Notes: generated by a model not told the origin, from the sequence alone. 60,746 nucleotides of DNA, filler included, from 4 parts of 4 records of this genome joined end to end with filler, not necessarily neighbours in it, one strand, 5' to 3'. Numbered from the whole stretch's first letter, positions 1 to 60,746 are shown. Numbers and translations are program-made.

Positions 1-8
1 GACGCCCG

Positions 9-29
9 ACCTCTCCCAGAGGGAGAGGT
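9..29. repeat. REP-like palindrome ACCTCTCCC-AGA-GGGAGAGGT at the contig start
   Basis: Perfect 9-bp inverted repeat downstream of the 76..600 gene; related CCCTCTCCC motif at the other end of the contig (13261-13286). Confidence 0.6.
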
Positions 30-75
30 GTCGTGAGCATGAAACCTGGAAGGTGACGGAACTCTCTTCGAATAC

Positions 76-600
76 CTAGAACTTACGAGCGAAAATTTCG
101 CTGACAATGAACGCTTGTTTGAGCGTTTGTGGATTGCGTAGCATGTCGATCAATGGACTGATCTCGAACTGCTGCTGTTCAACGACAGAATCCTGATCCA
201 CGACCCCATCGCCGCCCATGGGTTGCCCACCAATGGGCGTTCCGCTCTGTGAACCGGTCCCACCCAAGGCTCCCGAGGCAGCTCGCAGGTTCATCACGTT
301 GCCGTCAAAATGATCGTGCAGATGCTGCTCCATGTGCTCGTCAGCAAGACTGATCTCCTGAGCTAGCCTGCGTCGGGTGTCAATCGAACTAAGCGGGTTC
401 GGTCCTCGACGCGCGACGTCTTCGACTAACTCCGCCTCCAGAATTTCTTCGTCGTCTCGAAAATTCATGGCTCGCTCTTGACGACGCGACGGACGTGGAG
501 CAGCCTGGGCGGCTTCGGCCTGCAAGTTCTTCGACAGCTCTACCTGTTGAGCGACGTGCTGGGCCGCTTTCTGTAGGAATCGTTCTAGGTCGCCTGCCAT
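76..600 (-). CDS. Hypothetical protein, probably co-transcribed with floA
   Basis: 174-aa ORF directly downstream of floA on the same strand; charged/helical N-terminus, Gly-rich linker, C-terminal 'LKQAFIVSEIF'. Confidence 0.75.
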   Translation of the reverse strand: MAGDLERFLQKAAQHVAQQVELSKNLQAEAAQAAPRPSRRQERAMNFRDDEEILEAELVEDVARRGPNPLSSIDTRRRLAQEISLADEHMEQHLHDHFDGNVMNLRAASGALGGTGSQSGTPIGGQPMGGDGVVDQDSVVEQQQFEISPLIDMLRNPQTLKQAFIVSEIFARKF

Positions 601-699
601 AGATCTTCTCGTAACTGCCTGAGTTTTCGACTGTCGCTAAGTTAGACGAACGTCGACAGGTGCATACAACTGATCGCGTTCAACGTCCGTCAGCCCGTA

Positions 700-1761
700 T
701 TAACTTGCTTGGTTAGGAATGTCGGCCTTGCGCTCGCCAACCTCTGCGATGCTAGAACGCATCTTGGTATCGGCCGATACGTTCATCAATTTGTAATAGT
801 CCATGATGCCAAGCGTACCGGTATTGAAAGCTTCTGCCATGGCTCGCGGCACGTCCGCTTCTGCTGCCACCAAAGCGGCCTTACTTTCTTCGATGCTGGC
901 GATCTTCTCCTGCTCCACGGCAACCGCTGCAGCCCGACGGCTTTCTGCTCGGGCTCGTGCAACTCGCATGTCCGCCTCGGCCCGGTCTGCCTGCAGACGA
1001 GCGCCGATGTTCTCGCCGACATCAATGTTGGCAATGTCAATGGAGACAATTTCAAAAGCCGTTTGAGCATCTAGTCGACGTCCAAGCACGGCCTTGGAAA
1101 TCATGTCTGGGTTCTCCAGTACAACCTTGTGATCGTCGGCAGAACCAATTGCACTCACGATGCCTTCACCAACTCGTGCGACAACGGTCTCTTCGGTAGC
1201 ACCACCAATGAGCTGCTGCAGGTTGGCTCGAACCGTCACGCGAGTTTTCACCTTCAACTGGATCCCGTCTTTCGCGACCGCGTCCAAGGAACTTCGCGCA
1301 GCTCCCTTGGCAGGACAATCGATCACCTTCGGATAAACACTCATCTGCACCGCTTCCAGGACATCGCGGCCAGCTAGGTCGATAGCTGCAGCTTCTCGGA
1401 AGCCTAGAGTGATCATTTTCGACTTACGAGCCGCCACGAGAGCTCGGATGACCTGCGGCACGTTCCCGCCGGCCAAGTAGTGAGCCTCGAGCGCTTCGCC
1501 GTCGAGTTCTTCGTCCGTCAAACCCGCTTGCACAGCCATAATTTTGCTGCGAACGATGGTCCGCATGTCAACGCGTCGCAGCCACATACCGATCAGATCC
1601 CAGAGACCGATACCGGCACCGGTAGTAAAGGACTGCGCCCAGAGCCAGAAGAAGTTTGCCATAACAGCAAACAACCCGAGCATGAAGACGATGATGACCA
1701 ATGCGACCACCAAGATCACGATCGATTGAGCGTCTTGGGCCAGAAGCAAGGGGAAATCCAT
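700..1761 (-). CDS. floA: Flotillin-like protein FloA (UPF0365/YqfA)
   Basis: N-terminal TM; family motifs '[11 protein letters not shown]', '[18 protein letters not shown]', '[22 protein letters not shown]', '[13 protein letters not shown]'. Confidence 0.95.
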
Positions 1762-1974
1762 AGCAGTTGTCTCTAGAGGTTGCAGTCCGCAAGTGGATCC
1801 GGCGGCGATGATTCACGTCGTACCAATACTACCGTCCCAGTATAGTCTCTCCGCCAATCCTGCGGGATCAACTTGCCGGATAACTGCGATGCAATCCGGC
1901 AAGTGTGGAGTTCAAAAGAAATGGAAATCGGCATGGCCCCAAAGGTTCGCACAGCCGCCTAGCACAGTCGATTT

Positions 1975-3030
1975 CTACCTGATGACTCGCAAAAACTCTC
2001 CTTGGGCAAGAGGCCCTGTCCCTACGACGAGCCGTTGGTGACCATCTGGTGCGACTTCGATGCATCCGGCGGCCTGAATTCGCTCACCAGCGGCAGCCTG
2101 GCAGCAGTAGGTTGGTGAGTAGTTAACGATCTCGACGATTTCGGGATGTTCGATGCCGTAGACGCCCCCATAGCACGCCGAGTGACGATCGTCGGTGACA
2201 GTCGCCTCCAGCTCTGCGGGGCCCAGCTTCTTACATCGAGCGTTCCATTGCTTCGGCGGATCGGCAATGCAAGATAAATCGACGCGTCTCCCCTTCCACA
2301 GAAACTTGTTCGCCTTTCGTCGCTCGTGCCAAAGATAGTCGTCCCAGGAGAGCGCGCAATTCCGGCGCTCGAACGCTTCACGCCAATGCCGTATGTCTAG
2401 TTCCGAAAAGTCGGCTTGTTTGGCAAGTGGACCTCGAACGAGCGACTGCATCGTGCGAAAATTTTCTGCACCGTAGACGGTCACATCCAAGTCCGACTGT
2501 TGGTTAGCATGGCCAATCAAAACCGAACCTGTCACTCCCAGGTTTTCGCCGAGGTCCGTCAAGTTGCGTATACAATCGATCAAATGGCCAAGAGCCTCAT
2601 AGACCTCCGGCGTCGCCACACTGGGTTGCCCAACTTCGCAATGATTGCCAGCACGTTTCCAATCCACCTCAGGACGAATGTGCGTGGCGACTTCGTCTTC
2701 GGGAATCGCGATCAGCGGAATACCACGTCGAGGGCATTCGACGATCCAGTGCGGGACTAACCGATCGACCACTGAAGCAACTTCCTTCGGTGGTATCTTG
2801 CAAACGCTCTCATCGCCGATCGACATTGAACGGTCGCACCGTTGCGACTTGTCTTTTGGAAGCTGTACGCATCCTTCGGCGGAGGCAGAATCTTGGATTA
2901 TGTATCGGGGAGTTGCCAACAACCGCCCATCTTCGCTCCCCCAACCGACCAGTGCACAGAATAGACCACTGTCGCAAAGCACGAAGTCTTTCGGCAGGTA
3001 TTGATGTGATGCACGAAGTTGATCGATCAC
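1975..3030 (-). CDS. Predicted nucleotidyltransferase (pol-beta superfamily, COG1665-like)
   Basis: 'LGVTGSVLIG....SDLDVTVYG' GS-x-DxD motif; C-terminal OB-like beta region 'TYCCQAAAGERIQAAGCIE...LVVG'. Confidence 0.75.
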   Translation of the reverse strand: MIDQLRASHQYLPKDFVLCDSGLFCALVGWGSEDGRLLATPRYIIQDSASAEGCVQLPKDKSQRCDRSMSIGDESVCKIPPKEVASVVDRLVPHWIVECPRRGIPLIAIPEDEVATHIRPEVDWKRAGNHCEVGQPSVATPEVYEALGHLIDCIRNLTDLGENLGVTGSVLIGHANQQSDLDVTVYGAENFRTMQSLVRGPLAKQADFSELDIRHWREAFERRNCALSWDDYLWHERRKANKFLWKGRRVDLSCIADPPKQWNARCKKLGPAELEATVTDDRHSACYGGVYGIEHPEIVEIVNYSPTYCCQAAAGERIQAAGCIEVAPDGHQRLVVGTGPLAQGEFLRVIR

Positions 3031-3319
3031 GCCCCTGCTCCGCGAAAGTTAGTTCTTGTTTTGGAATCGCCCAGGCTGTCCACTACGGAAATTCTTTGCC
3101 AGGAATTCACCCTCACCCAGTTGCGTTTCTCGCGCGAACCACGAGCTCGCTCGGGCTGGTTGCTCTTCGACCGTCTGCGCATGGAAAGAAGAATGCTGGC
3201 AGGAGTGGCAACACAAGGCGCTCTGCATGACTATCCGTTAAGGGTACAATGCACCACTCTGCCAAGCTATTCTTGCACACAACAATTGCCGGTTTCACAC
3301 CGCAGCCAGATGACTCTTC

Positions 3320-5239
3320 ATGAGACTTCGTGAAATGTACGCGTCCGAACAGCCATCAATCCGTCCGCATGTGATCTGGCAACACGTTGCTTGTTGCCTG
3401 CTCATCGCGGTGCAATTTGCCACTGCCAATCCGGTGACCGCGAGTGAACTGACTCTCGGTCCACCGGATCAAGAAGGTGGCGATGACCAGCCCGGGGATC
3501 CGTTTGCGTTGGGGCCTGACTTCGACGAAATCGTATCGCAATCAACAAGCGACGTCAGCGCCTCGTCGGAAGGCGATCAGGAGCTCGTGTCCCAAACCCA
3601 ACAGTCGGATGCACCAAAGAGCTCAATCAATGGAACGAGTGAAGCGACTGCCGCCGACAGTGTTGAGCCCCCAGGCGGCTCAGAAGTTTCATCAACGCCA
3701 CCACAACCACGCGACGTCGATTCGGCACTGCCCGAAGTGGAAAATCCCGCATCGGAGGAGCCCCAAGGTGACGAGATCGAATTCGATGAGCCAGACTTGG
3801 AGATGCCGCGCGGGGAGCGTAAGACTTCTCCCCTGGACGACTTACAGCCAAAGAAGGTTGCGTGGATTGAAGTTGAGGGGCCGATATTTGGCCGCTTCCA
3901 CTGGTATCTGCTTAACCGAATCGAATGGGCCAAAGATCTTGGCGCGGACGTTGTCGTTATTGACCTGACGTCGCCAGGCGGCGAATTGAACATGTCGGTC
4001 GAGCTGGGGCGTGAGATTGCGGCCATCGACTGGGCGAAGACCATTTGCTTCGTTCGCCGTGAAGCCATCAGCGGCGGTGCCATTACCGCTCTGGGGGCCG
4101 ACTATATCGTAATGCAGGACGGCGCCATGATCGGCGACGCGGGCCCCATTGAACTACGCGAAGGCGGTGTTTTTGAACACGCTCCTGAAAAGATCGTAAG
4201 CTACCTAGCACCGATCATGGGAGAGCTTGCTTCACAGAATGGGCGTCCTGCAGTGCTGGCGGAAGCGATGGTGGATCGGTCGCTGACGGTTTTCGAGGCA
4301 ATCGACGTCGAAGCGGGCGCGCGTGTCTTCGTGTCTGAAAAGACGCTCGAAGATTCACCAGAGCGTTATCAAGACGCCAAACAGATTGATGAAACGGGGC
4401 GCAATCGATTCTTGACCGTCGCCGCTGAGCGAGCCCTGGAGCTTGAACTGTGCGAGGAGACAGTGGCGGGCGAATCCGCTCTCATCGAACTTCTTGGTGA
4501 ACCAGACATCACCCGCACCAACTTGACTGGAACCGACGAAACTGTCTACTTGCTCAATCGCCCTTGGATGACCGCCCTTCTCCTGGTCATTGGACTGATT
4601 GGCATCTATTTGGAAGCCGCCGCACCGGGAATCAGCGTTGCCGGTTTGACGGCCGCCATTTGTTTTGGCATCTTCTTTTGGAGCCATGCCCTTGGCGGAA
4701 CAGCGGGAGTCCTTGAAATTTTGCTGTTCGTTCTTGGCGTCGGCTGCATCGTCTGCGAAGTACTGGTTCTACCTGGATTCGGAGTGTTCGGCATCACCGG
4801 CATTGGATTGGTCGCTGCGTCGCTGGTCATGGCTACTCAAACGTTCGTCATTCCCGAGACCTCAGCCGACTGGAAGTCGCTTCAAGTCAACTCAGTTGTC
4901 GTGCTGGGTGCAATGATGCTGGTCTTCGGACTGGGCGTTGCTCAGATACTTCTCTTTGATTCTCTCCCAGGACTGAACCTTTTTCGCTTGCAAGCGCCCG
5001 TTGAGGCTATCGTGGACGTCGACTCAGGTCCTTCGTCGCTGACGCAAGCAGCTCCACCGGTGGTTCCGATTGAATTAGGCATGGAGGGTCATGCGGAGTC
5101 CGATTTGCGTCCCGCTGGCAAAATTGCGATCGACGGTCACTTGGTCGATGTTGTAACCGAAGGCGATTACGTAGAGAAAGGACGCAAGGTAAGCGTCATC
5201 CGCATCGAGGGCAATCGAGTTACGGTTCGCGTCATCTAA
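3320..5239 (+). CDS. nfeD: NfeD-family membrane-bound serine protease (ClpP class)
   Basis: 'SPGG', 'AISGGA' (Ser), 'EKI' (Lys), multi-TM block 'EAAAPG...LPGFGVFG', C-terminal OB domain 'LRPAGKIAIDG..VDVVTEGDYVEKG'; exact start uncertain. Confidence 0.88.
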   Translation: MRLREMYASEQPSIRPHVIWQHVACCLLIAVQFATANPVTASELTLGPPDQEGGDDQPGDPFALGPDFDEIVSQSTSDVSASSEGDQELVSQTQQSDAPKSSINGTSEATAADSVEPPGGSEVSSTPPQPRDVDSALPEVENPASEEPQGDEIEFDEPDLEMPRGERKTSPLDDLQPKKVAWIEVEGPIFGRFHWYLLNRIEWAKDLGADVVVIDLTSPGGELNMSVELGREIAAIDWAKTICFVRREAISGGAITALGADYIVMQDGAMIGDAGPIELREGGVFEHAPEKIVSYLAPIMGELASQNGRPAVLAEAMVDRSLTVFEAIDVEAGARVFVSEKTLEDSPERYQDAKQIDETGRNRFLTVAAERALELELCEETVAGESALIELLGEPDITRTNLTGTDETVYLLNRPWMTALLLVIGLIGIYLEAAAPGISVAGLTAAICFGIFFWSHALGGTAGVLEILLFVLGVGCIVCEVLVLPGFGVFGITGIGLVAASLVMATQTFVIPETSADWKSLQVNSVVVLGAMMLVFGLGVAQILLFDSLPGLNLFRLQAPVEAIVDVDSGPSSLTQAAPPVVPIELGMEGHAESDLRPAGKIAIDGHLVDVVTEGDYVEKGRKVSVIRIEGNRVTVRVI

Positions 5240-5291
5240 CCTGCCGGGGCAACGCGTTCGATCAACCTCTGCCAGCGCCGATGCAGGGCGG

Positions 5292-6995
5292 TTAGCGGAT
5301 AACCTGAAAGATGGCAAAGCTTCGATTGTCGATATATCGCCCGTCATTTACCGTCGGGTAGACGATGGCGAGCTTCTTAAGCGGGTAGCGTTGGACGCTT
5401 CGATCGATCAAAACGTATTCGAAGCCGTATTTGTCCGCCAGTTTGAGAATTTCGCTACTCTGCCAAGGGCGAATCCTTCCAATCTGGTTCCGCGGAGGCT
5501 CGCAGTCGGTGATGCGCCGAAACCACTCGTGTACGGACTCGTTATCTTGAGGAACGTCCTTCCAACAAACAACTTCAGCGCGATGAGCGTGCCACTTGAA
5601 AGTCTGCTGGTACTTTGGCGTAAGCCACAATGAATCTTCGGGTGTGTTTTCGCGGATCCACTCGCATACGGCAAGCCAATCGACGTAACGATCCGAGTCG
5701 AATTCTATTTCGCCCTCCGATTCAACAAGTAGACGATCAGCGGCCGGGGTCTGCGAAGAAGCGCTGACAACATGAGCTGCGGACAGGGCGAACACGATTC
5801 CGCCGACGGCAAATGCAATCATGCGATAGGGACCAACAGCGGCAACTGAAACGCGATCTCCACCTGCTAGATCACTTGCCAGCATTCTTCGTCCGAGCTC
5901 AACAACGAGCGCAACGGTTGCTAGCGGCAGCACTACATCCGCCCAGCGGAACCAGTAGAAGCGGAGCACACGGGACGCGGTGACTGGGTATTCCTTGGAC
6001 ACCAGGGCATCGAACACGCCACCGACTGCAGCGAACAAGAGCGCAACGGCGGCGAATCCAAACAACAAGCACTGTGGCGACCAAGGATTTCCTCTCCTGG
6101 TTGCATCAGACTGTCTAGCGTTTCCATTGCGAGTCGCCCAAAGGAAGACTACTGAAACAACAATGAAAGCTAATGCTGTGCATGCAGCCGCATAGTGACG
6201 TTCGGCTGCGAACAACTGCGGTGACATGTGATGTGGCAGTCGCATGAAGACATGGATGGCTGTGGCCACTGCGTTACCGTCAGGCCCAGCGACGATGTTT
6301 TCGCCTTTGAGACCCATTGCAGCCGGCAGTACACCGATGCACCCTACACCGACACTTGCCAAAAGCGCAACCCATTGTTCTTTCAGTCGCTGAAGCCGCC
6401 CCGGCATCATCGCCCAAACAATGCCAACACTCAATCCAGCCCAACCGCCAACGATTGGGTGCCAGGCGACGGCAATTGCCAAAAGTAGCCAAGCGGTCTT
6501 CCATCGTGCCTCACAGGCCGCCGCTATGCCAAGTAGAACAAACGGGTACGCAATCGTTTTCGCTTCAAAGCCGCCGATTGCCCACTCGCCAGCCCAATGA
6601 CCATAGCGAACACCCAAATACCAGGCCGCCAGAGCAAAGGGGCTAACGATGGCCGGGATCGCCAGGGCTCGGGAGAGCCGAGTCCACGCAAACGCCATCA
6701 GTATCCAGCTCGCGAACCTGCCCAGCCAAGCAACTGTCGCAAAGGGTAACCAAACGGCCGGTGCTCCGGCAGCGAGGCTGGCCAAATAGTGTGAGTCATG
6801 GGACTGCAGAAAGATGTCGCGTGCTGCAAATGTCTCGTCCCAAAGGTGGCGAGCCTTGGGGATGTAATGGGATTCGTTTACAGCCGGCGCCATTTCGGCC
6901 GCCAAGACGACAATAACGAAGAAGTTGACTACAACGGCCAATACGTTGCGGGTGTGACGCGGTTTTGGTTCCGATTTTCGGTTCTTCAAGTTCAT
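5292..6995 (-). CDS. Multi-pass membrane protein (DUF6798-like)
   Basis: 567 aa with many TM segments; 'VNESHY', 'GEWAIGGFEAKT', 'RLPHH', 'LRFYWFRW', 'WIRENTPEDS...FKW..RAEVV.WKDVP'; recognised from memory of a Planctomycete/cyanobacterial family. Confidence 0.65.
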   Translation of the reverse strand: MNLKNRKSEPKPRHTRNVLAVVVNFFVIVVLAAEMAPAVNESHYIPKARHLWDETFAARDIFLQSHDSHYLASLAAGAPAVWLPFATVAWLGRFASWILMAFAWTRLSRALAIPAIVSPFALAAWYLGVRYGHWAGEWAIGGFEAKTIAYPFVLLGIAAACEARWKTAWLLLAIAVAWHPIVGGWAGLSVGIVWAMMPGRLQRLKEQWVALLASVGVGCIGVLPAAMGLKGENIVAGPDGNAVATAIHVFMRLPHHMSPQLFAAERHYAAACTALAFIVVSVVFLWATRNGNARQSDATRRGNPWSPQCLLFGFAAVALLFAAVGGVFDALVSKEYPVTASRVLRFYWFRWADVVLPLATVALVVELGRRMLASDLAGGDRVSVAAVGPYRMIAFAVGGIVFALSAAHVVSASSQTPAADRLLVESEGEIEFDSDRYVDWLAVCEWIRENTPEDSLWLTPKYQQTFKWHAHRAEVVCWKDVPQDNESVHEWFRRITDCEPPRNQIGRIRPWQSSEILKLADKYGFEYVLIDRSVQRYPLKKLAIVYPTVNDGRYIDNRSFAIFQVIR

Positions 6996-7193
6996 AAACC
7001 TCGCTGCTAGAGTTGCGCGGTTGCGCAGTCTAGTGCGGGAAAATGTCGCATTTTCGCAACTTCATGTGCAAAAAAACAACAAAATAGGGGTGTTGACTAA
7101 ATGCTTTTCTTGACTCGCGCTACATTGTGCGTAGAGTGAAGGTAGTCAACTATACAGAAGAATCTCTTTGCATCAAAGCAAAGTTCGCCGAGA

Positions 7194-7236
7194 CTCCGCG
7201 GATGGAGACGGGCTATGGCCATGCAACCAAAGGAAG
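7194..7236 (+). promoter_or_regulatory. Putative CsrA binding sites in the csrA leader
   Basis: Hairpin CTCCG-CGGA-TGGAG (7194-7207) with GGA in the loop, plus AAGGA in the SD (7230-7234). Confidence 0.45.
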
Positions 7237-7242
7237 GGGCCG

Positions 7243-7443
7243 ATGTTAGTACTTTCAAGAAAAAAGAATGAGAGCATCGTGATCAACAACGACATTACGA
7301 TTGTCGTTGTCGAAATTCGCGGGGATAAAGTTCGTCTCGGTGTTGAAGCTCCTCGCGAGGTCCCTGTTCACCGCCGTGAAGTCTATGACGCGATACAGCG
7401 TTCGAGCGACGATCCACAGCAGAATAACGTCTCCCAAGATTAG
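7243..7443 (+). CDS. csrA: Carbon storage regulator CsrA
   Basis: '[51 protein letters not shown]'; ATG at 7243 with AAGGAAGG SD. Confidence 0.97.
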
Positions 7444-7675
7444 AACGTAGACGGTCGTGATTTGCAACGTTTTTCGCTGCAAATTTGGCGACGACTATTC
7501 GCCAAAAACGATCGTGTAGGATCGTTCTTTGAACCAACTTCTTTGGATTTGAGTGGCATTTGCCAGCACCGCTTGACCATTCGCTCTGGCAGTGTTAAAA
7601 ATCTCAACTCAATGACGCAGCCAGTCGATAGAGTGGATATTCCGGTACGACTCTGTCCTCTGGAAGCCATAGACC

Positions 7676-7748
7676 GGCCCCTTCGTCTAGCGGTCTAGGA
7701 CACCGCCCTTTCACGGCGGTAACACGGGTTCGAGTCCCGTAGGGGTCA
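7676..7748 (+). tRNA. tRNA-Glu (TTC)
   Basis: Acceptor GGCCCCT/AGGGGTC, anticodon arm CCGCC-CTTTCAC-GGCGG, T-arm GGTTCGAGTCC; CCA not encoded. Confidence 0.97.
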
Positions 7749-7757
7749 CTAAACTAC

Positions 7758-7802
7758 AATCCCTGGAAAGCTGGCAACCTAGCTTTTCAGGGATTTTTTT
7801 TT
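7758..7802 (+). terminator. Rho-independent terminator after tRNA-Glu
   Basis: AATCCCTGGAAAGCT...AGCTTTTCAGGGATT stem followed by a T run. Confidence 0.8.
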
Positions 7803-7942
7803 GCCTGGCCGCGTCATCAAGCCGGCTGCCATGCTGTTTGCCGGTCAGCCCTTGGGGTCGACCGGGTTGCACTAGGTGCACACTCCAAACAGCCCTTCGC
7901 AATTCACAATTCGCGTGCGTTCGTTCAAAGGCCCTCGATGCC

Positions 7943-9730
7943 ATGTCGTTGGTAGTGCAAAAATTTGGTGGCACGAGTGTCGCCGATCCTGAAAAAATCC
8001 TCTCCGCTGCTCGAAAGTCGATTCGCGCGATGCGCGACGGCAACCAAGTCGTCGTGGTCGTCAGCGCGATGGGCAAAAACACAGATCACCTCATCGATTT
8101 GGCCGGGCAAATCAATGAAACGCCGCCAGCCCGCGAAATGGACATGCTCCTTTCGACCGGTGAACAAGTCAGCGTCGCGCTGATGGCGATGGCCGTGCAT
8201 TCGCTTGGCCACAAAGCGGTCAGTTTGACGGGTGCTCAAATGGGCATCCAAACCGACAGCTCGTTCACCAAGGCCCGCATCCGAAAAATTTCGCCTGAAC
8301 GAATCAAGCGACTCCTGTCCGATGGCAATATTGTCATCGCCGCTGGCTTTCAGGGCATCGATGAAGATTTGAACATCACGACGCTGGGCCGCGGTGGAAG
8401 TGACACCACCGCCGTTGCCTTAGCCGCCGTCCTGCACGCCGACGCCTGCGAAATTCACACCGATGTGGACGGGGTCTACACAACCGACCCGCGGCAGCTT
8501 CCCGAAGCGCGCCACATGAGTCGCATCAGCTACGACGAAATGCTGGAGCTTGCGAGCCTGGGGGCGGGCGTGATGCACAACCGCTCCATTGAGTTTGCGA
8601 AGAAGTACGGCGTTCCAATTCATGTTCGCAGTAGCTTTAGCGACACTCAAGGAACCCTGATCGCCTCGCAGAGCGAATCGGAAGCGGCTCCGGTCTGTGG
8701 AGCGGCGATGACCAAGGAAGAGGTCCGGTTCACCATCCAAGGCGTGCCCGACAAACCTGGCTCCAGCTACGGCCTGTTCAAGCTGTTGGCCGACAACAAA
8801 ATAACCGTCGACATGATCGTCCAGAACGTTGCCGAAAATGGCAAAGCGGACATTTCATTCACGGTACCGAAGACAGAGTTGTTTTCTGCAAAGAAGACGG
8901 TCAAACGGGCTGTCGAGCAAATCGAGGCATCTGGGTGGACGCTGGATGAGGAAGTGTCCAAAATCTCCGCCGTCGGTCTCGGGATGGCTGATCAGACCGG
9001 TGTAGCTCAGCAGATGTTTCGGGCGTTGGCGGTTGCCGATATCAACATTCAAATGATTACGACCAGTGAGATTAAAATCTCGGTCTTGGTTTCGAAGCAA
9101 CAGGCCTTGGCAGCCCTTCGCGCCGTCCACTCCTCATTTGAACTCGACCAACAACCCTCCAATGCGGCAACCTGGGACAAACTCCCTCCACGCCAGGCTA
9201 GCGATGCTGATTTGCAAAAGCTGGTCGATGATTTGCATGCCGCCGATATGGAGCAGCTTTCGCTGAACGATATCTCACTTTCGGACGACCAAGCGCGGAT
9301 AACGCTTTCGGGCGTTCCCGACCGTCCAGGATTAGCTGCCGAAGTCTTTGATGCAATCGCGGCCGACGGTATTTTTGTCGACATGATCGTGCAAAGTTAC
9401 GATGGCTACGAAGGAGAAACGAGCCTTAGTTTTACCGTCCCACGCACGCAGTACGAAAGCTGCATGACCGCCGTCGAGAAGCTTGCCGGAAGTTATGGCC
9501 TGCGACAAGTGTCCGGCAGCAAGGAGATCGCCAAGCTGTCCGTTAGCGGCATTGGTCTTCGCAGCCACACCAGCGTGGCGATTGGCATGTTCGAAGTTCT
9601 CGCCGAAGGTGGAATCAACGTTGAGATGATCAACACCAGTGAACTTCGCGTCAACGTGGTTGTCGACGGAGCAAAGGGTGGCCAAGGGCTCAAGTGCTTG
9701 CAGCAACGATTTGCCGAACGCCTCAGCTAG
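7943..9730 (+). CDS. lysC: Aspartate kinase with duplicated ACT pair (four ACT domains)
   Basis: 'VVQKFGGTSV', 'TTLGRGGSDTTAVALAA', 'TDVDGVYTTDPR'; two ACT-ACT repeats ('GVPDKPG..VDMIVQ' and 'GVPDRPG..VDMIVQ'); start set at ATG 7943. Confidence 0.95.
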   Translation: MSLVVQKFGGTSVADPEKILSAARKSIRAMRDGNQVVVVVSAMGKNTDHLIDLAGQINETPPAREMDMLLSTGEQVSVALMAMAVHSLGHKAVSLTGAQMGIQTDSSFTKARIRKISPERIKRLLSDGNIVIAAGFQGIDEDLNITTLGRGGSDTTAVALAAVLHADACEIHTDVDGVYTTDPRQLPEARHMSRISYDEMLELASLGAGVMHNRSIEFAKKYGVPIHVRSSFSDTQGTLIASQSESEAAPVCGAAMTKEEVRFTIQGVPDKPGSSYGLFKLLADNKITVDMIVQNVAENGKADISFTVPKTELFSAKKTVKRAVEQIEASGWTLDEEVSKISAVGLGMADQTGVAQQMFRALAVADINIQMITTSEIKISVLVSKQQALAALRAVHSSFELDQQPSNAATWDKLPPRQASDADLQKLVDDLHAADMEQLSLNDISLSDDQARITLSGVPDRPGLAAEVFDAIAADGIFVDMIVQSYDGYEGETSLSFTVPRTQYESCMTAVEKLAGSYGLRQVSGSKEIAKLSVSGIGLRSHTSVAIGMFEVLAEGGINVEMINTSELRVNVVVDGAKGGQGLKCLQQRFAERLS

Positions 9731-9753
9731 GTCACCTCACCCCCAAAAGAGAA

Positions 9754-9790
9754 AACGCCCGCGATCTGCATACGCAAAATCGCGGGCGTT
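9754..9790. terminator. Hairpin between convergent lysC and PQQ-propeller genes
   Basis: AACGCCCGCGAT...ATCGCGGGCGTT 12-bp inverted repeat. Confidence 0.7.
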
Positions 9791-9826
9791 CATCGTTCTG
9801 AATTACTGCGAGAAGCAGTTGTGAAA

Positions 9827-11110
9827 CTACTCTGCCAAGTCGTAGCAGAGAATCGAATCATTTTCTCTCAGGTACAAACGCTTGTTTGAAACGACCGGAT
9901 GAGCCCAACTTGGCTCGTCGCCACCACCGGATCCAGGTGCTTTGAAGTGTCCGAGCGATTCAAACGCTTCGGGCGAAGCAGAAGCCATTTGCACCGTACC
10001 GTCTTGAAAACGCAGGAAGAGTTTGCCGTCGGCCGCGCCAATCGCAATCGAGTTGCGGCCCTTGCCACGCTTTTTCCAAAGAATTTCACCGGACTGGATA
10101 TCGGCACAGAAAACCGTATTCGAATCTCCCTTGCCGTAGTAGAGCTTCCCATCGATCAAGACCAAACCACCATGTTTGTTTTCAAGCTGTGTGTTTAGCC
10201 CGTAGACTTCTTCAACGTCGACGCCGCTACCGCTTGGTGATTGCTTCAGCAAGGCACCGCCAGTACCGTATCCGGCAACTGTGAATACATAGTTGTCGAA
10301 GACGATCGCTGTTGGGATGAATGCGGTCGGAGGATCAATGAAGTACTCCCACAACAGTGTTCCGGTTTTGGCATCAACGCCCATGGGACCGCAACTGGTG
10401 TTTTGAACATAGACCTTCCGTCCGCCAACTTCCGTAATGACAACTGAAGCGTGACCGGCACCGGTGTCGTTTGGACGTGAGCAGGACCAAATTTCTTCGC
10501 CCGTCTTCTTATCCAGGGCCACCATGGTGTTCTTTACGCCACCGGGAGTGCAAATCAGCATGTCACCGTCGATGAGCGGGCTTTCGCTGTAACCCCAACT
10601 GTCCTTTTTCTTGCCGCCGAGCTCATCCATCAGGTGCCGTTGCCAAACGATATTGCCGTTCTTCATTTCCGCAGCAATCAAGACACCGAAGGGAGTGATC
10701 ACGTAGACCATATCACCATCGATGGTTGGCGTTCCTCGCGACCCTTGCCAAGAACTCTTCCCACGGTTCCACGGTTCGCCAGTCTGAACCTTCCACAGGT
10801 GCTTCCCTGTGTTTGCGTCAAAGCACGACATGTACTCTTGATCATCGTTTGCCGTTGATGGACCATCGCCAAGAGTCACCATTTTGCCGTCTGCCACCGC
10901 TGGGCTTGCGTAACCGCGCCCGGCACCTTTGGCATCGAACAACAAACGAGGACCGCTGGCTGGAATCTCCGAAATCAGGCCCGTCTCGGCTGCGATTCCG
11001 CTTCGATCGGCGCCGCGAAATGTTGGCCAGTCCTCAGCGTGCAAAGCGCTCGAATTCAAAAAACAGACCATTGCACCTGCAGCGAGCAAACGCAAACTTC
11101 CGTAACTCAT
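9827..11110 (-). CDS. Secreted PQQ-like beta-propeller protein (BamB-like, Planctomycete expansion)
   Basis: Signal peptide then 'DWPTFRG..RSG', 'GYASPAV', 'SESPLIDGD', 'WAHPVV..RLYLRE...LCYDL'. Confidence 0.9.
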   Translation of the reverse strand: MSYGSLRLLAAGAMVCFLNSSALHAEDWPTFRGADRSGIAAETGLISEIPASGPRLLFDAKGAGRGYASPAVADGKMVTLGDGPSTANDDQEYMSCFDANTGKHLWKVQTGEPWNRGKSSWQGSRGTPTIDGDMVYVITPFGVLIAAEMKNGNIVWQRHLMDELGGKKKDSWGYSESPLIDGDMLICTPGGVKNTMVALDKKTGEEIWSCSRPNDTGAGHASVVITEVGGRKVYVQNTSCGPMGVDAKTGTLLWEYFIDPPTAFIPTAIVFDNYVFTVAGYGTGGALLKQSPSGSGVDVEEVYGLNTQLENKHGGLVLIDGKLYYGKGDSNTVFCADIQSGEILWKKRGKGRNSIAIGAADGKLFLRFQDGTVQMASASPEAFESLGHFKAPGSGGGDEPSWAHPVVSNKRLYLRENDSILCYDLAE

Positions 11111-11323
11111 GTCAATGACTTTCTGTTGCCGTAACAAAGTGTCGCGCACGGTGACGCAACAAGACTGAATATTCCCTTAGTTTTCCTTACGCCAACTGCG
11201 CAGCAGCAAGCGTCGTTACGAAAACGAAGATAACCGATCACGAAGCATGGCGACATCCCCAAGCCCGCCCTACTGCGGCACTGTTACAAGGCGGCAGCAC
11301 TACCAAAGGCATCACTGCAGACG

Positions 11324-11767
11324 CTACTGGCCAGCGTCGACGCCAGTTTCGCAGAGCGGTTTTGATCCGTAGTGGGGAGCGGCAACGATGTCCGCCAAAG
11401 AAGTGCCGGAAAATGTGGTCTCAATTTCCGCCAGTGCATTGTCCAACTTGCCATGCAACGGGCACAATCGCGTCCCGTGAGACTTCAAGCCCAAGGGGCA
11501 TGTGGCGATGCGGCGAATCGGGTCTACCGCAGATACGATGTCCAAGATGGAAATGTCCTCTGGTGGCCGGGCCAACGTAATGCCACCTCCGATTCCTCTG
11601 CGTGAATCCACCAAGCCAGCTCGTCGAAGCTCCTGCAGAACCTTCGATAAATAGGCTCTCGGCACCTGCGTAAAACCTGCCAAATCATCTGTCGACGATG
11701 CCTTGGGGCCAGCATAGGTCAACTGAATCATCGCACGCAGTGCGTATTCGACGGTTTGAGAAAACAT
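11324..11767 (-). CDS. Rrf2-family transcriptional regulator
   Basis: 'SQTVEYALRAM', 'YLSKVLQEL..AGLVDSRRGIGGG', Cys cluster 'CPLGLKSHGTRLCPLH...PLC'. Confidence 0.93.
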   Translation of the reverse strand: MFSQTVEYALRAMIQLTYAGPKASSTDDLAGFTQVPRAYLSKVLQELRRAGLVDSRRGIGGGITLARPPEDISILDIVSAVDPIRRIATCPLGLKSHGTRLCPLHGKLDNALAEIETTFSGTSLADIVAAPHYGSKPLCETGVDAGQ

Positions 11768-11872
11768 GCAGTAGCTTGAAAAAGTGGCAACCAGCGGGCG
11801 CGTTGCTGGCGAGGCTAGAACTGTTGTACTTTGCTGATTGTGTTAAACCGTTCCGCTAGTACGAAGTTCCGT

Positions 11873-12898
11873 TTAGGTGCTCGAACGAACCGTGGACTCA
11901 TCAACTTTGGCAAACAGCATTCTTCCGGCCTGCGTCTGCAGTGTACTGGTCACAACCACCGGAAGCGTGGCGTTGATTCTGTGTCGACCGCCCTCAACAA
12001 CCACCATCGTTCCGTCGTCCAGGTATCCAATCCCTTGCTCGGGTCCTTCTCCAGCCTTCACAACGCGAACGTCAAACGTTTCGCCAGGCAAGAATTGAGG
12101 CCGCAGGGACGCCGCAATCTCATTCAGGTTAATGACCGGAACGTTATGCACCTTGGCGACTTTGTTGAGATTAAAGTCGCCCGTGATGATCTTGCCTTCC
12201 AAGTGCTTCGCAAGGATCACAAGACGCATATCAACGGGTTGCCCCGCGAACTCGGGCAGTTCACGCTCGTAAATTTGAAACTCAATCCGCGGCTGAACTC
12301 GCAGCTTGTTTAAAATGTCCAGCCCCCGCCGCCCACGAGCACGACGCATCCGGTCGCTTGAATCGGCGATCGCCTGTAGTTCCGCGAGCACGAAACCTGG
12401 CATCACCAACTGACTTTCGATGATGTTCGTCTCAGTCAGCTCAGCCAAACGACCGTCAATGATCGAACTGGTGTCCAGGATAATTGGCCGCAGCCCCTTC
12501 AGTTCTCGGGCAAATTCCACATAGGGAATCACGAAGCGGAAATCGTCCTTCGTTTGCAGTAGCAGACTCGTGCAGGCATAACACAGAACAGCCCCTAGTA
12601 GCAGCAACACTGGTGGGGTGTACTGGTTTTCTGTTGGTATCAGCGGCGCGAGGGCCAGGTACATGATGTAGGTCAGCAGTACGCCGACGAGTAGCCCGAA
12701 GTAGATCGCCGAAATCACTTCGATTTGCTTTCGAGGCGTGAAGATATCGATGGCGATGACACCGATCGAAAGCAGGACCGTGCCGAATATCACGAGGAAC
12801 GGGATGTACGATGGGCCGCTGATATCGATGCGCAGGAGCAGGGTGGCAATACCTGCCGTCACGCAAATGAAGAATACGCGAAGAATTAAGAGTGCCAT
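11873..12898 (-). CDS. Membrane PIN/TRAM domain protein (YacL-like)
   Basis: About four TMs, PIN 'ILDTSSIIDGR...ELQAIADS..RGRRGLDIL', 'DFNLNKVA', TRAM 'QGIGYLDDGTMVVVE'. Confidence 0.92.
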   Translation of the reverse strand: MALLILRVFFICVTAGIATLLLRIDISGPSYIPFLVIFGTVLLSIGVIAIDIFTPRKQIEVISAIYFGLLVGVLLTYIMYLALAPLIPTENQYTPPVLLLLGAVLCYACTSLLLQTKDDFRFVIPYVEFARELKGLRPIILDTSSIIDGRLAELTETNIIESQLVMPGFVLAELQAIADSSDRMRRARGRRGLDILNKLRVQPRIEFQIYERELPEFAGQPVDMRLVILAKHLEGKIITGDFNLNKVAKVHNVPVINLNEIAASLRPQFLPGETFDVRVVKAGEGPEQGIGYLDDGTMVVVEGGRHRINATLPVVVTSTLQTQAGRMLFAKVDESTVRSST

Positions 12899-13260
12899 GA
12901 GATAACGATCTGAGGGAAATGGATATTTGGGCGTCCCTGAGGTACCTCTGCACTTCAGCGCGCAGGCAGCCGTAGCAAGTGCTACAGTCGTCACCGCGCT
13001 CAGATGTGGAACTCCCCAGTTCAGCAACTTGGCCGCCTGATTGATTGCCCGCGTTGCTTGCCCTCTAGTCTACACGTTTTCTTTGAATTCGGCTTTGCAT
13101 TCAATAGTTAAAAAACGCGGAAAACCCTCAGCTTGGCGCACATACGCCTCATTTGCGGAAACTCGTACACCCGCGCGACACTATCCCTCGCACCCGAACT
13201 TCCCTGCGCGTGATCCGGACAGTTTAGCTTCGGCGGACTCGAGACTTTTGCAGGCTCAAA

Positions 13261-13286
13261 GAACCCTCTCCCGGGCTTGAAGCCCG
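13261..13286. repeat. Partial REP-like repeat at the contig end
   Basis: CCCTCTCC-CGGGC-TTGAA-GCCCG; ends with the GCCCG that precedes the palindrome at window start (4-29). Confidence 0.5.
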
Positions 13287-13386
13287 NNNNNNNNNNNNNN
13301 NNNNNNNNNNNNNNNNNNNNNNNNNNNNNNTTAATTAATTAANNNNNNNNNNNNNNNNNNNNNNNNNNNNNNNNNNNNNNNNNNNN
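13287..13386. other. Artificial contig linker
   Basis: N44-TTAATTAATTAA-N44 (stops in all frames); gene content changes across it. Confidence 0.99.
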
Positions 13387-13412
13387 TGGTTCAAGTCCAC
13401 CCGTAGCTACCA
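13387..13412 (+). tRNA. 3' fragment of a tRNA (T-arm, acceptor and CCA), probably elongator tRNA-Met; cut by the contig edge or an att copy
   Basis: TGGTTCAAGTCCACCCGTAGCTACCA; the CGTAGCYACCA end resembles gammaproteobacterial elongator tRNA-Met; anticodon not visible. Confidence 0.7.
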
Positions 13413-13642
13413 TTTTCGATCTGAAAATCAATAGCTTAAAGAGCACTCAAACCGTTCTACGGTTCTCCCTTCTCTCGATTGCGGGAGCTTTCACTCTTGA
13501 TCAAGGTCAGGGTCGGTGCCAAGCTTTCGACAGGCCAGAAGGTCCGGTCGATACAATCAGCGAGGATGTCTACTCTCGATTGGCCGTTACCATGTCCTGT
13601 CCTTCATGCCTTGACGGCGCGCAGGCCCTATCCCTTCGGCAT

Positions 13643-14224
13643 TCAACCCGGCTCGGTCGCTGACTCCTCAGCGGCCTGCAGCAACAGTGCCGCCATCTGG
13701 TTCTGAAGCTTAAGTTGCTCGGCAATATTGCTTTCGCTTAACGGGTCCAGGTTAAAGATCTTTTTGTGAAGAGGGGCCAGCGTGATGTAACCCAGCAGCA
13801 TACTGTGGAACGCCATAATAACCGGCGTAACGGCGGACGATTGTGCCAGGACCTTGGAGAAAAAAGGCCGGTACCACTCACTAACCAGCTTCTCCAGATG
13901 GTCCCCGGAGCTGAGCGTCACTTGCTGAATGATGCGCGGAATATTGGGGTTCTCGGTGTGGTGTTTGACCAGCCGCTCAAGCTGCTCTGAAGCCTGCCCC
14001 TGCGCCAAGGAGCTGGGCTGCGTCATAATCGCCTTCATGGGCGCGAACAGGCGGTCGATCACGGCGTCGTAAACCTCGGCCTTGCTGCCGTAGTGTTTAT
14101 AAACCGCTGGCCCGCGAATACCAACGGTATCGGCGATATCCACTATCGACGTTGCTTCATAGCCCTTGTTGGCAAACAACGCCTCAGCGGCGTCCAGAAT
14201 GCGGGTCTTGGCGGGGCTGGTCAT
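13643..14224 (-). CDS. TetR/AcrR-family transcriptional regulator
   Basis: 'RILDAAEALFANKGYEATSIVDIADTVGIRGPAVYKHYGSK' HTH; divergent from the SDR operon. Confidence 0.95.
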   Translation of the reverse strand: MTSPAKTRILDAAEALFANKGYEATSIVDIADTVGIRGPAVYKHYGSKAEVYDAVIDRLFAPMKAIMTQPSSLAQGQASEQLERLVKHHTENPNIPRIIQQVTLSSGDHLEKLVSEWYRPFFSKVLAQSSAVTPVIMAFHSMLLGYITLAPLHKKIFNLDPLSESNIAEQLKLQNQMAALLLQAAEESATEPG

Positions 14225-14298
14225 ACATCGGTCCTGTGTCGCGATGGCTGGTTTAAGACAGGTGCTTAGCGATGGCTACATTTCTGCACTGCCGACTG

Positions 14299-14343
14299 TT
14301 GACCTTCCGCCACCACTGCATTAGGTTACAGGTTAGTAACCTA
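14299..14343 (+). promoter_or_regulatory. Sigma70-like promoter overlapped by a probable TetR operator
   Basis: TTGACC (14299)-N17-TAGGTT (14322); palindrome TAGGTTAC-N6-GTAACCTA (14322-14343). Confidence 0.65.
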
Positions 14344-14433
14344 TAACTCCAGTACCACAATACCACACCGCGGCTTGTCGGATCACCGGGTGCAAGCCGC
14401 GCACAACAGAACCCCGTGTTTTGGGATGAAGCA

Positions 14434-15282
14434 ATGAACGAGTTCAAGAACAAGACAGCCGTGGTCACCGGCGCCGCCAGCGGCATCGGCATGGAGATGG
14501 CCAGGGTATTCGCCGAGCAGGGCATGAACGTCGTGCTGGCAGATATTGAACAGGGCAAACTGGACGAGGCCGTCGCAGAAATCACCGCTCTGGGTGCTGA
14601 TGCTTTGGGCGTACAAACAGACGTCGGTAGCGGTGAGTCCGTTGCCGCCTTGTGCCGAGCAGCAGTCGACGGGTTTGGTAGTGTCCAGGTGCTTTGCAAC
14701 AATGCGGGCGTCTACACCGGTGGACAACTTTGGGAGCAAACCGAAGACGACTACGAGTGGCTGATGCGGGTAAATCAATGGGGCATTATCCACGGGATAC
14801 GGCACTTCGTGCCGCAAATGATCGCCCAGGGTGACGAATGCCATATCGTCAACACATCATCTATGGCGGCAATGTGCACGCTGCCCTTTGCCGGCATCTA
14901 TCACATGACCAAACACGCCGCCCTCGCGCTGAGCGAATGCCTGTTCCATGAATTGGCTATGTCTGCCCCTCAGATCAGCGTGTCATGCCTGTGCCCGGAG
15001 TTGGTCAACACGGGTATCGCCAACTCCGCCAGAAACCGTCCCGCGGAACTCGCCAACGAGAACGTCACCGACATGCAGGAAATGTCCATGACCGCTATTA
15101 AAGATGCCACCGCCGGATCACTGCCGCCCAGAGTGCTGGCAGACCGGGTGCTACAGGCGATTAAAGACAAGCAGTTCTATATATTACCGCCTGCCGACAA
15201 TCCCTGGCGCGATACCGCAAATACCCGACTGGACGACCTGCGCACAGCACGCAACCCCACATTCGCGCCCCCGGCGATCTAG
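14434..15282 (+). CDS. Short-chain dehydrogenase/reductase
   Basis: TGAASGIG, NNAG, YxxxK (YHMTK). Confidence 0.93.
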   Translation: MNEFKNKTAVVTGAASGIGMEMARVFAEQGMNVVLADIEQGKLDEAVAEITALGADALGVQTDVGSGESVAALCRAAVDGFGSVQVLCNNAGVYTGGQLWEQTEDDYEWLMRVNQWGIIHGIRHFVPQMIAQGDECHIVNTSSMAAMCTLPFAGIYHMTKHAALALSECLFHELAMSAPQISVSCLCPELVNTGIANSARNRPAELANENVTDMQEMSMTAIKDATAGSLPPRVLADRVLQAIKDKQFYILPPADNPWRDTANTRLDDLRTARNPTFAPPAI

Positions 15283-15368
15283 TCCAGAGGACGTGAAGGT
15301 GGATTCGAATAGCAAACGGGCGGCTAGCTGGACTGGTGCCACCAAAGGACAAACAACAGGACAAACCC

Positions 15369-16160
15369 ATGAGTAATCGACTAGTGAACAAAGTCGCCCT
15401 GGTAACGGGTGCCGCCTCGGGCATCGGCTTTGCCTGCGCCTTGCGTTTCGCAGAAGAAGGAGCCTCTGTTGTCGGTATCGACGTAAAACCATCAGATGAC
15501 TGGCAGCAGATCGAGTCGCTGACCGATAAGAGCCTGTTCATTGAAGCCGATGTCACCAGCCTTACAGCGCAGGAGTCGGCCGTTGCCAAAACCGTGAATA
15601 CCTTCGGCGCGCTGGATGTTCTTGTTACTTCCGCGGGCATAGGCGATGCAGGGCCTGTGCATATGGTTGAAGAGAGCGCCTGGCAGCGCGTTATCGATAT
15701 CAACCTCAGCGGCACGTTCTTCTCTACGAAGGCAGTGCTGCCGCAGATGATGAAGCAGCGAAGCGGCAGCATCGTCACTATCGCCAGTTGCGAAGGCGTT
15801 GTTGCCACCGAAGGCGGCAGTTCTTACAACGCCTCCAAAGCCGGGGTAGTAAACCTCAGTAAGAACATCGCAATCGATTACGGCCGCATGGGTATACGCT
15901 GTAATGCTTTATGTCCCGGGTTCATCGAGACACCCATGTTCGACACGGTACTCAACCAGGATTTCATGGCAGAGGTGAAGGCGGACATCATGGCGCAGAC
16001 CAAACTGGGTCGGTTCGGCAGGCCATCTGAGATGGCTAACGTTGCGCTATTTCTTGCGTCCGACGAGTCCTCCTTTGTGACCGGCCAGGCCATCGTCGCC
16101 GATGGCGGATACATTGCCGGCCACAGTCATGGCATTGTCGAGATGATGGGGCTTACCTGA
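15369..16160 (+). CDS. Short-chain dehydrogenase/reductase
   Basis: TGAASGIG, YNASK, 'NALCPGFIETP', 'SFVTGQAIVADGG'. Confidence 0.93.
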   Translation: MSNRLVNKVALVTGAASGIGFACALRFAEEGASVVGIDVKPSDDWQQIESLTDKSLFIEADVTSLTAQESAVAKTVNTFGALDVLVTSAGIGDAGPVHMVEESAWQRVIDINLSGTFFSTKAVLPQMMKQRSGSIVTIASCEGVVATEGGSSYNASKAGVVNLSKNIAIDYGRMGIRCNALCPGFIETPMFDTVLNQDFMAEVKADIMAQTKLGRFGRPSEMANVALFLASDESSFVTGQAIVADGGYIAGHSHGIVEMMGLT

Positions 16161-16219
16161 TCAACCCGGCATAAAAACACGCCTCTAACACATCACGGAA
16201 ATTCCAAAGCGAATCCACT

Positions 16220-17677
16220 ATGCCTGATCAACCCCAACTACGTGTAGCCATCATTGGTGCCGGCCCTGCCGGTATAGCGGCCGGCAGAGAGTTGCTGCAG
16301 AACGGCTTTAACGAATTCACTATTTTTGATGCGCTGGATGCAGCCGGCGGTACGTGGCGGCTGCATTCCTACCCGGGCCTTGCCTGCGATGTCTGGGCGC
16401 ACTCCTACTCGTTCTCCTACGCGCCCAATCCAGACTGGAGCGCCAACTTCGTCGGCCAGCCTGAGATTCAGGCCTACCTGGCGCGCTGTGCCACCGAGTT
16501 TGGCCTGAATCCTCACCTCACACTGAACACCAGGATAGAAAGCGCACACTACCAGCCCGATGGCACCTGGAAACTACAAACCAGCGCGGGCGAAACCCAC
16601 GAGTTTGATGTGGTTATCAATGCCATGGGGAACCAGCACACGCCGCTGTTCCCCGATGTGCCGGGCATCGACAGTTTTAAGGGCGATAGTTGGCACGGCA
16701 CCCGCTGGAACCACGATGTGGACCTAAGCGGCAAACGCGTCATCATCGTCGGGTCTGCTGCCAGCGCGGTACAAATAGTGCCCGAGATCGCGCAGCGCGT
16801 GGGCCACCTTACGGTATTGCAGCGATCGGCAAACTGGATCATGCCCCGTGGCAGGAAGTTCTACACACCCAGACAGCAGGAACGTGCGCGCCGATTCCCG
16901 TTCATCATTAATCTGACACGCAAGTGGCAGGGCCTGCTGATGAGCCAGGTAGAGCATGCGGTCACGATCGGCCACAAACGCATGGAGCAGTTTGAAAACA
17001 GAGTACGTAAATTCATTACCACTGCCGTCGATGACAAGGCCACTCAGGAGGCTTTGATTCCACCCACGCCCTACGGGTGCCAACGCGGCCTGGTATCCGA
17101 TGATTTTTATCCCGCGCTGAACCGCGACAATGTCGAATTGGTGGCCAGCGGGCTGAAAGAAGTAACGCCCACGGGCATCGTGACGGCAGACAATCGCAGC
17201 ATTGATGCTGATGTGATTATCTACTGTACGGGCTACCGCATTCTGGATTTCGACCGTATTGACGTTACCGGTGCCAGCGGGAGGTCACTGGCCGACACCA
17301 TGGGAGACGATCCCAGAGCACACAAGGGAATCGCCGTACCTGACTTTCCTAACTACTTCTTTGCGGTAGGCCCTAATGGGCTGGTACTGAACGTGTCCTA
17401 TTTCATTACTGCAGAAAAAAATGTAGAGACCATCGTGCGCTTGCTGGCCGAAAAGCAGCGCGTCAATGCCAGGAGCATAGAGGTCAAAAAAGAAGCATTC
17501 GAACAGTATAACGACTGGATGGCCGGGCGCTTCGGTCGCTTTACCTGGGGCTCAAGCGACTGCCACAGTTACTACCGTAACAGCGCCGGACACGCCCCGT
17601 TTTTGTTCCCGGGAAACTTCAAGGAATATCGCAAGCTACATGAAGAGACTCACTTGAATGAATACAACGTCGCATAG
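16220..17677 (+). CDS. Baeyer-Villiger / flavin-containing monooxygenase
   Basis: GAGPAG, 'GGTW..SYPGLACDV', BVMO fingerprint FKGDSWHGTRW, 'CTGY'. Confidence 0.92.
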   Translation: MPDQPQLRVAIIGAGPAGIAAGRELLQNGFNEFTIFDALDAAGGTWRLHSYPGLACDVWAHSYSFSYAPNPDWSANFVGQPEIQAYLARCATEFGLNPHLTLNTRIESAHYQPDGTWKLQTSAGETHEFDVVINAMGNQHTPLFPDVPGIDSFKGDSWHGTRWNHDVDLSGKRVIIVGSAASAVQIVPEIAQRVGHLTVLQRSANWIMPRGRKFYTPRQQERARRFPFIINLTRKWQGLLMSQVEHAVTIGHKRMEQFENRVRKFITTAVDDKATQEALIPPTPYGCQRGLVSDDFYPALNRDNVELVASGLKEVTPTGIVTADNRSIDADVIIYCTGYRILDFDRIDVTGASGRSLADTMGDDPRAHKGIAVPDFPNYFFAVGPNGLVLNVSYFITAEKNVETIVRLLAEKQRVNARSIEVKKEAFEQYNDWMAGRFGRFTWGSSDCHSYYRNSAGHAPFLFPGNFKEYRKLHEETHLNEYNVA

Positions 17678-17701
17678 ACCTATAGCCCTGAGGATTTCGG
17701 C

Positions 17702-20089
17702 TTGAGCGGCGAGATACTGACCCTCGCGCAAATCAGCGACGAGGGCGTTGGCGGCAAGGCCTACGGGCTGGCGCGGCTGGTGGCGATGGGTTTACCGGTG
17801 CCACCGGCATTCGTTATTCGTGGCGCCCAGTCGGGCGACTACCCTGACGATCTGGACCACCACTACCATGCCTTGGCCAGCGACAAGGTGGCCGTACGCT
17901 CGTCAGCGACAGGTGAAGACGGGGCAGACGCCTCCTTTGCGGGGCAATACGACACGGTATTAAATGTTGCTGATCGCGAAGCGTTGCGCAACGCCATCGA
18001 TCACTGTGTTGCCTCTGGTGCAACCGAGCGTGCAATGGCGTACCAGCAGGAAAACAATAACGCGACGAACGCAGGCGACCGCGCAGTCACCATGAACGTT
18101 GTGGTGCAAAGCATGGTCGATGCCAGCGTTGCCGGCGTTGTTTTCTCTGCGGACCCGGCAAGCGCAAGGCGCGATCTTTTAATTATCGATGCAGTCGCCG
18201 GATTGGGCGAAGCTCTGGTCAGTGGTGAGGCAACGCCTGACCACTATGCTGTAAACAGCGGCGGAAACATTGTGCGGCGCCAGCTGGTAGGTGACAACCC
18301 ACTGCTGAGCGACGAACAAATAGCGCTGATCGCAGAGCAGGCCAGAGCGGCCGTAGCCCATGAAGGGCATCCGCTTGACCTCGAATGGGCTATAGATCAG
18401 CAGGGGGTATTGCACTGGCTGCAGGCGCGACCAATTACCACGCTGCCCGCTGATCTTAACGAATTCGACTCTACCCTGCCCCGAGCTGATGACGTGCTGA
18501 CCATCAGCAACGTCAGCGAAATGATGCCCGGCGCCGTATGCCCGCTTACCATGTCATTCACCGGCTGGGGTATCGATTACGGCTTACAACACATGCAGGT
18601 GACTGTAGGTGCTCGCGAGCGTATAGACCCGCAGTGGCAGATTACTGCCTCGGCTTATGGCCACCTGTTTCTGAACATGACCGGCAATCTCGTAATGACA
18701 GCCGGCGTACTCGGCTCAAGCGCCGAGCAAACTGCACAAACCCTCTGCGGCCGCATTGTGCCCGAGCTCAAAGAGTTGCCGCCCCTGTCGTGGCCACGGC
18801 GTCTGGTAAACACAGCAAGGCTCCTTCGATACTGCCTGAAAGCGCCAGCAGTGGTCGAAAAATTCGGTCTTGATCTAGACCGGTTTGCGATTCAGGCGAA
18901 ATCTGGCAGCGCCGCCATGTGGGAAGAAATCGCCGGCAAGTCCTGGTTCTTTGACCACTGCATGGCCGTTCACATCCAATCCTCAGCGCTGTCGGGCTTC
19001 CTCTGCGCCATTGTGGAAAACATGGTGTCTGGTAAGTCCAACAACAGCACCGTGGCCGAACAGGCAGAGGCCGTGCGACTGCTGGCAGGTGCAAGCAACG
19101 TTGAAAGTGCCCTGATGCTGGAACAACTGGACGCATTGCTGGATCGCGTAGCGCAACACCCAGAGGCACAGGAACAATTCCAGCAGGCAAGCGTAGAGCA
19201 GGCTACCAGCTGGCTGCGCTCAACCGAAGGCATCAACCGTCAGTTCGAGGCGTTTCTCGATCAACACGGGCACCGTGGCTATCGCGAACTGTGTATGCGC
19301 GATCCGTCATGGCGCGACGAGCTCACGCCGCTGATTCAAAGTATGCAGGCCGCAGTGCACGCTCGCCTGCTGACCGGCGAACACCGCCAGCTGAGCAGCG
19401 AAGCTATCGAGTGGGACGCGTTGAATCGCGGTCTCCGCTGGATCCTGCCCAAGGCCCACAACGCGATACGCCGCAGAGAGCACACCAAATCCCAGTTGGT
19501 CGAACTTGCCCACCGCTTCAAGATGGGTTTTCGCTCACTCGGCGAGACAATGGCGGCAGAAGGCTTGATACCGGACGCCGATCTGGTCTTTTTCTTCACC
19601 ACCGCAGAATTACCCGACTTTATTGCCGCACCGGATCAGGCATCAGTGGAAACAGCTTTGGCACGCCGTGAGGCCCTGAGCTACCAACAGCAATTTGAGT
19701 TCCCTGAGATATCAGTCGGCATTCCCGAGCCGCTGGAGCCCCAGGTCGTTGAGATGGCTGATGGCGTACTGCAGGGACGACCCGCGTCCAGAGGCATTGT
19801 CGAAGGTGTCGTGCGAGTTGCGCACACGCTGGCAGAGGCCTCGCAGCTGGAGCCCGGCGAAATACTGGTAACACCCATTACTGACATTGGCTGGACGCCC
19901 TATTTCAGCCTCATTGGCGGTCTTGTCACGGACCTCGGCAGCTCCGTATCTCACGGTGCGGTTATTGCCAGAGAGTACGGTCTCCCCTGCGTGGTCAATA
20001 CACGCCAGGCAACGCGGTTCCTTGAAACAGGCAACCGGGTTCGACTGGACGGCGATACCGGCAGCGTAACCCTGTTAAGCGATGGCTAA
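17702..20089 (+). CDS. PEP-utilising dikinase-like enzyme with rifampin-phosphotransferase/PigC architecture
   Basis: ATP-grasp 'GGKA', 'AVRSSATGEDG..ASFAGQY', 'EWAI..LQARPITT'; central substrate domain; C-terminal phospho-His swivel 'TDIGWTP..SHGAVIAREYG'. Confidence 0.88.
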   Translation: MSGEILTLAQISDEGVGGKAYGLARLVAMGLPVPPAFVIRGAQSGDYPDDLDHHYHALASDKVAVRSSATGEDGADASFAGQYDTVLNVADREALRNAIDHCVASGATERAMAYQQENNNATNAGDRAVTMNVVVQSMVDASVAGVVFSADPASARRDLLIIDAVAGLGEALVSGEATPDHYAVNSGGNIVRRQLVGDNPLLSDEQIALIAEQARAAVAHEGHPLDLEWAIDQQGVLHWLQARPITTLPADLNEFDSTLPRADDVLTISNVSEMMPGAVCPLTMSFTGWGIDYGLQHMQVTVGARERIDPQWQITASAYGHLFLNMTGNLVMTAGVLGSSAEQTAQTLCGRIVPELKELPPLSWPRRLVNTARLLRYCLKAPAVVEKFGLDLDRFAIQAKSGSAAMWEEIAGKSWFFDHCMAVHIQSSALSGFLCAIVENMVSGKSNNSTVAEQAEAVRLLAGASNVESALMLEQLDALLDRVAQHPEAQEQFQQASVEQATSWLRSTEGINRQFEAFLDQHGHRGYRELCMRDPSWRDELTPLIQSMQAAVHARLLTGEHRQLSSEAIEWDALNRGLRWILPKAHNAIRRREHTKSQLVELAHRFKMGFRSLGETMAAEGLIPDADLVFFFTTAELPDFIAAPDQASVETALARREALSYQQQFEFPEISVGIPEPLEPQVVEMADGVLQGRPASRGIVEGVVRVAHTLAEASQLEPGEILVTPITDIGWTPYFSLIGGLVTDLGSSVSHGAVIAREYGLPCVVNTRQATRFLETGNRVRLDGDTGSVTLLSDG

Positions 20090-20095
20090 TTTCTC

Positions 20096-20740
20096 ATGAA
20101 CAAAAACATCACCACGGTAATCTTCGATTTTGGCGGTGTATTTACTGACTCGCCATTCAATGCGTTTAACGCCTACGCACAGAAGATTGGCGCCTCGGAG
20201 CAGCAGGTCACAGACATCGTCTTCGGCGGTTACGAGCAGGACGGAGACCACCCCTGGCACCAGGTAGAGCGCGGTGAGATAACGCTTGAGAGCGCACGCG
20301 AGAGCATAATGGCGCTGGGCAAAGCGCATGGACTACACGTCGACATATGGGAAGTCTTTATGGCCATGGCTGAGAACGGCGGCGGCCTGCGTACCGAATT
20401 GGTCGACTACCTCCCTATTATTCGCGATTCAGGCCTGGCCACCGGCATCATTACCAACAATGTTGTGGAGTTCAGAGAACACTGGCGAGGCATGCTGCCG
20501 GTCAACGAGCTGTTCGACTTCATTATCGACAGCAGTGAGGTAGGCATGCGCAAACCCAACCCCGCGATCTTTATGAGAGCACTGGACCTCGCCGGCGCGA
20601 CGGCGCAAGAGGTTCTGTTTCTCGACGACTTTCAAGGCAACATAAGCGCCGCAGAAGCATTGAATATTCGCTCAATCCTGGTGGACGGCGACGGGAAGAA
20701 AACGGTAGCTGATCTGAATGCCATACTGAAGCTTGGCTAA
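20096..20740 (+). CDS. HAD-family phosphatase (epoxide-hydrolase N-terminal-like)
   Basis: 'IFDFGGV', 'ITNN', 'RKPNP', 'FLDD..GN'. Confidence 0.9.
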   Translation: MNKNITTVIFDFGGVFTDSPFNAFNAYAQKIGASEQQVTDIVFGGYEQDGDHPWHQVERGEITLESARESIMALGKAHGLHVDIWEVFMAMAENGGGLRTELVDYLPIIRDSGLATGIITNNVVEFREHWRGMLPVNELFDFIIDSSEVGMRKPNPAIFMRALDLAGATAQEVLFLDDFQGNISAAEALNIRSILVDGDGKKTVADLNAILKLG

Positions 20741-20908
20741 AGATTCTCGCTCCACCATTGCGTACTTACATTGACAACAACAGGCATCGATATCGGGAAG
20801 CATGGGCAGACTGCACGCGCCGGAGCTGTTAATCCAGCGACACACCCCTGCAGTTGGTCCGGTTACTGCCCGTGGAGACACGTGTAATCTCGGAAAAACC
20901 GGTCACGC

Positions 20909-21457
20909 TTACCACATCAGGTCATCCGGAATTTCATAATCCTGATACCAGTCTTTCTCTTCCTCTGTAAGCGGTTCACTGGCGGCGTCGCTACAAAAAA
21001 TGACCCTGGCTTCATCGCGCTGAGCAATTTTCTCTGCCACAACTTTAGGCACTAACTCGTAGCTATCCCCCTGCTTAGCGATCGCCAGAACGCCGGCAGA
21101 CAACTGCCGCTGGATCAGCCCGTTCACGTATATTTTCTTGACCTTTTTACCATCGGAGAAGTTAAAGCCAATGTCACCCTGCCCTTTCTCCAATTTACTA
21201 TTTTCTATGAGTTGCTTGATTTGGGCGTTGATGGCCTTGCGCTGCGACTTTTCCTGCAGGGCACGATTCAGCTCGCGGTCTTTCTCAACTTTGGCTTGTT
21301 TTGCTGCAAGGGCCGCCTGTTTTTCTTCACTGACAAATTTTACGCCAGAGCCGCGGGCAGCTTTGTTCTGCTTTCGTTGCTCCTTTTCCAACTGCTTGGC
21401 CTTTTTGGCGTCGGCCAAACCCGCCTGCAGTAACTGATCTTTTAACGAACCTGCCAT
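20909..21457 (-). CDS. DUF2058 (YaiL-like) protein
   Basis: 'SLKDQLLQAGL', 'AQIKQLIE', 'FNFSDGKKVKKIYV', 'YEIPDDLMW'. Confidence 0.9.
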   Translation of the reverse strand: MAGSLKDQLLQAGLADAKKAKQLEKEQRKQNKAARGSGVKFVSEEKQAALAAKQAKVEKDRELNRALQEKSQRKAINAQIKQLIENSKLEKGQGDIGFNFSDGKKVKKIYVNGLIQRQLSAGVLAIAKQGDSYELVPKVVAEKIAQRDEARVIFCSDAASEPLTEEEKDWYQDYEIPDDLMW

Positions 21458-21633
21458 TACCCTTTCCTCCAAACAACTGCATCGCCACTGTTGTCGGCGG
21501 CAGCCCAACTCAAGCACAGGAAGATACCCCAACGAGATACCTGAGTGTATAAGCCCGCTCCTGCGAGTGCCAGATCAGCTCTGCCTGTACTCGCCCCCCC
21601 AATAAAGCTGGCCGCACTCCACAAAAAATCTGA

Positions 21634-22440
21634 TTGACATCGAATCGCCGTCGGCGCAAATTTCCCCGCGTCGCGAGGGGGCCAGCAACGCAGACCCCAG
21701 CGTCTGGCGCCACACCTTCACCCTACCGGCAGAATCGTCCGGAACACACAGAAAGGCACGCAGAATTGGCAGCAACTTACGGGCTTCCCAGCGCGGACGG
21801 CGGCGAGAATTCCAATGAGATCCTGTTCGGACTGATTGCGAAGGATATCGAAAAGCAGGGTTACAGCATCCGGCCCGGCGCGCTACCCATGGATATCGCC
21901 GACGCACTGCTGTCTCATCAGCAGAGCCTCGTTGCCAGCAAGTACAAGGACGCCGGCATCGGCAGGCGAGAAAGCTACCTAAAGAACGCTTTTGTCCGTA
22001 CCGACGAGATCTGTTGGATCGACGGCCAGTCGAGCGCCGGTAGCCAGTGGCTGGGTTGGGTCTCCAGCTTGCAGGCGTTTCTGAACCGCCGACTTTTCCT
22101 GGGACTGTTTTCGTTCGAGAGCCATTTCGCCCACTACGGCCCCGGGGATTACTACAAGCGGCACTACGACGCCTTCCGCGGCCAGGCAAACCGGGTGTTG
22201 TCCCTGGTGGCATACCTGAATCCCGGATGGACCGCTGACGACGGCGGCGAACTTGTGCTATATCGGGATGACCACGACAGGGAAGGCACCCGGGTTGTCC
22301 CACTGCTTGGCACCGTCGTCGCATTTCTCAGCGAGGAGTTTCCCCACGAAGTGCTGCCGGCAAACCGCGATCGTTATTCGGTCGCCGGTTGGCTCCGTGT
22401 AAACACCTCCACTGTACACAGGGCGGACCCGCCGAGATAA
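21634..22440 (+). CDS. 2OG-Fe(II) oxygenase (SM-20/PHD-like); real start probably downstream of 21634
   Basis: 'RTDEICW', 'FESHFAHY..G.YYKRHYDAF', 'FLSEEFPHEV', 'RYSVAGW'. Confidence 0.88.
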   Translation: MTSNRRRRKFPRVARGPATQTPASGATPSPYRQNRPEHTERHAELAATYGLPSADGGENSNEILFGLIAKDIEKQGYSIRPGALPMDIADALLSHQQSLVASKYKDAGIGRRESYLKNAFVRTDEICWIDGQSSAGSQWLGWVSSLQAFLNRRLFLGLFSFESHFAHYGPGDYYKRHYDAFRGQANRVLSLVAYLNPGWTADDGGELVLYRDDHDREGTRVVPLLGTVVAFLSEEFPHEVLPANRDRYSVAGWLRVNTSTVHRADPPR

Positions 22441-22528
22441 GTGACTATTCAATGCGACTGGGCTTACAAGTCTCCGGAGCTGGCCTGTGAAACAAGGCTG
22501 ACGGGTGATCTCTCGCTCAAGGGTCGCT

Positions 22529-22861
22529 TCATGCCTCCTTTTGCAGGCGCATGATACTGATATGAATCTGCTCCGCACCCCACAGGAATGATCGCCAACC
22601 AGGCCGGTGCTGGTGGAGGATAGCCACCGTACCGACGCCCAACTCAAATTCGTCGCGTGACTCGTCATGGTTGATGCCACTGATGTTCGACGCCTCCAGG
22701 ATCCGGGTGGGCGCATCCAGGTCTCGACGAATGTTCAGCAGCAAGGCGCGGGCATCCTGGTCATCGGGGTGGTGGGCAAGCACCGTGTAGAGATGCGGAC
22801 CATTAACGACCCAATCCCACACATCGGTGACAAACTCTACAATACCGTCCCAGATACTCAT
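22529..22861 (-). CDS. Hypothetical protein (110 aa)
   Basis: AAGGAG SD before ATG 22861; protein-like composition, no recognised family. Confidence 0.6.
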   Translation of the reverse strand: MSIWDGIVEFVTDVWDWVVNGPHLYTVLAHHPDDQDARALLLNIRRDLDAPTRILEASNISGINHDESRDEFELGVGTVAILHQHRPGWRSFLWGAEQIHISIMRLQKEA

Positions 22862-23111
22862 GGCCGACTCCTTGAATGACCGCATTACGCTTGCTTGGAG
22901 TCGTTATTAGATCACCCGGAACCTGGGACACACATGGCTGCCTGCGCCAACATCATGGGAAAGGGCGCCACCTTTCTTTACCCGCAGCCGCAAAAACGGG
23001 GCTTGCCCCGGTTCTGTCGCAGACACACGGCTTGGTAGTAAAGCCAGACCACTGAATGCCAGCTACGGGCAGGCCAGGCAGGCTGCTCGCATTAAGCGAT
23101 CGCGCGGAGGC

Positions 23112-24950
23112 TCACAACTGGTAGCTGGCGCTAAGGCTTGCCTGACGACCCACCGCCGGGGTACCGGGGAAAAATTCGAAATCGCTGTCGACCAGGTTGT
23201 CGACAATGACCGACAGGGACAGGCGCTCAGACAGGCTCCAGTTCAGGGAAGCTGCACCGAGCAGGGCCTCCCGCGATGATTGGCGTAAGGGGTTGTCTGC
23301 CTGCTGCCGCCATTCGGTATCAACACGAAATTCAAGCTCGGGTCGCAGGGCATAGACCACGCCAAGGGTGGCCCGCCACTCGGCGTAGTTCAGGGCGTAA
23401 AAACTGGCATCGACTGCGGCATCGCCATAGTCCGCATCCTTGTCGAGCCAGGTCAACCCGGCGTTCAACGCTCCCACCGAGAAAGCCTGCTGCCACAAAA
23501 ATTCAATGCCCGACACGTCGATGTCCACCCCGTTGGCCTGACGGGAGGATGGCAACGCACTGTTGTAGGTCCAGTCCACCAGATCGTCATCGCGACGCAG
23601 GAAACCGGCCAGCGTCCAGTCTCCGCTGTCATAGGCATGACGCCAGCTCAGGGTAAGCTGCCGGGCGTACTCCCGGCCCAGCTCCGGGTTGCCGCCGAAC
23701 AGCCCCTGGGGCGGTGATTTGAGAGCGGTATAGCCGGGCAGCTGGGAGGAACCGGTATAGCTCAGCCCAATGGTGTTACTGCCCTCGGCATCGGTGAAAC
23801 TCAGGCCGGCGACCGGCTCCAGGCTGTCCTCATCGCGGTTTGAGGTCTCGGTGGCCAGGCCCGCCTGCAAGGCGAGAGAACCCTGCGGTATGCGCCACTC
23901 GTATTCCGGCACTACCCGAGCGCTCAGGTATTCGCGGGAAGCAAAGCTACCGCCCACCAGGTCTGTGGAGCGAACCAATTCGTCTTCGCTATATTGGAGT
24001 GACCAGCGCACGCGCAAACGCTCCCCGCCCTGGTCACCTGATAAGCCCAGGCCCTGGATGCGGGTCTTGTGTTCAAAGGCACCCGGCACACCCGTCTCTT
24101 CGGTGCGCCGGTTAAAATCGTAGTCATCCACCAGGGTGCGGTGAAACCCGGTCAGGGTCAGCTGACCGCTGGCCACTTCACGACGGTGTCCCAGCATCCA
24201 GAGTGTGGTCTGGGTTTCATCAGTTTCCGGTAACGACGCGAAGCCGGTATAGGCGCCCGGCCAGCCGTAAAACTTGTCCTGGTAGGCCGCGATGACATCG
24301 GTCTGGCTGGTTTCATCCCGCCACTGCCCGCGCAGGTTCACCCGCTCAAAGCGATGGTCGCCATCGCTCTCGGTGCCATCACCGGATGATCGCGCCAGTG
24401 CGATGCCGATACCGCCGGTGCCGGTGGCGAAGTCGCCGGCCAGGCTGCCGCGCAGCTGTTGATAGTTAAGCCCATGGGTACCCACGCCCAGGCGCAACTG
24501 TCCACCGCTGTCGACCGGCGCAAAGTCATACTGCAAGGTGGCAAGCGTGGCATTACTGCCGGCAACAGCGTGCTCGATGTCGAGGGCGACCTGGGGCGCA
24601 GTAAGAAAACCGGGGTCAATCGGAACATTAGCCGCGTAGTGCCCGGTTTGCGGATCGAACACGGTGGCAGCGCCTATCCGCAGGGCGGTATTCTCAAATA
24701 CCCCGCCGCGCACCGTGATGTCGGCCTGACCCTCGGGCATCCCCCGCGGCTGCAGCTCCACCTGGGGGTCAAAGCGCAGCGCCGACAGAACTCCCTGATA
24801 GGTAGCGGCTGGCCGTTCATTGGCGACACGAACGCCAGCCACCAGGGTCTCTTCGAGGCGTATCGCGTCGGCGGACACATGCTGGGCAAGGACTGCAGCC
24901 TCTGCTACGGCAGCGAGTGAGAGAACTGAGATCTTGCGTTGAGTGCGCAT
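23112..24950 (-). CDS. TonB-dependent receptor
   Basis: Signal peptide, TonB-box-like 'EETLV', plug 'QADITVRGG...DPQTGHY', barrel end 'VDNL.D...GRQASLSASYQL'. Confidence 0.9.
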   Translation of the reverse strand: MRTQRKISVLSLAAVAEAAVLAQHVSADAIRLEETLVAGVRVANERPAATYQGVLSALRFDPQVELQPRGMPEGQADITVRGGVFENTALRIGAATVFDPQTGHYAANVPIDPGFLTAPQVALDIEHAVAGSNATLATLQYDFAPVDSGGQLRLGVGTHGLNYQQLRGSLAGDFATGTGGIGIALARSSGDGTESDGDHRFERVNLRGQWRDETSQTDVIAAYQDKFYGWPGAYTGFASLPETDETQTTLWMLGHRREVASGQLTLTGFHRTLVDDYDFNRRTEETGVPGAFEHKTRIQGLGLSGDQGGERLRVRWSLQYSEDELVRSTDLVGGSFASREYLSARVVPEYEWRIPQGSLALQAGLATETSNRDEDSLEPVAGLSFTDAEGSNTIGLSYTGSSQLPGYTALKSPPQGLFGGNPELGREYARQLTLSWRHAYDSGDWTLAGFLRRDDDLVDWTYNSALPSSRQANGVDIDVSGIEFLWQQAFSVGALNAGLTWLDKDADYGDAAVDASFYALNYAEWRATLGVVYALRPELEFRVDTEWRQQADNPLRQSSREALLGAASLNWSLSERLSLSVIVDNLVDSDFEFFPGTPAVGRQASLSASYQL

Positions 24951-25146
24951 CCGGCTATTCCACAAAAACGGAGCGCAAGTATAAGTAAAACAAACGGCTG
25001 CGCGTGTGGTATCGCCGTTTTATTTTGCTTCTTCGACCGCCAGAACGGCTCTGATCGCCTCATGACCGCGACGTGTAACGCTACTCTCATCGGGCCGATT
25101 ATCGGGCTATACTTCGCCCTGCCTGGTTTTTACTGGAGACCTAGAA

Positions 25147-25713
25147 ATGACCCTGCGAATGCTTGCCTGCTCCCTGTCCCTGGCCACCGCATTGCCTGCT
25201 ACGGCGCTGGCTGACCCGTTTTTCGCCCAGATGGTCTTGCAAGGTGTGACCTTCCAGATTGAGAGCCCCAACGACAGCTCGATCAACCCGGTAACCGTGC
25301 GCGCCGAATCCGAAAAAGGGTCGATGGGCGAGATAGAGACCGAGGCCGATGGCTCGATAAGCGGGGTTGAGGTCGAGGACCTCAACGGCGATGGTTTCCC
25401 GGAAATCTACATCTATGTCACCTCAGCCGGGAGCGGCTCCTACGGATCGCTGATCGCCTACGGATCAAACCGTAACCTGTCGATGACCGAAATCTACCTG
25501 CCGCCAATAGAAGGTGATCCGGCGTTGACGGAGGGTTACATGGGACATGATGAGTTCGCCGTCGGCGAGGGAACATTCATGCGACGCTTTCCGATTTACC
25601 GGGAAGGCGATACCAATTCAGCCCCCAGCGGCGGCACCCGGCAGGTACAGTACAAGCTGGTCGCCGGCGAGGCTGGCTGGCTGCTGCGACAGGACCGCAT
25701 CGTCGAATTCTAG
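25147..25713 (+). CDS. PliI-like periplasmic lysozyme inhibitor
   Basis: Signal peptide; 'EDLNGDG.PEIY...SAGSGSYG' and 'GYMGHDEF' match the PliI SxGSGxY and GYxGHD motifs. Confidence 0.7.
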   Translation: MTLRMLACSLSLATALPATALADPFFAQMVLQGVTFQIESPNDSSINPVTVRAESEKGSMGEIETEADGSISGVEVEDLNGDGFPEIYIYVTSAGSGSYGSLIAYGSNRNLSMTEIYLPPIEGDPALTEGYMGHDEFAVGEGTFMRRFPIYREGDTNSAPSGGTRQVQYKLVAGEAGWLLRQDRIVEF

Positions 25714-25760
25714 AGTTCTGGTCGCGGAAGCGCATACAATTCATCTGCGAGCGAGAAACC

Positions 25761-26780
25761 ATGCCTGATAAGACAGCCCCCTACCTGCACATGGATCCTT
25801 TCCTGACCCCGGGAGAAGCGGAGTCGATGCTGCGTATCGCCGAATCTTTCGGGAGTTTCGGTACCTACGCCGAAGAGGCCACCAGTGACGGCCTGGGTGA
25901 GTCATTACCGCAACGCTTTGACGTCGGCCTGAATTATGTTGCTCGTGGTCTTGATGGCAGCGGCAACCAGGACGATGAAGCGACCGCAATGAGTCGCACC
26001 AACTATCTGCGGGAGACCTATGTCTACGGCGATGACAGCCGGGTGGCCGGGATCGAACCGTTCCTGGAACATGCCCAGATGCAGGCCGCGGCGAAGGAAC
26101 TATCCGCCAGCGACCACGTTGTCCCGGCGATTGTCTATGCCAACCTGCTGGTGCCCGGCCAGGAACTGGCCATCCACACAGATGTGCCCGAATTTCGCGG
26201 CGCTAACCGCAAGAACGTTCCCCAATGGCTGCTGGTATGCATGCTGCATTCCGGTTTGTTCGACCACTGGCGCATACCCATCCTGACCTGCGTGTCCTGG
26301 TTCGGCACGGCTGGCGGCGGTGCGTTTACCTTTTACCCCAATGGTGCACGCGGACCCAGGGAATCCATCCCTGCCCAACATAACTCGGCGATCCTGATTG
26401 ATACGGATTCGGTGTTTCACGGCGTTGAGCGAGTGGCCAACAGGGTGCCCAATCTGCCGCAAATCATTCCCGGTACACGCCTGCATTTCCTCGGCGACCA
26501 GCAGTGGCAATTGCGCCACGGCGAGCAGACGCTGGCGGATTACAGCTGGTCGGAGATTCGCTACTCGATCAGCTGGAAAGGTTACTGTTTCCGCACCAGT
26601 GCGGAACGCAATGCCTGGGAAAACCACAGTGACGATCTGGAACTGGACCGTATTCTGAAGGTACTGGAAACGGAAATGCGGCGCCTGGGCAGACTCAAGG
26701 GGGAGCGACCAGATCCGGATACCCTCGCCCGGCTGATGGTCGAGACCTTCGTGCAGTTTCCGGCGGAACAGGCTGCCTGA
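25761..26780 (+). CDS. Uncharacterised putative 2OG-Fe(II) oxygenase
   Basis: HxD ('IHTD'), distal His ('FHGV') and 'RYSIS' in a DSBH-like arrangement. Confidence 0.6.
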   Translation: MPDKTAPYLHMDPFLTPGEAESMLRIAESFGSFGTYAEEATSDGLGESLPQRFDVGLNYVARGLDGSGNQDDEATAMSRTNYLRETYVYGDDSRVAGIEPFLEHAQMQAAAKELSASDHVVPAIVYANLLVPGQELAIHTDVPEFRGANRKNVPQWLLVCMLHSGLFDHWRIPILTCVSWFGTAGGGAFTFYPNGARGPRESIPAQHNSAILIDTDSVFHGVERVANRVPNLPQIIPGTRLHFLGDQQWQLRHGEQTLADYSWSEIRYSISWKGYCFRTSAERNAWENHSDDLELDRILKVLETEMRRLGRLKGERPDPDTLARLMVETFVQFPAEQAA

Positions 26781-26852
26781 CCTCTCCGCTGACCGGTTCA
26801 TTGCTACACTGCACAGCAGACAGACCAGTATTCACTCCCCAGGAGACCTCCA

Positions 26853-27443
26853 ATGAGCCGACTCAGCAAGCTGCCACCCGACCAGTGGACCGAGGAATTA
26901 CGCAATTTCACCGCCGCGGATACCGCAACCGATATCGAACTCGGCATTACCCGCATGCTGGCTCATGCGCCGGAGGCTGCCATGGGGCCGCTGCAGTTCG
27001 GTGCCGCAGTAACCATGAACCGAACCCTCCCGGAACGGCTGATCGAGCTGATGCGACTGCGCATAGCCTTTCACAACCAGTGTCGCAGCTGCATGGCGAT
27101 ACGCTATTCCAGCGCTGCCGATACCTTCACCGAGGATGATGTTTGCAGCCTCGAGAAGCCCGCGGAGGCAGAAAACCTCGATGAGCGCGAAAAACTGGCA
27201 ATCGATTTCGGCGAGCGCTTCGCCACCAATCACCTGTCTATTGATGACGCGTTCTTCGCCCGTCTGAAGGAGCATTTCTCCGAAGCGGAAATTATGGAGC
27301 TGATGCTGCACTGCGCGCTCTACGTTGGCATGGGACGGCTCGCCGCACTGCTGGATATGACAGAGGAATTGCCAGCCGGCTTCCAGAAGCCGTTTGGTGA
27401 AGCAGTGCTGCCGACAGCGGATGCGCCGATCAGGGTGCGCTAG
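26853..27443 (+). CDS. Carboxymuconolactone decarboxylase/AhpD-family protein
   Basis: 'LPERLIELMRLRIA..NQCRSC' CxxC; 'FSEAEIMEL'. Confidence 0.88.
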   Translation: MSRLSKLPPDQWTEELRNFTAADTATDIELGITRMLAHAPEAAMGPLQFGAAVTMNRTLPERLIELMRLRIAFHNQCRSCMAIRYSSAADTFTEDDVCSLEKPAEAENLDEREKLAIDFGERFATNHLSIDDAFFARLKEHFSEAEIMELMLHCALYVGMGRLAALLDMTEELPAGFQKPFGEAVLPTADAPIRVR

Positions 27444-27488
27444 GCACCATTACGCACGCACAATTGTTGTGTCTGCCAGGACCTGACC

Positions 27489-28019
27489 ATGCACAGGAAA
27501 CGCACCACACCGCTGGATCGCTTCGCCCGCGACCTGCCACCCGGAACCCTGGAATGGATCGGCCTGAGGCCCGCACGGCGGGAGCCACTGGTATCGGTCG
27601 AAGACGCGCTCGCCATCCAGGACCTGGGCCTGGAGGGCGACCACCGGACCCAAAAGACACCGGGCTCCGGCCGCCAGGTAACGCTTATCTCGCGGGAGTT
27701 TATCGCACAGATTGCGCACTACCACGGCGGGACGACCATCCATCCGGGACAACTGCGTCGCAATCTCGTGGTGTCAGGCATCAACCTCAATGCGCTGCGC
27801 TATCAGCGTTTCACTATTGGCGATGCCCTGTTCGAGGCAGGCGCGTTGTGCGATCCCTGTTCGCGTATGGAAGCGGAGCTGGGCAAAGGAGCGGTGGCTG
27901 CCATGATCGGTCACGGCGGCCTGTGCTGCCGGGTACTGAGGACAGGCGCCATTGGTGTTGGCGATCCGGTGGTGGTGGAAGTCGAGGGACAGACGCGGGA
28001 CCTGTTTCCGGAAACCTGA
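27489..28019 (+). CDS. MOSC domain protein
   Basis: 'GLEGDH', 'RQVTLI', 'LRRNLVVSG', 'CDPCSRME', 'GHGG'. Confidence 0.92.
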   Translation: MHRKRTTPLDRFARDLPPGTLEWIGLRPARREPLVSVEDALAIQDLGLEGDHRTQKTPGSGRQVTLISREFIAQIAHYHGGTTIHPGQLRRNLVVSGINLNALRYQRFTIGDALFEAGALCDPCSRMEAELGKGAVAAMIGHGGLCCRVLRTGAIGVGDPVVVEVEGQTRDLFPET

Positions 28020-28079
28020 GTCGGGCGCTTATCCCGATCGGCACATACGACAGAAGGATCGAACCACCCGCGGGCGACC

Positions 28080-28595
28080 CTAGAGGGCCTGGCGACCACC
28101 TTTCCCGTTGGCATAGAGCGCAGCAGCTGCCACCAGGATCACCGCCGCGGCGGCCATCAGCAAGCCTTCTGCCATACTGATACCCAGCACCACTTCCGGG
28201 GTGTAGGAACACAGGTTGCGCACCTCGAACAAGGCCGGAAACCAGCTGTCCAGCGCGAACCAGTCGGGAAAGCCGAGATAAAACTCACAACTGCCGTCCC
28301 CCATGCCATTTTCGATCTTGTACAGGTACCAGGAACGCTCCGCCAGACCCAGGGCACAGCCGATAAGCAGCAGGTTAGCCAGGCCATTGAGCGCAGGCCG
28401 CTGCGGCAGGCAGCTCATGACCAGGGCCAGCAGGGTGAAAGCCACCACCCAGATACGCGCATGGATACAGATCTGGCAGGGCTCATCGCCGAGGCCGTAC
28501 TGGTAAAAAAGTGCCACGGCGAGCATGCCGACCCCGGCCAGCGCCAACGCCAGCCAGTACCAGCGCGAACGCAGCATGATGATCAGTGACGACAC
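28080..28595 (-). CDS. dsbB: Disulfide bond formation protein B
   Basis: Four TMs, 'EPCQICIHAR', second Cys pair 'SCE...NLCS'; GTG start at 28595 with GGAGG SD. Confidence 0.85.
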   Translation of the reverse strand: MSSLIIMLRSRWYWLALALAGVGMLAVALFYQYGLGDEPCQICIHARIWVVAFTLLALVMSCLPQRPALNGLANLLLIGCALGLAERSWYLYKIENGMGDGSCEFYLGFPDWFALDSWFPALFEVRNLCSYTPEVVLGISMAEGLLMAAAAVILVAAAALYANGKGGRQAL

Positions 28596-28907
28596 GCGCT
28601 TCCTCCGACGACAAACATCTGCTGCCCCATACATTTTTTCATGGCGAAAGTTTACCAGATTCACGCTTCGCCACCTGCCGCGTACAGCACGCCAGTCACC
28701 GAGTCACCAGCCGGGACTGCTGCAGAACGGGGCGAGACCTGATAAATGGCTACCGACTGGCGACACCCCCGGGTCGACAGCAAGGCAATCCGTACTATCC
28801 TGTTGGAAGATTATCTCGACAGCGGGTCTGATGAGGCCAGCTGGCGGGAAGCGCCGCTTCACTGACCGCCGCGCTTTCCGAAACAGGCCCCCAGGATGTC
28901 CGCGACC

Positions 28908-29618
28908 ATGATCAAGCTCTACACCTTTCCCGAGGCCTTCGGCCTGCGCAATGTCAGCCCCTTCTGCCTGCGGGTAGAAATGGCCCTGGCCCACCTGGGC
29001 CTGGACTTCGAGATCATTCTCGAACACGACCCGCGCCAATCACCCAAGGGCAAACTGCCGTTCATCATCGATGACGGGCTGACGATTCCCGACTCGGAGC
29101 TCATATTCCAGCATCTGGACCAGAAGTGTAACGGCGCCCTGTACGGCCACCTGCAGCCGGGAGAATACGGCCAGGGCATGGCCTACACGCGGCTGGCGGA
29201 CGATCACCTGTACTGGATCATGGTGGCGAGCCGGTGGCTGGACGACGCCTGGTTTCCCAACGTCCGGCAGGGATTTTTCGCTGCTTTCCCGCCGGTGCTA
29301 CGCGATCTGGTCGGCGTCCTCGCACGGCGGCAAATGCGCCAGACCTACAATCTGCACGGTCTCGGGCGCCACAGCCTGGAGGAGCAACAGGGTTTCGCCC
29401 GGCGCGACCTGGCAGCGCTTTCCGATGCACTGGAGGGCAAGACCTACCTGGTCGGGGATCGGCTCACCGTATTTGATTTTTCGGTATCCAGCCTGCTGGC
29501 GGGGCTTATCGACAACCAACCCCCCACCTGGCTTTCTATCCTGGCGGAGGACTACCCCGCCCTGCGCCACTACGCCGAGCACATCCAGGAGACCGTCGGC
29601 GTCTACGCCCGCCAGTAA
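28908..29618 (+). CDS. Glutathione S-transferase family (metaxin-like)
   Basis: 'NVSPFCLRVE', 'SPKGKLPFI.D....DSELI', 'YLVGDRLTVFD'. Confidence 0.9.
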   Translation: MIKLYTFPEAFGLRNVSPFCLRVEMALAHLGLDFEIILEHDPRQSPKGKLPFIIDDGLTIPDSELIFQHLDQKCNGALYGHLQPGEYGQGMAYTRLADDHLYWIMVASRWLDDAWFPNVRQGFFAAFPPVLRDLVGVLARRQMRQTYNLHGLGRHSLEEQQGFARRDLAALSDALEGKTYLVGDRLTVFDFSVSSLLAGLIDNQPPTWLSILAEDYPALRHYAEHIQETVGVYARQ

Positions 29619-29633
29619 GCACAGGGGGCCCGG

Positions 29634-30516
29634 TCAGGCACTGACCTTGACCACCAGCTTGCCGAAGTTGGCACCCCGGAACAGGCCAAAGAATGCCTCC
29701 GGCGCATTCTCCAGCCCCTCAACCACATCCTCGCGATAGCGCACCTTACCGTCGGCAACCCAGCCTGACATGTCGCGGATGAAATCCGGCACGCGCGCCG
29801 TGTGATCGCTGACGATAAAGCCCTGCATCTTGATCCGGCGGGTCAGGATCATACCCTGCAGCATACTCATCCGGTCGGGACCAGGCGGAAGCTCGGCCTG
29901 GTTGTAATGCGCAATCAGCCCGCACACGGGCACCCGGGCAAAGTTGTTGAGCAGCGGCATGACCGCCTCCCAGGAACTGCCACCGACGTTTTCGAAATAC
30001 ACGTCGATACCGTCCGGGCACGCGGCGGCCAGTTGTGCCGCCATGTCCGCATCGTAGTGACTCACGCAGGCGTCATAGCCCAGTTCCTGAACCGCGTACT
30101 CGCACTTTTCCGCGGCTCCGGCGATACCCACCACGCGACAGCCCTTCAACTTGGCGATCTGGCCAACCACCGAACCCACCGCACCGGTGGACGCGGCGAG
30201 CACCACAGTCTCTCCCGCCTTAGGCTCGCCAATGTCCAGCAGACCGACATAAGCCGTCAGACCCGGCATGCCCAATACACCCAGCGCATAGGAACTGGGT
30301 TTGATGCGCGGATCGACTTTCATGAGTCCGGCACCGTCGGCCACGGCGTATTCCTGCCAGCCACTGAAGGCCGACACCAGCTCGCCCTCGGCGAAGCCCG
30401 CATTACGTGATTTCACCACCCTTGATACGGTACCGCCGACCATGACCTCGCCCAACTCGACCCGGTCCGCGTAGCTGTCACCGGCATCCATGCGGCCGCG
30501 CATATAGGGATCCAGC
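29634..30516 (-). CDS. curA: NADP-dependent oxidoreductase (CurA/YncB, MDR); 5' truncated
   Basis: 'LGVLGMPGLTAY.GLL.IG', 'GAVGSVVGQIAK', 'GIDVYFENVGG', 'GANFGKLVVKV'. Confidence 0.88.
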
Positions 30517-30616
30517 NNNNNNNNNNNNNNNNNNNNNNNNNNNNNNNNNNNNNNNNNNNNTTAATTAATTAANNNNNNNNNNNNNNNNNNNNNNNNNNNN
30601 NNNNNNNNNNNNNNNN
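30517..30616. other. Artificial contig linker
   Basis: N44-TTAATTAATTAA-N44; switch from GC-rich to AT-rich sequence. Confidence 0.99.
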
Positions 30617-31035
30617 AAATATTTTGCATCTGCCACATCTATATAGTGTGGAGTTAAATCTATTCCTCCTCCAAACCAATATTCCCCATTTTCCATTTCA
30701 AAATAACGAATGTTCATGTGGATAATCGGAACCATTGGACTTTTTGGATGCAAAACTATAGATACGCCTGTAGCAAAAAAGTCAGTTTGATCTAAGTTTA
30801 GCTTTTTTAGAATTTTATCAGGGGTTGGCCCATGCACAGCCGAGAAAGCAACCCCGCCTTTTTCAATAATTTGTCCATTTTTAAAAATTCGGGTTCTACC
30901 GCCACCACCAGCTGGTCTTTCCCACTTGTCTTCGATAAACTTGCCAGATCCATCGGCTATTTCTAGTTGGCTACAGATGTAATCCTGAATTTGGCTGTAG
31001 ATTTCAGCTATTTCTTCTTTGCTCTTGCGTGACAT
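30617..31035 (-). CDS. hemF: Oxygen-dependent coproporphyrinogen III oxidase; 3' truncated
   Basis: 'GGGGRTR', 'EKGGVAFSAVHG', 'PIIHMNIRYF', 'WFGGGIDLTP'. Confidence 0.95.
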
Positions 31036-31054
31036 TTTTATTGTAATTCTTTTA

Positions 31055-33478
31055 TTAGAAAGGATAACCTATGCCAAAGTTAAGCACAGTTTGGCCTTTT
31101 AAACCAAAGAGTCTATTGAAGGATATATTATCCAACACATAGCGCTCTCCTTCAGGCATTGAGGGATCTACTGCTTTGGTAGCCAAGTCAAGCCTGATTA
31201 CCAAGAAATTGAAATCCATCCGTAAACCTACTCCAGCTCCCACTGCTATTTCTTTATAGAACCTATTAAATCTAAAATCAGATCCTGGACGCGAGCTATC
31301 AGTACCGATCATCCAAGCATTTCCTGCGTCGACAAAAACTGCTATATCGAAATATCCAGCCAAGTTTCTTCGATATTCCAACATAGTTTCAAAGATCATC
31401 TCTGAAGGTTGCTCGAAAGCATAATCATACCGTCCTTTTTCGCCTATAGGAGGTGTATAGCTTCCTGGACCTAATCGCCTCGCTTGCCAAGCTCTTATAC
31501 TTGTACCTCCACCTGCGAAAAAATACTTTTCGTACGGGAGAATTCCGCTACTCACTCCATAGGGGTTTGCTATTCCAAAATTAGCGCGATAAGCAATAGT
31601 AGACTTTTGGTTTAAGGGATAATATCTTCTGAAATCAGCTTGAAGTTTTAGCCATTGGAATCGGGCAAAATCAGTAGTTTCGTTATTGCTTGATGCGTTT
31701 ACAAAATTCAGAGTAGTTCCGCCACTTTCTACAAAGAGCTTGAGCAGCGACGCTTTATTGGTTGAATTATAGTTTCCATAATCATTGAAATTAATGATAG
31801 ACTGAGCAGATACGCTACTGATTAAAGATGGAAGAAAAGACCAGATTAGGTTGTTTCCCTGGTCTTCCAAATCCAGCAATACCTGCCCAAATTCATCAGA
31901 AATATTAGGTGTTCTAATGTAATTAATATCTGCAGCATTGATGGTGAACTGCTGTCTATTGCCTCGGGTAACCCAGGTATATGCGAGAAGTGCATTGAGA
32001 CCAGAACGGGTGTATTCCGGGCGATTAGTATAATTATAGCCAAGTTGGGTTCTAGTGTTTGGATTGTACTGTCCAAACTTCTGTAAGCTTATTCCATAAA
32101 ATGGAATAAGGAATCTTGGGAAAATAACAGAGGCAGATGCGCCAAATTCCTTACTTTGGTAAACTCCCTGATCTGTTGCTGATGCTACTCCTTCATAACC
32201 TATTCGTGCGTTGAACTCCAGAATTTCCCCCGCTCTAAAGAAATTTCTGTTTCTCAGCACAGTACTGAAGAATGGCCCGGGTAATTGCTCTGTGATGCTC
32301 AAACCTAGCTGATTGGTCAGCTGATATTTCTGATTAGGCTGAGTTAGGATCTTGGCCGTAAGACGCGTCCCAACAGTATCAAATGAAATGTTTATATACC
32401 TGAAGAGGTCAAGGTTACTTAACTGCTTTTGAGTTTCTACGATGTCTATTCGCTTGTAAATTTGCCCTTCATCAAACAATATTCTGGAGCTAAGGAGTTT
32501 TGTAGAAAAACGATCTCTATAAAATGTAAAGTCAATATCACGATAGTTTCGCTGGATTTTTTCATCCACAAACTCATCACTAGGCGGACTTATTTTGAAA
32601 GTGATTGAATCAACACTATAGACTTCATGCTTATCTGCAAATGAGGGCTTGAGGATCCGTTGCTCAACGTTAATTTTTTTGGAAGTTGTATCGTAATAGA
32701 GATTGTAATCGATAAAACTTTTTGTAAACATGTAATATCCATTGTTTTTGAAAAGCTCTTCAAGACGTGCTCTTTCTTTAGTGAAATTGCTTTGGTCGTA
32801 GCTATCTCCTTTTACTATAAATGATTTTGTGTTTGTTTCTCTGATCAAGGTTAATAAGCCTTCATTCACCGAGTTGGTATAAATCGAATCTAGTACGTAG
32901 GGTTCTTTTTCTTCCAGAATATATGTTACTGTCGCTTTTTTCTTTTTGGTCTCTACTTCAAAGGAGACTTGAGCATCCAAAAAACCTTTATTATAGAGGT
33001 AATTATCAATTTCTATTACCGTTTTTTTGGTTTCTGCACTATCAAGGATAGTCACCGGATTTCCTGTTCTCATTAGGAAATTGCCATATTCTTCCATTTT
33101 TTCCAGATCCTGAATTTTTGTCTGGACTTTATCTCGCTTTTTAATAAGCTTTCGATTTGTCTGTTCTTCATCAAGAGATGTTTTTATCTCTTGTAGTTCC
33201 GATTCTTTCAGCGCTAGTTTTGCTCTCACTTTCGCAGAATCGTAAAAGAGCTGACCAAATCTGTAAATACTCACCCCGAGGGAGGAATTGGTAAGTGGGA
33301 TTCTGGTATTAGGTTCTTGAAAAAATAAATTCTCAATTTCAAGATGATTAGCTTTCTGTACTCCCTTAAGCTCATTATTCTCAAGGACATACTTGCCCTC
33401 AGGCAAATTTTTGCTCAGCGAGCACGCATACATGGCCCAGAGGACACAGATAAAAAGTATATATTTGGTGAATTTCAA
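31055..33478 (-). CDS. tamL: Omp85-family lipoprotein TamL (BamA/TamA family)
   Basis: TTG start gives a lipoprotein signal '..LWAMYA-CS'; POTRA-like region; 'FAGG..SIRAW..R.LGPG', 'FVDAGN.W', terminal 'FGIGYPF'. Confidence 0.88.
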   Translation of the reverse strand: MKFTKYILFICVLWAMYACSLSKNLPEGKYVLENNELKGVQKANHLEIENLFFQEPNTRIPLTNSSLGVSIYRFGQLFYDSAKVRAKLALKESELQEIKTSLDEEQTNRKLIKKRDKVQTKIQDLEKMEEYGNFLMRTGNPVTILDSAETKKTVIEIDNYLYNKGFLDAQVSFEVETKKKKATVTYILEEKEPYVLDSIYTNSVNEGLLTLIRETNTKSFIVKGDSYDQSNFTKERARLEELFKNNGYYMFTKSFIDYNLYYDTTSKKINVEQRILKPSFADKHEVYSVDSITFKISPPSDEFVDEKIQRNYRDIDFTFYRDRFSTKLLSSRILFDEGQIYKRIDIVETQKQLSNLDLFRYINISFDTVGTRLTAKILTQPNQKYQLTNQLGLSITEQLPGPFFSTVLRNRNFFRAGEILEFNARIGYEGVASATDQGVYQSKEFGASASVIFPRFLIPFYGISLQKFGQYNPNTRTQLGYNYTNRPEYTRSGLNALLAYTWVTRGNRQQFTINAADINYIRTPNISDEFGQVLLDLEDQGNNLIWSFLPSLISSVSAQSIINFNDYGNYNSTNKASLLKLFVESGGTTLNFVNASSNNETTDFARFQWLKLQADFRRYYPLNQKSTIAYRANFGIANPYGVSSGILPYEKYFFAGGGTSIRAWQARRLGPGSYTPPIGEKGRYDYAFEQPSEMIFETMLEYRRNLAGYFDIAVFVDAGNAWMIGTDSSRPGSDFRFNRFYKEIAVGAGVGLRMDFNFLVIRLDLATKAVDPSMPEGERYVLDNISFNRLFGLKGQTVLNFGIGYPF

Positions 33479-33513
33479 AATGGCAGAGTCGATCCGAATG
33501 CTTAGCAAAAATA
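33460..33513. promoter_or_regulatory. Two Bacteroidota -7 promoter elements, each inside the opposite gene
   Basis: TATATTTG (+, 33460-33467) and TATTTTTG (-, 33506-33513), both matching TAnnTTTG. Confidence 0.55.
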
Positions 33514-34247
33514 CAGTTAAGTTTATTAAATCCTTACATCAAAAGAAATTCCGAAATCAGGAACAAAAGTTCTTTGTGGAAGGTGAAAAGAGTGTTGTAG
33601 AAGTATTGAACTCAGATTTCAGGCTGGACTTACTTGTGGCTACAGATTCATTCTTTGAAAAGTATAAAAGTCTCATCGGTAAGTCTGGCGTCCAGGTGAT
33701 TTTGGCTACTCAGAATCAACTTGAAACCCTAGGTCAATACCAAAGCAATGACAGTGCGCTAGCCGTAGTTCACATGAAAACAAACAGCGCTTTTGATTTC
33801 CCAAAGGGTAATTTCGTAATTGGCCTTGACGATGTGAGAGATCCAGGAAATCTCGGAACTATCATTAGAATTGCAGATTGGTATGGCATTAAAAATCTGG
33901 TTTTTTCTGACCAGACGGCTGATTTTTACAATCCTAAAGTAATCCAATCCAGCATGGGCTCTTTTACCCGAGTCAACTTTTTTTATGCGGATTTAAAAGC
34001 TGTTTTTAAGCAATGGAATATTCCTGTGTATGGAGCATTTTTGAACGGAAAAAATGTTCACCAAATGAATCAAATCCAGGAGGGAGTGATTTTGATGGGA
34101 AATGAATCAAACGGAATTTCTACAGAACTTGAAGCTGTAGTGACAGATAAGGTGACGATTCCGGGATTCGGTGAAACTGAGTCATTGAATGTAGCTATCG
34201 CTACCGCCATACTTTGCGATAATTTCAAGCGATTGTTAGTCAGATGA
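33498..34247 (+). CDS. TrmH/SpoU-family RNA methyltransferase
   Basis: 'LDDVRDPGNLGTIIR.ADW', 'MGNESNGI', 'ESLNVAIA'. Confidence 0.95.
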   Translation: MLSKNTVKFIKSLHQKKFRNQEQKFFVEGEKSVVEVLNSDFRLDLLVATDSFFEKYKSLIGKSGVQVILATQNQLETLGQYQSNDSALAVVHMKTNSAFDFPKGNFVIGLDDVRDPGNLGTIIRIADWYGIKNLVFSDQTADFYNPKVIQSSMGSFTRVNFFYADLKAVFKQWNIPVYGAFLNGKNVHQMNQIQEGVILMGNESNGISTELEAVVTDKVTIPGFGETESLNVAIATAILCDNFKRLLVR

Positions 34248-35239
34248 TTCAAAAGTTAGCCAGAACACTCAATAAAGTCGGAATTAACGGGTTTTTGCTA
34301 GGATTATTTGCCGCTATTTTCTTAGCATGGTTATTCCCCTTTGCAGGTTCTAATCAATCTCCAGTGCCTTGGAAACCTATCATCAATGTTGGAATAGGGT
34401 TGGTTTTCTTTTTTTACGGAGTGAAGCTTGATCCAGTACAGTTGGCTACCGGGTTAAAAAACTGGAAGCTACATGTACTCATTCAGCTCACCACCTTTGT
34501 GATTTTTCCATTGCTAGTGCTTGCTCTTTTGCCTTTTATGAGCTGGATAGACAAGGATTTTCAATTAGGAATTACTTACCTCTCCGTACTTCCATCCACA
34601 GTCAGTGCCTCGGTAGTGATGGTTTCTATTTCACATGGTAATATTCCGGGGGCTATTTTCAATGCCAGTATTTCCAGCCTGCTTGGAGTGGTAATTTCTC
34701 CAGCCTGGATGGGGATTCTGGCAGATTCCTCAGACATTGAAATGGATTTCTTGCCTACACTGGGAGAGCTTTCTGTGAAAGTCTTATTGCCGGTAATAGT
34801 AGGTGTATTTGCACATAGATGGCTTTTCCCAAAAATAGAGAAACATCTATCAGCATTGAAATACGTGGATCAGTCGGTCATCATGATCATCGTATTTACC
34901 TCTTTTGCACAGTCATTTTCTCAGGATGTCTTTTCGCCATACAAATCCAGCGTTTTGCTCGAGGTGGGAGCGACCATGCTTGGATTATTTTTCCTTGTAT
35001 GGGTGGTTATTGAAGTCTTGACGAGAATGCTGGGCTTTAGCTGGGAAGACCGGGTGACGGCATTATTTTGTGGCTCCAAAAAGTCACTTGTCCAAGGTGT
35101 AGTTATTGGGAAAGTGATTTTCCCAGATCCTGCTACGTTGGGTTTGGTTCTGCTTCCACTCATGTTGTATCACATTCAGCAACTAATTGCAGGTAGTATT
35201 ATCGCATCAAGATTTTCGAGAAAGGATACCACTTCTTGA
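34244..35239 (+). CDS. Bile acid:sodium symporter family (SBF-like) transporter
   Basis: Multi-TM; 'LPSTVSASVV', 'GN...AIFNASIS', 'FCGSKKSL', 'PLMLYH..QL'. Confidence 0.9.
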   Translation: MIQKLARTLNKVGINGFLLGLFAAIFLAWLFPFAGSNQSPVPWKPIINVGIGLVFFFYGVKLDPVQLATGLKNWKLHVLIQLTTFVIFPLLVLALLPFMSWIDKDFQLGITYLSVLPSTVSASVVMVSISHGNIPGAIFNASISSLLGVVISPAWMGILADSSDIEMDFLPTLGELSVKVLLPVIVGVFAHRWLFPKIEKHLSALKYVDQSVIMIIVFTSFAQSFSQDVFSPYKSSVLLEVGATMLGLFFLVWVVIEVLTRMLGFSWEDRVTALFCGSKKSLVQGVVIGKVIFPDPATLGLVLLPLMLYHIQQLIAGSIIASRFSRKDTTS

Positions 35240-35264
35240 AAATCTGCATTAGTCTAAGAACTAC

Positions 35265-35286
35265 AAAAGCCCAATTTCGGGCTTTT
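35265..35286. terminator. Bidirectional terminator
   Basis: AAAAGCCC-AATTTC-GGGCTTTT between convergent genes. Confidence 0.8.
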
Positions 35287-35290
35287 ATTG

Positions 35291-35551
35291 TTATGTATGT
35301 GTTTTTGAGAGTTGATCCACTAGTTGTACGTATTGATCAGCAGCTTCTTCCTTGGACTTACCTTTCATGTTCATCCAAGCATTGTACTTGGCAGCTGCTT
35401 TGAAGTCAAATCCACCAGGACGTTCTGTTTCATTGTCTCCTTCAGTAGCCTGCTTGTATAGGCCATAAAGCTTTAATAGCTCCTCGTTACTTGGTTTGGA
35501 AGTGAATTTTTTTGTTGCTGCTACGGCTTCTTCAAAGGTATTGCTAGACAT
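35291..35551 (-). CDS. Acyl-CoA-binding protein
   Basis: 'PSNEELLKLYGLYKQATEGD', 'AKYNAW...KG.SKEEA..QY'; TAAATTTG promoter element at 35582-35589. Confidence 0.95.
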   Translation of the reverse strand: MSSNTFEEAVAATKKFTSKPSNEELLKLYGLYKQATEGDNETERPGGFDFKAAAKYNAWMNMKGKSKEEAADQYVQLVDQLSKTHT

Positions 35552-35625
35552 TTCTATAGTGTTTGGTTAGGGGTGAAAGCCCAAATTTAATACCAGTTGT
35601 TAATTTGCAGCTATACTTGCATATA

Positions 35626-35662
35626 AATAAAATAACCAGCTGATTCAGCTGGTTATTTTATT
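35626..35662 (-). terminator. Long palindromic terminator after gltA
   Basis: AATAAAATAACCAGCTGA-T-TCAGCTGGTTATTTTATT, 18-bp arms. Confidence 0.8.
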
Positions 35663-35685
35663 GAGTTGGGGAAGGTATTCTACGA

Positions 35686-36972
35686 TTAACGCTTATTCAT
35701 TGATACGTAGTCACGCTCATTTTCTCCAGTATATACCTGTCTTGGACGACCGATTGGTTCACCATTTTCACGCATTTCTTTCCACTGGGCGATCCAGCCT
35801 GGAAGTCTGCCTAGTGCAAACATCACTGTGAACATGTCTGTTGGGATACCAAGCGCTCTGTAGATAATTCCTGAGTAGAAATCAACGTTTGGATACAACT
35901 GACGATCGATGAAGTATTGGTCATTCAATGCTGCTTGCTCCAGCTCTTTGGCTATATCCAAAACTGGATCATTAACACCTAATTTTTCCAATACATCATC
36001 AGCTGCTTTCTTGATGATTTTTGCTCTTGGATCGAAGTTCTTGTAAACTCTGTGACCAAAGCCCATCAATCTGAATGGATCATTTTTGTCTTTAGCTTTG
36101 TCAAGATACTTCTTCGCGTCTCCACCATCTGCTTTGATCGCTTCCAGCATTTCGATTACAGATTGGTTTGCTCCACCATGAAGCGGACCCCATAGCGCAT
36201 TGATACCTGCAGAAATAGAAGCGTAGATACTAGCCTGAGAAGAACCAACAATTCTAACGGTAGAAGTGGAGCAATTCTGCTCGTGATCTGCGTGAAGAAT
36301 CAAAAGTTTGTCTAATGCTGATGCTACTACTGGATCTACGTCATACTTTTCAGCAGGAAGCGCAAACATCATTTTCAGGAAGTTTGAACAATAGTCCAAT
36401 GCATTGTCTGGATAGTTTACCGGATGACCCATTTCGTTTTTGTATGCCCATGCTGCAAAAGTTGGCATCTTTGCGATCAAACGAATAATGCTCAAGTTTA
36501 CTTCCTCTTCGGTTCTATTAGGATTCAACGAATCAGGATAGAACGCCGTAAGTGCACAAATCATGGAAGAAAGCACGCCCATTGGGTGAGCATTGGACGG
36601 GAATCCCTCAAGAATCTTTTTAATGTCCTCGTGAACTAGTGTGTGATGTGTGATTTCTTTTGAGAAACTTTCATACTGAGCTTGAGTAGGGAGTTCTCCA
36701 TAAATCAATAAATAAGAAACCTCAAGGAAGGTGGATTTCTCCGCCAGATCCTCAATTCTGTAACCTCTGTAGCGAAGAATTCCTTCTTCACCATCCAAAA
36801 AAGTAATGGCGCTTTTTGTAGCTCCTGTGTTTTTGTATCCCGGGTCTAGGGTGATAAGACCTGAGGATGCTCTAAGTTTTGCGATATCAATCGCTGATTC
36901 ATTTTCTGTTCCGGTGATTACCGGGAATTCATAGTCTTGTCCTTTGAAAGAAAGCTTAGCTGATTCAGACAT
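35686..36972 (-). CDS. gltA: Citrate synthase (type II)
   Basis: 'ILHADHEQNCST', 'LWGPLHGGAN', 'LMGFGHRVYKNFDPRA', 'YPNVDFYSG'. Confidence 0.98.
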   Translation of the reverse strand: MSESAKLSFKGQDYEFPVITGTENESAIDIAKLRASSGLITLDPGYKNTGATKSAITFLDGEEGILRYRGYRIEDLAEKSTFLEVSYLLIYGELPTQAQYESFSKEITHHTLVHEDIKKILEGFPSNAHPMGVLSSMICALTAFYPDSLNPNRTEEEVNLSIIRLIAKMPTFAAWAYKNEMGHPVNYPDNALDYCSNFLKMMFALPAEKYDVDPVVASALDKLLILHADHEQNCSTSTVRIVGSSQASIYASISAGINALWGPLHGGANQSVIEMLEAIKADGGDAKKYLDKAKDKNDPFRLMGFGHRVYKNFDPRAKIIKKAADDVLEKLGVNDPVLDIAKELEQAALNDQYFIDRQLYPNVDFYSGIIYRALGIPTDMFTVMFALGRLPGWIAQWKEMRENGEPIGRPRQVYTGENERDYVSMNKR

Positions 36973-37187
36973 ATAATTATTGTTTGGATTGCGTATTTTA
37001 AAAAACCTCGAATTAGGGTCGTAAGATAATAAAATCAGGTAGTTTTTTGGCGGTGAAAATAGCTTGGTGGAATAATATTCCTGTGAAAGTGAAAGAAATT
37101 TTAAGAAATTCTATCGATTTACTATTAAACCTCCAATAAGTCTAGTTTGTTTCTAGTGTTTGTACCTGATTATTGAAATTCAGGAAT

Positions 37188-37213
37188 AAAAAAAGCCCCG
37201 AAGGGCTATTTTT
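37188..37213 (-). terminator. Terminator of the suf-brx operon
   Basis: Minus strand AGCCC-TTCG-GGGCT followed by a T run. Confidence 0.85.
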
Positions 37214-37216
37214 ATA

Positions 37217-37639
37217 TTATGCGCAGAAATGCTCGAATACTTCAACCAAGTGGTCGCCGATCATTTTTGCGTTTCTACCTTCAATATGGTGACGCTCGAT
37301 GAAGTGAACCAATTCCCCGTCTTTGAATAGTGCCATTGCTGGAGAAGATGGAGGGTAAGGAAGACAAAGCTCTCTTAGTTTTTCCACTGCATCTCTGTCG
37401 TTTCCTGCAAAAACGGTAGCAAGTGTAGTTGGTTTTACGGGTGAATTCTCTACCGCATAAGTTACTCCTGGTCTTGCAGCTCCTGCCGCGCAACCGCAAA
37501 CTGAATTCACTACAACAAGGGTAGTACCTTTATGGTCTGGACCAAGATGCGTTGCAACTTGCTCAGCTGTTCTGAACTCTTCAAATCCTACGCTGGAAAG
37601 TTCCGCTCTCATTGGAGCGATCAATTCTTCTGGATACAT
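37217..37639 (-). CDS. BrxA/BrxB (YphP) bacilliredoxin
   Basis: 'VVNSVCGCAAGAARPG', 'TVFAG.D', 'PPSSP.MALFKDG', 'RHHIEG'. Confidence 0.93.
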   Translation of the reverse strand: MYPEELIAPMRAELSSVGFEEFRTAEQVATHLGPDHKGTTLVVVNSVCGCAAGAARPGVTYAVENSPVKPTTLATVFAGNDRDAVEKLRELCLPYPPSSPAMALFKDGELVHFIERHHIEGRNAKMIGDHLVEVFEHFCA

Positions 37640-37666
37640 AATATTACTAGTTTATATAGTTCTTAA

Positions 37667-38011
37667 TTAAAGAAAGCCCAATTCAAGTTTGGCTGCTTCA
37701 GACATCATATCCTGAGAATAAGGTGGGTCAAAGGTTAGTTCAATCTCCACATTATTGATTCCCTGAATCTGCTGGATTTTATCCTTGATCTCTGAAGGGA
37801 TAAATTCCGCAGAAGGACAATTAGGCGATGTCAATGTCATCAACACATATACATTATTTACGGGGTAAACTGTGATCTCATAGATCAATCCTAAGTCGTA
37901 CACGTCCACAGGAATCTCCGGATCATAAACCAACTTAATGGCTTGGATCACTTTTTCCTTTAGGTTTTCTATTTGTCCTACTGATGTTTCCGTTTTACTT
38001 TCTGTTGACAT
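37667..38011 (-). CDS. sufT: SUF system Fe-S assembly protein (DUF59/SufT)
   Basis: 'VYDPEIPVDVYDLGLIY', 'MTLTSPNCP', 'FDPP...MMSEAAKLELG'. Confidence 0.9.
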   Translation of the reverse strand: MSTESKTETSVGQIENLKEKVIQAIKLVYDPEIPVDVYDLGLIYEITVYPVNNVYVLMTLTSPNCPSAEFIPSEIKDKIQQIQGINNVEIELTFDPPYSQDMMSEAAKLELGFL

Positions 38012-38015
38012 ACTA

Positions 38016-38447
38016 TCAGGCATTTTGCTTGGTTTGAATAGCCAAAGCGTATAGTTTTATTTGCTTGATCATCGAGGCAAATCCATTTGAACGCTGACTT
38101 CCGATGATAGAGCCCATTCCGATTCTCTCTACGAAATTTAGTTCCGCCTTGATAATCTCTTCTGGGCTACGATAGTTCAATACTCTCAATAAAAGTGAGA
38201 TCAATCCTTTGGTAATATCTGTGTTGGAATCAGCTTGGAAATGTACTTTTCCATCTTTCTCATCCGCAATCAACCATACTTTGGATTGGCAACCTTTGAT
38301 GGTATTTTCCTCGATTCTCTCATTTTCAGGGAAATCTTCCAGGCTTCCACCCAGCTCCATGATGTAATAAATCGTGGATTCTTTGTCATCCCCAAGGATT
38401 TCAAATTCCGAAACTATCTCATCTTGAACTTCCTGAATACTGCTCAT
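38016..38447 (-). CDS. sufE: Sulfur acceptor SufE
   Basis: 'IKGCQSKVWL', 'ADS...ITKGLI', 'QRSNG'. Confidence 0.93.
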   Translation of the reverse strand: MSSIQEVQDEIVSEFEILGDDKESTIYYIMELGGSLEDFPENERIEENTIKGCQSKVWLIADEKDGKVHFQADSNTDITKGLISLLLRVLNYRSPEEIIKAELNFVERIGMGSIIGSQRSNGFASMIKQIKLYALAIQTKQNA

Positions 38448-39667
38448 TTATTTTTAATTCTGGCAATTCGGCTTAGGCCTTCTGCCAATTTATCTATTTC
38501 TGATTTCGAGTTATAAACCGAGAAAGAGGCTCTCACAGTTCCCTCCAGTCCCAATCTTTTCATCAATGGCTGCGTACAGTGATGACCAGTTCTTACCGCT
38601 ATTCCATTAGCATCGAGCATCATTCCTACATCGTAAGGATGCATTGCATTGATATTGAATGAGAGTACACTAACTTTTTCCTTTGCTGTTCCTACAGGGA
38701 CAAAGCCCTTGATTTGGGACAGTTGTTCGTTCGCATAGCTAAGTAGCTCGTCTTCATGTGCTCTAATAGCATCTTTACCTAGTTCGTTGATAAAGTCAAT
38801 AGCTGCTTTGAAAGCGATGACATCGCCAATATTTGGAGTGCCGGCTTCGAATTTGAAAGGGATTTCATTGTAAGTGGTCTTTTCAAACGTCACTTCTTTG
38901 ATCATCTCTCCACCACCTTGATAAGGAGGCATACTTTCAAATACTTCTCTTTTTCCATATAGACAGCCTAGTCCTGTAGGCCCATAAAGCTTATGTGCTG
39001 AGAAAGCGAAGAAATCACAATTCAATGCCTGTACATCGATCCGTAAGTGACTGGAACTTTGCGCTCCGTCCAATAAAACTTTTGCTCCAACAGCATGGGC
39101 TGCATCAATTACCTGCTTGACAGGATTGATGGTTCCCAACGCATTTGATGCATGAACGATACTCACCAATTTGGTCTTAGGAGAAAGTAGTTTTTCGAAT
39201 TCTTCGAAAAGAATTTCCCCAGCCTCGTTGATAGGAATTACTTTTAAAATAGCTCCTTTTTCCTCGCAAAGCATTTGCCAAGGCACAATGTTGGAGTGAT
39301 GCTCCAATGTAGAAATGATGATCTCGTCACCTTTTTCCACGAATTTTCTCCCAAAAGTAGAAGCTGCCAAGTTGATGCCTTCTGTAGTTCCCTTAGTGAA
39401 AATGACCTCTGCAGCTTCGCGGGCATTTATAAAATGCTGAATAGCTTCTCGGGTTTCTTCGAAATAACGAGTTGCTCGATCAGCTAGCGCATGAGCTCCG
39501 CGGTGAATGTTTGAATTATCATGCTGATAATAATTCGTCAGTGCATCAAGTACAGCTTGAGGCTTTTGAGTTGTAGCGGCATTATCAAAATAGACCAAAG
39601 GTTTGCCATGCACTTCTTGATGAAGCACGGGGAACAAACCTCTGATTTTTTCTATGTCTAATCCCAT
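38444..39667 (-). CDS. sufS: Cysteine desulfurase SufS
   Basis: 'YFDNAATTQKP', 'EHHSNIVPWQ', 'SAHKLYGP', 'RTGHHCTQP'. Confidence 0.97.
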   Translation of the reverse strand: MGLDIEKIRGLFPVLHQEVHGKPLVYFDNAATTQKPQAVLDALTNYYQHDNSNIHRGAHALADRATRYFEETREAIQHFINAREAAEVIFTKGTTEGINLAASTFGRKFVEKGDEIIISTLEHHSNIVPWQMLCEEKGAILKVIPINEAGEILFEEFEKLLSPKTKLVSIVHASNALGTINPVKQVIDAAHAVGAKVLLDGAQSSSHLRIDVQALNCDFFAFSAHKLYGPTGLGCLYGKREVFESMPPYQGGGEMIKEVTFEKTTYNEIPFKFEAGTPNIGDVIAFKAAIDFINELGKDAIRAHEDELLSYANEQLSQIKGFVPVGTAKEKVSVLSFNINAMHPYDVGMMLDANGIAVRTGHHCTQPLMKRLGLEGTVRASFSVYNSKSEIDKLAEGLSRIARIKNK

Positions 39668-39670
39668 TTC

Positions 39671-40939
39671 TTAGAAGTTACTTCCTAAGCGTTCCTGAAC
39701 TTGCGCTATGCAATAGTCTCGGAAGCTCTCATCTGTGATATGCTCGATTACTTCTCCAGCTACTGCATAAAGCAATAGACCTCTTGCCTGCTCTTTGCCA
39801 ATTCCTCTTGCTTGTAGGTAAAATAATGCTTCTTCATCCAACTGACCGGTTGTACAGCCGTGAGAACATTTTACATCGTCAGCCCAGATTTCGAGTTGCG
39901 GTTTAGTATTCACCACAGCATCTTCTGATAAGAGGATATTGTTGTTCTGCTGAAAAGCATTGGTCTTCTGAGCATCTTGTCTTACAAAGATTTTTCCGTT
40001 GAAAACTCCTCGTGAACTGCCAGCCAGAATACCCTTATATAGCTCATTGGATTCACTGTGTGGTACAGTATGATCCACATTGGTATGATTATCCACGTGA
40101 GATTTGCCATCAAGCAAATATAAACCGTACATATTGCCTTCAGAATTTCTTCCAAGGATATTGATGCTGAGGTTGTTTCTCACCATTTCTCCAGAGAGTG
40201 AAATGTTCACTGAAGTGAATCTTCCGTCTTTCTGAATGTCTGTCTCTATATTGCTTACCTCGATCGCATTTTCACCTTCATTCTGCAATTTGTAGTAACG
40301 TATCTGAGTGTTTACTCCTCCTTTCACTTCCACAACTTTATTTACAAAGTAGGATGCATCACTAAGGTTCACACTGTGATTGATGAAAGTTACTTCTGCG
40401 AAATCCCCAGCTTCAATCCAAACTCTAGGTTGAATCACTTGACCAGCGTTAGCTTTAAAGAAATTCAAGAATAGGATAGGCTTCTGGATCTGAGCTTTTT
40501 TTGGAACGGAAATGAAAACCCCTCCGTCAAAAGAACTTTGGTTCAAAGCACAAAACGGATCTTTCTCTGGCTTAGCAATACTTCCAAGGGCTGTACTAGC
40601 TTTTTCTGAAAGAGGTGAGATCTCGACACCCTCTACCGTAGAAGAAAGTGCTTGCTGGAAATGCCCATTGGTAAATACCAAAACATCTCCTTCGAAACCT
40701 TCAAATACATTTGATTTCACTTGCTCAGCAGTTACTTCAAAAGCTCCTGCTAACTGAAAGTTTTGAATTCTCTGCTCTATCTTTTTAGTGATCGCGGTGA
40801 ATTTGTACTCTTCTGATTTATTGGTAGGGAATCCTTGGGCTTGGAAAGCTTCCTTTCCTGCTACACGAACTTGCTCAAAGCCAGTTCCTGCATTTGCCAA
40901 TAATTCCACAAGTATATCTTGCTTAATAAGCGTACTCAT
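39671..40939 (-). CDS. sufD: Fe-S cluster assembly protein SufD
   Basis: 'FNGKIFVRQDAQKT', 'KPQLEIWADDVKCSHG', 'LFYLQARGI'. Confidence 0.96.
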   Translation of the reverse strand: MSTLIKQDILVELLANAGTGFEQVRVAGKEAFQAQGFPTNKSEEYKFTAITKKIEQRIQNFQLAGAFEVTAEQVKSNVFEGFEGDVLVFTNGHFQQALSSTVEGVEISPLSEKASTALGSIAKPEKDPFCALNQSSFDGGVFISVPKKAQIQKPILFLNFFKANAGQVIQPRVWIEAGDFAEVTFINHSVNLSDASYFVNKVVEVKGGVNTQIRYYKLQNEGENAIEVSNIETDIQKDGRFTSVNISLSGEMVRNNLSINILGRNSEGNMYGLYLLDGKSHVDNHTNVDHTVPHSESNELYKGILAGSSRGVFNGKIFVRQDAQKTNAFQQNNNILLSEDAVVNTKPQLEIWADDVKCSHGCTTGQLDEEALFYLQARGIGKEQARGLLLYAVAGEVIEHITDESFRDYCIAQVQERLGSNF

Positions 40940-40961
40940 GAGTGATGTTTTAGGATGAAAA

Positions 40962-41726
40962 TCAAACGGTCGCCTTGGAATCTACTTCGTCTTTGATCCA
41001 GTCGTATCCTTTTTCTTCTAGCTCTAGTGCAAGCTCTTTAGTACCTGATTTTACAATTTGTCCTTTATATAAAACGTGAACAAAATCAGGGACGATGTAA
41101 TCCAACAAACGCTGGTAATGAGTTACCACTATAGTTGCGTTGTCTTTTGACTTCAATTGATTCACTCCGTTTGAAACGATACGAAGCGCATCGATGTCAA
41201 GTCCTGAATCAGTTTCATCCAAAATAGAAAGGGTAGGGGCAAGCATAGCCATTTGGAAGATCTCATTTCTCTTCTTTTCTCCACCAGAGAAACCTTCGTT
41301 CAGTGCTCTGCTTAGCAGCTTCTGATCCATTTCTACCAGTTTCATTTTCTCTTTCATCAGTGTCAAGAATTTCACCGCGTCAAGGGCTTCTTCACCACGG
41401 TATTCTCTCACTTGATTTACTGCAGTTCTTAGGAAGTTAGTCGAGCTAACTCCTGGAATCTCTACAGGGTACTGGAATGCTAGAAATACACCTTCTCTTG
41501 CTCTATCTTCTGGAGAAAGGTCAAGTAAATCTTTTCCTTTGAAAGAGACTTCTCCTTCAGTCACTTCATATTCTTCTCTACCTGCCAAAACTGAGGCAAG
41601 AGTAGATTTACCAGAACCATTTGGTCCCATGATCGCATGAACTTCTCCTGCTTTCACTTCTAGGTTGATACCTCTTAGGATTGGAGTCCCTTCGATAGAG
41701 GCGTGCAAATTCTTTATTGTTAACAT
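40962..41726 (-). CDS. sufC: Fe-S assembly ATPase SufC
   Basis: GPNGSGKST, 'AFQYPVEIPGV', 'GFSGGEKKRNEI', 'LDETDSGLDIDAL'; ATG at 41726. Confidence 0.97.
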   Translation of the reverse strand: MLTIKNLHASIEGTPILRGINLEVKAGEVHAIMGPNGSGKSTLASVLAGREEYEVTEGEVSFKGKDLLDLSPEDRAREGVFLAFQYPVEIPGVSSTNFLRTAVNQVREYRGEEALDAVKFLTLMKEKMKLVEMDQKLLSRALNEGFSGGEKKRNEIFQMAMLAPTLSILDETDSGLDIDALRIVSNGVNQLKSKDNATIVVTHYQRLLDYIVPDFVHVLYKGQIVKSGTKELALELEEKGYDWIKDEVDSKATV

Positions 41727-41758
41727 AATTTTAAATTTGACATTTGATATTTGAAATT
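41727..41758. repeat. Heptamer array, arm abutting the sufC start codon
   Basis: A-ATTTTAA-ATTTGAC-ATTTGAT-ATTTGAA-ATT on +; inverted copy at 42167-42198. Confidence 0.85.
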
Positions 41759-41773
41759 GGGGCAACCTTACTT

Positions 41774-42166
41774 TTAGCTTTTAAACTTGTTTCCCCTTAT
41801 CTCACTGTCCTTTAAATATTTTATAAAGCCGGAAATAGACTTGCTGATTTCGAGACTTTTTTCACTAGTTATACTAAGTGTTTCTTCTGTGATAAATTTT
41901 CTGTCAAAAGCTCTGTAAAGTTGAGACCTTGACTCTCCTGCTGTTGCTTTGGCAATACTCAAGAATTGGATAAATTCTCTATTTCCTTCTCGCTCAAAAC
42001 CTTCAGCTATATTGTCCATGATAGATCCAGAAGATGAATTAATTTGATTTTTCAGACTGAAATCATTGCTAAAACCATCTTGTTGAGTTAAGTCAAAGAT
42101 AATCTTGCAATATTCTCTCGCCTTTTTCCAGATGTCTAGATCTTCAAAGCGAGTGATGGTTGCCAT
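41774..42166 (-). CDS. Four-helix-bundle protein (23S rRNA IVP / TIGR02436 family)
   Basis: '[10 protein letters not shown]', '[39 protein letters not shown]'. Confidence 0.93.
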
Positions 42167-42198
42167 AATTTCAAATCAGAAATTTCAAATCTCAAATT
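42167..42198. repeat. Heptamer array, arm abutting the four-helix-bundle start codon
   Basis: Minus strand reads A-ATTTGAG-ATTTGAA-ATTTCTG-ATTTGAA-ATT; 26/32 inverted match to 41727-41758. Confidence 0.85.
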
Positions 42199-42201
42199 CC
42201 G

Positions 42202-43647
42202 TTACCCAACAGATCCTTCTAGCGTCAATGCCAACAACTTCTGTGCTTCAACAGCAAATTCCATTGGCAATTGATTCAATACCTCTTTTGCATAACCGTT
42301 GACGATCAAAGCAACTGCATCTTCAGTAGCGATACCTCGTTGGTTGCAATAGAAAAGCTGGTCTTCACCGATCTTCGAAGTAGTCGCTTCATGCTCTACT
42401 TTCGCTGTTGGGTTATTGATGTCTATGTAAGGGAATGTGTGTGCTCCACAGCGATCACCCATCAGTAGAGAGTCACACTGAGAGAAGTTACGTGCATTTG
42501 CCGCACGTTTCATTACCTGCACTTGACCTCGATAAGAGTTCTGGGATTTACCTGCGGAAATACCTTTGGAAACGATCCTTGACTTAGTGTTTTTACCAAT
42601 ATGAATCATTTTCGTTCCCGTATCTGCCTGCTGATAATTATTAGTAACGGCTACAGAATAAAATTCACCGATCGAATTATCTCCTTTAAGGATACAAGAA
42701 GGATATTTCCAAGTCACTGCCGAACCAGTTTCTACTTGTGTCCAAGAGATTTTGGAGAAGTCACCCGCGCAGATACCTCGTTTAGTTACGAAATTGTAAA
42801 TCCCGCCTTTTCCTTCTTTATCACCTGGGAACCAGTTCTGAACAGTTGAATATTTAACTTCAGCATGAGCTCCAGCGTAGATTTCTACTACTGCCGCATG
42901 CAATTGATTCTCATCACGCTGCGGTGCTGTACAACCTTCCAAATAGGATACGTAAGATTCATCTTCAGCCACAATCAGTGTTCTTTCAAACTGACCGGTA
43001 TTTGCAGCATTGATTCTGAAATAGGTAGAAAGCTCCATTGGGCAACGAACGCCTTTTGGAATAAAACAGAAGGAACCGTCAGAGAATACAGCAGAATTTA
43101 GCGCTGCATAATAATTGTCAGTCATTGGTACGACCGAACCTAAATATTTCTTAACCAATTCAGGATGCTCTTTTACAGCTTCGCTGAAAGAGCAGAATAC
43201 GATTCCAAGTTTAGAAAGAGTTCCTTTGAATGTAGTAGCTACAGAAACTGAATCAAGAACTGCATCCACAGCTATCCCTTGGAGTTTCTTCTGCTCATTC
43301 AAATTAATACCTAAGCGCTTATAAATATCCAGCAATTCAGGATCTACTTCATCCAAACTCTTTGGTTTGTTAGTCTGTTTTGGGGCAGAATAATATTTGA
43401 GAGCTTGTAAGTCAATTTTAGGGTAGTGCACATTAGCCCACTTCGGCTCAGCCATGCCCTCCCAAGTTTTGAACGCTTTCAATCTCCAATCAAGAAGCCA
43501 TTGAGGCTCTTCTTTCTTGGCAGAAATCCATCGGATAGTTTCTTCAGTTAACCCTACAGGAGCCTCATCGGCTTCATAGTTCACTGACCATCCGTGTTCG
43601 TATTCTTTTGATGTTAGTTCTTCTAAAATTTGATTGTCTTTGCTCAT
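42202..43647 (-). CDS. sufB: Fe-S cluster assembly protein SufB
   Basis: '[13 protein letters not shown]', '[18 protein letters not shown]', 'YLEGCTAP', 'QQADTGTKM', 'EHEATTSKI'. Confidence 0.98.
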
Positions 43648-43658
43648 TTTTGCTGAGT

Positions 43659-43692
43659 TATTTAGACTAATTACATTTTAACGGCGAAGGTA
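43659..43692 (-). promoter_or_regulatory. suf promoter element and possible iron-responsive operator half-site
   Basis: TACCTTCG (-, 43685-43692), a variant of TAnnTTTG; TATTTAGA motif at 43659 also found in the palindrome at 43857-43877. Confidence 0.4.
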
Positions 43693-43802
43693 CAACATAT
43701 AATGAAAATAATATGTTTTTACTCATTGGATAATTCTATCGAGCATATAAGTGTTCGATAGAAAATGCCCTTATCGTCCAATCTATACCGTCTTTACAAA
43801 AA

Positions 43803-43828
43803 AAAAGTATTGAAGGTTCAATACTTTT
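43803..43828 (-). terminator. Terminator after the Lrp gene
   Basis: AAAAGTATTGAA-GG-TTCAATACTTTT with a flanking A run (T run on -). Confidence 0.75.
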
Positions 43829-43880
43829 CGTTTTAAATGAATTTGTATAAATCTTTTATTTAGATTTAATCTTAATTGGC

Positions 43881-44354
43881 TTATTTCTCTTTATCAAAAA
43901 ACTGTATAGGTCTGTTTATTGATTCTTCCAATACGATCAATGTTTCTGTTCTATCAATTCCTTCCACTTTTTGAATATTGTCAAGCACAAATCGCAGATG
44001 ATTGGTGTCTCTACATATAATTTTTGCAAAAATCGAATAGTTTCCTGTCGTATAATAAGCACTTACTACTTCGGAAATTGTCTTGAGTTTTTCAATAACA
44101 GTATCATATAAGGAGCTTTTTTCAAGGTAGATGCCTAAAAATGCGGAAATGTCATATCCTAGTTTTGAGAAATCAATATTTAAAGTTGCACTTTTTACGA
44201 TACCCATATCCTCTAGTTTTTTCATGCGCACATGAACAGTTCCTGAGGATACAAAGACTTTTTTAGCGATTTCCGTGTATGGAGTCTTCGCATCTTCATT
44301 CAAAAGAGAAATGATCTTTAAGTCTATGTTATCGATATCTAAAATTTTGTCCAT
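43881..44354 (-). CDS. Lrp/AsnC-family transcriptional regulator
   Basis: 'IDLKIISLL..DAKTPYTEIAK...VSSGTVHVRMKKL', RAM domain 'YYTTGNYSIF', 'RTETLI.LE'. Confidence 0.95.
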   Translation of the reverse strand: MDKILDIDNIDLKIISLLNEDAKTPYTEIAKKVFVSSGTVHVRMKKLEDMGIVKSATLNIDFSKLGYDISAFLGIYLEKSSLYDTVIEKLKTISEVVSAYYTTGNYSIFAKIICRDTNHLRFVLDNIQKVEGIDRTETLIVLEESINRPIQFFDKEK

Positions 44355-44615
44355 TTTTATCGAGTGATTTTGGATGATTGTTAATGAATCTGCCTGTAAA
44401 TTAGAGATTGTTCAAAATATAGCAAAATTTTTTTTTCAATTTGTAATTAAAAGTAAAATCTACTTACTTTGGACCTGATATAAATGTTCAATCGAATATT
44501 TTGTTCATAGAGTAAAAAGTCGAATTAAAATTTGAGATCATTTGCATTTCCAAATTTTAGTTTAATTTCTTCTGAAACTTTTAATCTCTAAAGTTATATT
44601 TGGGTTTATATTCTG

Positions 44616-44651
44616 AAAAGGGTCTTGCTTTTGGCAAGACTTTTTTGTTTT
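44616..44651 (+). terminator. Orphan Rho-independent terminator
   Basis: GTCTTGC-TTTTG-GCAAGAC followed by TTTTTTGTTTT; no CDS upstream on +. Confidence 0.7.
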
Positions 44652-44828
44652 CTGTTTAAAATTTATAATACATAAAATTGTATTTGAAAAATTAAAAGCT
44701 GTATTTTTGTGTTATGTGTATCCGCTTTTCAACCAAAAGGTGGCAAAAGCAAGGTAACTTAAGAATTGAGGCCACATTGGTCATCGCTCTTCCAATTTGA
44801 TAAGCAAAGAATCTAAGGTGACTGGCAA

Positions 44829-44928
44829 NNNNNNNNNNNNNNNNNNNNNNNNNNNNNNNNNNNNNNNNNNNNTTAATTAATTAANNNNNNNNNNNNNNNN
44901 NNNNNNNNNNNNNNNNNNNNNNNNNNNN
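44829..44928. other. Artificial contig linker
   Basis: N44-TTAATTAATTAA-N44; switch back to GC-rich sequence. Confidence 0.99.
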
Positions 44929-45321
44929 CCCTTCGACCCCGCCGAGGTCGTGGCCCGCGTGCGCGCCCGCCTGCGCGATGTGCGCAGCCGTCCGGCACAG
45001 TCGGACACCGCCCGTTTCGAAGGCTGGACTGCATATTTCGACCGCTATGTGCTGATCGACGAAGCAGGGGAGGAAGTCAGCTTTTCCCATGCCGAGGGCG
45101 AAGTTCTGCGCCTGTTTCTGGACAGCCCCAAACGCCTGATCAACCGCCAGCAAATGCAGGAGGCGCTTGGCGGCGCGGCGGGCGAGAGCTTTGACCGTGC
45201 CATGGATGTGCGCATCTCGCGCTTGCGTACCAAGCTGAAGGAAGACCCGAAAAACCCGCGCCTGATCAAGACGATCTACGGCGCAGGCTATATTTTTCTT
45301 GGCGATGTGAAGTGGGACTGA
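44929..45321 (+). CDS. OmpR-family response regulator, C-terminal part; 5' truncated
   Basis: 'PFDPAEVVARVRARLR', 'FDRAMDVRISRLRTKL.EDP..PRLIKTIYGAGY'. Confidence 0.92.
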   Translation, partial: PFDPAEVVARVRARLRDVRSRPAQSDTARFEGWTAYFDRYVLIDEAGEEVSFSHAEGEVLRLFLDSPKRLINRQQMQEALGGAAGESFDRAMDVRISRLRTKLKEDPKNPRLIKTIYGAGYIFLGDVKWD

Positions 45322-45331
45322 CCACCGCACG

Positions 45332-46039
45332 CTAGCGCGTCTGCAATGACTCGATTGCGCGCGTCAGCCCTTCGATGACCTGTGTTTGCCTCTCCACCAC
45401 AGCTCTCAGCTGTGCAACCTCTGCTGCCAGCGCCGCCATGTCCGGTGCGCTAGCGCTGTCAGGCACCTCGTAGCTGATGGACACGGTTGGATCATCGAAC
45501 CGATTGATATTGGCGTCTTCCCGAAAGTCGAGCCACACGATCAGTTCGCCGTCCTGAAGGAACGGGACAATCGCGGCGCGCGGCAGATCAAATCTGAGAT
45601 CAAGGGCAGATGCAGATCCGGTAGAGCGGGTGATGTTCTGCTGCACGCTGGCCGCCAGCCCCGGATTGACCTGTGCTTCATCCGCCTCGGACCCATCGAA
45701 CAGCCGCCCGAAATTCACTCCTTCGATCAAGAGCCGAAACCGCTCTTCAGGATTGTTCGCGCCGGGATCGGCAAAGAGATCCGCATAAGGCGAGGTCAGC
45801 CGGAACGACACATCGCTTTGTGCATCTGGATTCAGGCCCGACAGGACAAATTCATAGATCCCGCGCTGGCCAGTGTTTCCAGCGATGGTCGCACAGTCGT
45901 CATAGTCACCCGATCCATCCACGTCGGTGGCACAAAGATCGCCGGAGAACGTCACCGATTGCGAGAATGTGTCGGCCGATGCGGCGGCTGTCAGGCCAAA
46001 AGCGCTGACAAGCACCGCGAAAAGGGGAAATGGCTTCAT
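45332..46039 (-). CDS. Secreted hypothetical protein with C-terminal coiled coil
   Basis: AGGAGG SD, ATG 46039, signal peptide '..AAASA-D', acidic beta-rich body, heptad-repeat tail. Confidence 0.75.
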   Translation of the reverse strand: MKPFPLFAVLVSAFGLTAAASADTFSQSVTFSGDLCATDVDGSGDYDDCATIAGNTGQRGIYEFVLSGLNPDAQSDVSFRLTSPYADLFADPGANNPEERFRLLIEGVNFGRLFDGSEADEAQVNPGLAASVQQNITRSTGSASALDLRFDLPRAAIVPFLQDGELIVWLDFREDANINRFDDPTVSISYEVPDSASAPDMAALAAEVAQLRAVVERQTQVIEGLTRAIESLQTR

Positions 46040-46086
46040 TTTGCCTCCTGTTTGGTTGGGTGAAGGCATTGCACTGGCGTGATCGT

Positions 46087-47301
46087 TCAGGCCGGGGCCA
46101 GATCCGCAGCCGCACGGGCCAGAACCTTGAGGCCAGTGACCAGATCTGCCTCGCCCGTGTCCTCGGCAAAATCGTGGCTGATGCCGCCGATCGAGGGCAC
46201 GAACAGCATCCCCACGGGCATCATCCGCGACAGGTTCGAGGCATCGTGCAACGCGCCAGACGGCATCGACCGCCACTTTCCCGGCGCGATCTGACCGGCG
46301 GCCTTCGCCAAAGCCTTTTGCATCCGTGCATCCATCGGAACCGGCAGCAGATCGTGGCGCAAGCGGTCGGCGCTGATGTTCAGGCCGGTGCCATTCTCAA
46401 CCTCCAGCAGGACAGACTCGATCACCCGTTCCATGCGGTCCAGTCGGTCGGCATCGCCGTCGCGCCACTGAATGGTGAACACCGCCTTACCGGGCACAAT
46501 CGAGGATGCATTGGGCAAAAGGCGCATATGTCCGATGGTCCAGACGGTTTGCGGTGTCACAAGATTGCGGAAGCGGTCATTCAGAAGCGTCGCAATCCGC
46601 ACCGCGCCCTGAAACGCATCCTTGCGCATTGCCATTGGCGTGGTGCCCGCGTGATTCTGTTCGCCGCTGACCGTCACCTGCACCTGTCTGAGCCCCACAA
46701 TCGAGGTCACAACCCCGACCGCTTCACCAACCTGATCCAGCACCGGTCCCTGCTCGATGTGGCATTCGAGGAAACCCGTAAACCGGTCCGGGTCGACGAA
46801 TTCCTGGTTTGCCATATGGGCCACGGTCGCGCGCCCCTCTGCAAATCTTTGCCCGTCGGTGGCCCGGAACTCATCCGCCTCGGCCAGCGTGGTACTGCCC
46901 GACCAGATGTCGCTGCCGGTCAGGGCGCCATAGCGGCCTTCCTCGTCCTGAAAGCTGACACAGGAGATCGCGGGGCCGCCAGCCTCGCGCGCCGCGCGGG
47001 CAACCTCCAGCCCCATGATCACGCCAAGCGCCCCATCCAGCCAGCCGCCCTCTGGCTGGGAATCGGAATGCGAGCCGATCAGCAGGGACCGGCCCTCGAC
47101 CAACCCGAAAAGGTTTCCCGCCGGGTCCATATGCGGGGTCAGCCCGGCCTCTTCCATACGAGCGGCCAGCCACTCGCGCGAGGCCACATCCGCCGGTGAA
47201 AAGGCAGGCCGCACCACACCCGATCCTTCGGCCCCGAAACTCCGAAGGTGGTGCAAGTCGGCCAGAAAGCGCGCGGAATCGATCATAAAAGACTGTGCCA
47301 T
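46087..47301 (-). CDS. Zn-dependent amidohydrolase (M20, hydantoinase/N-carbamoylase family)
   Basis: '[19 protein letters not shown]', 'DEEG', 'ECHIEQGP', 'NHAGTTPM', 'SGALHDA', 'GGISH'. Confidence 0.92.
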
Positions 47302-47338
47302 ATCCCATTCCTAGCCCCTTTTGTGCTATCGTCTAGTC

Positions 47339-47500
47339 ATGGACCCTGTAACTCTGACCTTTTACGCCGTGGTGTGTGGCCTTTTGGGCCTTGCCGGACC
47401 GACCCTCGGTCGCCCGATGATCCGGCTTGGCATCGGGGCCGCCATCGGCCTGATTGCCGCCGCCGCCCTGCCCACGATCCGGACCAGTCTCGGGCTCTGA
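47339..47500 (+). CDS. Small two-TM membrane protein (53 aa), absent from the ORF track
   Basis: MDPVTLTFYAVVCGLLGLAGPTLGRPMIRLGIGAAIGLIAAAALPTIRTSLGL; fills the gap between flanking genes; TGCTATCGT 6 nt before the ATG. Confidence 0.7.
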   Translation: MDPVTLTFYAVVCGLLGLAGPTLGRPMIRLGIGAAIGLIAAAALPTIRTSLGL

Positions 47501-47569
47501 GACGCTTCGCCCCTTTCCTCCCGCGCTCTGACGTCCTAAGCGGGGGGCAGACGGCGCGAGGAAATTCAC

Positions 47570-48229
47570 ATGTCCTACATCACCCTCGTGCGCCACGGTC
47601 AGGCCAATACCGAAGCGCGCGACGAAGACAGCTATGACCGGCTGAGCGAGCTTGGCATCCAACAGGCCCGATGGCTTGGGGAGCATCTGGCCCGCACGGG
47701 AGAGCATTTCCCGCGACTGTTTTCGGGTACGCTGCGACGGCACCGCGAAACCGCTGCCTCCATCGGACTGGCTGGTCACACCGAGCCACAGATCGACGAC
47801 CGCTTCAACGAGATGGAGTTCTTCACGCTGGCAACGCTGTATCGCGACCAGCATGGCGTGCCGATCCCGGAGGACCGGGAGGATTTTACCGATCACCTGC
47901 CGCGTCTCTTCGCAGCTTGGCAAGCGGGTGAGATCGACGGCCCGCCCGAAAGTTTCGAGGCATTCGAGACCCGCGTTCGGGACGGTCTGGAAGCTGTTGG
48001 GCAAGGCGAAGGTCGTGCGTTGGTCGTGACCTCTGGCGGGGTCATCGGCATGGCCATGCGCATCACGCTCGGGCTTGACCTGCTTGGCTATGCGCGCGCC
48101 TGTCTGGCGGTGGAAAACACCTCTCTCAGCCGCTGGTTGCCGCTGCGTGGATCGCTGGCGCTGACCCAGTTCAACGCGCTGCCGCATCTGGAACATCCCG
48201 AACGGCAGTTTGCCCGCACCCACCTTTGA
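47570..48229 (+). CDS. Histidine phosphatase family protein
   Basis: 'LVRHGQA', 'SGTLRRH.ETA', 'VTSGG' at the second His position. Confidence 0.92.
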   Translation: MSYITLVRHGQANTEARDEDSYDRLSELGIQQARWLGEHLARTGEHFPRLFSGTLRRHRETAASIGLAGHTEPQIDDRFNEMEFFTLATLYRDQHGVPIPEDREDFTDHLPRLFAAWQAGEIDGPPESFEAFETRVRDGLEAVGQGEGRALVVTSGGVIGMAMRITLGLDLLGYARACLAVENTSLSRWLPLRGSLALTQFNALPHLEHPERQFARTHL

Positions 48230-48243
48230 TCGGAGGAACCGCC

Positions 48244-49287
48244 ATGACACATCTCTGGGTCCGCGCCGAACAGCGCCTGAACGAAGAACGCGCCGGGATC
48301 ACGGCAGAGGGCGTAAATGCCCTGATCGCCGCAGGCATCCGCGTGACGGTCGAGGAAAGCTCCACCCGCGCGGCGGGGCTGACGGGCTATGCCGAGGCGG
48401 GGGCCGAGGTCGCGCCGGAAAACAACTGGCCAGACGCGCCTGCCGACGCGATCATCTTCGGGCTGAAGGAACTGCCAGAGGATGGCACCCCGCTGCCGCA
48501 CCGCCACATCATGTTCGGCCACGCCTTCAAGGGGCAGTTTTCGGGCCGCGCGCTGCTGGATCGCTTCAAGGCCGGGGGCGGAACGCTCTACGATCTGGAA
48601 TACCTCGTGAACGAAAACGGTCGCCGTGTCGCGGCCTTCGGTTACTGGGCCGGGTTCGCGGGGGCGGCTGTGTCATTGAAAGCTTGGATAGCGCAACAGT
48701 CTGGCGGCATCTGCCCGCCCGTGGGGGCCTATCCCGGCAAGGACGCGCTGCTGGCCGATCTGGCCGAAGGCATGGCTGGCCTTCCCGCGCCCCGCGCCAT
48801 GGTGATCGGCGCGCTTGGCCGTGTCGGCACCGGCGCGGCGGACCTGTGCGAGGCCATGGGGATGAGCGTGACCAAGTGGGACATGGCAGAGACCTCCAGC
48901 GGCGGGCCGTTCCCGGAAATCCTCGATCATGATATCTTCCTCAACTGCATCTTCGCGCGTCCCGGAACGCCGGTATTCGTCCCGCGCGAAGCCCTGACGC
49001 AGCCACGCAGCCTGACCGTGATCGGCGATGTCGCCTGCGACCCGGACAGCGACTACAACCCGGTTCCGATCTATGACCGCGCGACAACCTGGGACGCGCC
49101 TGCGTTGCGCGTCCATGACACCCCGCCGATGGACGTGATGGCCATCGACAACCTGCCCTCGATGCTGCCGGTGGAATCCTCTCAGGACTACGCGGCGCAG
49201 CTTTTACCCTCTTTGATCACGCTGACCGACCTGGACAGCGGGGTCTGGGCACGGGCGAAAACCGAATTTGACAAACACCTGGGCTGA
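48244..49287 (+). CDS. Saccharopine dehydrogenase, lysine-forming / lysine-ketoglutarate reductase (LYS1-like)
   Basis: 'LWVRAE...EER', 'GLKELP', 'FGHAFKGQ', 'LYDLEYL...GRRVAAFG', 'IGALGRVGTGA', 'IDNLPSMLP.ESS'. Confidence 0.9.
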   Translation: MTHLWVRAEQRLNEERAGITAEGVNALIAAGIRVTVEESSTRAAGLTGYAEAGAEVAPENNWPDAPADAIIFGLKELPEDGTPLPHRHIMFGHAFKGQFSGRALLDRFKAGGGTLYDLEYLVNENGRRVAAFGYWAGFAGAAVSLKAWIAQQSGGICPPVGAYPGKDALLADLAEGMAGLPAPRAMVIGALGRVGTGAADLCEAMGMSVTKWDMAETSSGGPFPEILDHDIFLNCIFARPGTPVFVPREALTQPRSLTVIGDVACDPDSDYNPVPIYDRATTWDAPALRVHDTPPMDVMAIDNLPSMLPVESSQDYAAQLLPSLITLTDLDSGVWARAKTEFDKHLG

Positions 49288-49312
49288 GCGCCCAAAGAAG
49301 GAGAGCCGTGAC

Positions 49313-50452
49313 ATGACGATTCATTGGTGTGGAACCGGCCTGTCCGCGATCCCCGGCCTGCGGCGTCTGATCGAAGCGGGCCAGCCCGTCGTGGTCTGGA
49401 ACCGGACGATTGAAAAGGCTCAGGACGCCGTGGGCGACCTGACCAAGGACATCCGCATTTTTGACATGGACGCAATCGGTGCGGCCCTGCAACCCGGCGA
49501 TGTGGCCGTGTCGATGCTGCCCGGCGACTGGCATGTTCCGCTGGCGGAACTGTGCATCTCCAAGGGCGCGCATTTCGTCTCTTCCTCCTACATCGCGCCA
49601 GAGATGCGGGCGCTGGATGAGACGGCGAAAGAGGCTGGGCTGGCTCTGGTCAACGAGGTGGGGCTCGACCCCGGTATCGACCACCTGATGGCCCATGCGC
49701 TGGTGGCTGACTACCGGTCATCTGACGCGTTCGATCTGGCCCACGCCCATAGTTTCATCAGCTATTGCGGCGGCATCCCGAAGATTGCGAACCCATTTCG
49801 CTACAAGTTCAGCTGGTCGCCGCTTGGGGTGCTGAAGGCATTGCGCTCGCCTTCCAAGTCGCTGGCCGGGGGTGCTGAAAAGATCGTCAACCGCCCATGG
49901 GACGCGATCTCCAGCTACGAGGCGCCGCTGCCTATGCCCGAAGCATTCGAGGTCTACCCCAACCGCGATTCCCTGCCCTTCATGGCAGACTATGGTTTCG
50001 GCCCGGATTGGATCGTCGACACCTTCGTGCGCGGCACCCTGCGGCTGAACGGCTGGAAGGACGCCTGGACTCCCGTTTTTCGCGAGATCGAGACGCTGCA
50101 AGGCGCGGAGGGGGATGCGCGGCTGAAAGAGATGTCAGACCAGTTCTGGACTGAAAACGCCTATGACGAGGGCGAGCCGGACCGGGTGGTTCTCTGTGTG
50201 TCGCTGAAAGCGGAAAAGGACGGGCAGACCGTCTGGCACAAGACCTATGCCATGGACGCTTGGGGCAATGACCACGGCACCGCAATGGCAAGACTGGTTT
50301 CAGTGCCGGTATCGCTGGCGGTCGAGGCGGTTCTGGCGGGCCGGATTGGCGCGGGCGTCAGCGCAGCGCCATCGGACATGGTGTTGGTGCGTGAATGGAT
50401 GGGCGTCGTGGCAGATCTGGCGCAGCATCTGGCCATCGTCGATCACGGCTAA
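49313..50452 (+). CDS. Saccharopine dehydrogenase, glutamate-forming (LYS9-like)
   Basis: 'VSMLP..H', 'VSSSY', 'NEVGLDPGIDHL', 'SYCGG.P...NP.RYKFSWSP.GV', 'YPNRDS', 'RGTLR', 'AMARLV..P'. Confidence 0.9.
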   Translation: MTIHWCGTGLSAIPGLRRLIEAGQPVVVWNRTIEKAQDAVGDLTKDIRIFDMDAIGAALQPGDVAVSMLPGDWHVPLAELCISKGAHFVSSSYIAPEMRALDETAKEAGLALVNEVGLDPGIDHLMAHALVADYRSSDAFDLAHAHSFISYCGGIPKIANPFRYKFSWSPLGVLKALRSPSKSLAGGAEKIVNRPWDAISSYEAPLPMPEAFEVYPNRDSLPFMADYGFGPDWIVDTFVRGTLRLNGWKDAWTPVFREIETLQGAEGDARLKEMSDQFWTENAYDEGEPDRVVLCVSLKAEKDGQTVWHKTYAMDAWGNDHGTAMARLVSVPVSLAVEAVLAGRIGAGVSAAPSDMVLVREWMGVVADLAQHLAIVDHG

Positions 50453-50475
50453 TTGGGGGCCTTCTGGCCCCTTTT

Positions 50476-50793
50476 TTACAGCAAATCTTCTTCCGCCTCG
50501 GACGGGTCGACGCCAAGCGCCTCTAGCCCTGCTTCCAGGTGATCGGAAAGATGTGGCGTACCGATGAGGTAATCGGCCGTGGGCGTCGAGGCTTCGGCCC
50601 GCGCGGTTGCCAAAGCCTCGGCGAAATCTTCGGGTTCGAAACTTCCGCGCCCGATCCACATGATCGCGACCACCTCGGCCTGTTCGTCTTCGTTCAGCGT
50701 TTCAAGGAACCCGCGCAGTTCGCGTTCGGCCCGGTCAAGCTCGTGACCCATCAGGATGATCTGCGCAACCTTGTGTGTTGAAATGGCCAGCAT
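50476..50793 (-). CDS. DUF3775 domain protein
   Basis: 'LNEDEQAEVVAIMWIGRG', 'YLIGTP.L.DHLE.GL'. Confidence 0.88.
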   Translation of the reverse strand: MLAISTHKVAQIILMGHELDRAERELRGFLETLNEDEQAEVVAIMWIGRGSFEPEDFAEALATARAEASTPTADYLIGTPHLSDHLEAGLEALGVDPSEAEEDLL

Positions 50794-50841
50794 GTCGATT
50801 CCTCCGGTTCTGTCCGAGTCCTGGGGAGCGTTGCGCCCGAA

Positions 50842-51561
50842 TTAATCCTGCGCCGGTTTTGTCAGCCATGCAATGGCAGGCCGCGTCAGCCAGCCGGGCA
50901 ATGCATGAAGCAGCCGCACCAAAGCCCCAGCCGAAGCCGGCACCGTCCGGCGAAAGCGCGGTGTTCCCATATGCTCGAAGATCCCCGCGGCCGCACTGTC
51001 CGGGGCGACGGCCATCCGGGTTCCCGGCACACCGAGCGTTACCAGCTGCACTGCCAGTGCCGTTCCGCGCGCCTCCGCCGCCAGCGATTCGGCCAACAGC
51101 CGCACGCCAGCCTTGGAAGCCGCATAGCCCGCCTGCCCTGATGCCCCGCCGATCCCGGCAAGACTATCGAGCAGCACGATATGCCCGCGCCCTTCAAAGA
51201 TCGGCAAGGCAACCCCAAGCACATTGGCGATCCCGTTCAGATTGGCAGAGATGCTCTCGCCAATGTCGGCCGCGTTCCAGTGATCCGTGTAAGCCGGGCA
51301 ATGCTGATCAAACGCGTAGACCAGCCCGTTCACGGCACCCAGTTCGATCGCCACATCGGCAAGCCCGCCCCTATCCGTGACGTCCATGGGAATATAGCTG
51401 GCCCGGCCAGGAAGCGTGACCATCAGATCCTCTAGCTTGCCCTGATCGCGGCCAGACAGAACCAGCGAGACCCCGGCCCGGCTGAGCTTGTCCGCAAGCG
51501 CGGCGCCAAGGGGGGTATCTGCCCCCAACAGCCAGTATCGCATGCCCGCCCAATCGCGCAT
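50842..51561 (-). CDS. Short-chain dehydrogenase/reductase (divergent)
   Basis: 'YWLLGADTPLG', 'LVLSGR', YAASK. Confidence 0.85.
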   Translation of the reverse strand: MRDWAGMRYWLLGADTPLGAALADKLSRAGVSLVLSGRDQGKLEDLMVTLPGRASYIPMDVTDRGGLADVAIELGAVNGLVYAFDQHCPAYTDHWNAADIGESISANLNGIANVLGVALPIFEGRGHIVLLDSLAGIGGASGQAGYAASKAGVRLLAESLAAEARGTALAVQLVTLGVPGTRMAVAPDSAAAGIFEHMGTPRFRRTVPASAGALVRLLHALPGWLTRPAIAWLTKPAQD

Positions 51562-51688
51562 CCTGCCCTCCGTTTTTCGGTTCGGGGGAAGGGTTTCATC
51601 TCCGACCGGACAGGTCCAGCGCAGAAGGGAGGATCAAACGTCGCAGCAATACCCTGCCCCGGACTGTGTCGGAGCAGGTGAAGGTCTG

Positions 51689-51874
51689 TCAGCCAAGCGT
51701 ACGGTTGAAAATGGTCCGGTCGCGCATCTGTGCCTGCCCGCCAAGCAGCGACCAGATGCGGAACATGGTTTGCGCATCACTGGCATGGCCCATTTCCTCG
51801 GGGTGGGTTTCCTTCAGTTTCAGGACGCGGATTTCCGACGTGTTATTGATCATGACGTTCACCTGTTGGTTCAC
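51689..51874 (-). CDS. Possible small hypothetical protein
   Basis: 61-aa GTG-start ORF in an otherwise empty gap; no recognised motif. Confidence 0.3.
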   Translation of the reverse strand: MNQQVNVMINNTSEIRVLKLKETHPEEMGHASDAQTMFRIWSLLGGQAQMRDRTIFNRTLG

Positions 51875-51978
51875 GCCCCCACAGCCAGATCAGATTGCGG
51901 GGTATCGGTTACCCGGGGCTTAACAGTGTCCGGGAAAAAGCGTTCAATTGGATCGACTTATCGAAAGGCTAACGGTGC

Positions 51979-52251
51979 ATGGACAACGGCATTCTCCTCC
52001 TTCTGGTCGCGTAAGGGCTGTGCATTGTGGTTTGGACAGCGCTGTCGTTTCGGGCGATCTTACAGATCCGTGCCATCGCCGCCGGACGCACCGGGCAGAG
52101 GTTTCCCGGGCCGGTGTCTTTCCTGTCGGCCATGGGGGTCTGGGTGAAAGAGCCAGCACGGCGCAACGCACGCGTTCTGTGGGTCTTGTCCCTTCTGGGC
52201 GTCATGGTGCCATCCGTCATCATCTCTCTGAGACCGGGTGGCATTGAATAG
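51979..52251 (+). pseudogene. Small membrane protein interrupted by an in-frame TAA
   Basis: MDNGILLLLVA*GLCIVVWTALSFRAI...; stop at 52012-52014 inside a continuous hydrophobic helix; AAAGG upstream. Confidence 0.55.
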
Positions 52252-52289
52252 GTCTTTCGCAGCCGGGCCAGAGCCAATAGACCGGGGCC

Positions 52290-52940
52290 ATGCAACCGCT
52301 CGACTACCGCCCCCCGCAGGATCCGCTGGACATCCTGCATCACGATCATGAAATCCTGCTGGTCAACAAACCAAGCGGGCTGCTGTCAGTGCCGGGCAAG
52401 GGTGACCACCTGTCCGATTGCCTGATCTCCCGCGTGCAAGAGGCCTTCCCCGAAGCGCTGCTGGTGCATCGGCTGGATATGGACACATCGGGGGTAATGG
52501 TCTTTGGCTTGACGCCCCATGCGCAGCGGCATCTGGGCCTGCAATTCGAGAAGCGGCAGACCAAGAAAACCTATGTGGCACGGGTGTGGGGGAAGATGGC
52601 GGAAAAGACGGGCGAGGTGGACTTGCCGCTGATCGTGGATTGGCCGAACCGACCTTTGCAAATGGTCGATCACGAGAACGGCAAGCCTGCACAGACCGAA
52701 TGGCGGGTGATGCGATATGGCGACGATGAAACGCGGGTGCGGTTATACCCCCGCACCGGCCGTTCACATCAGCTGCGGGTGCATATGCTGGCGCTTGGGC
52801 ATCCGATTCTGGGCGACCCGTTTTACGCCAAGGGGCCGGCGCGCGACTTTCCCCGGCTGATGCTGCATGCCGAGGCGCTGCGGCTGCGCCATCCTGACGG
52901 CGGCAAGGGGCTGACGTTTTCGGTGAAAGCCCCGTTTTAG
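52290..52940 (+). CDS. rluA: RluA-family pseudouridine synthase
   Basis: 'VNKPSGLLSVPG', 'VHRLDMDTSG', 'TGRSHQLRVH', 'HPILGD'. Confidence 0.95.
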   Translation: MQPLDYRPPQDPLDILHHDHEILLVNKPSGLLSVPGKGDHLSDCLISRVQEAFPEALLVHRLDMDTSGVMVFGLTPHAQRHLGLQFEKRQTKKTYVARVWGKMAEKTGEVDLPLIVDWPNRPLQMVDHENGKPAQTEWRVMRYGDDETRVRLYPRTGRSHQLRVHMLALGHPILGDPFYAKGPARDFPRLMLHAEALRLRHPDGGKGLTFSVKAPF

Positions 52941-53006
52941 GTTGGGCGCGGGGAAAGGATTTTCGAAAATCCTTCTACCGATCTGCGAAGATCGGTTCAC
53001 CGCCCG

Positions 53007-54041
53007 TCAGCCGCGAAGCACCCTGTCGGTCAGGTTCATGCGGGTGGCCACGATCGGGCAAACCAGCGGTTCAAGTTCCGGCTCGCGCCGCAACACTTCC
53101 TCCAGATCGTCCAGCCGGTTCGTGGCGATCAGTTGCAGAACATCGCTTCGCAGACCGCCGTCTTGCCGGCGGGGTAGCTGGGTAACCGGCTGCACAAGTT
53201 CGGCCTTCGCCTCGGGGATCAGGGCCCGCAGCGCGACCGACTCGAGATCGGTTTCGGCAAAGACGTAGACCCCCACCCCGCGCGCTGGCAGGGCGTAGGT
53301 GCAAAGCGCCACGTCGCGGATGGCCTCATGGCCCGCCACCAGTTCCCGGATCGCGGGGCCGTCGCGGGCAATCCGGTCATCCGTGCCTTCGCCATCAGAC
53401 CAGTTCATAAGCCGTCGGGTAATGAAGTTGTAAAGCGGTTTGGCCGTCGCCATCCAGACGCGAGACGGCAGCGACTTTCGCGCCAGAAGCCGCCGTTCGG
53501 ATGCCGTTAGCAGATCAGGCGCAAAAGCGCGTTTCTGTTTCAGCAGGTGGCGCAGATCCTCGCGCGCCATGGTGCGGAACATCACGCCACGCCGTCGATG
53601 CACGCTGGCCAGTTGAAAGTCGATGACCGCTGCGCGACCTTCCGGTGTGCGCAGCCAATTCTGCGGCTTGGCGATGTCGTTATGCGTCACCCCACGTCGC
53701 CGCATCTGCCGCAAGAGTCGCTTGGCGTCGCGGTAGAACATCGGATCCACGGGCCGCGCCAATTGCAGCGGCGTGCCCTCTGACCAACTGCGCAAAAGCC
53801 CGACCTTGTCGACGCGCAGCAGATCCGGTGTGCCGTCGATCCCCTGAACTGCCCGAAGCCCGCGGATTTCCTTGCGCGCCAGGTACCATGCGACGGGGCG
53901 TGCCCAGAACGGCACGCCATCCAGTTTGCGAAGCGCCACCTTGCGGGAGGGTTCCTCGGCCAGATGCCCGGCAATTGTTTCCGAGAACACATCGCGTTTC
54001 AGCACCGTGTCGGGCACGAAGGTCAGGGGCAGCTCTGGCAT
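53007..54041 (-). CDS. Protein-kinase-like (RIO/APH-type) domain fused to an acyl-CoA-synthetase-like C-terminal domain
   Basis: 'HNDIAKPQNW' catalytic loop, 'IDFQLA'; C-terminus 'GHEAIRDVALC...GVGVYVF...VQPV.QLPR..DG.LR..VL..IA' resembles AMP-binding_C. Confidence 0.75.
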   Translation of the reverse strand: MPELPLTFVPDTVLKRDVFSETIAGHLAEEPSRKVALRKLDGVPFWARPVAWYLARKEIRGLRAVQGIDGTPDLLRVDKVGLLRSWSEGTPLQLARPVDPMFYRDAKRLLRQMRRRGVTHNDIAKPQNWLRTPEGRAAVIDFQLASVHRRRGVMFRTMAREDLRHLLKQKRAFAPDLLTASERRLLARKSLPSRVWMATAKPLYNFITRRLMNWSDGEGTDDRIARDGPAIRELVAGHEAIRDVALCTYALPARGVGVYVFAETDLESVALRALIPEAKAELVQPVTQLPRRQDGGLRSDVLQLIATNRLDDLEEVLRREPELEPLVCPIVATRMNLTDRVLRG

Positions 54042-54115
54042 ATCGGGAGACCCCAAAAAGACAACATCCGGGGGCGTCTTACCCCCGGATGCAAAGGTTT
54101 GTCCACGTTCACGGA

Positions 54116-55561
54116 TCAGGCGTCGTCAGACGACCAGCCCGACACCGCCTTGACCTCGCAGAAATCCTCCAGCCCGAAGACACCGCCTTCACGCCCGTTG
54201 CCGGATTTTTTCATGCCGCCAAAGGGGCTGCCTGCGCCGCGACCCTGGCCGTTCATCTCGACCATGCCGGACCGCAAGCGCCGCGCCAGACGGTTGCGCT
54301 TGGCCCCGTCTTGCGTCTGGACGTAGTTCGTCAGACCGTATTCGGTGTCATTGGCAATCGACAGCGCCTCGGCCTCATCCTCGAACGGGATGATCGACAG
54401 GACCGGCCCGAAAATTTCTTCACGAGCAATGGTCATGTCGTTGTTGACGTCGGCAAAAACCGTGGGGCGGACGAAATAGCCCTTGTTGAAGCCTTCTGGC
54501 CGCCCGAGACCACCGGCCACAAGACGCGCGCCTTCTGCGATGCCTTTTGCAATCAACCCCTGAATCTTGTCGAATTGCATCTGGCTGACCACCGGGCCAA
54601 TGTGACGGCCGGACTCGCTTGCCAGGCCCACGGTGGTGGCGTCTGCCGTGGCCGCCGCGATCTCTACCGCCTGATCGTAGATGTCACGTTGCACCAGCAT
54701 CCGTGTCGGCGCGTTGCAGGACTGGCCGGAATTGTTGAAGCAATGCAGCGCGCCCCGCTTGACCGCCTTTTCGTCGGCATCGGCGAAGATGATGTTCGCG
54801 CCCTTGCCACCAAGCTCCAGATGGACGGGTTTCAGCGTGTCGGCGGCATTCTTGGAAATCGCGATGCCCGCACGGGTCGACCCGGTAAAGCTGATCGCGT
54901 CAATGCCGGGATGGGCCGTCATGGCCGAGCCAACGCCGGCCCCGTCCCCGTTGATCATGTTGAAGACACCGGCGGGAACCCCAGCCTCATCGAGGATCTC
55001 GGCCCAGACCAGCGACGACAGCGGCGCAATCTCGGACGGTTTCAGGATCATGGTGCAGCCGGTCGCCAGCGCCGGGATCACCTTCAGCGTCACCTGGTTC
55101 ATCGGCCAGTTCCACGGGGTGATCATGCCGACGACACCGACACCTTCATAGATGATCCGGTCATTGGGGGCATGAGCGCCCAAGGGGCGTTCGAATTCGA
55201 AATCCTCCAGCGCCTTGATGAAGTTCATGATGTGCCATGTGCCAGCGCCAACCTGAGACGAGCGGGCCATGTCAATCGGCGCACCCATTTCGGTGCTGAT
55301 CGCCTGCGCCATGTCTTCGCCACGCGCCTTGTAGACGTCCAGCACCTTGCGGATCAGGTCCAGCCGGTCCTGCTTGGACGTATATGCATAACTTTCGAAC
55401 GCGGCGCGGGCAGCAGCGACGGCGGCGTCCACATCGGCCTGACCGCCAAGTGAAATCGTCGCGCAGACCTCTTCGGTCGAGGGGTTGATGACGTCGAAAT
55501 CATTGGGCTGGCTCGGGGCCACCCATTGGCCGTTGATGTAGAAATCTGTGCTCTTGGGCAT
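54116..55561 (-). CDS. Aldehyde dehydrogenase
   Basis: 'ITPWNWP', 'LKPSE', 'FTGSTRAG', 'LELGGK', 'NSGQSCNA', 'EEIFGPV'. Confidence 0.96.
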   Translation of the reverse strand: MPKSTDFYINGQWVAPSQPNDFDVINPSTEEVCATISLGGQADVDAAVAAARAAFESYAYTSKQDRLDLIRKVLDVYKARGEDMAQAISTEMGAPIDMARSSQVGAGTWHIMNFIKALEDFEFERPLGAHAPNDRIIYEGVGVVGMITPWNWPMNQVTLKVIPALATGCTMILKPSEIAPLSSLVWAEILDEAGVPAGVFNMINGDGAGVGSAMTAHPGIDAISFTGSTRAGIAISKNAADTLKPVHLELGGKGANIIFADADEKAVKRGALHCFNNSGQSCNAPTRMLVQRDIYDQAVEIAAATADATTVGLASESGRHIGPVVSQMQFDKIQGLIAKGIAEGARLVAGGLGRPEGFNKGYFVRPTVFADVNNDMTIAREEIFGPVLSIIPFEDEAEALSIANDTEYGLTNYVQTQDGAKRNRLARRLRSGMVEMNGQGRGAGSPFGGMKKSGNGREGGVFGLEDFCEVKAVSGWSSDDA

Positions 55562-55787
55562 GATCTGTCTCCCTTGTTCGGCGCGGAGCCTGTCATTGAC
55601 CGCTGCCAAGGACAAGGCCCCCTGTTTGTGACGTGACGGCGCGGCAGGAACACGTGTTCCGGCTGTTGTGGTGCGGCGGAATGTCCGTCCCTATTTTACA
55701 ATCATTCTAACTTCCGCCCGTGTATCTGACCACGCAAGAGCTTATATTGTAATTGACGAACGCAACCAAATAACGAGGAGTCCCAGT

Positions 55788-56441
55788 ATGGCCCTGCGCA
55801 TCAATGACACCATCCCGAACCTGACCGTCGAAACCGATCAGGGCAGCTTTGCCCTGCATGACTGGATCGGCGACAACTGGGCGATCCTGTTCAGCCACCC
55901 CAAGGATTTCACGCCCGTCTGCACCACCGAATTCGGCGCTGTCGCCCAACTGGCTGATGAATGGGAAAAGCGCGGCACCAAGGTTCTGGGGATCTCTGTC
56001 GACGGCGTGGAAGAGCACGTTCAGTGGAAAGGCGATATCGAATCCGTCGGTGGCGCCAAGGCGGGCTTCCCGATTGTCGCTGACACCGATCTGCAAGTGT
56101 CCAAAGCCTTCGACATGCTTCAGGCCGACTATTACCTGTCCGACAACCCGACGCCCGCCGACAGCCAGACCGTGCGGACCGTGTTCATCATCGGACCCGA
56201 CAAGCAACTGAAGCTGTCGATGACCTATCCCATGAACGTCGGCCGCAACTTCGCCGAGGTGCTGCGCGCGCTGGACGCCCTGCAAACCGCCGCGCGTGAA
56301 ACCATCGCGACCCCGGCCAACTGGACCCCGGGCGGCGATGTTGTGGTTCCGCTTTCGGTCAGCGACGAGGATGCCATCGCCAAATACGGCTCGATCGACA
56401 AGAAACTGCCCTATCTGCGCATGGCCAAGCTGAACGGCTAA
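55788..56441 (+). CDS. 1-Cys peroxiredoxin (Prx6)
   Basis: 'FSHPKDFTPVCTTE', 'TVRTVFIIGPD', 'YP..VGRNF.E', 'TPANW'; GAGGAG SD. Confidence 0.95.
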   Translation: MALRINDTIPNLTVETDQGSFALHDWIGDNWAILFSHPKDFTPVCTTEFGAVAQLADEWEKRGTKVLGISVDGVEEHVQWKGDIESVGGAKAGFPIVADTDLQVSKAFDMLQADYYLSDNPTPADSQTVRTVFIIGPDKQLKLSMTYPMNVGRNFAEVLRALDALQTAARETIATPANWTPGGDVVVPLSVSDEDAIAKYGSIDKKLPYLRMAKLNG

Positions 56442-56460
56442 GACCAAAGCACGGCGATCA

Positions 56461-56496
56461 GAAAAGGCCCCCTTGTACGCATCCGGGGGCCTTTTC
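56461..56496. terminator. Bidirectional terminator
   Basis: GAAAAGGCCCCC...GGGGGCCTTTTC between convergent genes. Confidence 0.8.
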
Positions 56497-56512
56497 CTGC
56501 GTCAAGCATCGT

Positions 56513-57073
56513 TCACACCGGGTGCAGTGTGACGCGTGTGCCGATATCGACCATGTCGTAAAGCTGCTCCACATGCGTGTTGACCATACGGATGCAGCCA
56601 GACGAGGCAGACATGCCGATAGACCATGGCTGAGGTGTTCCGTGGATGCGCAACAGCGAATCGCCATAGCCGGTATAGAGGTACAGCGCCCGTGCGCCGA
56701 GAGGGTTGTCTGGCCCACCCTCCATGCCGCCTGCGAACTGGGCATAGACCTCTGGCTCTCGTGCGATCATGTTCGGAGTGGGTGTCCAGCTCGGCCACTC
56801 TGCCTTGCGGCCAACGCGGAAAGAGCCAACGGCCTGGCGGCCCTCTCGCCCGACGGCGACCCCAAATCTTAGCGCCGTGTCATTCTCATGCACCAGATAT
56901 AGGAAATGCGCGCCCATATCGACATGGACCGTGCCGGGACGAAAGCCCGGGTTGATTGCCACCATCTGCGGTTCATAGCGGGTGGACAGGGTCCATCCCT
57001 GCTGCGCATTTGCGATGGTTGGCGTCAGGGCCAAAGCGGCCCCGGAGGCAATGAAATGTCGGCGGGTCAGCAT
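56513..57073 (-). CDS. L,D-transpeptidase (ErfK/YbiS) with Tat signal
   Basis: 'TRRHFI' Tat motif, 'KAEWPSWTPT', 'GGPDNPLGARALYL', 'RIHGT..PWSIG...SSGCIRM'. Confidence 0.95.
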   Translation of the reverse strand: MLTRRHFIASGAALALTPTIANAQQGWTLSTRYEPQMVAINPGFRPGTVHVDMGAHFLYLVHENDTALRFGVAVGREGRQAVGSFRVGRKAEWPSWTPTPNMIAREPEVYAQFAGGMEGGPDNPLGARALYLYTGYGDSLLRIHGTPQPWSIGMSASSGCIRMVNTHVEQLYDMVDIGTRVTLHPV

Positions 57074-57165
57074 TGGCAGCACCCCTCCCCTTAGGCAATT
57101 TACTGATCTCGACGAAGTTTGGCCGATCCGCGCTAGGGCCGGCAAGTCTTTGTTTGATAACGTTT

Positions 57166-57215
57166 CTGTAATTCTCACCTGCGCAGGTTTCACAAAGACG
57201 ATTCAAACCTGTCAC
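57166..57215 (+). promoter_or_regulatory. Possible Pho-box half-sites upstream of phoX
   Basis: CTGTAAT (57166), GTTTCAC (57187), CTGTCAC (57209) resemble CTGTCAT at 21-22 nt spacing. Confidence 0.4.
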
Positions 57216-57277
57216 ACGGCGTTGACAGGCCTGCGCTAGCCAACGCGCCAGTTGAAACCATCGCGCAAGAGGCCGCC

Positions 57278-59188
57278 ATGAAAGACGCTGACCTGAGCCA
57301 CCTGTCCTGGGACGAGTGGGATGAACATCACGATCCCCGCCCCGAAGAAACCGATTTCGACCGCGTGGTCGAAGCCGCCCTTTCGCGCCGCGGCTTCCTG
57401 TCTGGCCTTGTCGCCTTCGGGTCCGGGGCCGCTGCCATGGGAACGGGTCTGCTGAACTCTACCGCTGCGCTGGCCATGGGCCACGGCGCTGGCCGCTTTG
57501 CCTTCACCCCGATCGCCGCGCAGACCGATTTCACCATCCATGTGCCCGATGGCTATTCCTGGGCACCGCTGGCCCGGTGGGGCGAGCCGCTGTTTTCCGA
57601 TGCGCCTGCCATGCTGGACCCCGCGACCGGTGTGACGGTCGAGGCCTCCGCCCGCGTCTTTGGCGAGAACACCGATGGGATGGAGCTGTTCAACGTCGAT
57701 GGCCACGAAATCATCGCCGTGAACCACGAATACGTGAACCCGGACATCAACCTGCCCGCCTCGGGTGGCGAGATCGAGACCGCCGATGCCGTGCTGACCT
57801 TGCAGAACATGCAAGGCGTCACCGTGATGGAAGTGGCCCGTGGCGCGGCTGGTTGGCAGATCGTCGTCGACAGCCCCTTCAACCGCCGCATCCACCACAA
57901 CACCGAAATGCGCCTGTCCGGCCCGGCTGCGGGGGATGCGATGCTGCAAACGTCGGCCGACCTGACAGGCACGATGGTTCTTGGCACGCTCAACAACTGT
58001 GGTTCGGGCCGCACGCCGTGGGGCACCTACCTGACCTGTGAAGAAAACTTCAACGGCTACTTCGGTTCCACCGATCCGAATTTCGAGCGCCCCGCCGCCT
58101 TCCGCCGCTATGGAATCGGCCTGGAAAGCCGCTACAACTACGAACAGCACGATGCACGGTTCGACATCTCGGTGGAACCGAACGAACCCAACCGCTTCGG
58201 CTATATTGTCGAAATCGACCCGTCGACCCCCGACAGCACCCCGATAAAGCGCACCGCGCTTGGCCGCTTCAAGCATGAAAACGCCGCCTGCGCGATTGCC
58301 CCCGATGGCCGCGTGGCCGTCTATATGGGCGACGATGAGCGGGGCGAGTTTTTGTACAAGTACCTGTCGGCAGGTGTCTATCAGCCGGGTGGTAACACCG
58401 ATGGCCTGCTGGATAACGGACAGCTCTACGTGGCTCGCTTCAATGAGGACGGCAGCGGAGAATGGGTCGCGCTGACGCCCGAGGCAACCGGTATGTCCGA
58501 GGTCGAAATCCTCGTTCATACTCGCATGGCGGCGTCCGCCGTCGGGGCCACCACCATGGACCGCCCCGAATGGGTTGCCGTGAACCCGATCGCGGTCGAG
58601 GCCTATTGCGCCCTGACCAACAACAGCCGCCGCGCGCTGCTCAATGATGACGGCACCATGCGCAGTAATGCAGGCGGCGACGTGATGGAGCTGAACGCGG
58701 TCAATCCGCGTGCGGGCAACCGCTATGGCCAGATCGTGCGCTGGCGTCCGGCAGATGACGATCACGCGTCGGACAGCTTCGCCTGGGATCTCTACGTGAT
58801 GGCCGGTAACCCGGAGGTGCATGACGACGCCTATGGCGGGTCCGACAACGTCAACGCGGGCAACCTCTTCAACTCGCCCGACGGGATGATGTTCGACAGC
58901 GCCGGTCTGCTGTGGATCCAGACCGATGGCGATGACAGCAACGAGGGCGATTTCGCGGGAATGGGCAACAACCAGATGCTCTGCGGCGATCCAGAGACGG
59001 GCGAGATCGTTCGCTTCCTGACCGGACCCAACGGTTCGGAAGTGACCGGCCTGACCTGGTCGTCGGACCGTCGCACCATGTTCGTGGGCATTCAGCATCC
59101 CTCGGCGCCGTTCCCGGATGGGGAAGGCCAGTTGGCCCGCTCGTCCGTCGTTGCCGTCTGGCGCAATGATGGCGGGCTGGTCGGCTAA
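57278..59188 (+). CDS. phoX: PhoX alkaline phosphatase (Tat-exported)
   Basis: 'SRRGFL' Tat; 'NHEY', 'NNCGSG.TPWGTYLTCEENF', 'LGRFKHE', 'MDRPEW', 'SPDG', 'EVTG', 'IQHP'. Confidence 0.96.
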   Translation: MKDADLSHLSWDEWDEHHDPRPEETDFDRVVEAALSRRGFLSGLVAFGSGAAAMGTGLLNSTAALAMGHGAGRFAFTPIAAQTDFTIHVPDGYSWAPLARWGEPLFSDAPAMLDPATGVTVEASARVFGENTDGMELFNVDGHEIIAVNHEYVNPDINLPASGGEIETADAVLTLQNMQGVTVMEVARGAAGWQIVVDSPFNRRIHHNTEMRLSGPAAGDAMLQTSADLTGTMVLGTLNNCGSGRTPWGTYLTCEENFNGYFGSTDPNFERPAAFRRYGIGLESRYNYEQHDARFDISVEPNEPNRFGYIVEIDPSTPDSTPIKRTALGRFKHENAACAIAPDGRVAVYMGDDERGEFLYKYLSAGVYQPGGNTDGLLDNGQLYVARFNEDGSGEWVALTPEATGMSEVEILVHTRMAASAVGATTMDRPEWVAVNPIAVEAYCALTNNSRRALLNDDGTMRSNAGGDVMELNAVNPRAGNRYGQIVRWRPADDDHASDSFAWDLYVMAGNPEVHDDAYGGSDNVNAGNLFNSPDGMMFDSAGLLWIQTDGDDSNEGDFAGMGNNQMLCGDPETGEIVRFLTGPNGSEVTGLTWSSDRRTMFVGIQHPSAPFPDGEGQLARSSVVAVWRNDGGLVG

Positions 59189-59231
59189 GCCCCGCCCCAA
59201 CGACATTTCAGTACCTGATTATTGTTAAACG

Positions 59232-59259
59232 CCCCGGCAGGCAGTGCTTGCCGGGGTTT
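59232..59259. terminator. Terminator between convergent phoX and GT2 genes
   Basis: CCCCGGCAGGCA-G-TGCTTGCCGGGG-TTT. Confidence 0.7.
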
Positions 59260-59264
59260 CCCCC

Positions 59265-59933
59265 TCAGGCCTGCGCGGCCATCAGCGGGTTGGACTTGCG
59301 GGCGATGGAATGCTCGGCCCCGATGTGGCGGCAGCCACCGTCTTCCAGATAGCCCACATGCCGCCCTGCCGCGCGCATATGGCGCGAGATGTCTTTTTCC
59401 TTGCCGAACCGGCTGTAGCCGCCAAGATCCTGCCAGGTGCTGCGCCGGATCACATGCGGGTTGAAGGTGAACCCGTACCAGCGCATGTGGACGCGGGTCA
59501 TAAGCGCGTAGGAAACGCCGTCAACCTCCTCATAAGTGACGCGGGCTGCACGTTGCGGTTCGAGCGGCATGTCATCCAGTTCCCGCACACAGATCGACGT
59601 CAGCGACGGGTCGGAGTCCAGCAAGGAGATGGCTTCGGGCAGGAAGTCTTTGCGGGCAAAGTCCCAATCATCCTCGATATGGAAGATATAGGGGGTCTCG
59701 ACCGCCTCATACATCGCATCTACGGCGGCGTGGTGGCCGACACGACCGCCAAGATCAATGCGACGCCCATGGGGGCAGAGCCTGTCGAACATCCGGTTCG
59801 TGGGATCATCCCCGAAATCATTGATCGCCACGATCGGCAGCAGCCGCATCTGAGGCCCCAGACTTTCAATCGTCTGTTCCAGATAATCGGGGCGCAGCCC
59901 CATCGTCATGCAAATCGTGATCTGCCCGCTCAT
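59265..59933 (-). CDS. Glycosyltransferase (GT2/GT-A fold)
   Basis: 'RPDYLEQTIESL', 'INDF', 'YIFHIEDDW', 'FTFNP..IR', 'RHIG'. Confidence 0.82.
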   Translation of the reverse strand: MSGQITICMTMGLRPDYLEQTIESLGPQMRLLPIVAINDFGDDPTNRMFDRLCPHGRRIDLGGRVGHHAAVDAMYEAVETPYIFHIEDDWDFARKDFLPEAISLLDSDPSLTSICVRELDDMPLEPQRAARVTYEEVDGVSYALMTRVHMRWYGFTFNPHVIRRSTWQDLGGYSRFGKEKDISRHMRAAGRHVGYLEDGGCRHIGAEHSIARKSNPLMAAQA

Positions 59934-60084
59934 CTCTTTGCCTCTCTGCCTTACCCCCGGCGGTGTGCGCTCTTGCGGGCAGGTCTGCTCGTTATTCTTA
60001 TCTTTACACAGTTTTTCCGAAAAATTCGGCAAAAAAATGACCCCGGGGAAAACCGCGGGGTCACTTCGATCGGGATGGTGTCTG

Positions 60085-60336
60085 TCAGCCGTTCGGGTCA
60101 ATATTTTGCGGGCAGTAGTGCCGGACATACATGTAGTAGCCCGGCGGCTGATCCGTCTGGACCACGTCGATTTCGTATGGCTCGACGAATGTTCCGGCCT
60201 CTGACATGCCGATATACCAGCCATTGGCATCGTAGTTGCAGATTTCGACGGCGGTCAGCATGACCGTATCATCCGATTGTGCATGTGCCGCCCCCGCAAG
60301 CGCGAAGAGCGTACAGCCAAGAATGCAATGTTTCAT
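60085..60336 (-). CDS. Small secreted hypothetical protein
   Basis: Signal peptide 'MKHCILGCTLFALAGAAHA-Q'; two Cys in the mature part. Confidence 0.6.
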   Translation of the reverse strand: MKHCILGCTLFALAGAAHAQSDDTVMLTAVEICNYDANGWYIGMSEAGTFVEPYEIDVVQTDQPPGYYMYVRHYCPQNIDPNG

Positions 60337-60455
60337 GAGGTTCCGATCAGATCTGATTGCGCTGGTCCCGACGCAACTATGCGGTACGGGACGTGAATAG
60401 GCAAAACTCTTCTGAAAAATAAAGATCTTGGGTCAGACCGGTCCTGCGATCACGA

Positions 60456-60488
60456 AAAAGGCCCCGGTCGTATTCGCCGGGGCCTTTT
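60456..60488 (-). terminator. Terminator after pnp
   Basis: AAAAGGCCCCGG...CCGGGGCCTTTT. Confidence 0.85.
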
Positions 60489-60511
60489 CCAATTCTCAAG
60501 TGGCGCAAAGC

Positions 60512-60746
60512 TTACTCGGCTTCGGGCGCTTCTTCCTTGCCGGTTTCCTGGTTGACCATCTTCATGGCCAGCCGGACCTTGCCGCGATCGTCGAAGCCCA
60601 AGAGCTTGACCCACACTTCCTGACCTTCTTTCAGAACGTCAGAGGGGTGGTTCAGGCGGCGGTTTTCGATCTGCGACACGTGCACCAGACCGTCACGCTT
60701 GCCGAAGAAGTTCACGAAGGCGCCGAAATCGACGATCTTCACGACC
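60512..60746 (-). CDS. pnp: Polynucleotide phosphorylase, C-terminal S1 domain; 5' truncated by the window
   Basis: '[26 protein letters not shown]...[14 protein letters not shown]'. Confidence 0.93.

What the first reader, a model, noticed from the sequence alone, without database searches (positions are those of the whole stretch)
41727..42198. Four-helix-bundle gene in sufB-sufC bracketed by inverted heptamer arrays that each abut a start codon: candidate loop-out cassette in an mRNA
Seen, reading the mRNA strand: sufB-TAA, 3 nt, A-AUUUGAG-AUUUGAA-AUUUCUG-AUUUGAA-AUU, AUG of the 130-aa bundle gene, its stop, 15 nt, AAU-UUCAAAU-AUCAAAU-GUCAAAU-UUAAAAU-U, AUG of sufC. The two 32-nt arms are built from four heptamers each and are complementary at 26/32 positions (plus one G-U). 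Together they make up nearly all non-coding DNA on both sides, and both end exactly at an ATG. Known: this family was first found inside excised 23S rRNA intervening sequences, is structurally related to the DGR accessory protein Avd, and has no established function; sufB and sufC are normally adjacent. Inference: the arms pair into a long stem that loops out the ORF and covers both initiation regions. That could be an RNase III-type processing site, a translation-coupled switch for sufCDSE, or the ends of a transposase-less mobile cassette whose protein binds the heptamers.
Basis: partly seen in the sequence, partly recalled or inferred. Interest (0 to 1): 0.82.

Follow-up and report, generated by a model that had tools for sequence, protein, structure and literature searches.

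The report
IVS-type hairpin gene cassette in suf operon
A small four-helix-bundle gene enclosed by two mirror-image arrays of 7-base repeats sits between sufB and sufC, built like the intervening sequences that RNase III cuts out of 23S rRNA but lodged in an mRNA, and here the repeat arms are unusually well conserved while the gene itself often decays.

Summary
On the minus strand: sufB stop, 3 nt, a 32-nt array of four heptamers, the ATG of a 130-aa PF05635/TIGR02436 gene, its stop, 15 nt, the inverse array, the sufC ATG. The repeat extends to 47 nt per arm (79% complementary). Duplex energy is -37.6 kcal/mol against -17.6 +/- 3.6 for shuffles (0 of 500).

This is a family trait. In 30 of 42 sampled family genes the flanks are more complementary than the 95th percentile of mismatched pairs, with period 7 or 8. 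This scan has noted the same design on other DNA at least 23 times.

New here:
- The sufB-sufC residents of four genomes form one clade. Their arm units differ but stay complementary.
- Among congeners the arms diverge about 3-fold less than empty-site spacers, and far less than synonymous sites, even in the 3 of 8 copies whose ORF is broken.
- That constraint is not general to other loci.
- 5' arms are G-rich in 34 of 35 cases.
- There is no G.U-over-A.C signature.

Best reading (0.5): an old, co-transcribed IVS-type cassette whose stem loops out the ORF and is kept because sufC expression needs it. RNase III cleavage is inferred and untested. Classification: new variant of a known kind.

The parts
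42202..43647 (-). sufB (481 aa); its TAA stop lies 3 nt before arm 1 and falls inside the 47-nt inverted repeat
   Evidence: (NF008773, 892 bits)
42167..42198 (-). 5' arm: 32-nt array of four imperfect heptamers (unit AUUUGAA type, G-rich and C-poor), ending exactly at the ATG of the bundle gene
   Evidence: (period 7, 4.6 copies)
42158..42204 (-). extended 5' half of the inverted repeat (47 nt): sufB stop, arm 1, and codons 1-3 of the bundle gene
   Evidence: I1, 79% complementary; stem in MFE and centroid
41774..42166 (-). 130-aa four-helix-bundle gene, family 23S_rRNA_IVP / TIGR02436 (S23p, Avd-like)
   Evidence: 101 bits; 2gsc, 2rld; pLDDT 96
41759..41773 (-). 15-nt trailer; its GGUUGCC pairs with AUG-proximal GGCAACC of the ORF
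41727..41758 (-). 3' arm: 32-nt inverse heptamer array (unit UUCAAAU type, C-rich and G-poor), ending exactly at the sufC ATG
41721..41767 (-). extended 3' half of the inverted repeat (47 nt), including sufC codons 1-2
40962..41726 (-). sufC (254 aa from the ATG at 41726)
   Evidence: profile aligned from residue 1
37667..40939 (-). rest of the operon downstream: sufD 39671-40939, sufS 38444-39667, sufE 38016-38447, SufT-like 37667-38023

Best explanation
This is a 475-nt IVS-type cassette: an S23p/TIGR02436 four-helix-bundle gene enclosed by two inverted arrays of about 4.6 heptamers. It replaced the whole sufB-sufC spacer long ago, is co-transcribed with the suf operon, has been inherited vertically, and has been lost repeatedly. 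In the polycistronic RNA the arms pair into an imperfect stem of about 47 bp. The stem loops out the ORF and brings the sufB stop next to the sufC start. The host now depends on that stem, or on the arm sequences, for proper sufC expression. The most likely routes are a double-strand-specific cut as in 23S rRNA intervening sequences (RNase III is encoded), or opening of the stem base by ribosomes terminating on sufB. On this reading the arms are kept under purifying selection while the passenger gene is dispensable and decays. Shown: anatomy, family-wide design, common origin of the residents, arm conservation, ORF decay, co-orientation. Inferred: that the stem forms in vivo, that it is cleaved or opened, and that sufC expression depends on it.
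For: Anatomy and non-chance pairing. No terminator-like site between sufB and sufC. Cassettes are embedded co-directionally: both neighbours on the same strand in 50 of 57, upstream neighbour 54 of 58 against a baseline of 77 of 103, median spacers 58 and 46 nt. Same build as the Coxiella 23S IVS, which has an S23p ORF, a 28-bp terminal stem, 2-3 tandem heptamers just upstream of the ATG, an RNase III cut mid-stem and a decaying ORF (PMC4990558, passages read). RNase III is present in the nearest genome and in 149 of 151 genomes of the phylum sample. Old resident: the sufB-sufC residents of four genomes form one clade, 99/93, and cassette divergence ranks like flank divergence. All 11 orthologous cassettes have an arm duplex below the shuffle mean; in 6 of 11 at most 1 of 500 shuffles reaches it, although units differ between genera. 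Constraint: arms diverge 1.6-7.8% among congeners (23% for the most distant, G233) where sufB/sufC third positions differ 19-55%. Empty-site spacers at the same junction diverge a median 0.284 (32 pairs) vs 0.090 for arms (12 pairs) in the same pos3 bin, and 0.468 vs 0.250 in the next bin. Three of 8 within-genus ORFs are broken (lost ATG, 4-nt deletion, 1-nt insertion) with arms retained.
Against: No RNA evidence: no RNA run was listed. No wobble signature: among non-Watson-Crick positions of 42 arm pairs, G.U 64 vs A.C 55 (p 0.46) and 189 other mismatches. Within-genus arm changes are not compensatory; for example a T-to-A change shared by four species breaks a pair with no matching change. 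Duplex energy falls from -38 to between -23 and -30 kcal/mol in some congeners; L142 is reached by 26 of 500 shuffles. So primary sequence rather than pairing may be what is conserved. The constraint does not generalise: in other orthologous cassette groups the arm-bearing spacers diverge about as fast as third codon positions, e.g. 0.41/0.54 vs 0.47. Cassettes with arrays also occur in two complete genomes with no detectable RNase III, one of three with clearly complementary arms. Genome pairs are phylogenetically non-independent.
Confidence: 0.5

Rival explanations
1. The arms are DNA-level ends of a non-autonomous foldback or hairpin element. The inverted arrays act in single-stranded or cruciform DNA during insertion, excision or copying, and their complementarity is kept by DNA processes (slippage, arm-to-arm conversion), not by RNA function.
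For: No G.U-over-A.C bias on the sense strand. Gene and arms occur together in unrelated genomic contexts (L052 and L055: 5' arm 91% identical over 33 nt, ORF 74%). Gene-less arrays and a gene-less foldback occupy the same junction in other genera (G053, G054, G020). Some arrays are duplicated or form foldbacks beside the gene. At least 4 gain/loss events within one genus. Arms persist without detectable RNase III.
Against: The cassette encodes no transposase, and none was seen among 46 other window ORFs at E <= 1e-8. This copy has been immobile and vertically inherited, yet its arms are about 3-fold more conserved than neighbouring-type spacers, which an idle DNA end does not predict. Strong strand polarity (5' arm G>C in 34 of 35) and co-orientation with host operons point to a strand-specific, transcription-linked role, although single-stranded DNA could also be strand-specific.
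Confidence: 0.2
2. The heptamer arrays are binding sites for the ring-shaped four-helix-bundle oligomer (about one unit per subunit). Binding to the G-rich 5' array next to its own ATG autoregulates translation and competes with stem formation, which frees the downstream gene's start.
For: The two solved homologues are deposited with five chains each, and the Coxiella paper (passages) cites the Xanthomonas protein as a homopentamer. Arrays have about 4-5 units at a constant period of 7-8. 5' arms are consistently G-rich. The 5' arm ends within 10 nt of the ATG in 15 of 42 strong cases. Close relatives in different contexts keep the same unit.
Against: No shared core in the units: AG 31 vs 26.6 expected; AGT 16 vs 8.7, not significant over 64 trinucleotides. 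Arm similarity is at background for proteins below 60% identity and inconsistent above it. Arms stay conserved in three lineages whose ORF is broken, although a paralogue could act in trans. No binding test was possible.
Confidence: 0.12
3. The arms matter only as primary-sequence A/U-rich leaders (translation initiation regions) for the bundle gene and for sufC, and pairing is incidental.
For: Both arms end exactly at a start codon. Empty-site spacers are also more conserved than third codon positions. Within-genus changes are not compensatory.
Against: Arms are about 3-fold more conserved than the empty-site sufC leaders. Arm 1 remains conserved where the gene it would serve is dead. Across genera the units change on both sides in a complementary way. 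Family-wide complementarity exceeds controls in 30 of 42.
Confidence: 0.1
4. The pairing is a chance product of two AT-rich, low-complexity spacers.
For: The region is AT-rich and repetitive.
Against: 0 of 500 and 0 of 100 shuffles reach the observed values. Mismatched up/down pairs from other loci reach at most 34 against 44 here. The design recurs around family genes.
Confidence: 0.01

Closest known systems
ORF-bearing intervening sequences (IVS) of 23S rRNA, e.g. the Coxiella burnetii IVS with its S23p ORF (PMC4990558; passages read)
   Same: Same protein family. Similar size (428-444 nt there, 475 nt here). Terminal inverted repeats closing a stem around the ORF. Tandem heptamers directly upstream of the start codon, varying in number between strains. 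The ORF decays while the RNA element persists.
   Different: The host site is an intergenic spacer of a protein-coding operon, not helix 45 of 23S rRNA; no LSU rRNA lies near any of 15 loci scanned. Both arms are heptamer arrays. RNase III excision is shown there and untested here. Here the arms also carry two start regions.
Avd, the accessory protein of diversity-generating retroelements (Bordetella phage, PDB 4dwl)
   Same: Four-helix-bundle fold: TM 0.74/0.88, rmsd 1.7 A. PF05635 is described as Avd-like in a DGR review (PMC10053308; passages read).
   Different: 9% identity. The bAvd Pfam model scores 15.8 bits against a cut-off of 40. Neighbours are sufB and sufC, and no reverse transcriptase was found among 46 other window ORFs at E <= 1e-8.
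Intercistronic RNase III processing stems of polycistronic mRNAs (phage T7 early transcripts, rnc and pnp leaders). Recalled, not from a call.
   Same: What it may work like: a long imperfect stem between cistrons that is cut to uncouple or activate the flanking messages.
   Different: Those stems enclose no gene and are not built of tandem repeats. Cleavage is not shown here.
Short tandemly repeated heptamers of cyanobacteria (STRR) and palindromic intergenic repeats (REP, MITE-like). STRR recalled; only a search listing was seen.
   Same: Intergenic arrays of 7-nt units. Gene-less arrays and foldbacks occur at the same junction in relatives.
   Different: Here the arrays come as an inverted pair around one gene family, with locus-specific units. 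No link to STRR was tested.

Membership tests
PF05635 / TIGR02436 (23S rRNA-intervening-sequence protein, S23p) | Profile match above the curated cut-off | tested here: met
   TIGR02436 99.1 bits (cut-off 24). PF05635 101.3 bits (cut-off 33.8).
PF05635 / TIGR02436 (23S rRNA-intervening-sequence protein, S23p) | Four-helix-bundle fold like the solved members | tested here: met
   AF2 model pLDDT 96.0 with four long helices. 2gsc TM 0.80/0.89 and 2rld TM 0.74/0.88. Sequence hits to both.
PF05635 / TIGR02436 (23S rRNA-intervening-sequence protein, S23p) | Homopentameric ring | not tested
   The solved homologues carry five chains per entry. No oligomer prediction was run.
ORF-bearing intervening sequence of 23S rRNA | S23p ORF inside a stem formed by terminal inverted repeats | tested here: met
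ORF-bearing intervening sequence of 23S rRNA | Tandem heptamers next to the ORF start (Coxiella type) | tested here: met
   (period 7, 4.6 copies), compared with PMC4990558
ORF-bearing intervening sequence of 23S rRNA | Located within a 23S rRNA gene | tested here: not met
   It lies between sufB and sufC. No Rfam family over 41400-42500. No LSU rRNA within +/-1.5 kb of the 11 G001 copies or 4 others.
ORF-bearing intervening sequence of 23S rRNA | Excised from the transcript by RNase III | not testable with these tools
   No RNA run was listed. The RNase III gene is present in the nearest genome.
Diversity-generating retroelement (Avd component) | Avd profile match, with an adjacent reverse transcriptase and template/variable repeats | tested here: not met
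   bAvd scores 15.8 bits, below the cut-off of 40. Neighbours are sufB and sufC. No RT among 46 other ORFs at E <= 1e-8. TR/VR repeats were not searched.
Autonomous insertion sequence or transposon | Encodes a transposase or recombinase | tested here: not met
   The only ORF of 60 aa or more on the coding strand between the arms is the bundle gene.
Non-autonomous mobile cassette (gene plus arms moving as a unit) | The same gene and arms at non-orthologous sites, with homology ending at the arms | tested here: inconclusive
   Met for relatives L052 and L055. Not met for this copy, whose relatives all lie at sufB-sufC. No target-site duplication was looked for.

The most novel reading that the evidence does not exclude
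S23p/TIGR02436 cassettes are a widespread class of intervening sequences in bacterial mRNAs. They would be selfish gene-plus-arm units that insert between operon genes and are made harmless at the RNA level, because their polar arms (G-rich 5', C-rich 3') fold and are cut or opened so that the host cistrons are expressed as before. The host then becomes dependent on the arms, as at sufB-sufC here. The Avd-like ring protein would load on the G-rich heptamer array and serve the element's own propagation, possibly through an RNA intermediate as Avd does in retroelements.
Probability: 0.12. Interest if true: 0.9.

Novelty: new variant of a known kind. Interest (0 to 1): 0.7.

Why it matters
The function of 23S rRNA intervening sequences and their S23p proteins has been open since the 1990s. 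If the same element type commonly lives inside ordinary operons, it can be studied away from the ribosome. This family is in 119 of 151 genomes of this phylum sample, with about 786 matches, and 50 of 57 sampled copies are co-directional with both neighbours. The suf copy is a favourable test case. It sits in an essential operon, and its arms are under measurable constraint while the passenger gene is not. Natural knock-outs of the ORF, natural losses of the whole cassette and gene-less arm arrays all exist among close relatives. Two family-wide regularities found here, G-rich 5' arms and period 7-8, must be explained by any mechanism.

Tried and rejected
1. RNA evidence: the look-up of sequencing runs listed no RNA holder.
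2. The window's own genome is not held. I worked with the nearest genome G001 and its relatives.
3. The search for related loci with the paralogue alignment failed because it had no conserved stretch. I used family-model searches of genomes instead.
4. A shared core motif in the repeat units: only weak enrichments.
5. Generalising the arm constraint to other orthologous cassette groups failed; spacers there diverge about like third codon positions.
6. Post-loss scars: spacers of the empty genomes nested in the filled clade resemble arm 1, and L146 resembles arm 2, only marginally (34 vs shuffle maximum 33; 40 vs 39). The idea that deletion occurs between the two AAATTATG copies at the arm ends stays a conjecture.
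7. Sigma-70 promoter and terminator scan: no enrichment, and no terminator between sufB and sufC. Bacteroidota-type promoters are not covered by that tool.
8. Rfam: nothing over the cassette.
9. G241's 475-nt filler at the same junction is unrelated to the cassette.
10. Correlation of arm similarity with protein similarity across contexts: none overall (Spearman about 0 for the 5' flank and 0.08 for the 3' flank).
11. Literature searches found no description of IVS-type cassettes in mRNA operons. The library omits most subscription journals.

Full report
OBSERVATION. Reading the minus strand, sufB (42202-43647) ends in TAA and is followed by CGG. Next comes a 32-nt array of four imperfect heptamers (42198..42167) that runs straight into the ATG of a 130-aa ORF (41774-42166). 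After that ORF's TAA come 15 nt, then a second 32-nt array (41758..41727) that runs straight into the ATG of sufC (40962-41726).

The repeat finder extends the inverted repeat to 47 nt per arm at 79%. Inward it takes in codons 1-3 of the ORF, which pair with a GGUUGCC in the trailer. Outward it takes in the sufB stop and sufC codons 1-2. TRF calls both arms as period 7 with 4.6 copies, and no other period-7 array in the window exceeds 2.1 copies.

The pairing is not chance:
- The whole cassette folds at -117 kcal/mol, against -96.7 +/- 6.0 for shuffles (z -3.4, 0 of 100), with the terminal stem present in both MFE and centroid.
- The arm duplex is -37.6 against -17.6 +/- 3.6 (0 of 500 dinucleotide shuffles).
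- The arm-arm alignment scores 44. The maximum is 34 for 168 mismatched upstream/downstream pairs from other loci and 19 for 20 shuffles.

GENES. The flanking genes are SufB and SufC by equivalog models. Downstream follow sufD, sufS, sufE and a SufT-like gene. The middle ORF matches TIGR02436 (99 bits, cut-off 24) and PF05635 (101 bits), and matches bAvd only weakly at 15.8 bits against a cut-off of 40. Its AlphaFold model (pLDDT 96) is a four-helix bundle. It is closest to the two solved S23p-family structures (2gsc, 2rld) and superposes on phage Avd 4dwl at TM 0.74/0.88 with 9% identity. A DGR review says PF05635 resembles Avd (PMC10053308, passages).

No reverse transcriptase, transposase or second family copy is among 46 other ORFs of the window at E <= 1e-8. 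No terminator-like site lies between sufB and sufC. No Rfam family matches the cassette.

A FAMILY TRAIT. The window's own genome is not held. The nearest genome, G001, matches window 30617-44828 at 99% and has 11 family genes. Each is flanked by short-period arrays with its own unit.

The family is in 119 of 151 genomes of the phylum sample, with about 786 matches. I analysed 42 elements: the window, the 11 from G001, and the best hit of each of 30 genomes.
- Upstream-versus-downstream complementarity exceeds the 95th percentile of mismatched pairs in 30 of 42, and exceeds their maximum in 11.
- Seven elements looked 'direct' rather than inverted. On reading +/-330 nt, six of them also have complementary arrays nearby, as foldbacks beside the gene or as a partner arm further out. 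L009 has none.
- Strong periodicity occurs in 28 of 119 flanks, always at period 7 (19) or 8 (9), against 1 of 116 control coding stretches.
- Both neighbours are on the cassette's strand in 50 of 57. The upstream neighbour is co-directional in 54 of 58, against 77 of 103 for other adjacent pairs. Median spacers are 58 and 46 nt.
- None of 15 loci scanned, including all 11 of G001, has LSU rRNA within 1.5 kb.

This scan had already noted the same design on other DNA at least 23 times, once at sufB-sufC. I treated those notes as leads and re-tested the general claim as above.

CLOSEST KNOWN. The Coxiella burnetii 23S IVS has a 428-444-nt element with an S23p ORF. It has a 28-bp terminal stem that RNase III cuts mid-stem, and two or three tandem heptamers directly upstream of the ATG that vary between strains. 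Its ORF is undergoing reductive evolution (PMC4990558, passages). The suf cassette has the same build but lies in an mRNA. My searches of the held library found no description of such cassettes outside rRNA.

HISTORY OF THIS COPY.
Across genera: I examined the sufB-sufC junction in 60 genera of the taxonomic family.
- A family gene fills the junction in 5: G001, G009, G035, G024 and G056.
- G053 and G054 have gene-less heptamer arrays.
- G020 has a gene-less foldback of inverted heptamers.
- G027 has an unrelated ORF.
- The rest have gaps of 15-213 nt.

In a tree of 59 family proteins, the residents of the window, G001, G009 and G035 form one clade (99/93), apart from their genomes' other paralogues. 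G024 and G056 were not in that tree. These proteins are about 50% identical. The arm units differ (UUUGAA/UUCAAA; UUUCUU/AAGAAA; UUUCGA/UCGAAA; GGUUUGU/AAGAACC in G024), yet each pair remains complementary.

Within the genus: 41 genomes were hit and 30 junctions were read (29 new plus G001); 11 were not delivered as loci.
- Seven junctions are filled.
- On a sufB+sufC tree the filled state needs at least 4 changes. Two empty genomes are nested in a filled clade with support 98, which indicates a loss.
- Cassette divergence ranks in the same order as flank divergence, which fits vertical descent.
- Three of eight copies (seven genomes plus the window) are broken: ATG to AAG, a 4-nt deletion, and a 1-nt insertion.

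ARM CONSTRAINT (new here). Against the window, the two 32-nt arms of congeners differ by 1.6-7.8% (23% for the most distant, G233). In the same genomes sufB/sufC third codon positions differ by 19-55%, and the cassette's own third positions by 15-50%.

On the same yardstick, spacers of 21 empty junctions diverge a median 0.284 (32 pairs, pos3 0.4-0.5), against 0.090 for arms (12 pairs). In the next bin the values are 0.468 (165 pairs) against 0.250 (10 pairs). The pairs are not independent. The broken-ORF lineages keep their arms (6-8% divergence).

All 11 orthologous cassettes have a duplex below the shuffle mean. In 6 of 11, at most 1 of 500 shuffles reaches it. L143 has 5, and L136, L142 and G056 have 13, 26 and 29.

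RESULTS THAT CUT THE OTHER WAY.
1. Among non-Watson-Crick positions in 42 arm pairs, G.U 64 vs A.C 55 (p 0.46), with 189 other mismatches. There is no sign of RNA-level tolerance of wobble.
2. Within-genus arm changes are not compensatory.
3. In other orthologous cassette groups, the arm-bearing spacers diverge about like third positions, for example 0.41/0.54 vs 0.47. The constraint is therefore specific to the suf copy.
4. Two complete genomes with no RNase III detectable by TIGR02191 or PF14622 still carry three full-length cassettes with arrays. One has clearly complementary arms (9 of 300 shuffles); the other two are weak.

OTHER FAMILY-WIDE FINDINGS.
- Polarity: the 5' arm has G>C on the coding strand in 34 of 35 informative cases (G 335 vs C 119), mirrored in the 3' arm (p 2e-9, not corrected for relatedness). 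The arms therefore have a fixed orientation relative to the gene.
- Mobility: L052, L055 and L060 encode close relatives (ORF 71-74% nucleotide identity) in three unrelated contexts. L052 and L055 share both arms (5' arm 91% over 33 nt), and homology ends beyond them.
- Arm turnover: across contexts, arm similarity is above background only at 60% protein identity or more (8 pairs), and not always then.
- Unit sequence: the units share no convincing core.

INTERPRETATION. I commit to the following reading at 0.5. This is an old, vertically inherited IVS-type cassette that is co-transcribed with suf. Its arms close a stem that loops out the ORF. Selection on sufC expression keeps the arms in this lineage, while the passenger gene is dispensable. 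Either a double-strand-specific cut as in rRNA IVSs, or opening of the stem base by ribosomes terminating 3 nt upstream, would free the sufC start; both steps are inferred.

Rivals:
- DNA-level element ends: 0.2.
- Binding arrays for the ring protein: 0.12.
- Leader sequence only: 0.1.
- Chance: 0.01.

VERDICT. The element is a new variant of a known kind: the IVS design in an mRNA operon.

Noticed in passing
window 13287-13386, 30517-30616, 44829-44928: The window is four contigs joined by N44-TTAATTAATTAA-N44 linkers. GC is 52-62% up to 30.5 kb, about 40% for 30617-44828, and 61-65% after 44.9 kb. Only the AT-rich 14.2 kb piece, which holds the suf operon, matches G001, at 99%. The assembly looks like a mixed bin.
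   Followed up: yes
window about 44713-44828 (end of the AT-rich contig): The last ~115 nt match a dispersed repeat with 45 further matches across G001 at 69-100% identity. This is probably why the contig ends here. The element type was not determined.
   Followed up: no
L122 (G241), sufB-sufC gap: A congener has a filler of exactly 475 nt at the same junction. It shows no similarity to the cassette, no family hit and no significant end pairing (-18.3 kcal/mol). Unexplained.
   Followed up: partly
L104 (G027), sufB-sufC gap: Another genus has a 151-aa ORF with a hydrophobic N-terminus in a 465-nt gap at this junction. It is not a family member. With earlier notes of other cassettes here, sufB-sufC looks like an insertion hot spot.
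   Followed up: no
L095 (G020), L039 (G053), L037 (G054): sufB-sufC gaps: Gene-less heptamer structures at the same junction: a foldback of two inverted arrays in a 91-nt gap, a pure (AAGATTT)x7 array in a 56-nt gap, and two arrays in a 125-nt gap. They may be relics of lost cassettes or landing pads.
   Followed up: partly
window 41774-42166 vs congeners: Third codon positions of the cassette ORF are less diverged than those of flanking sufB/sufC in the same genome pairs, e.g. 0.145 vs 0.35/0.19 and 0.30 vs 0.46/0.45. Possible causes are composition, RNA-structure constraint or exchange. Not resolved.
   Followed up: no
L001 and L004 (G001 contig 1, 747169-748835): Two family genes lie 1.3 kb apart and are 63% identical, yet their arm units are unrelated. 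This shows how fast the arms turn over.
   Followed up: partly
G136 and G180 (genus g78, about 2.0-2.3 Mb, 100% complete): No RNase III was detectable with TIGR02191 or PF14622, unlike 149 of 151 genomes of the phylum sample.
   Followed up: partly
L060 (G139): The heptamer arms are interleaved with GC-rich hairpins on both sides of the gene, and a tRNA gene lies about 110 nt downstream of the stop.
   Followed up: no
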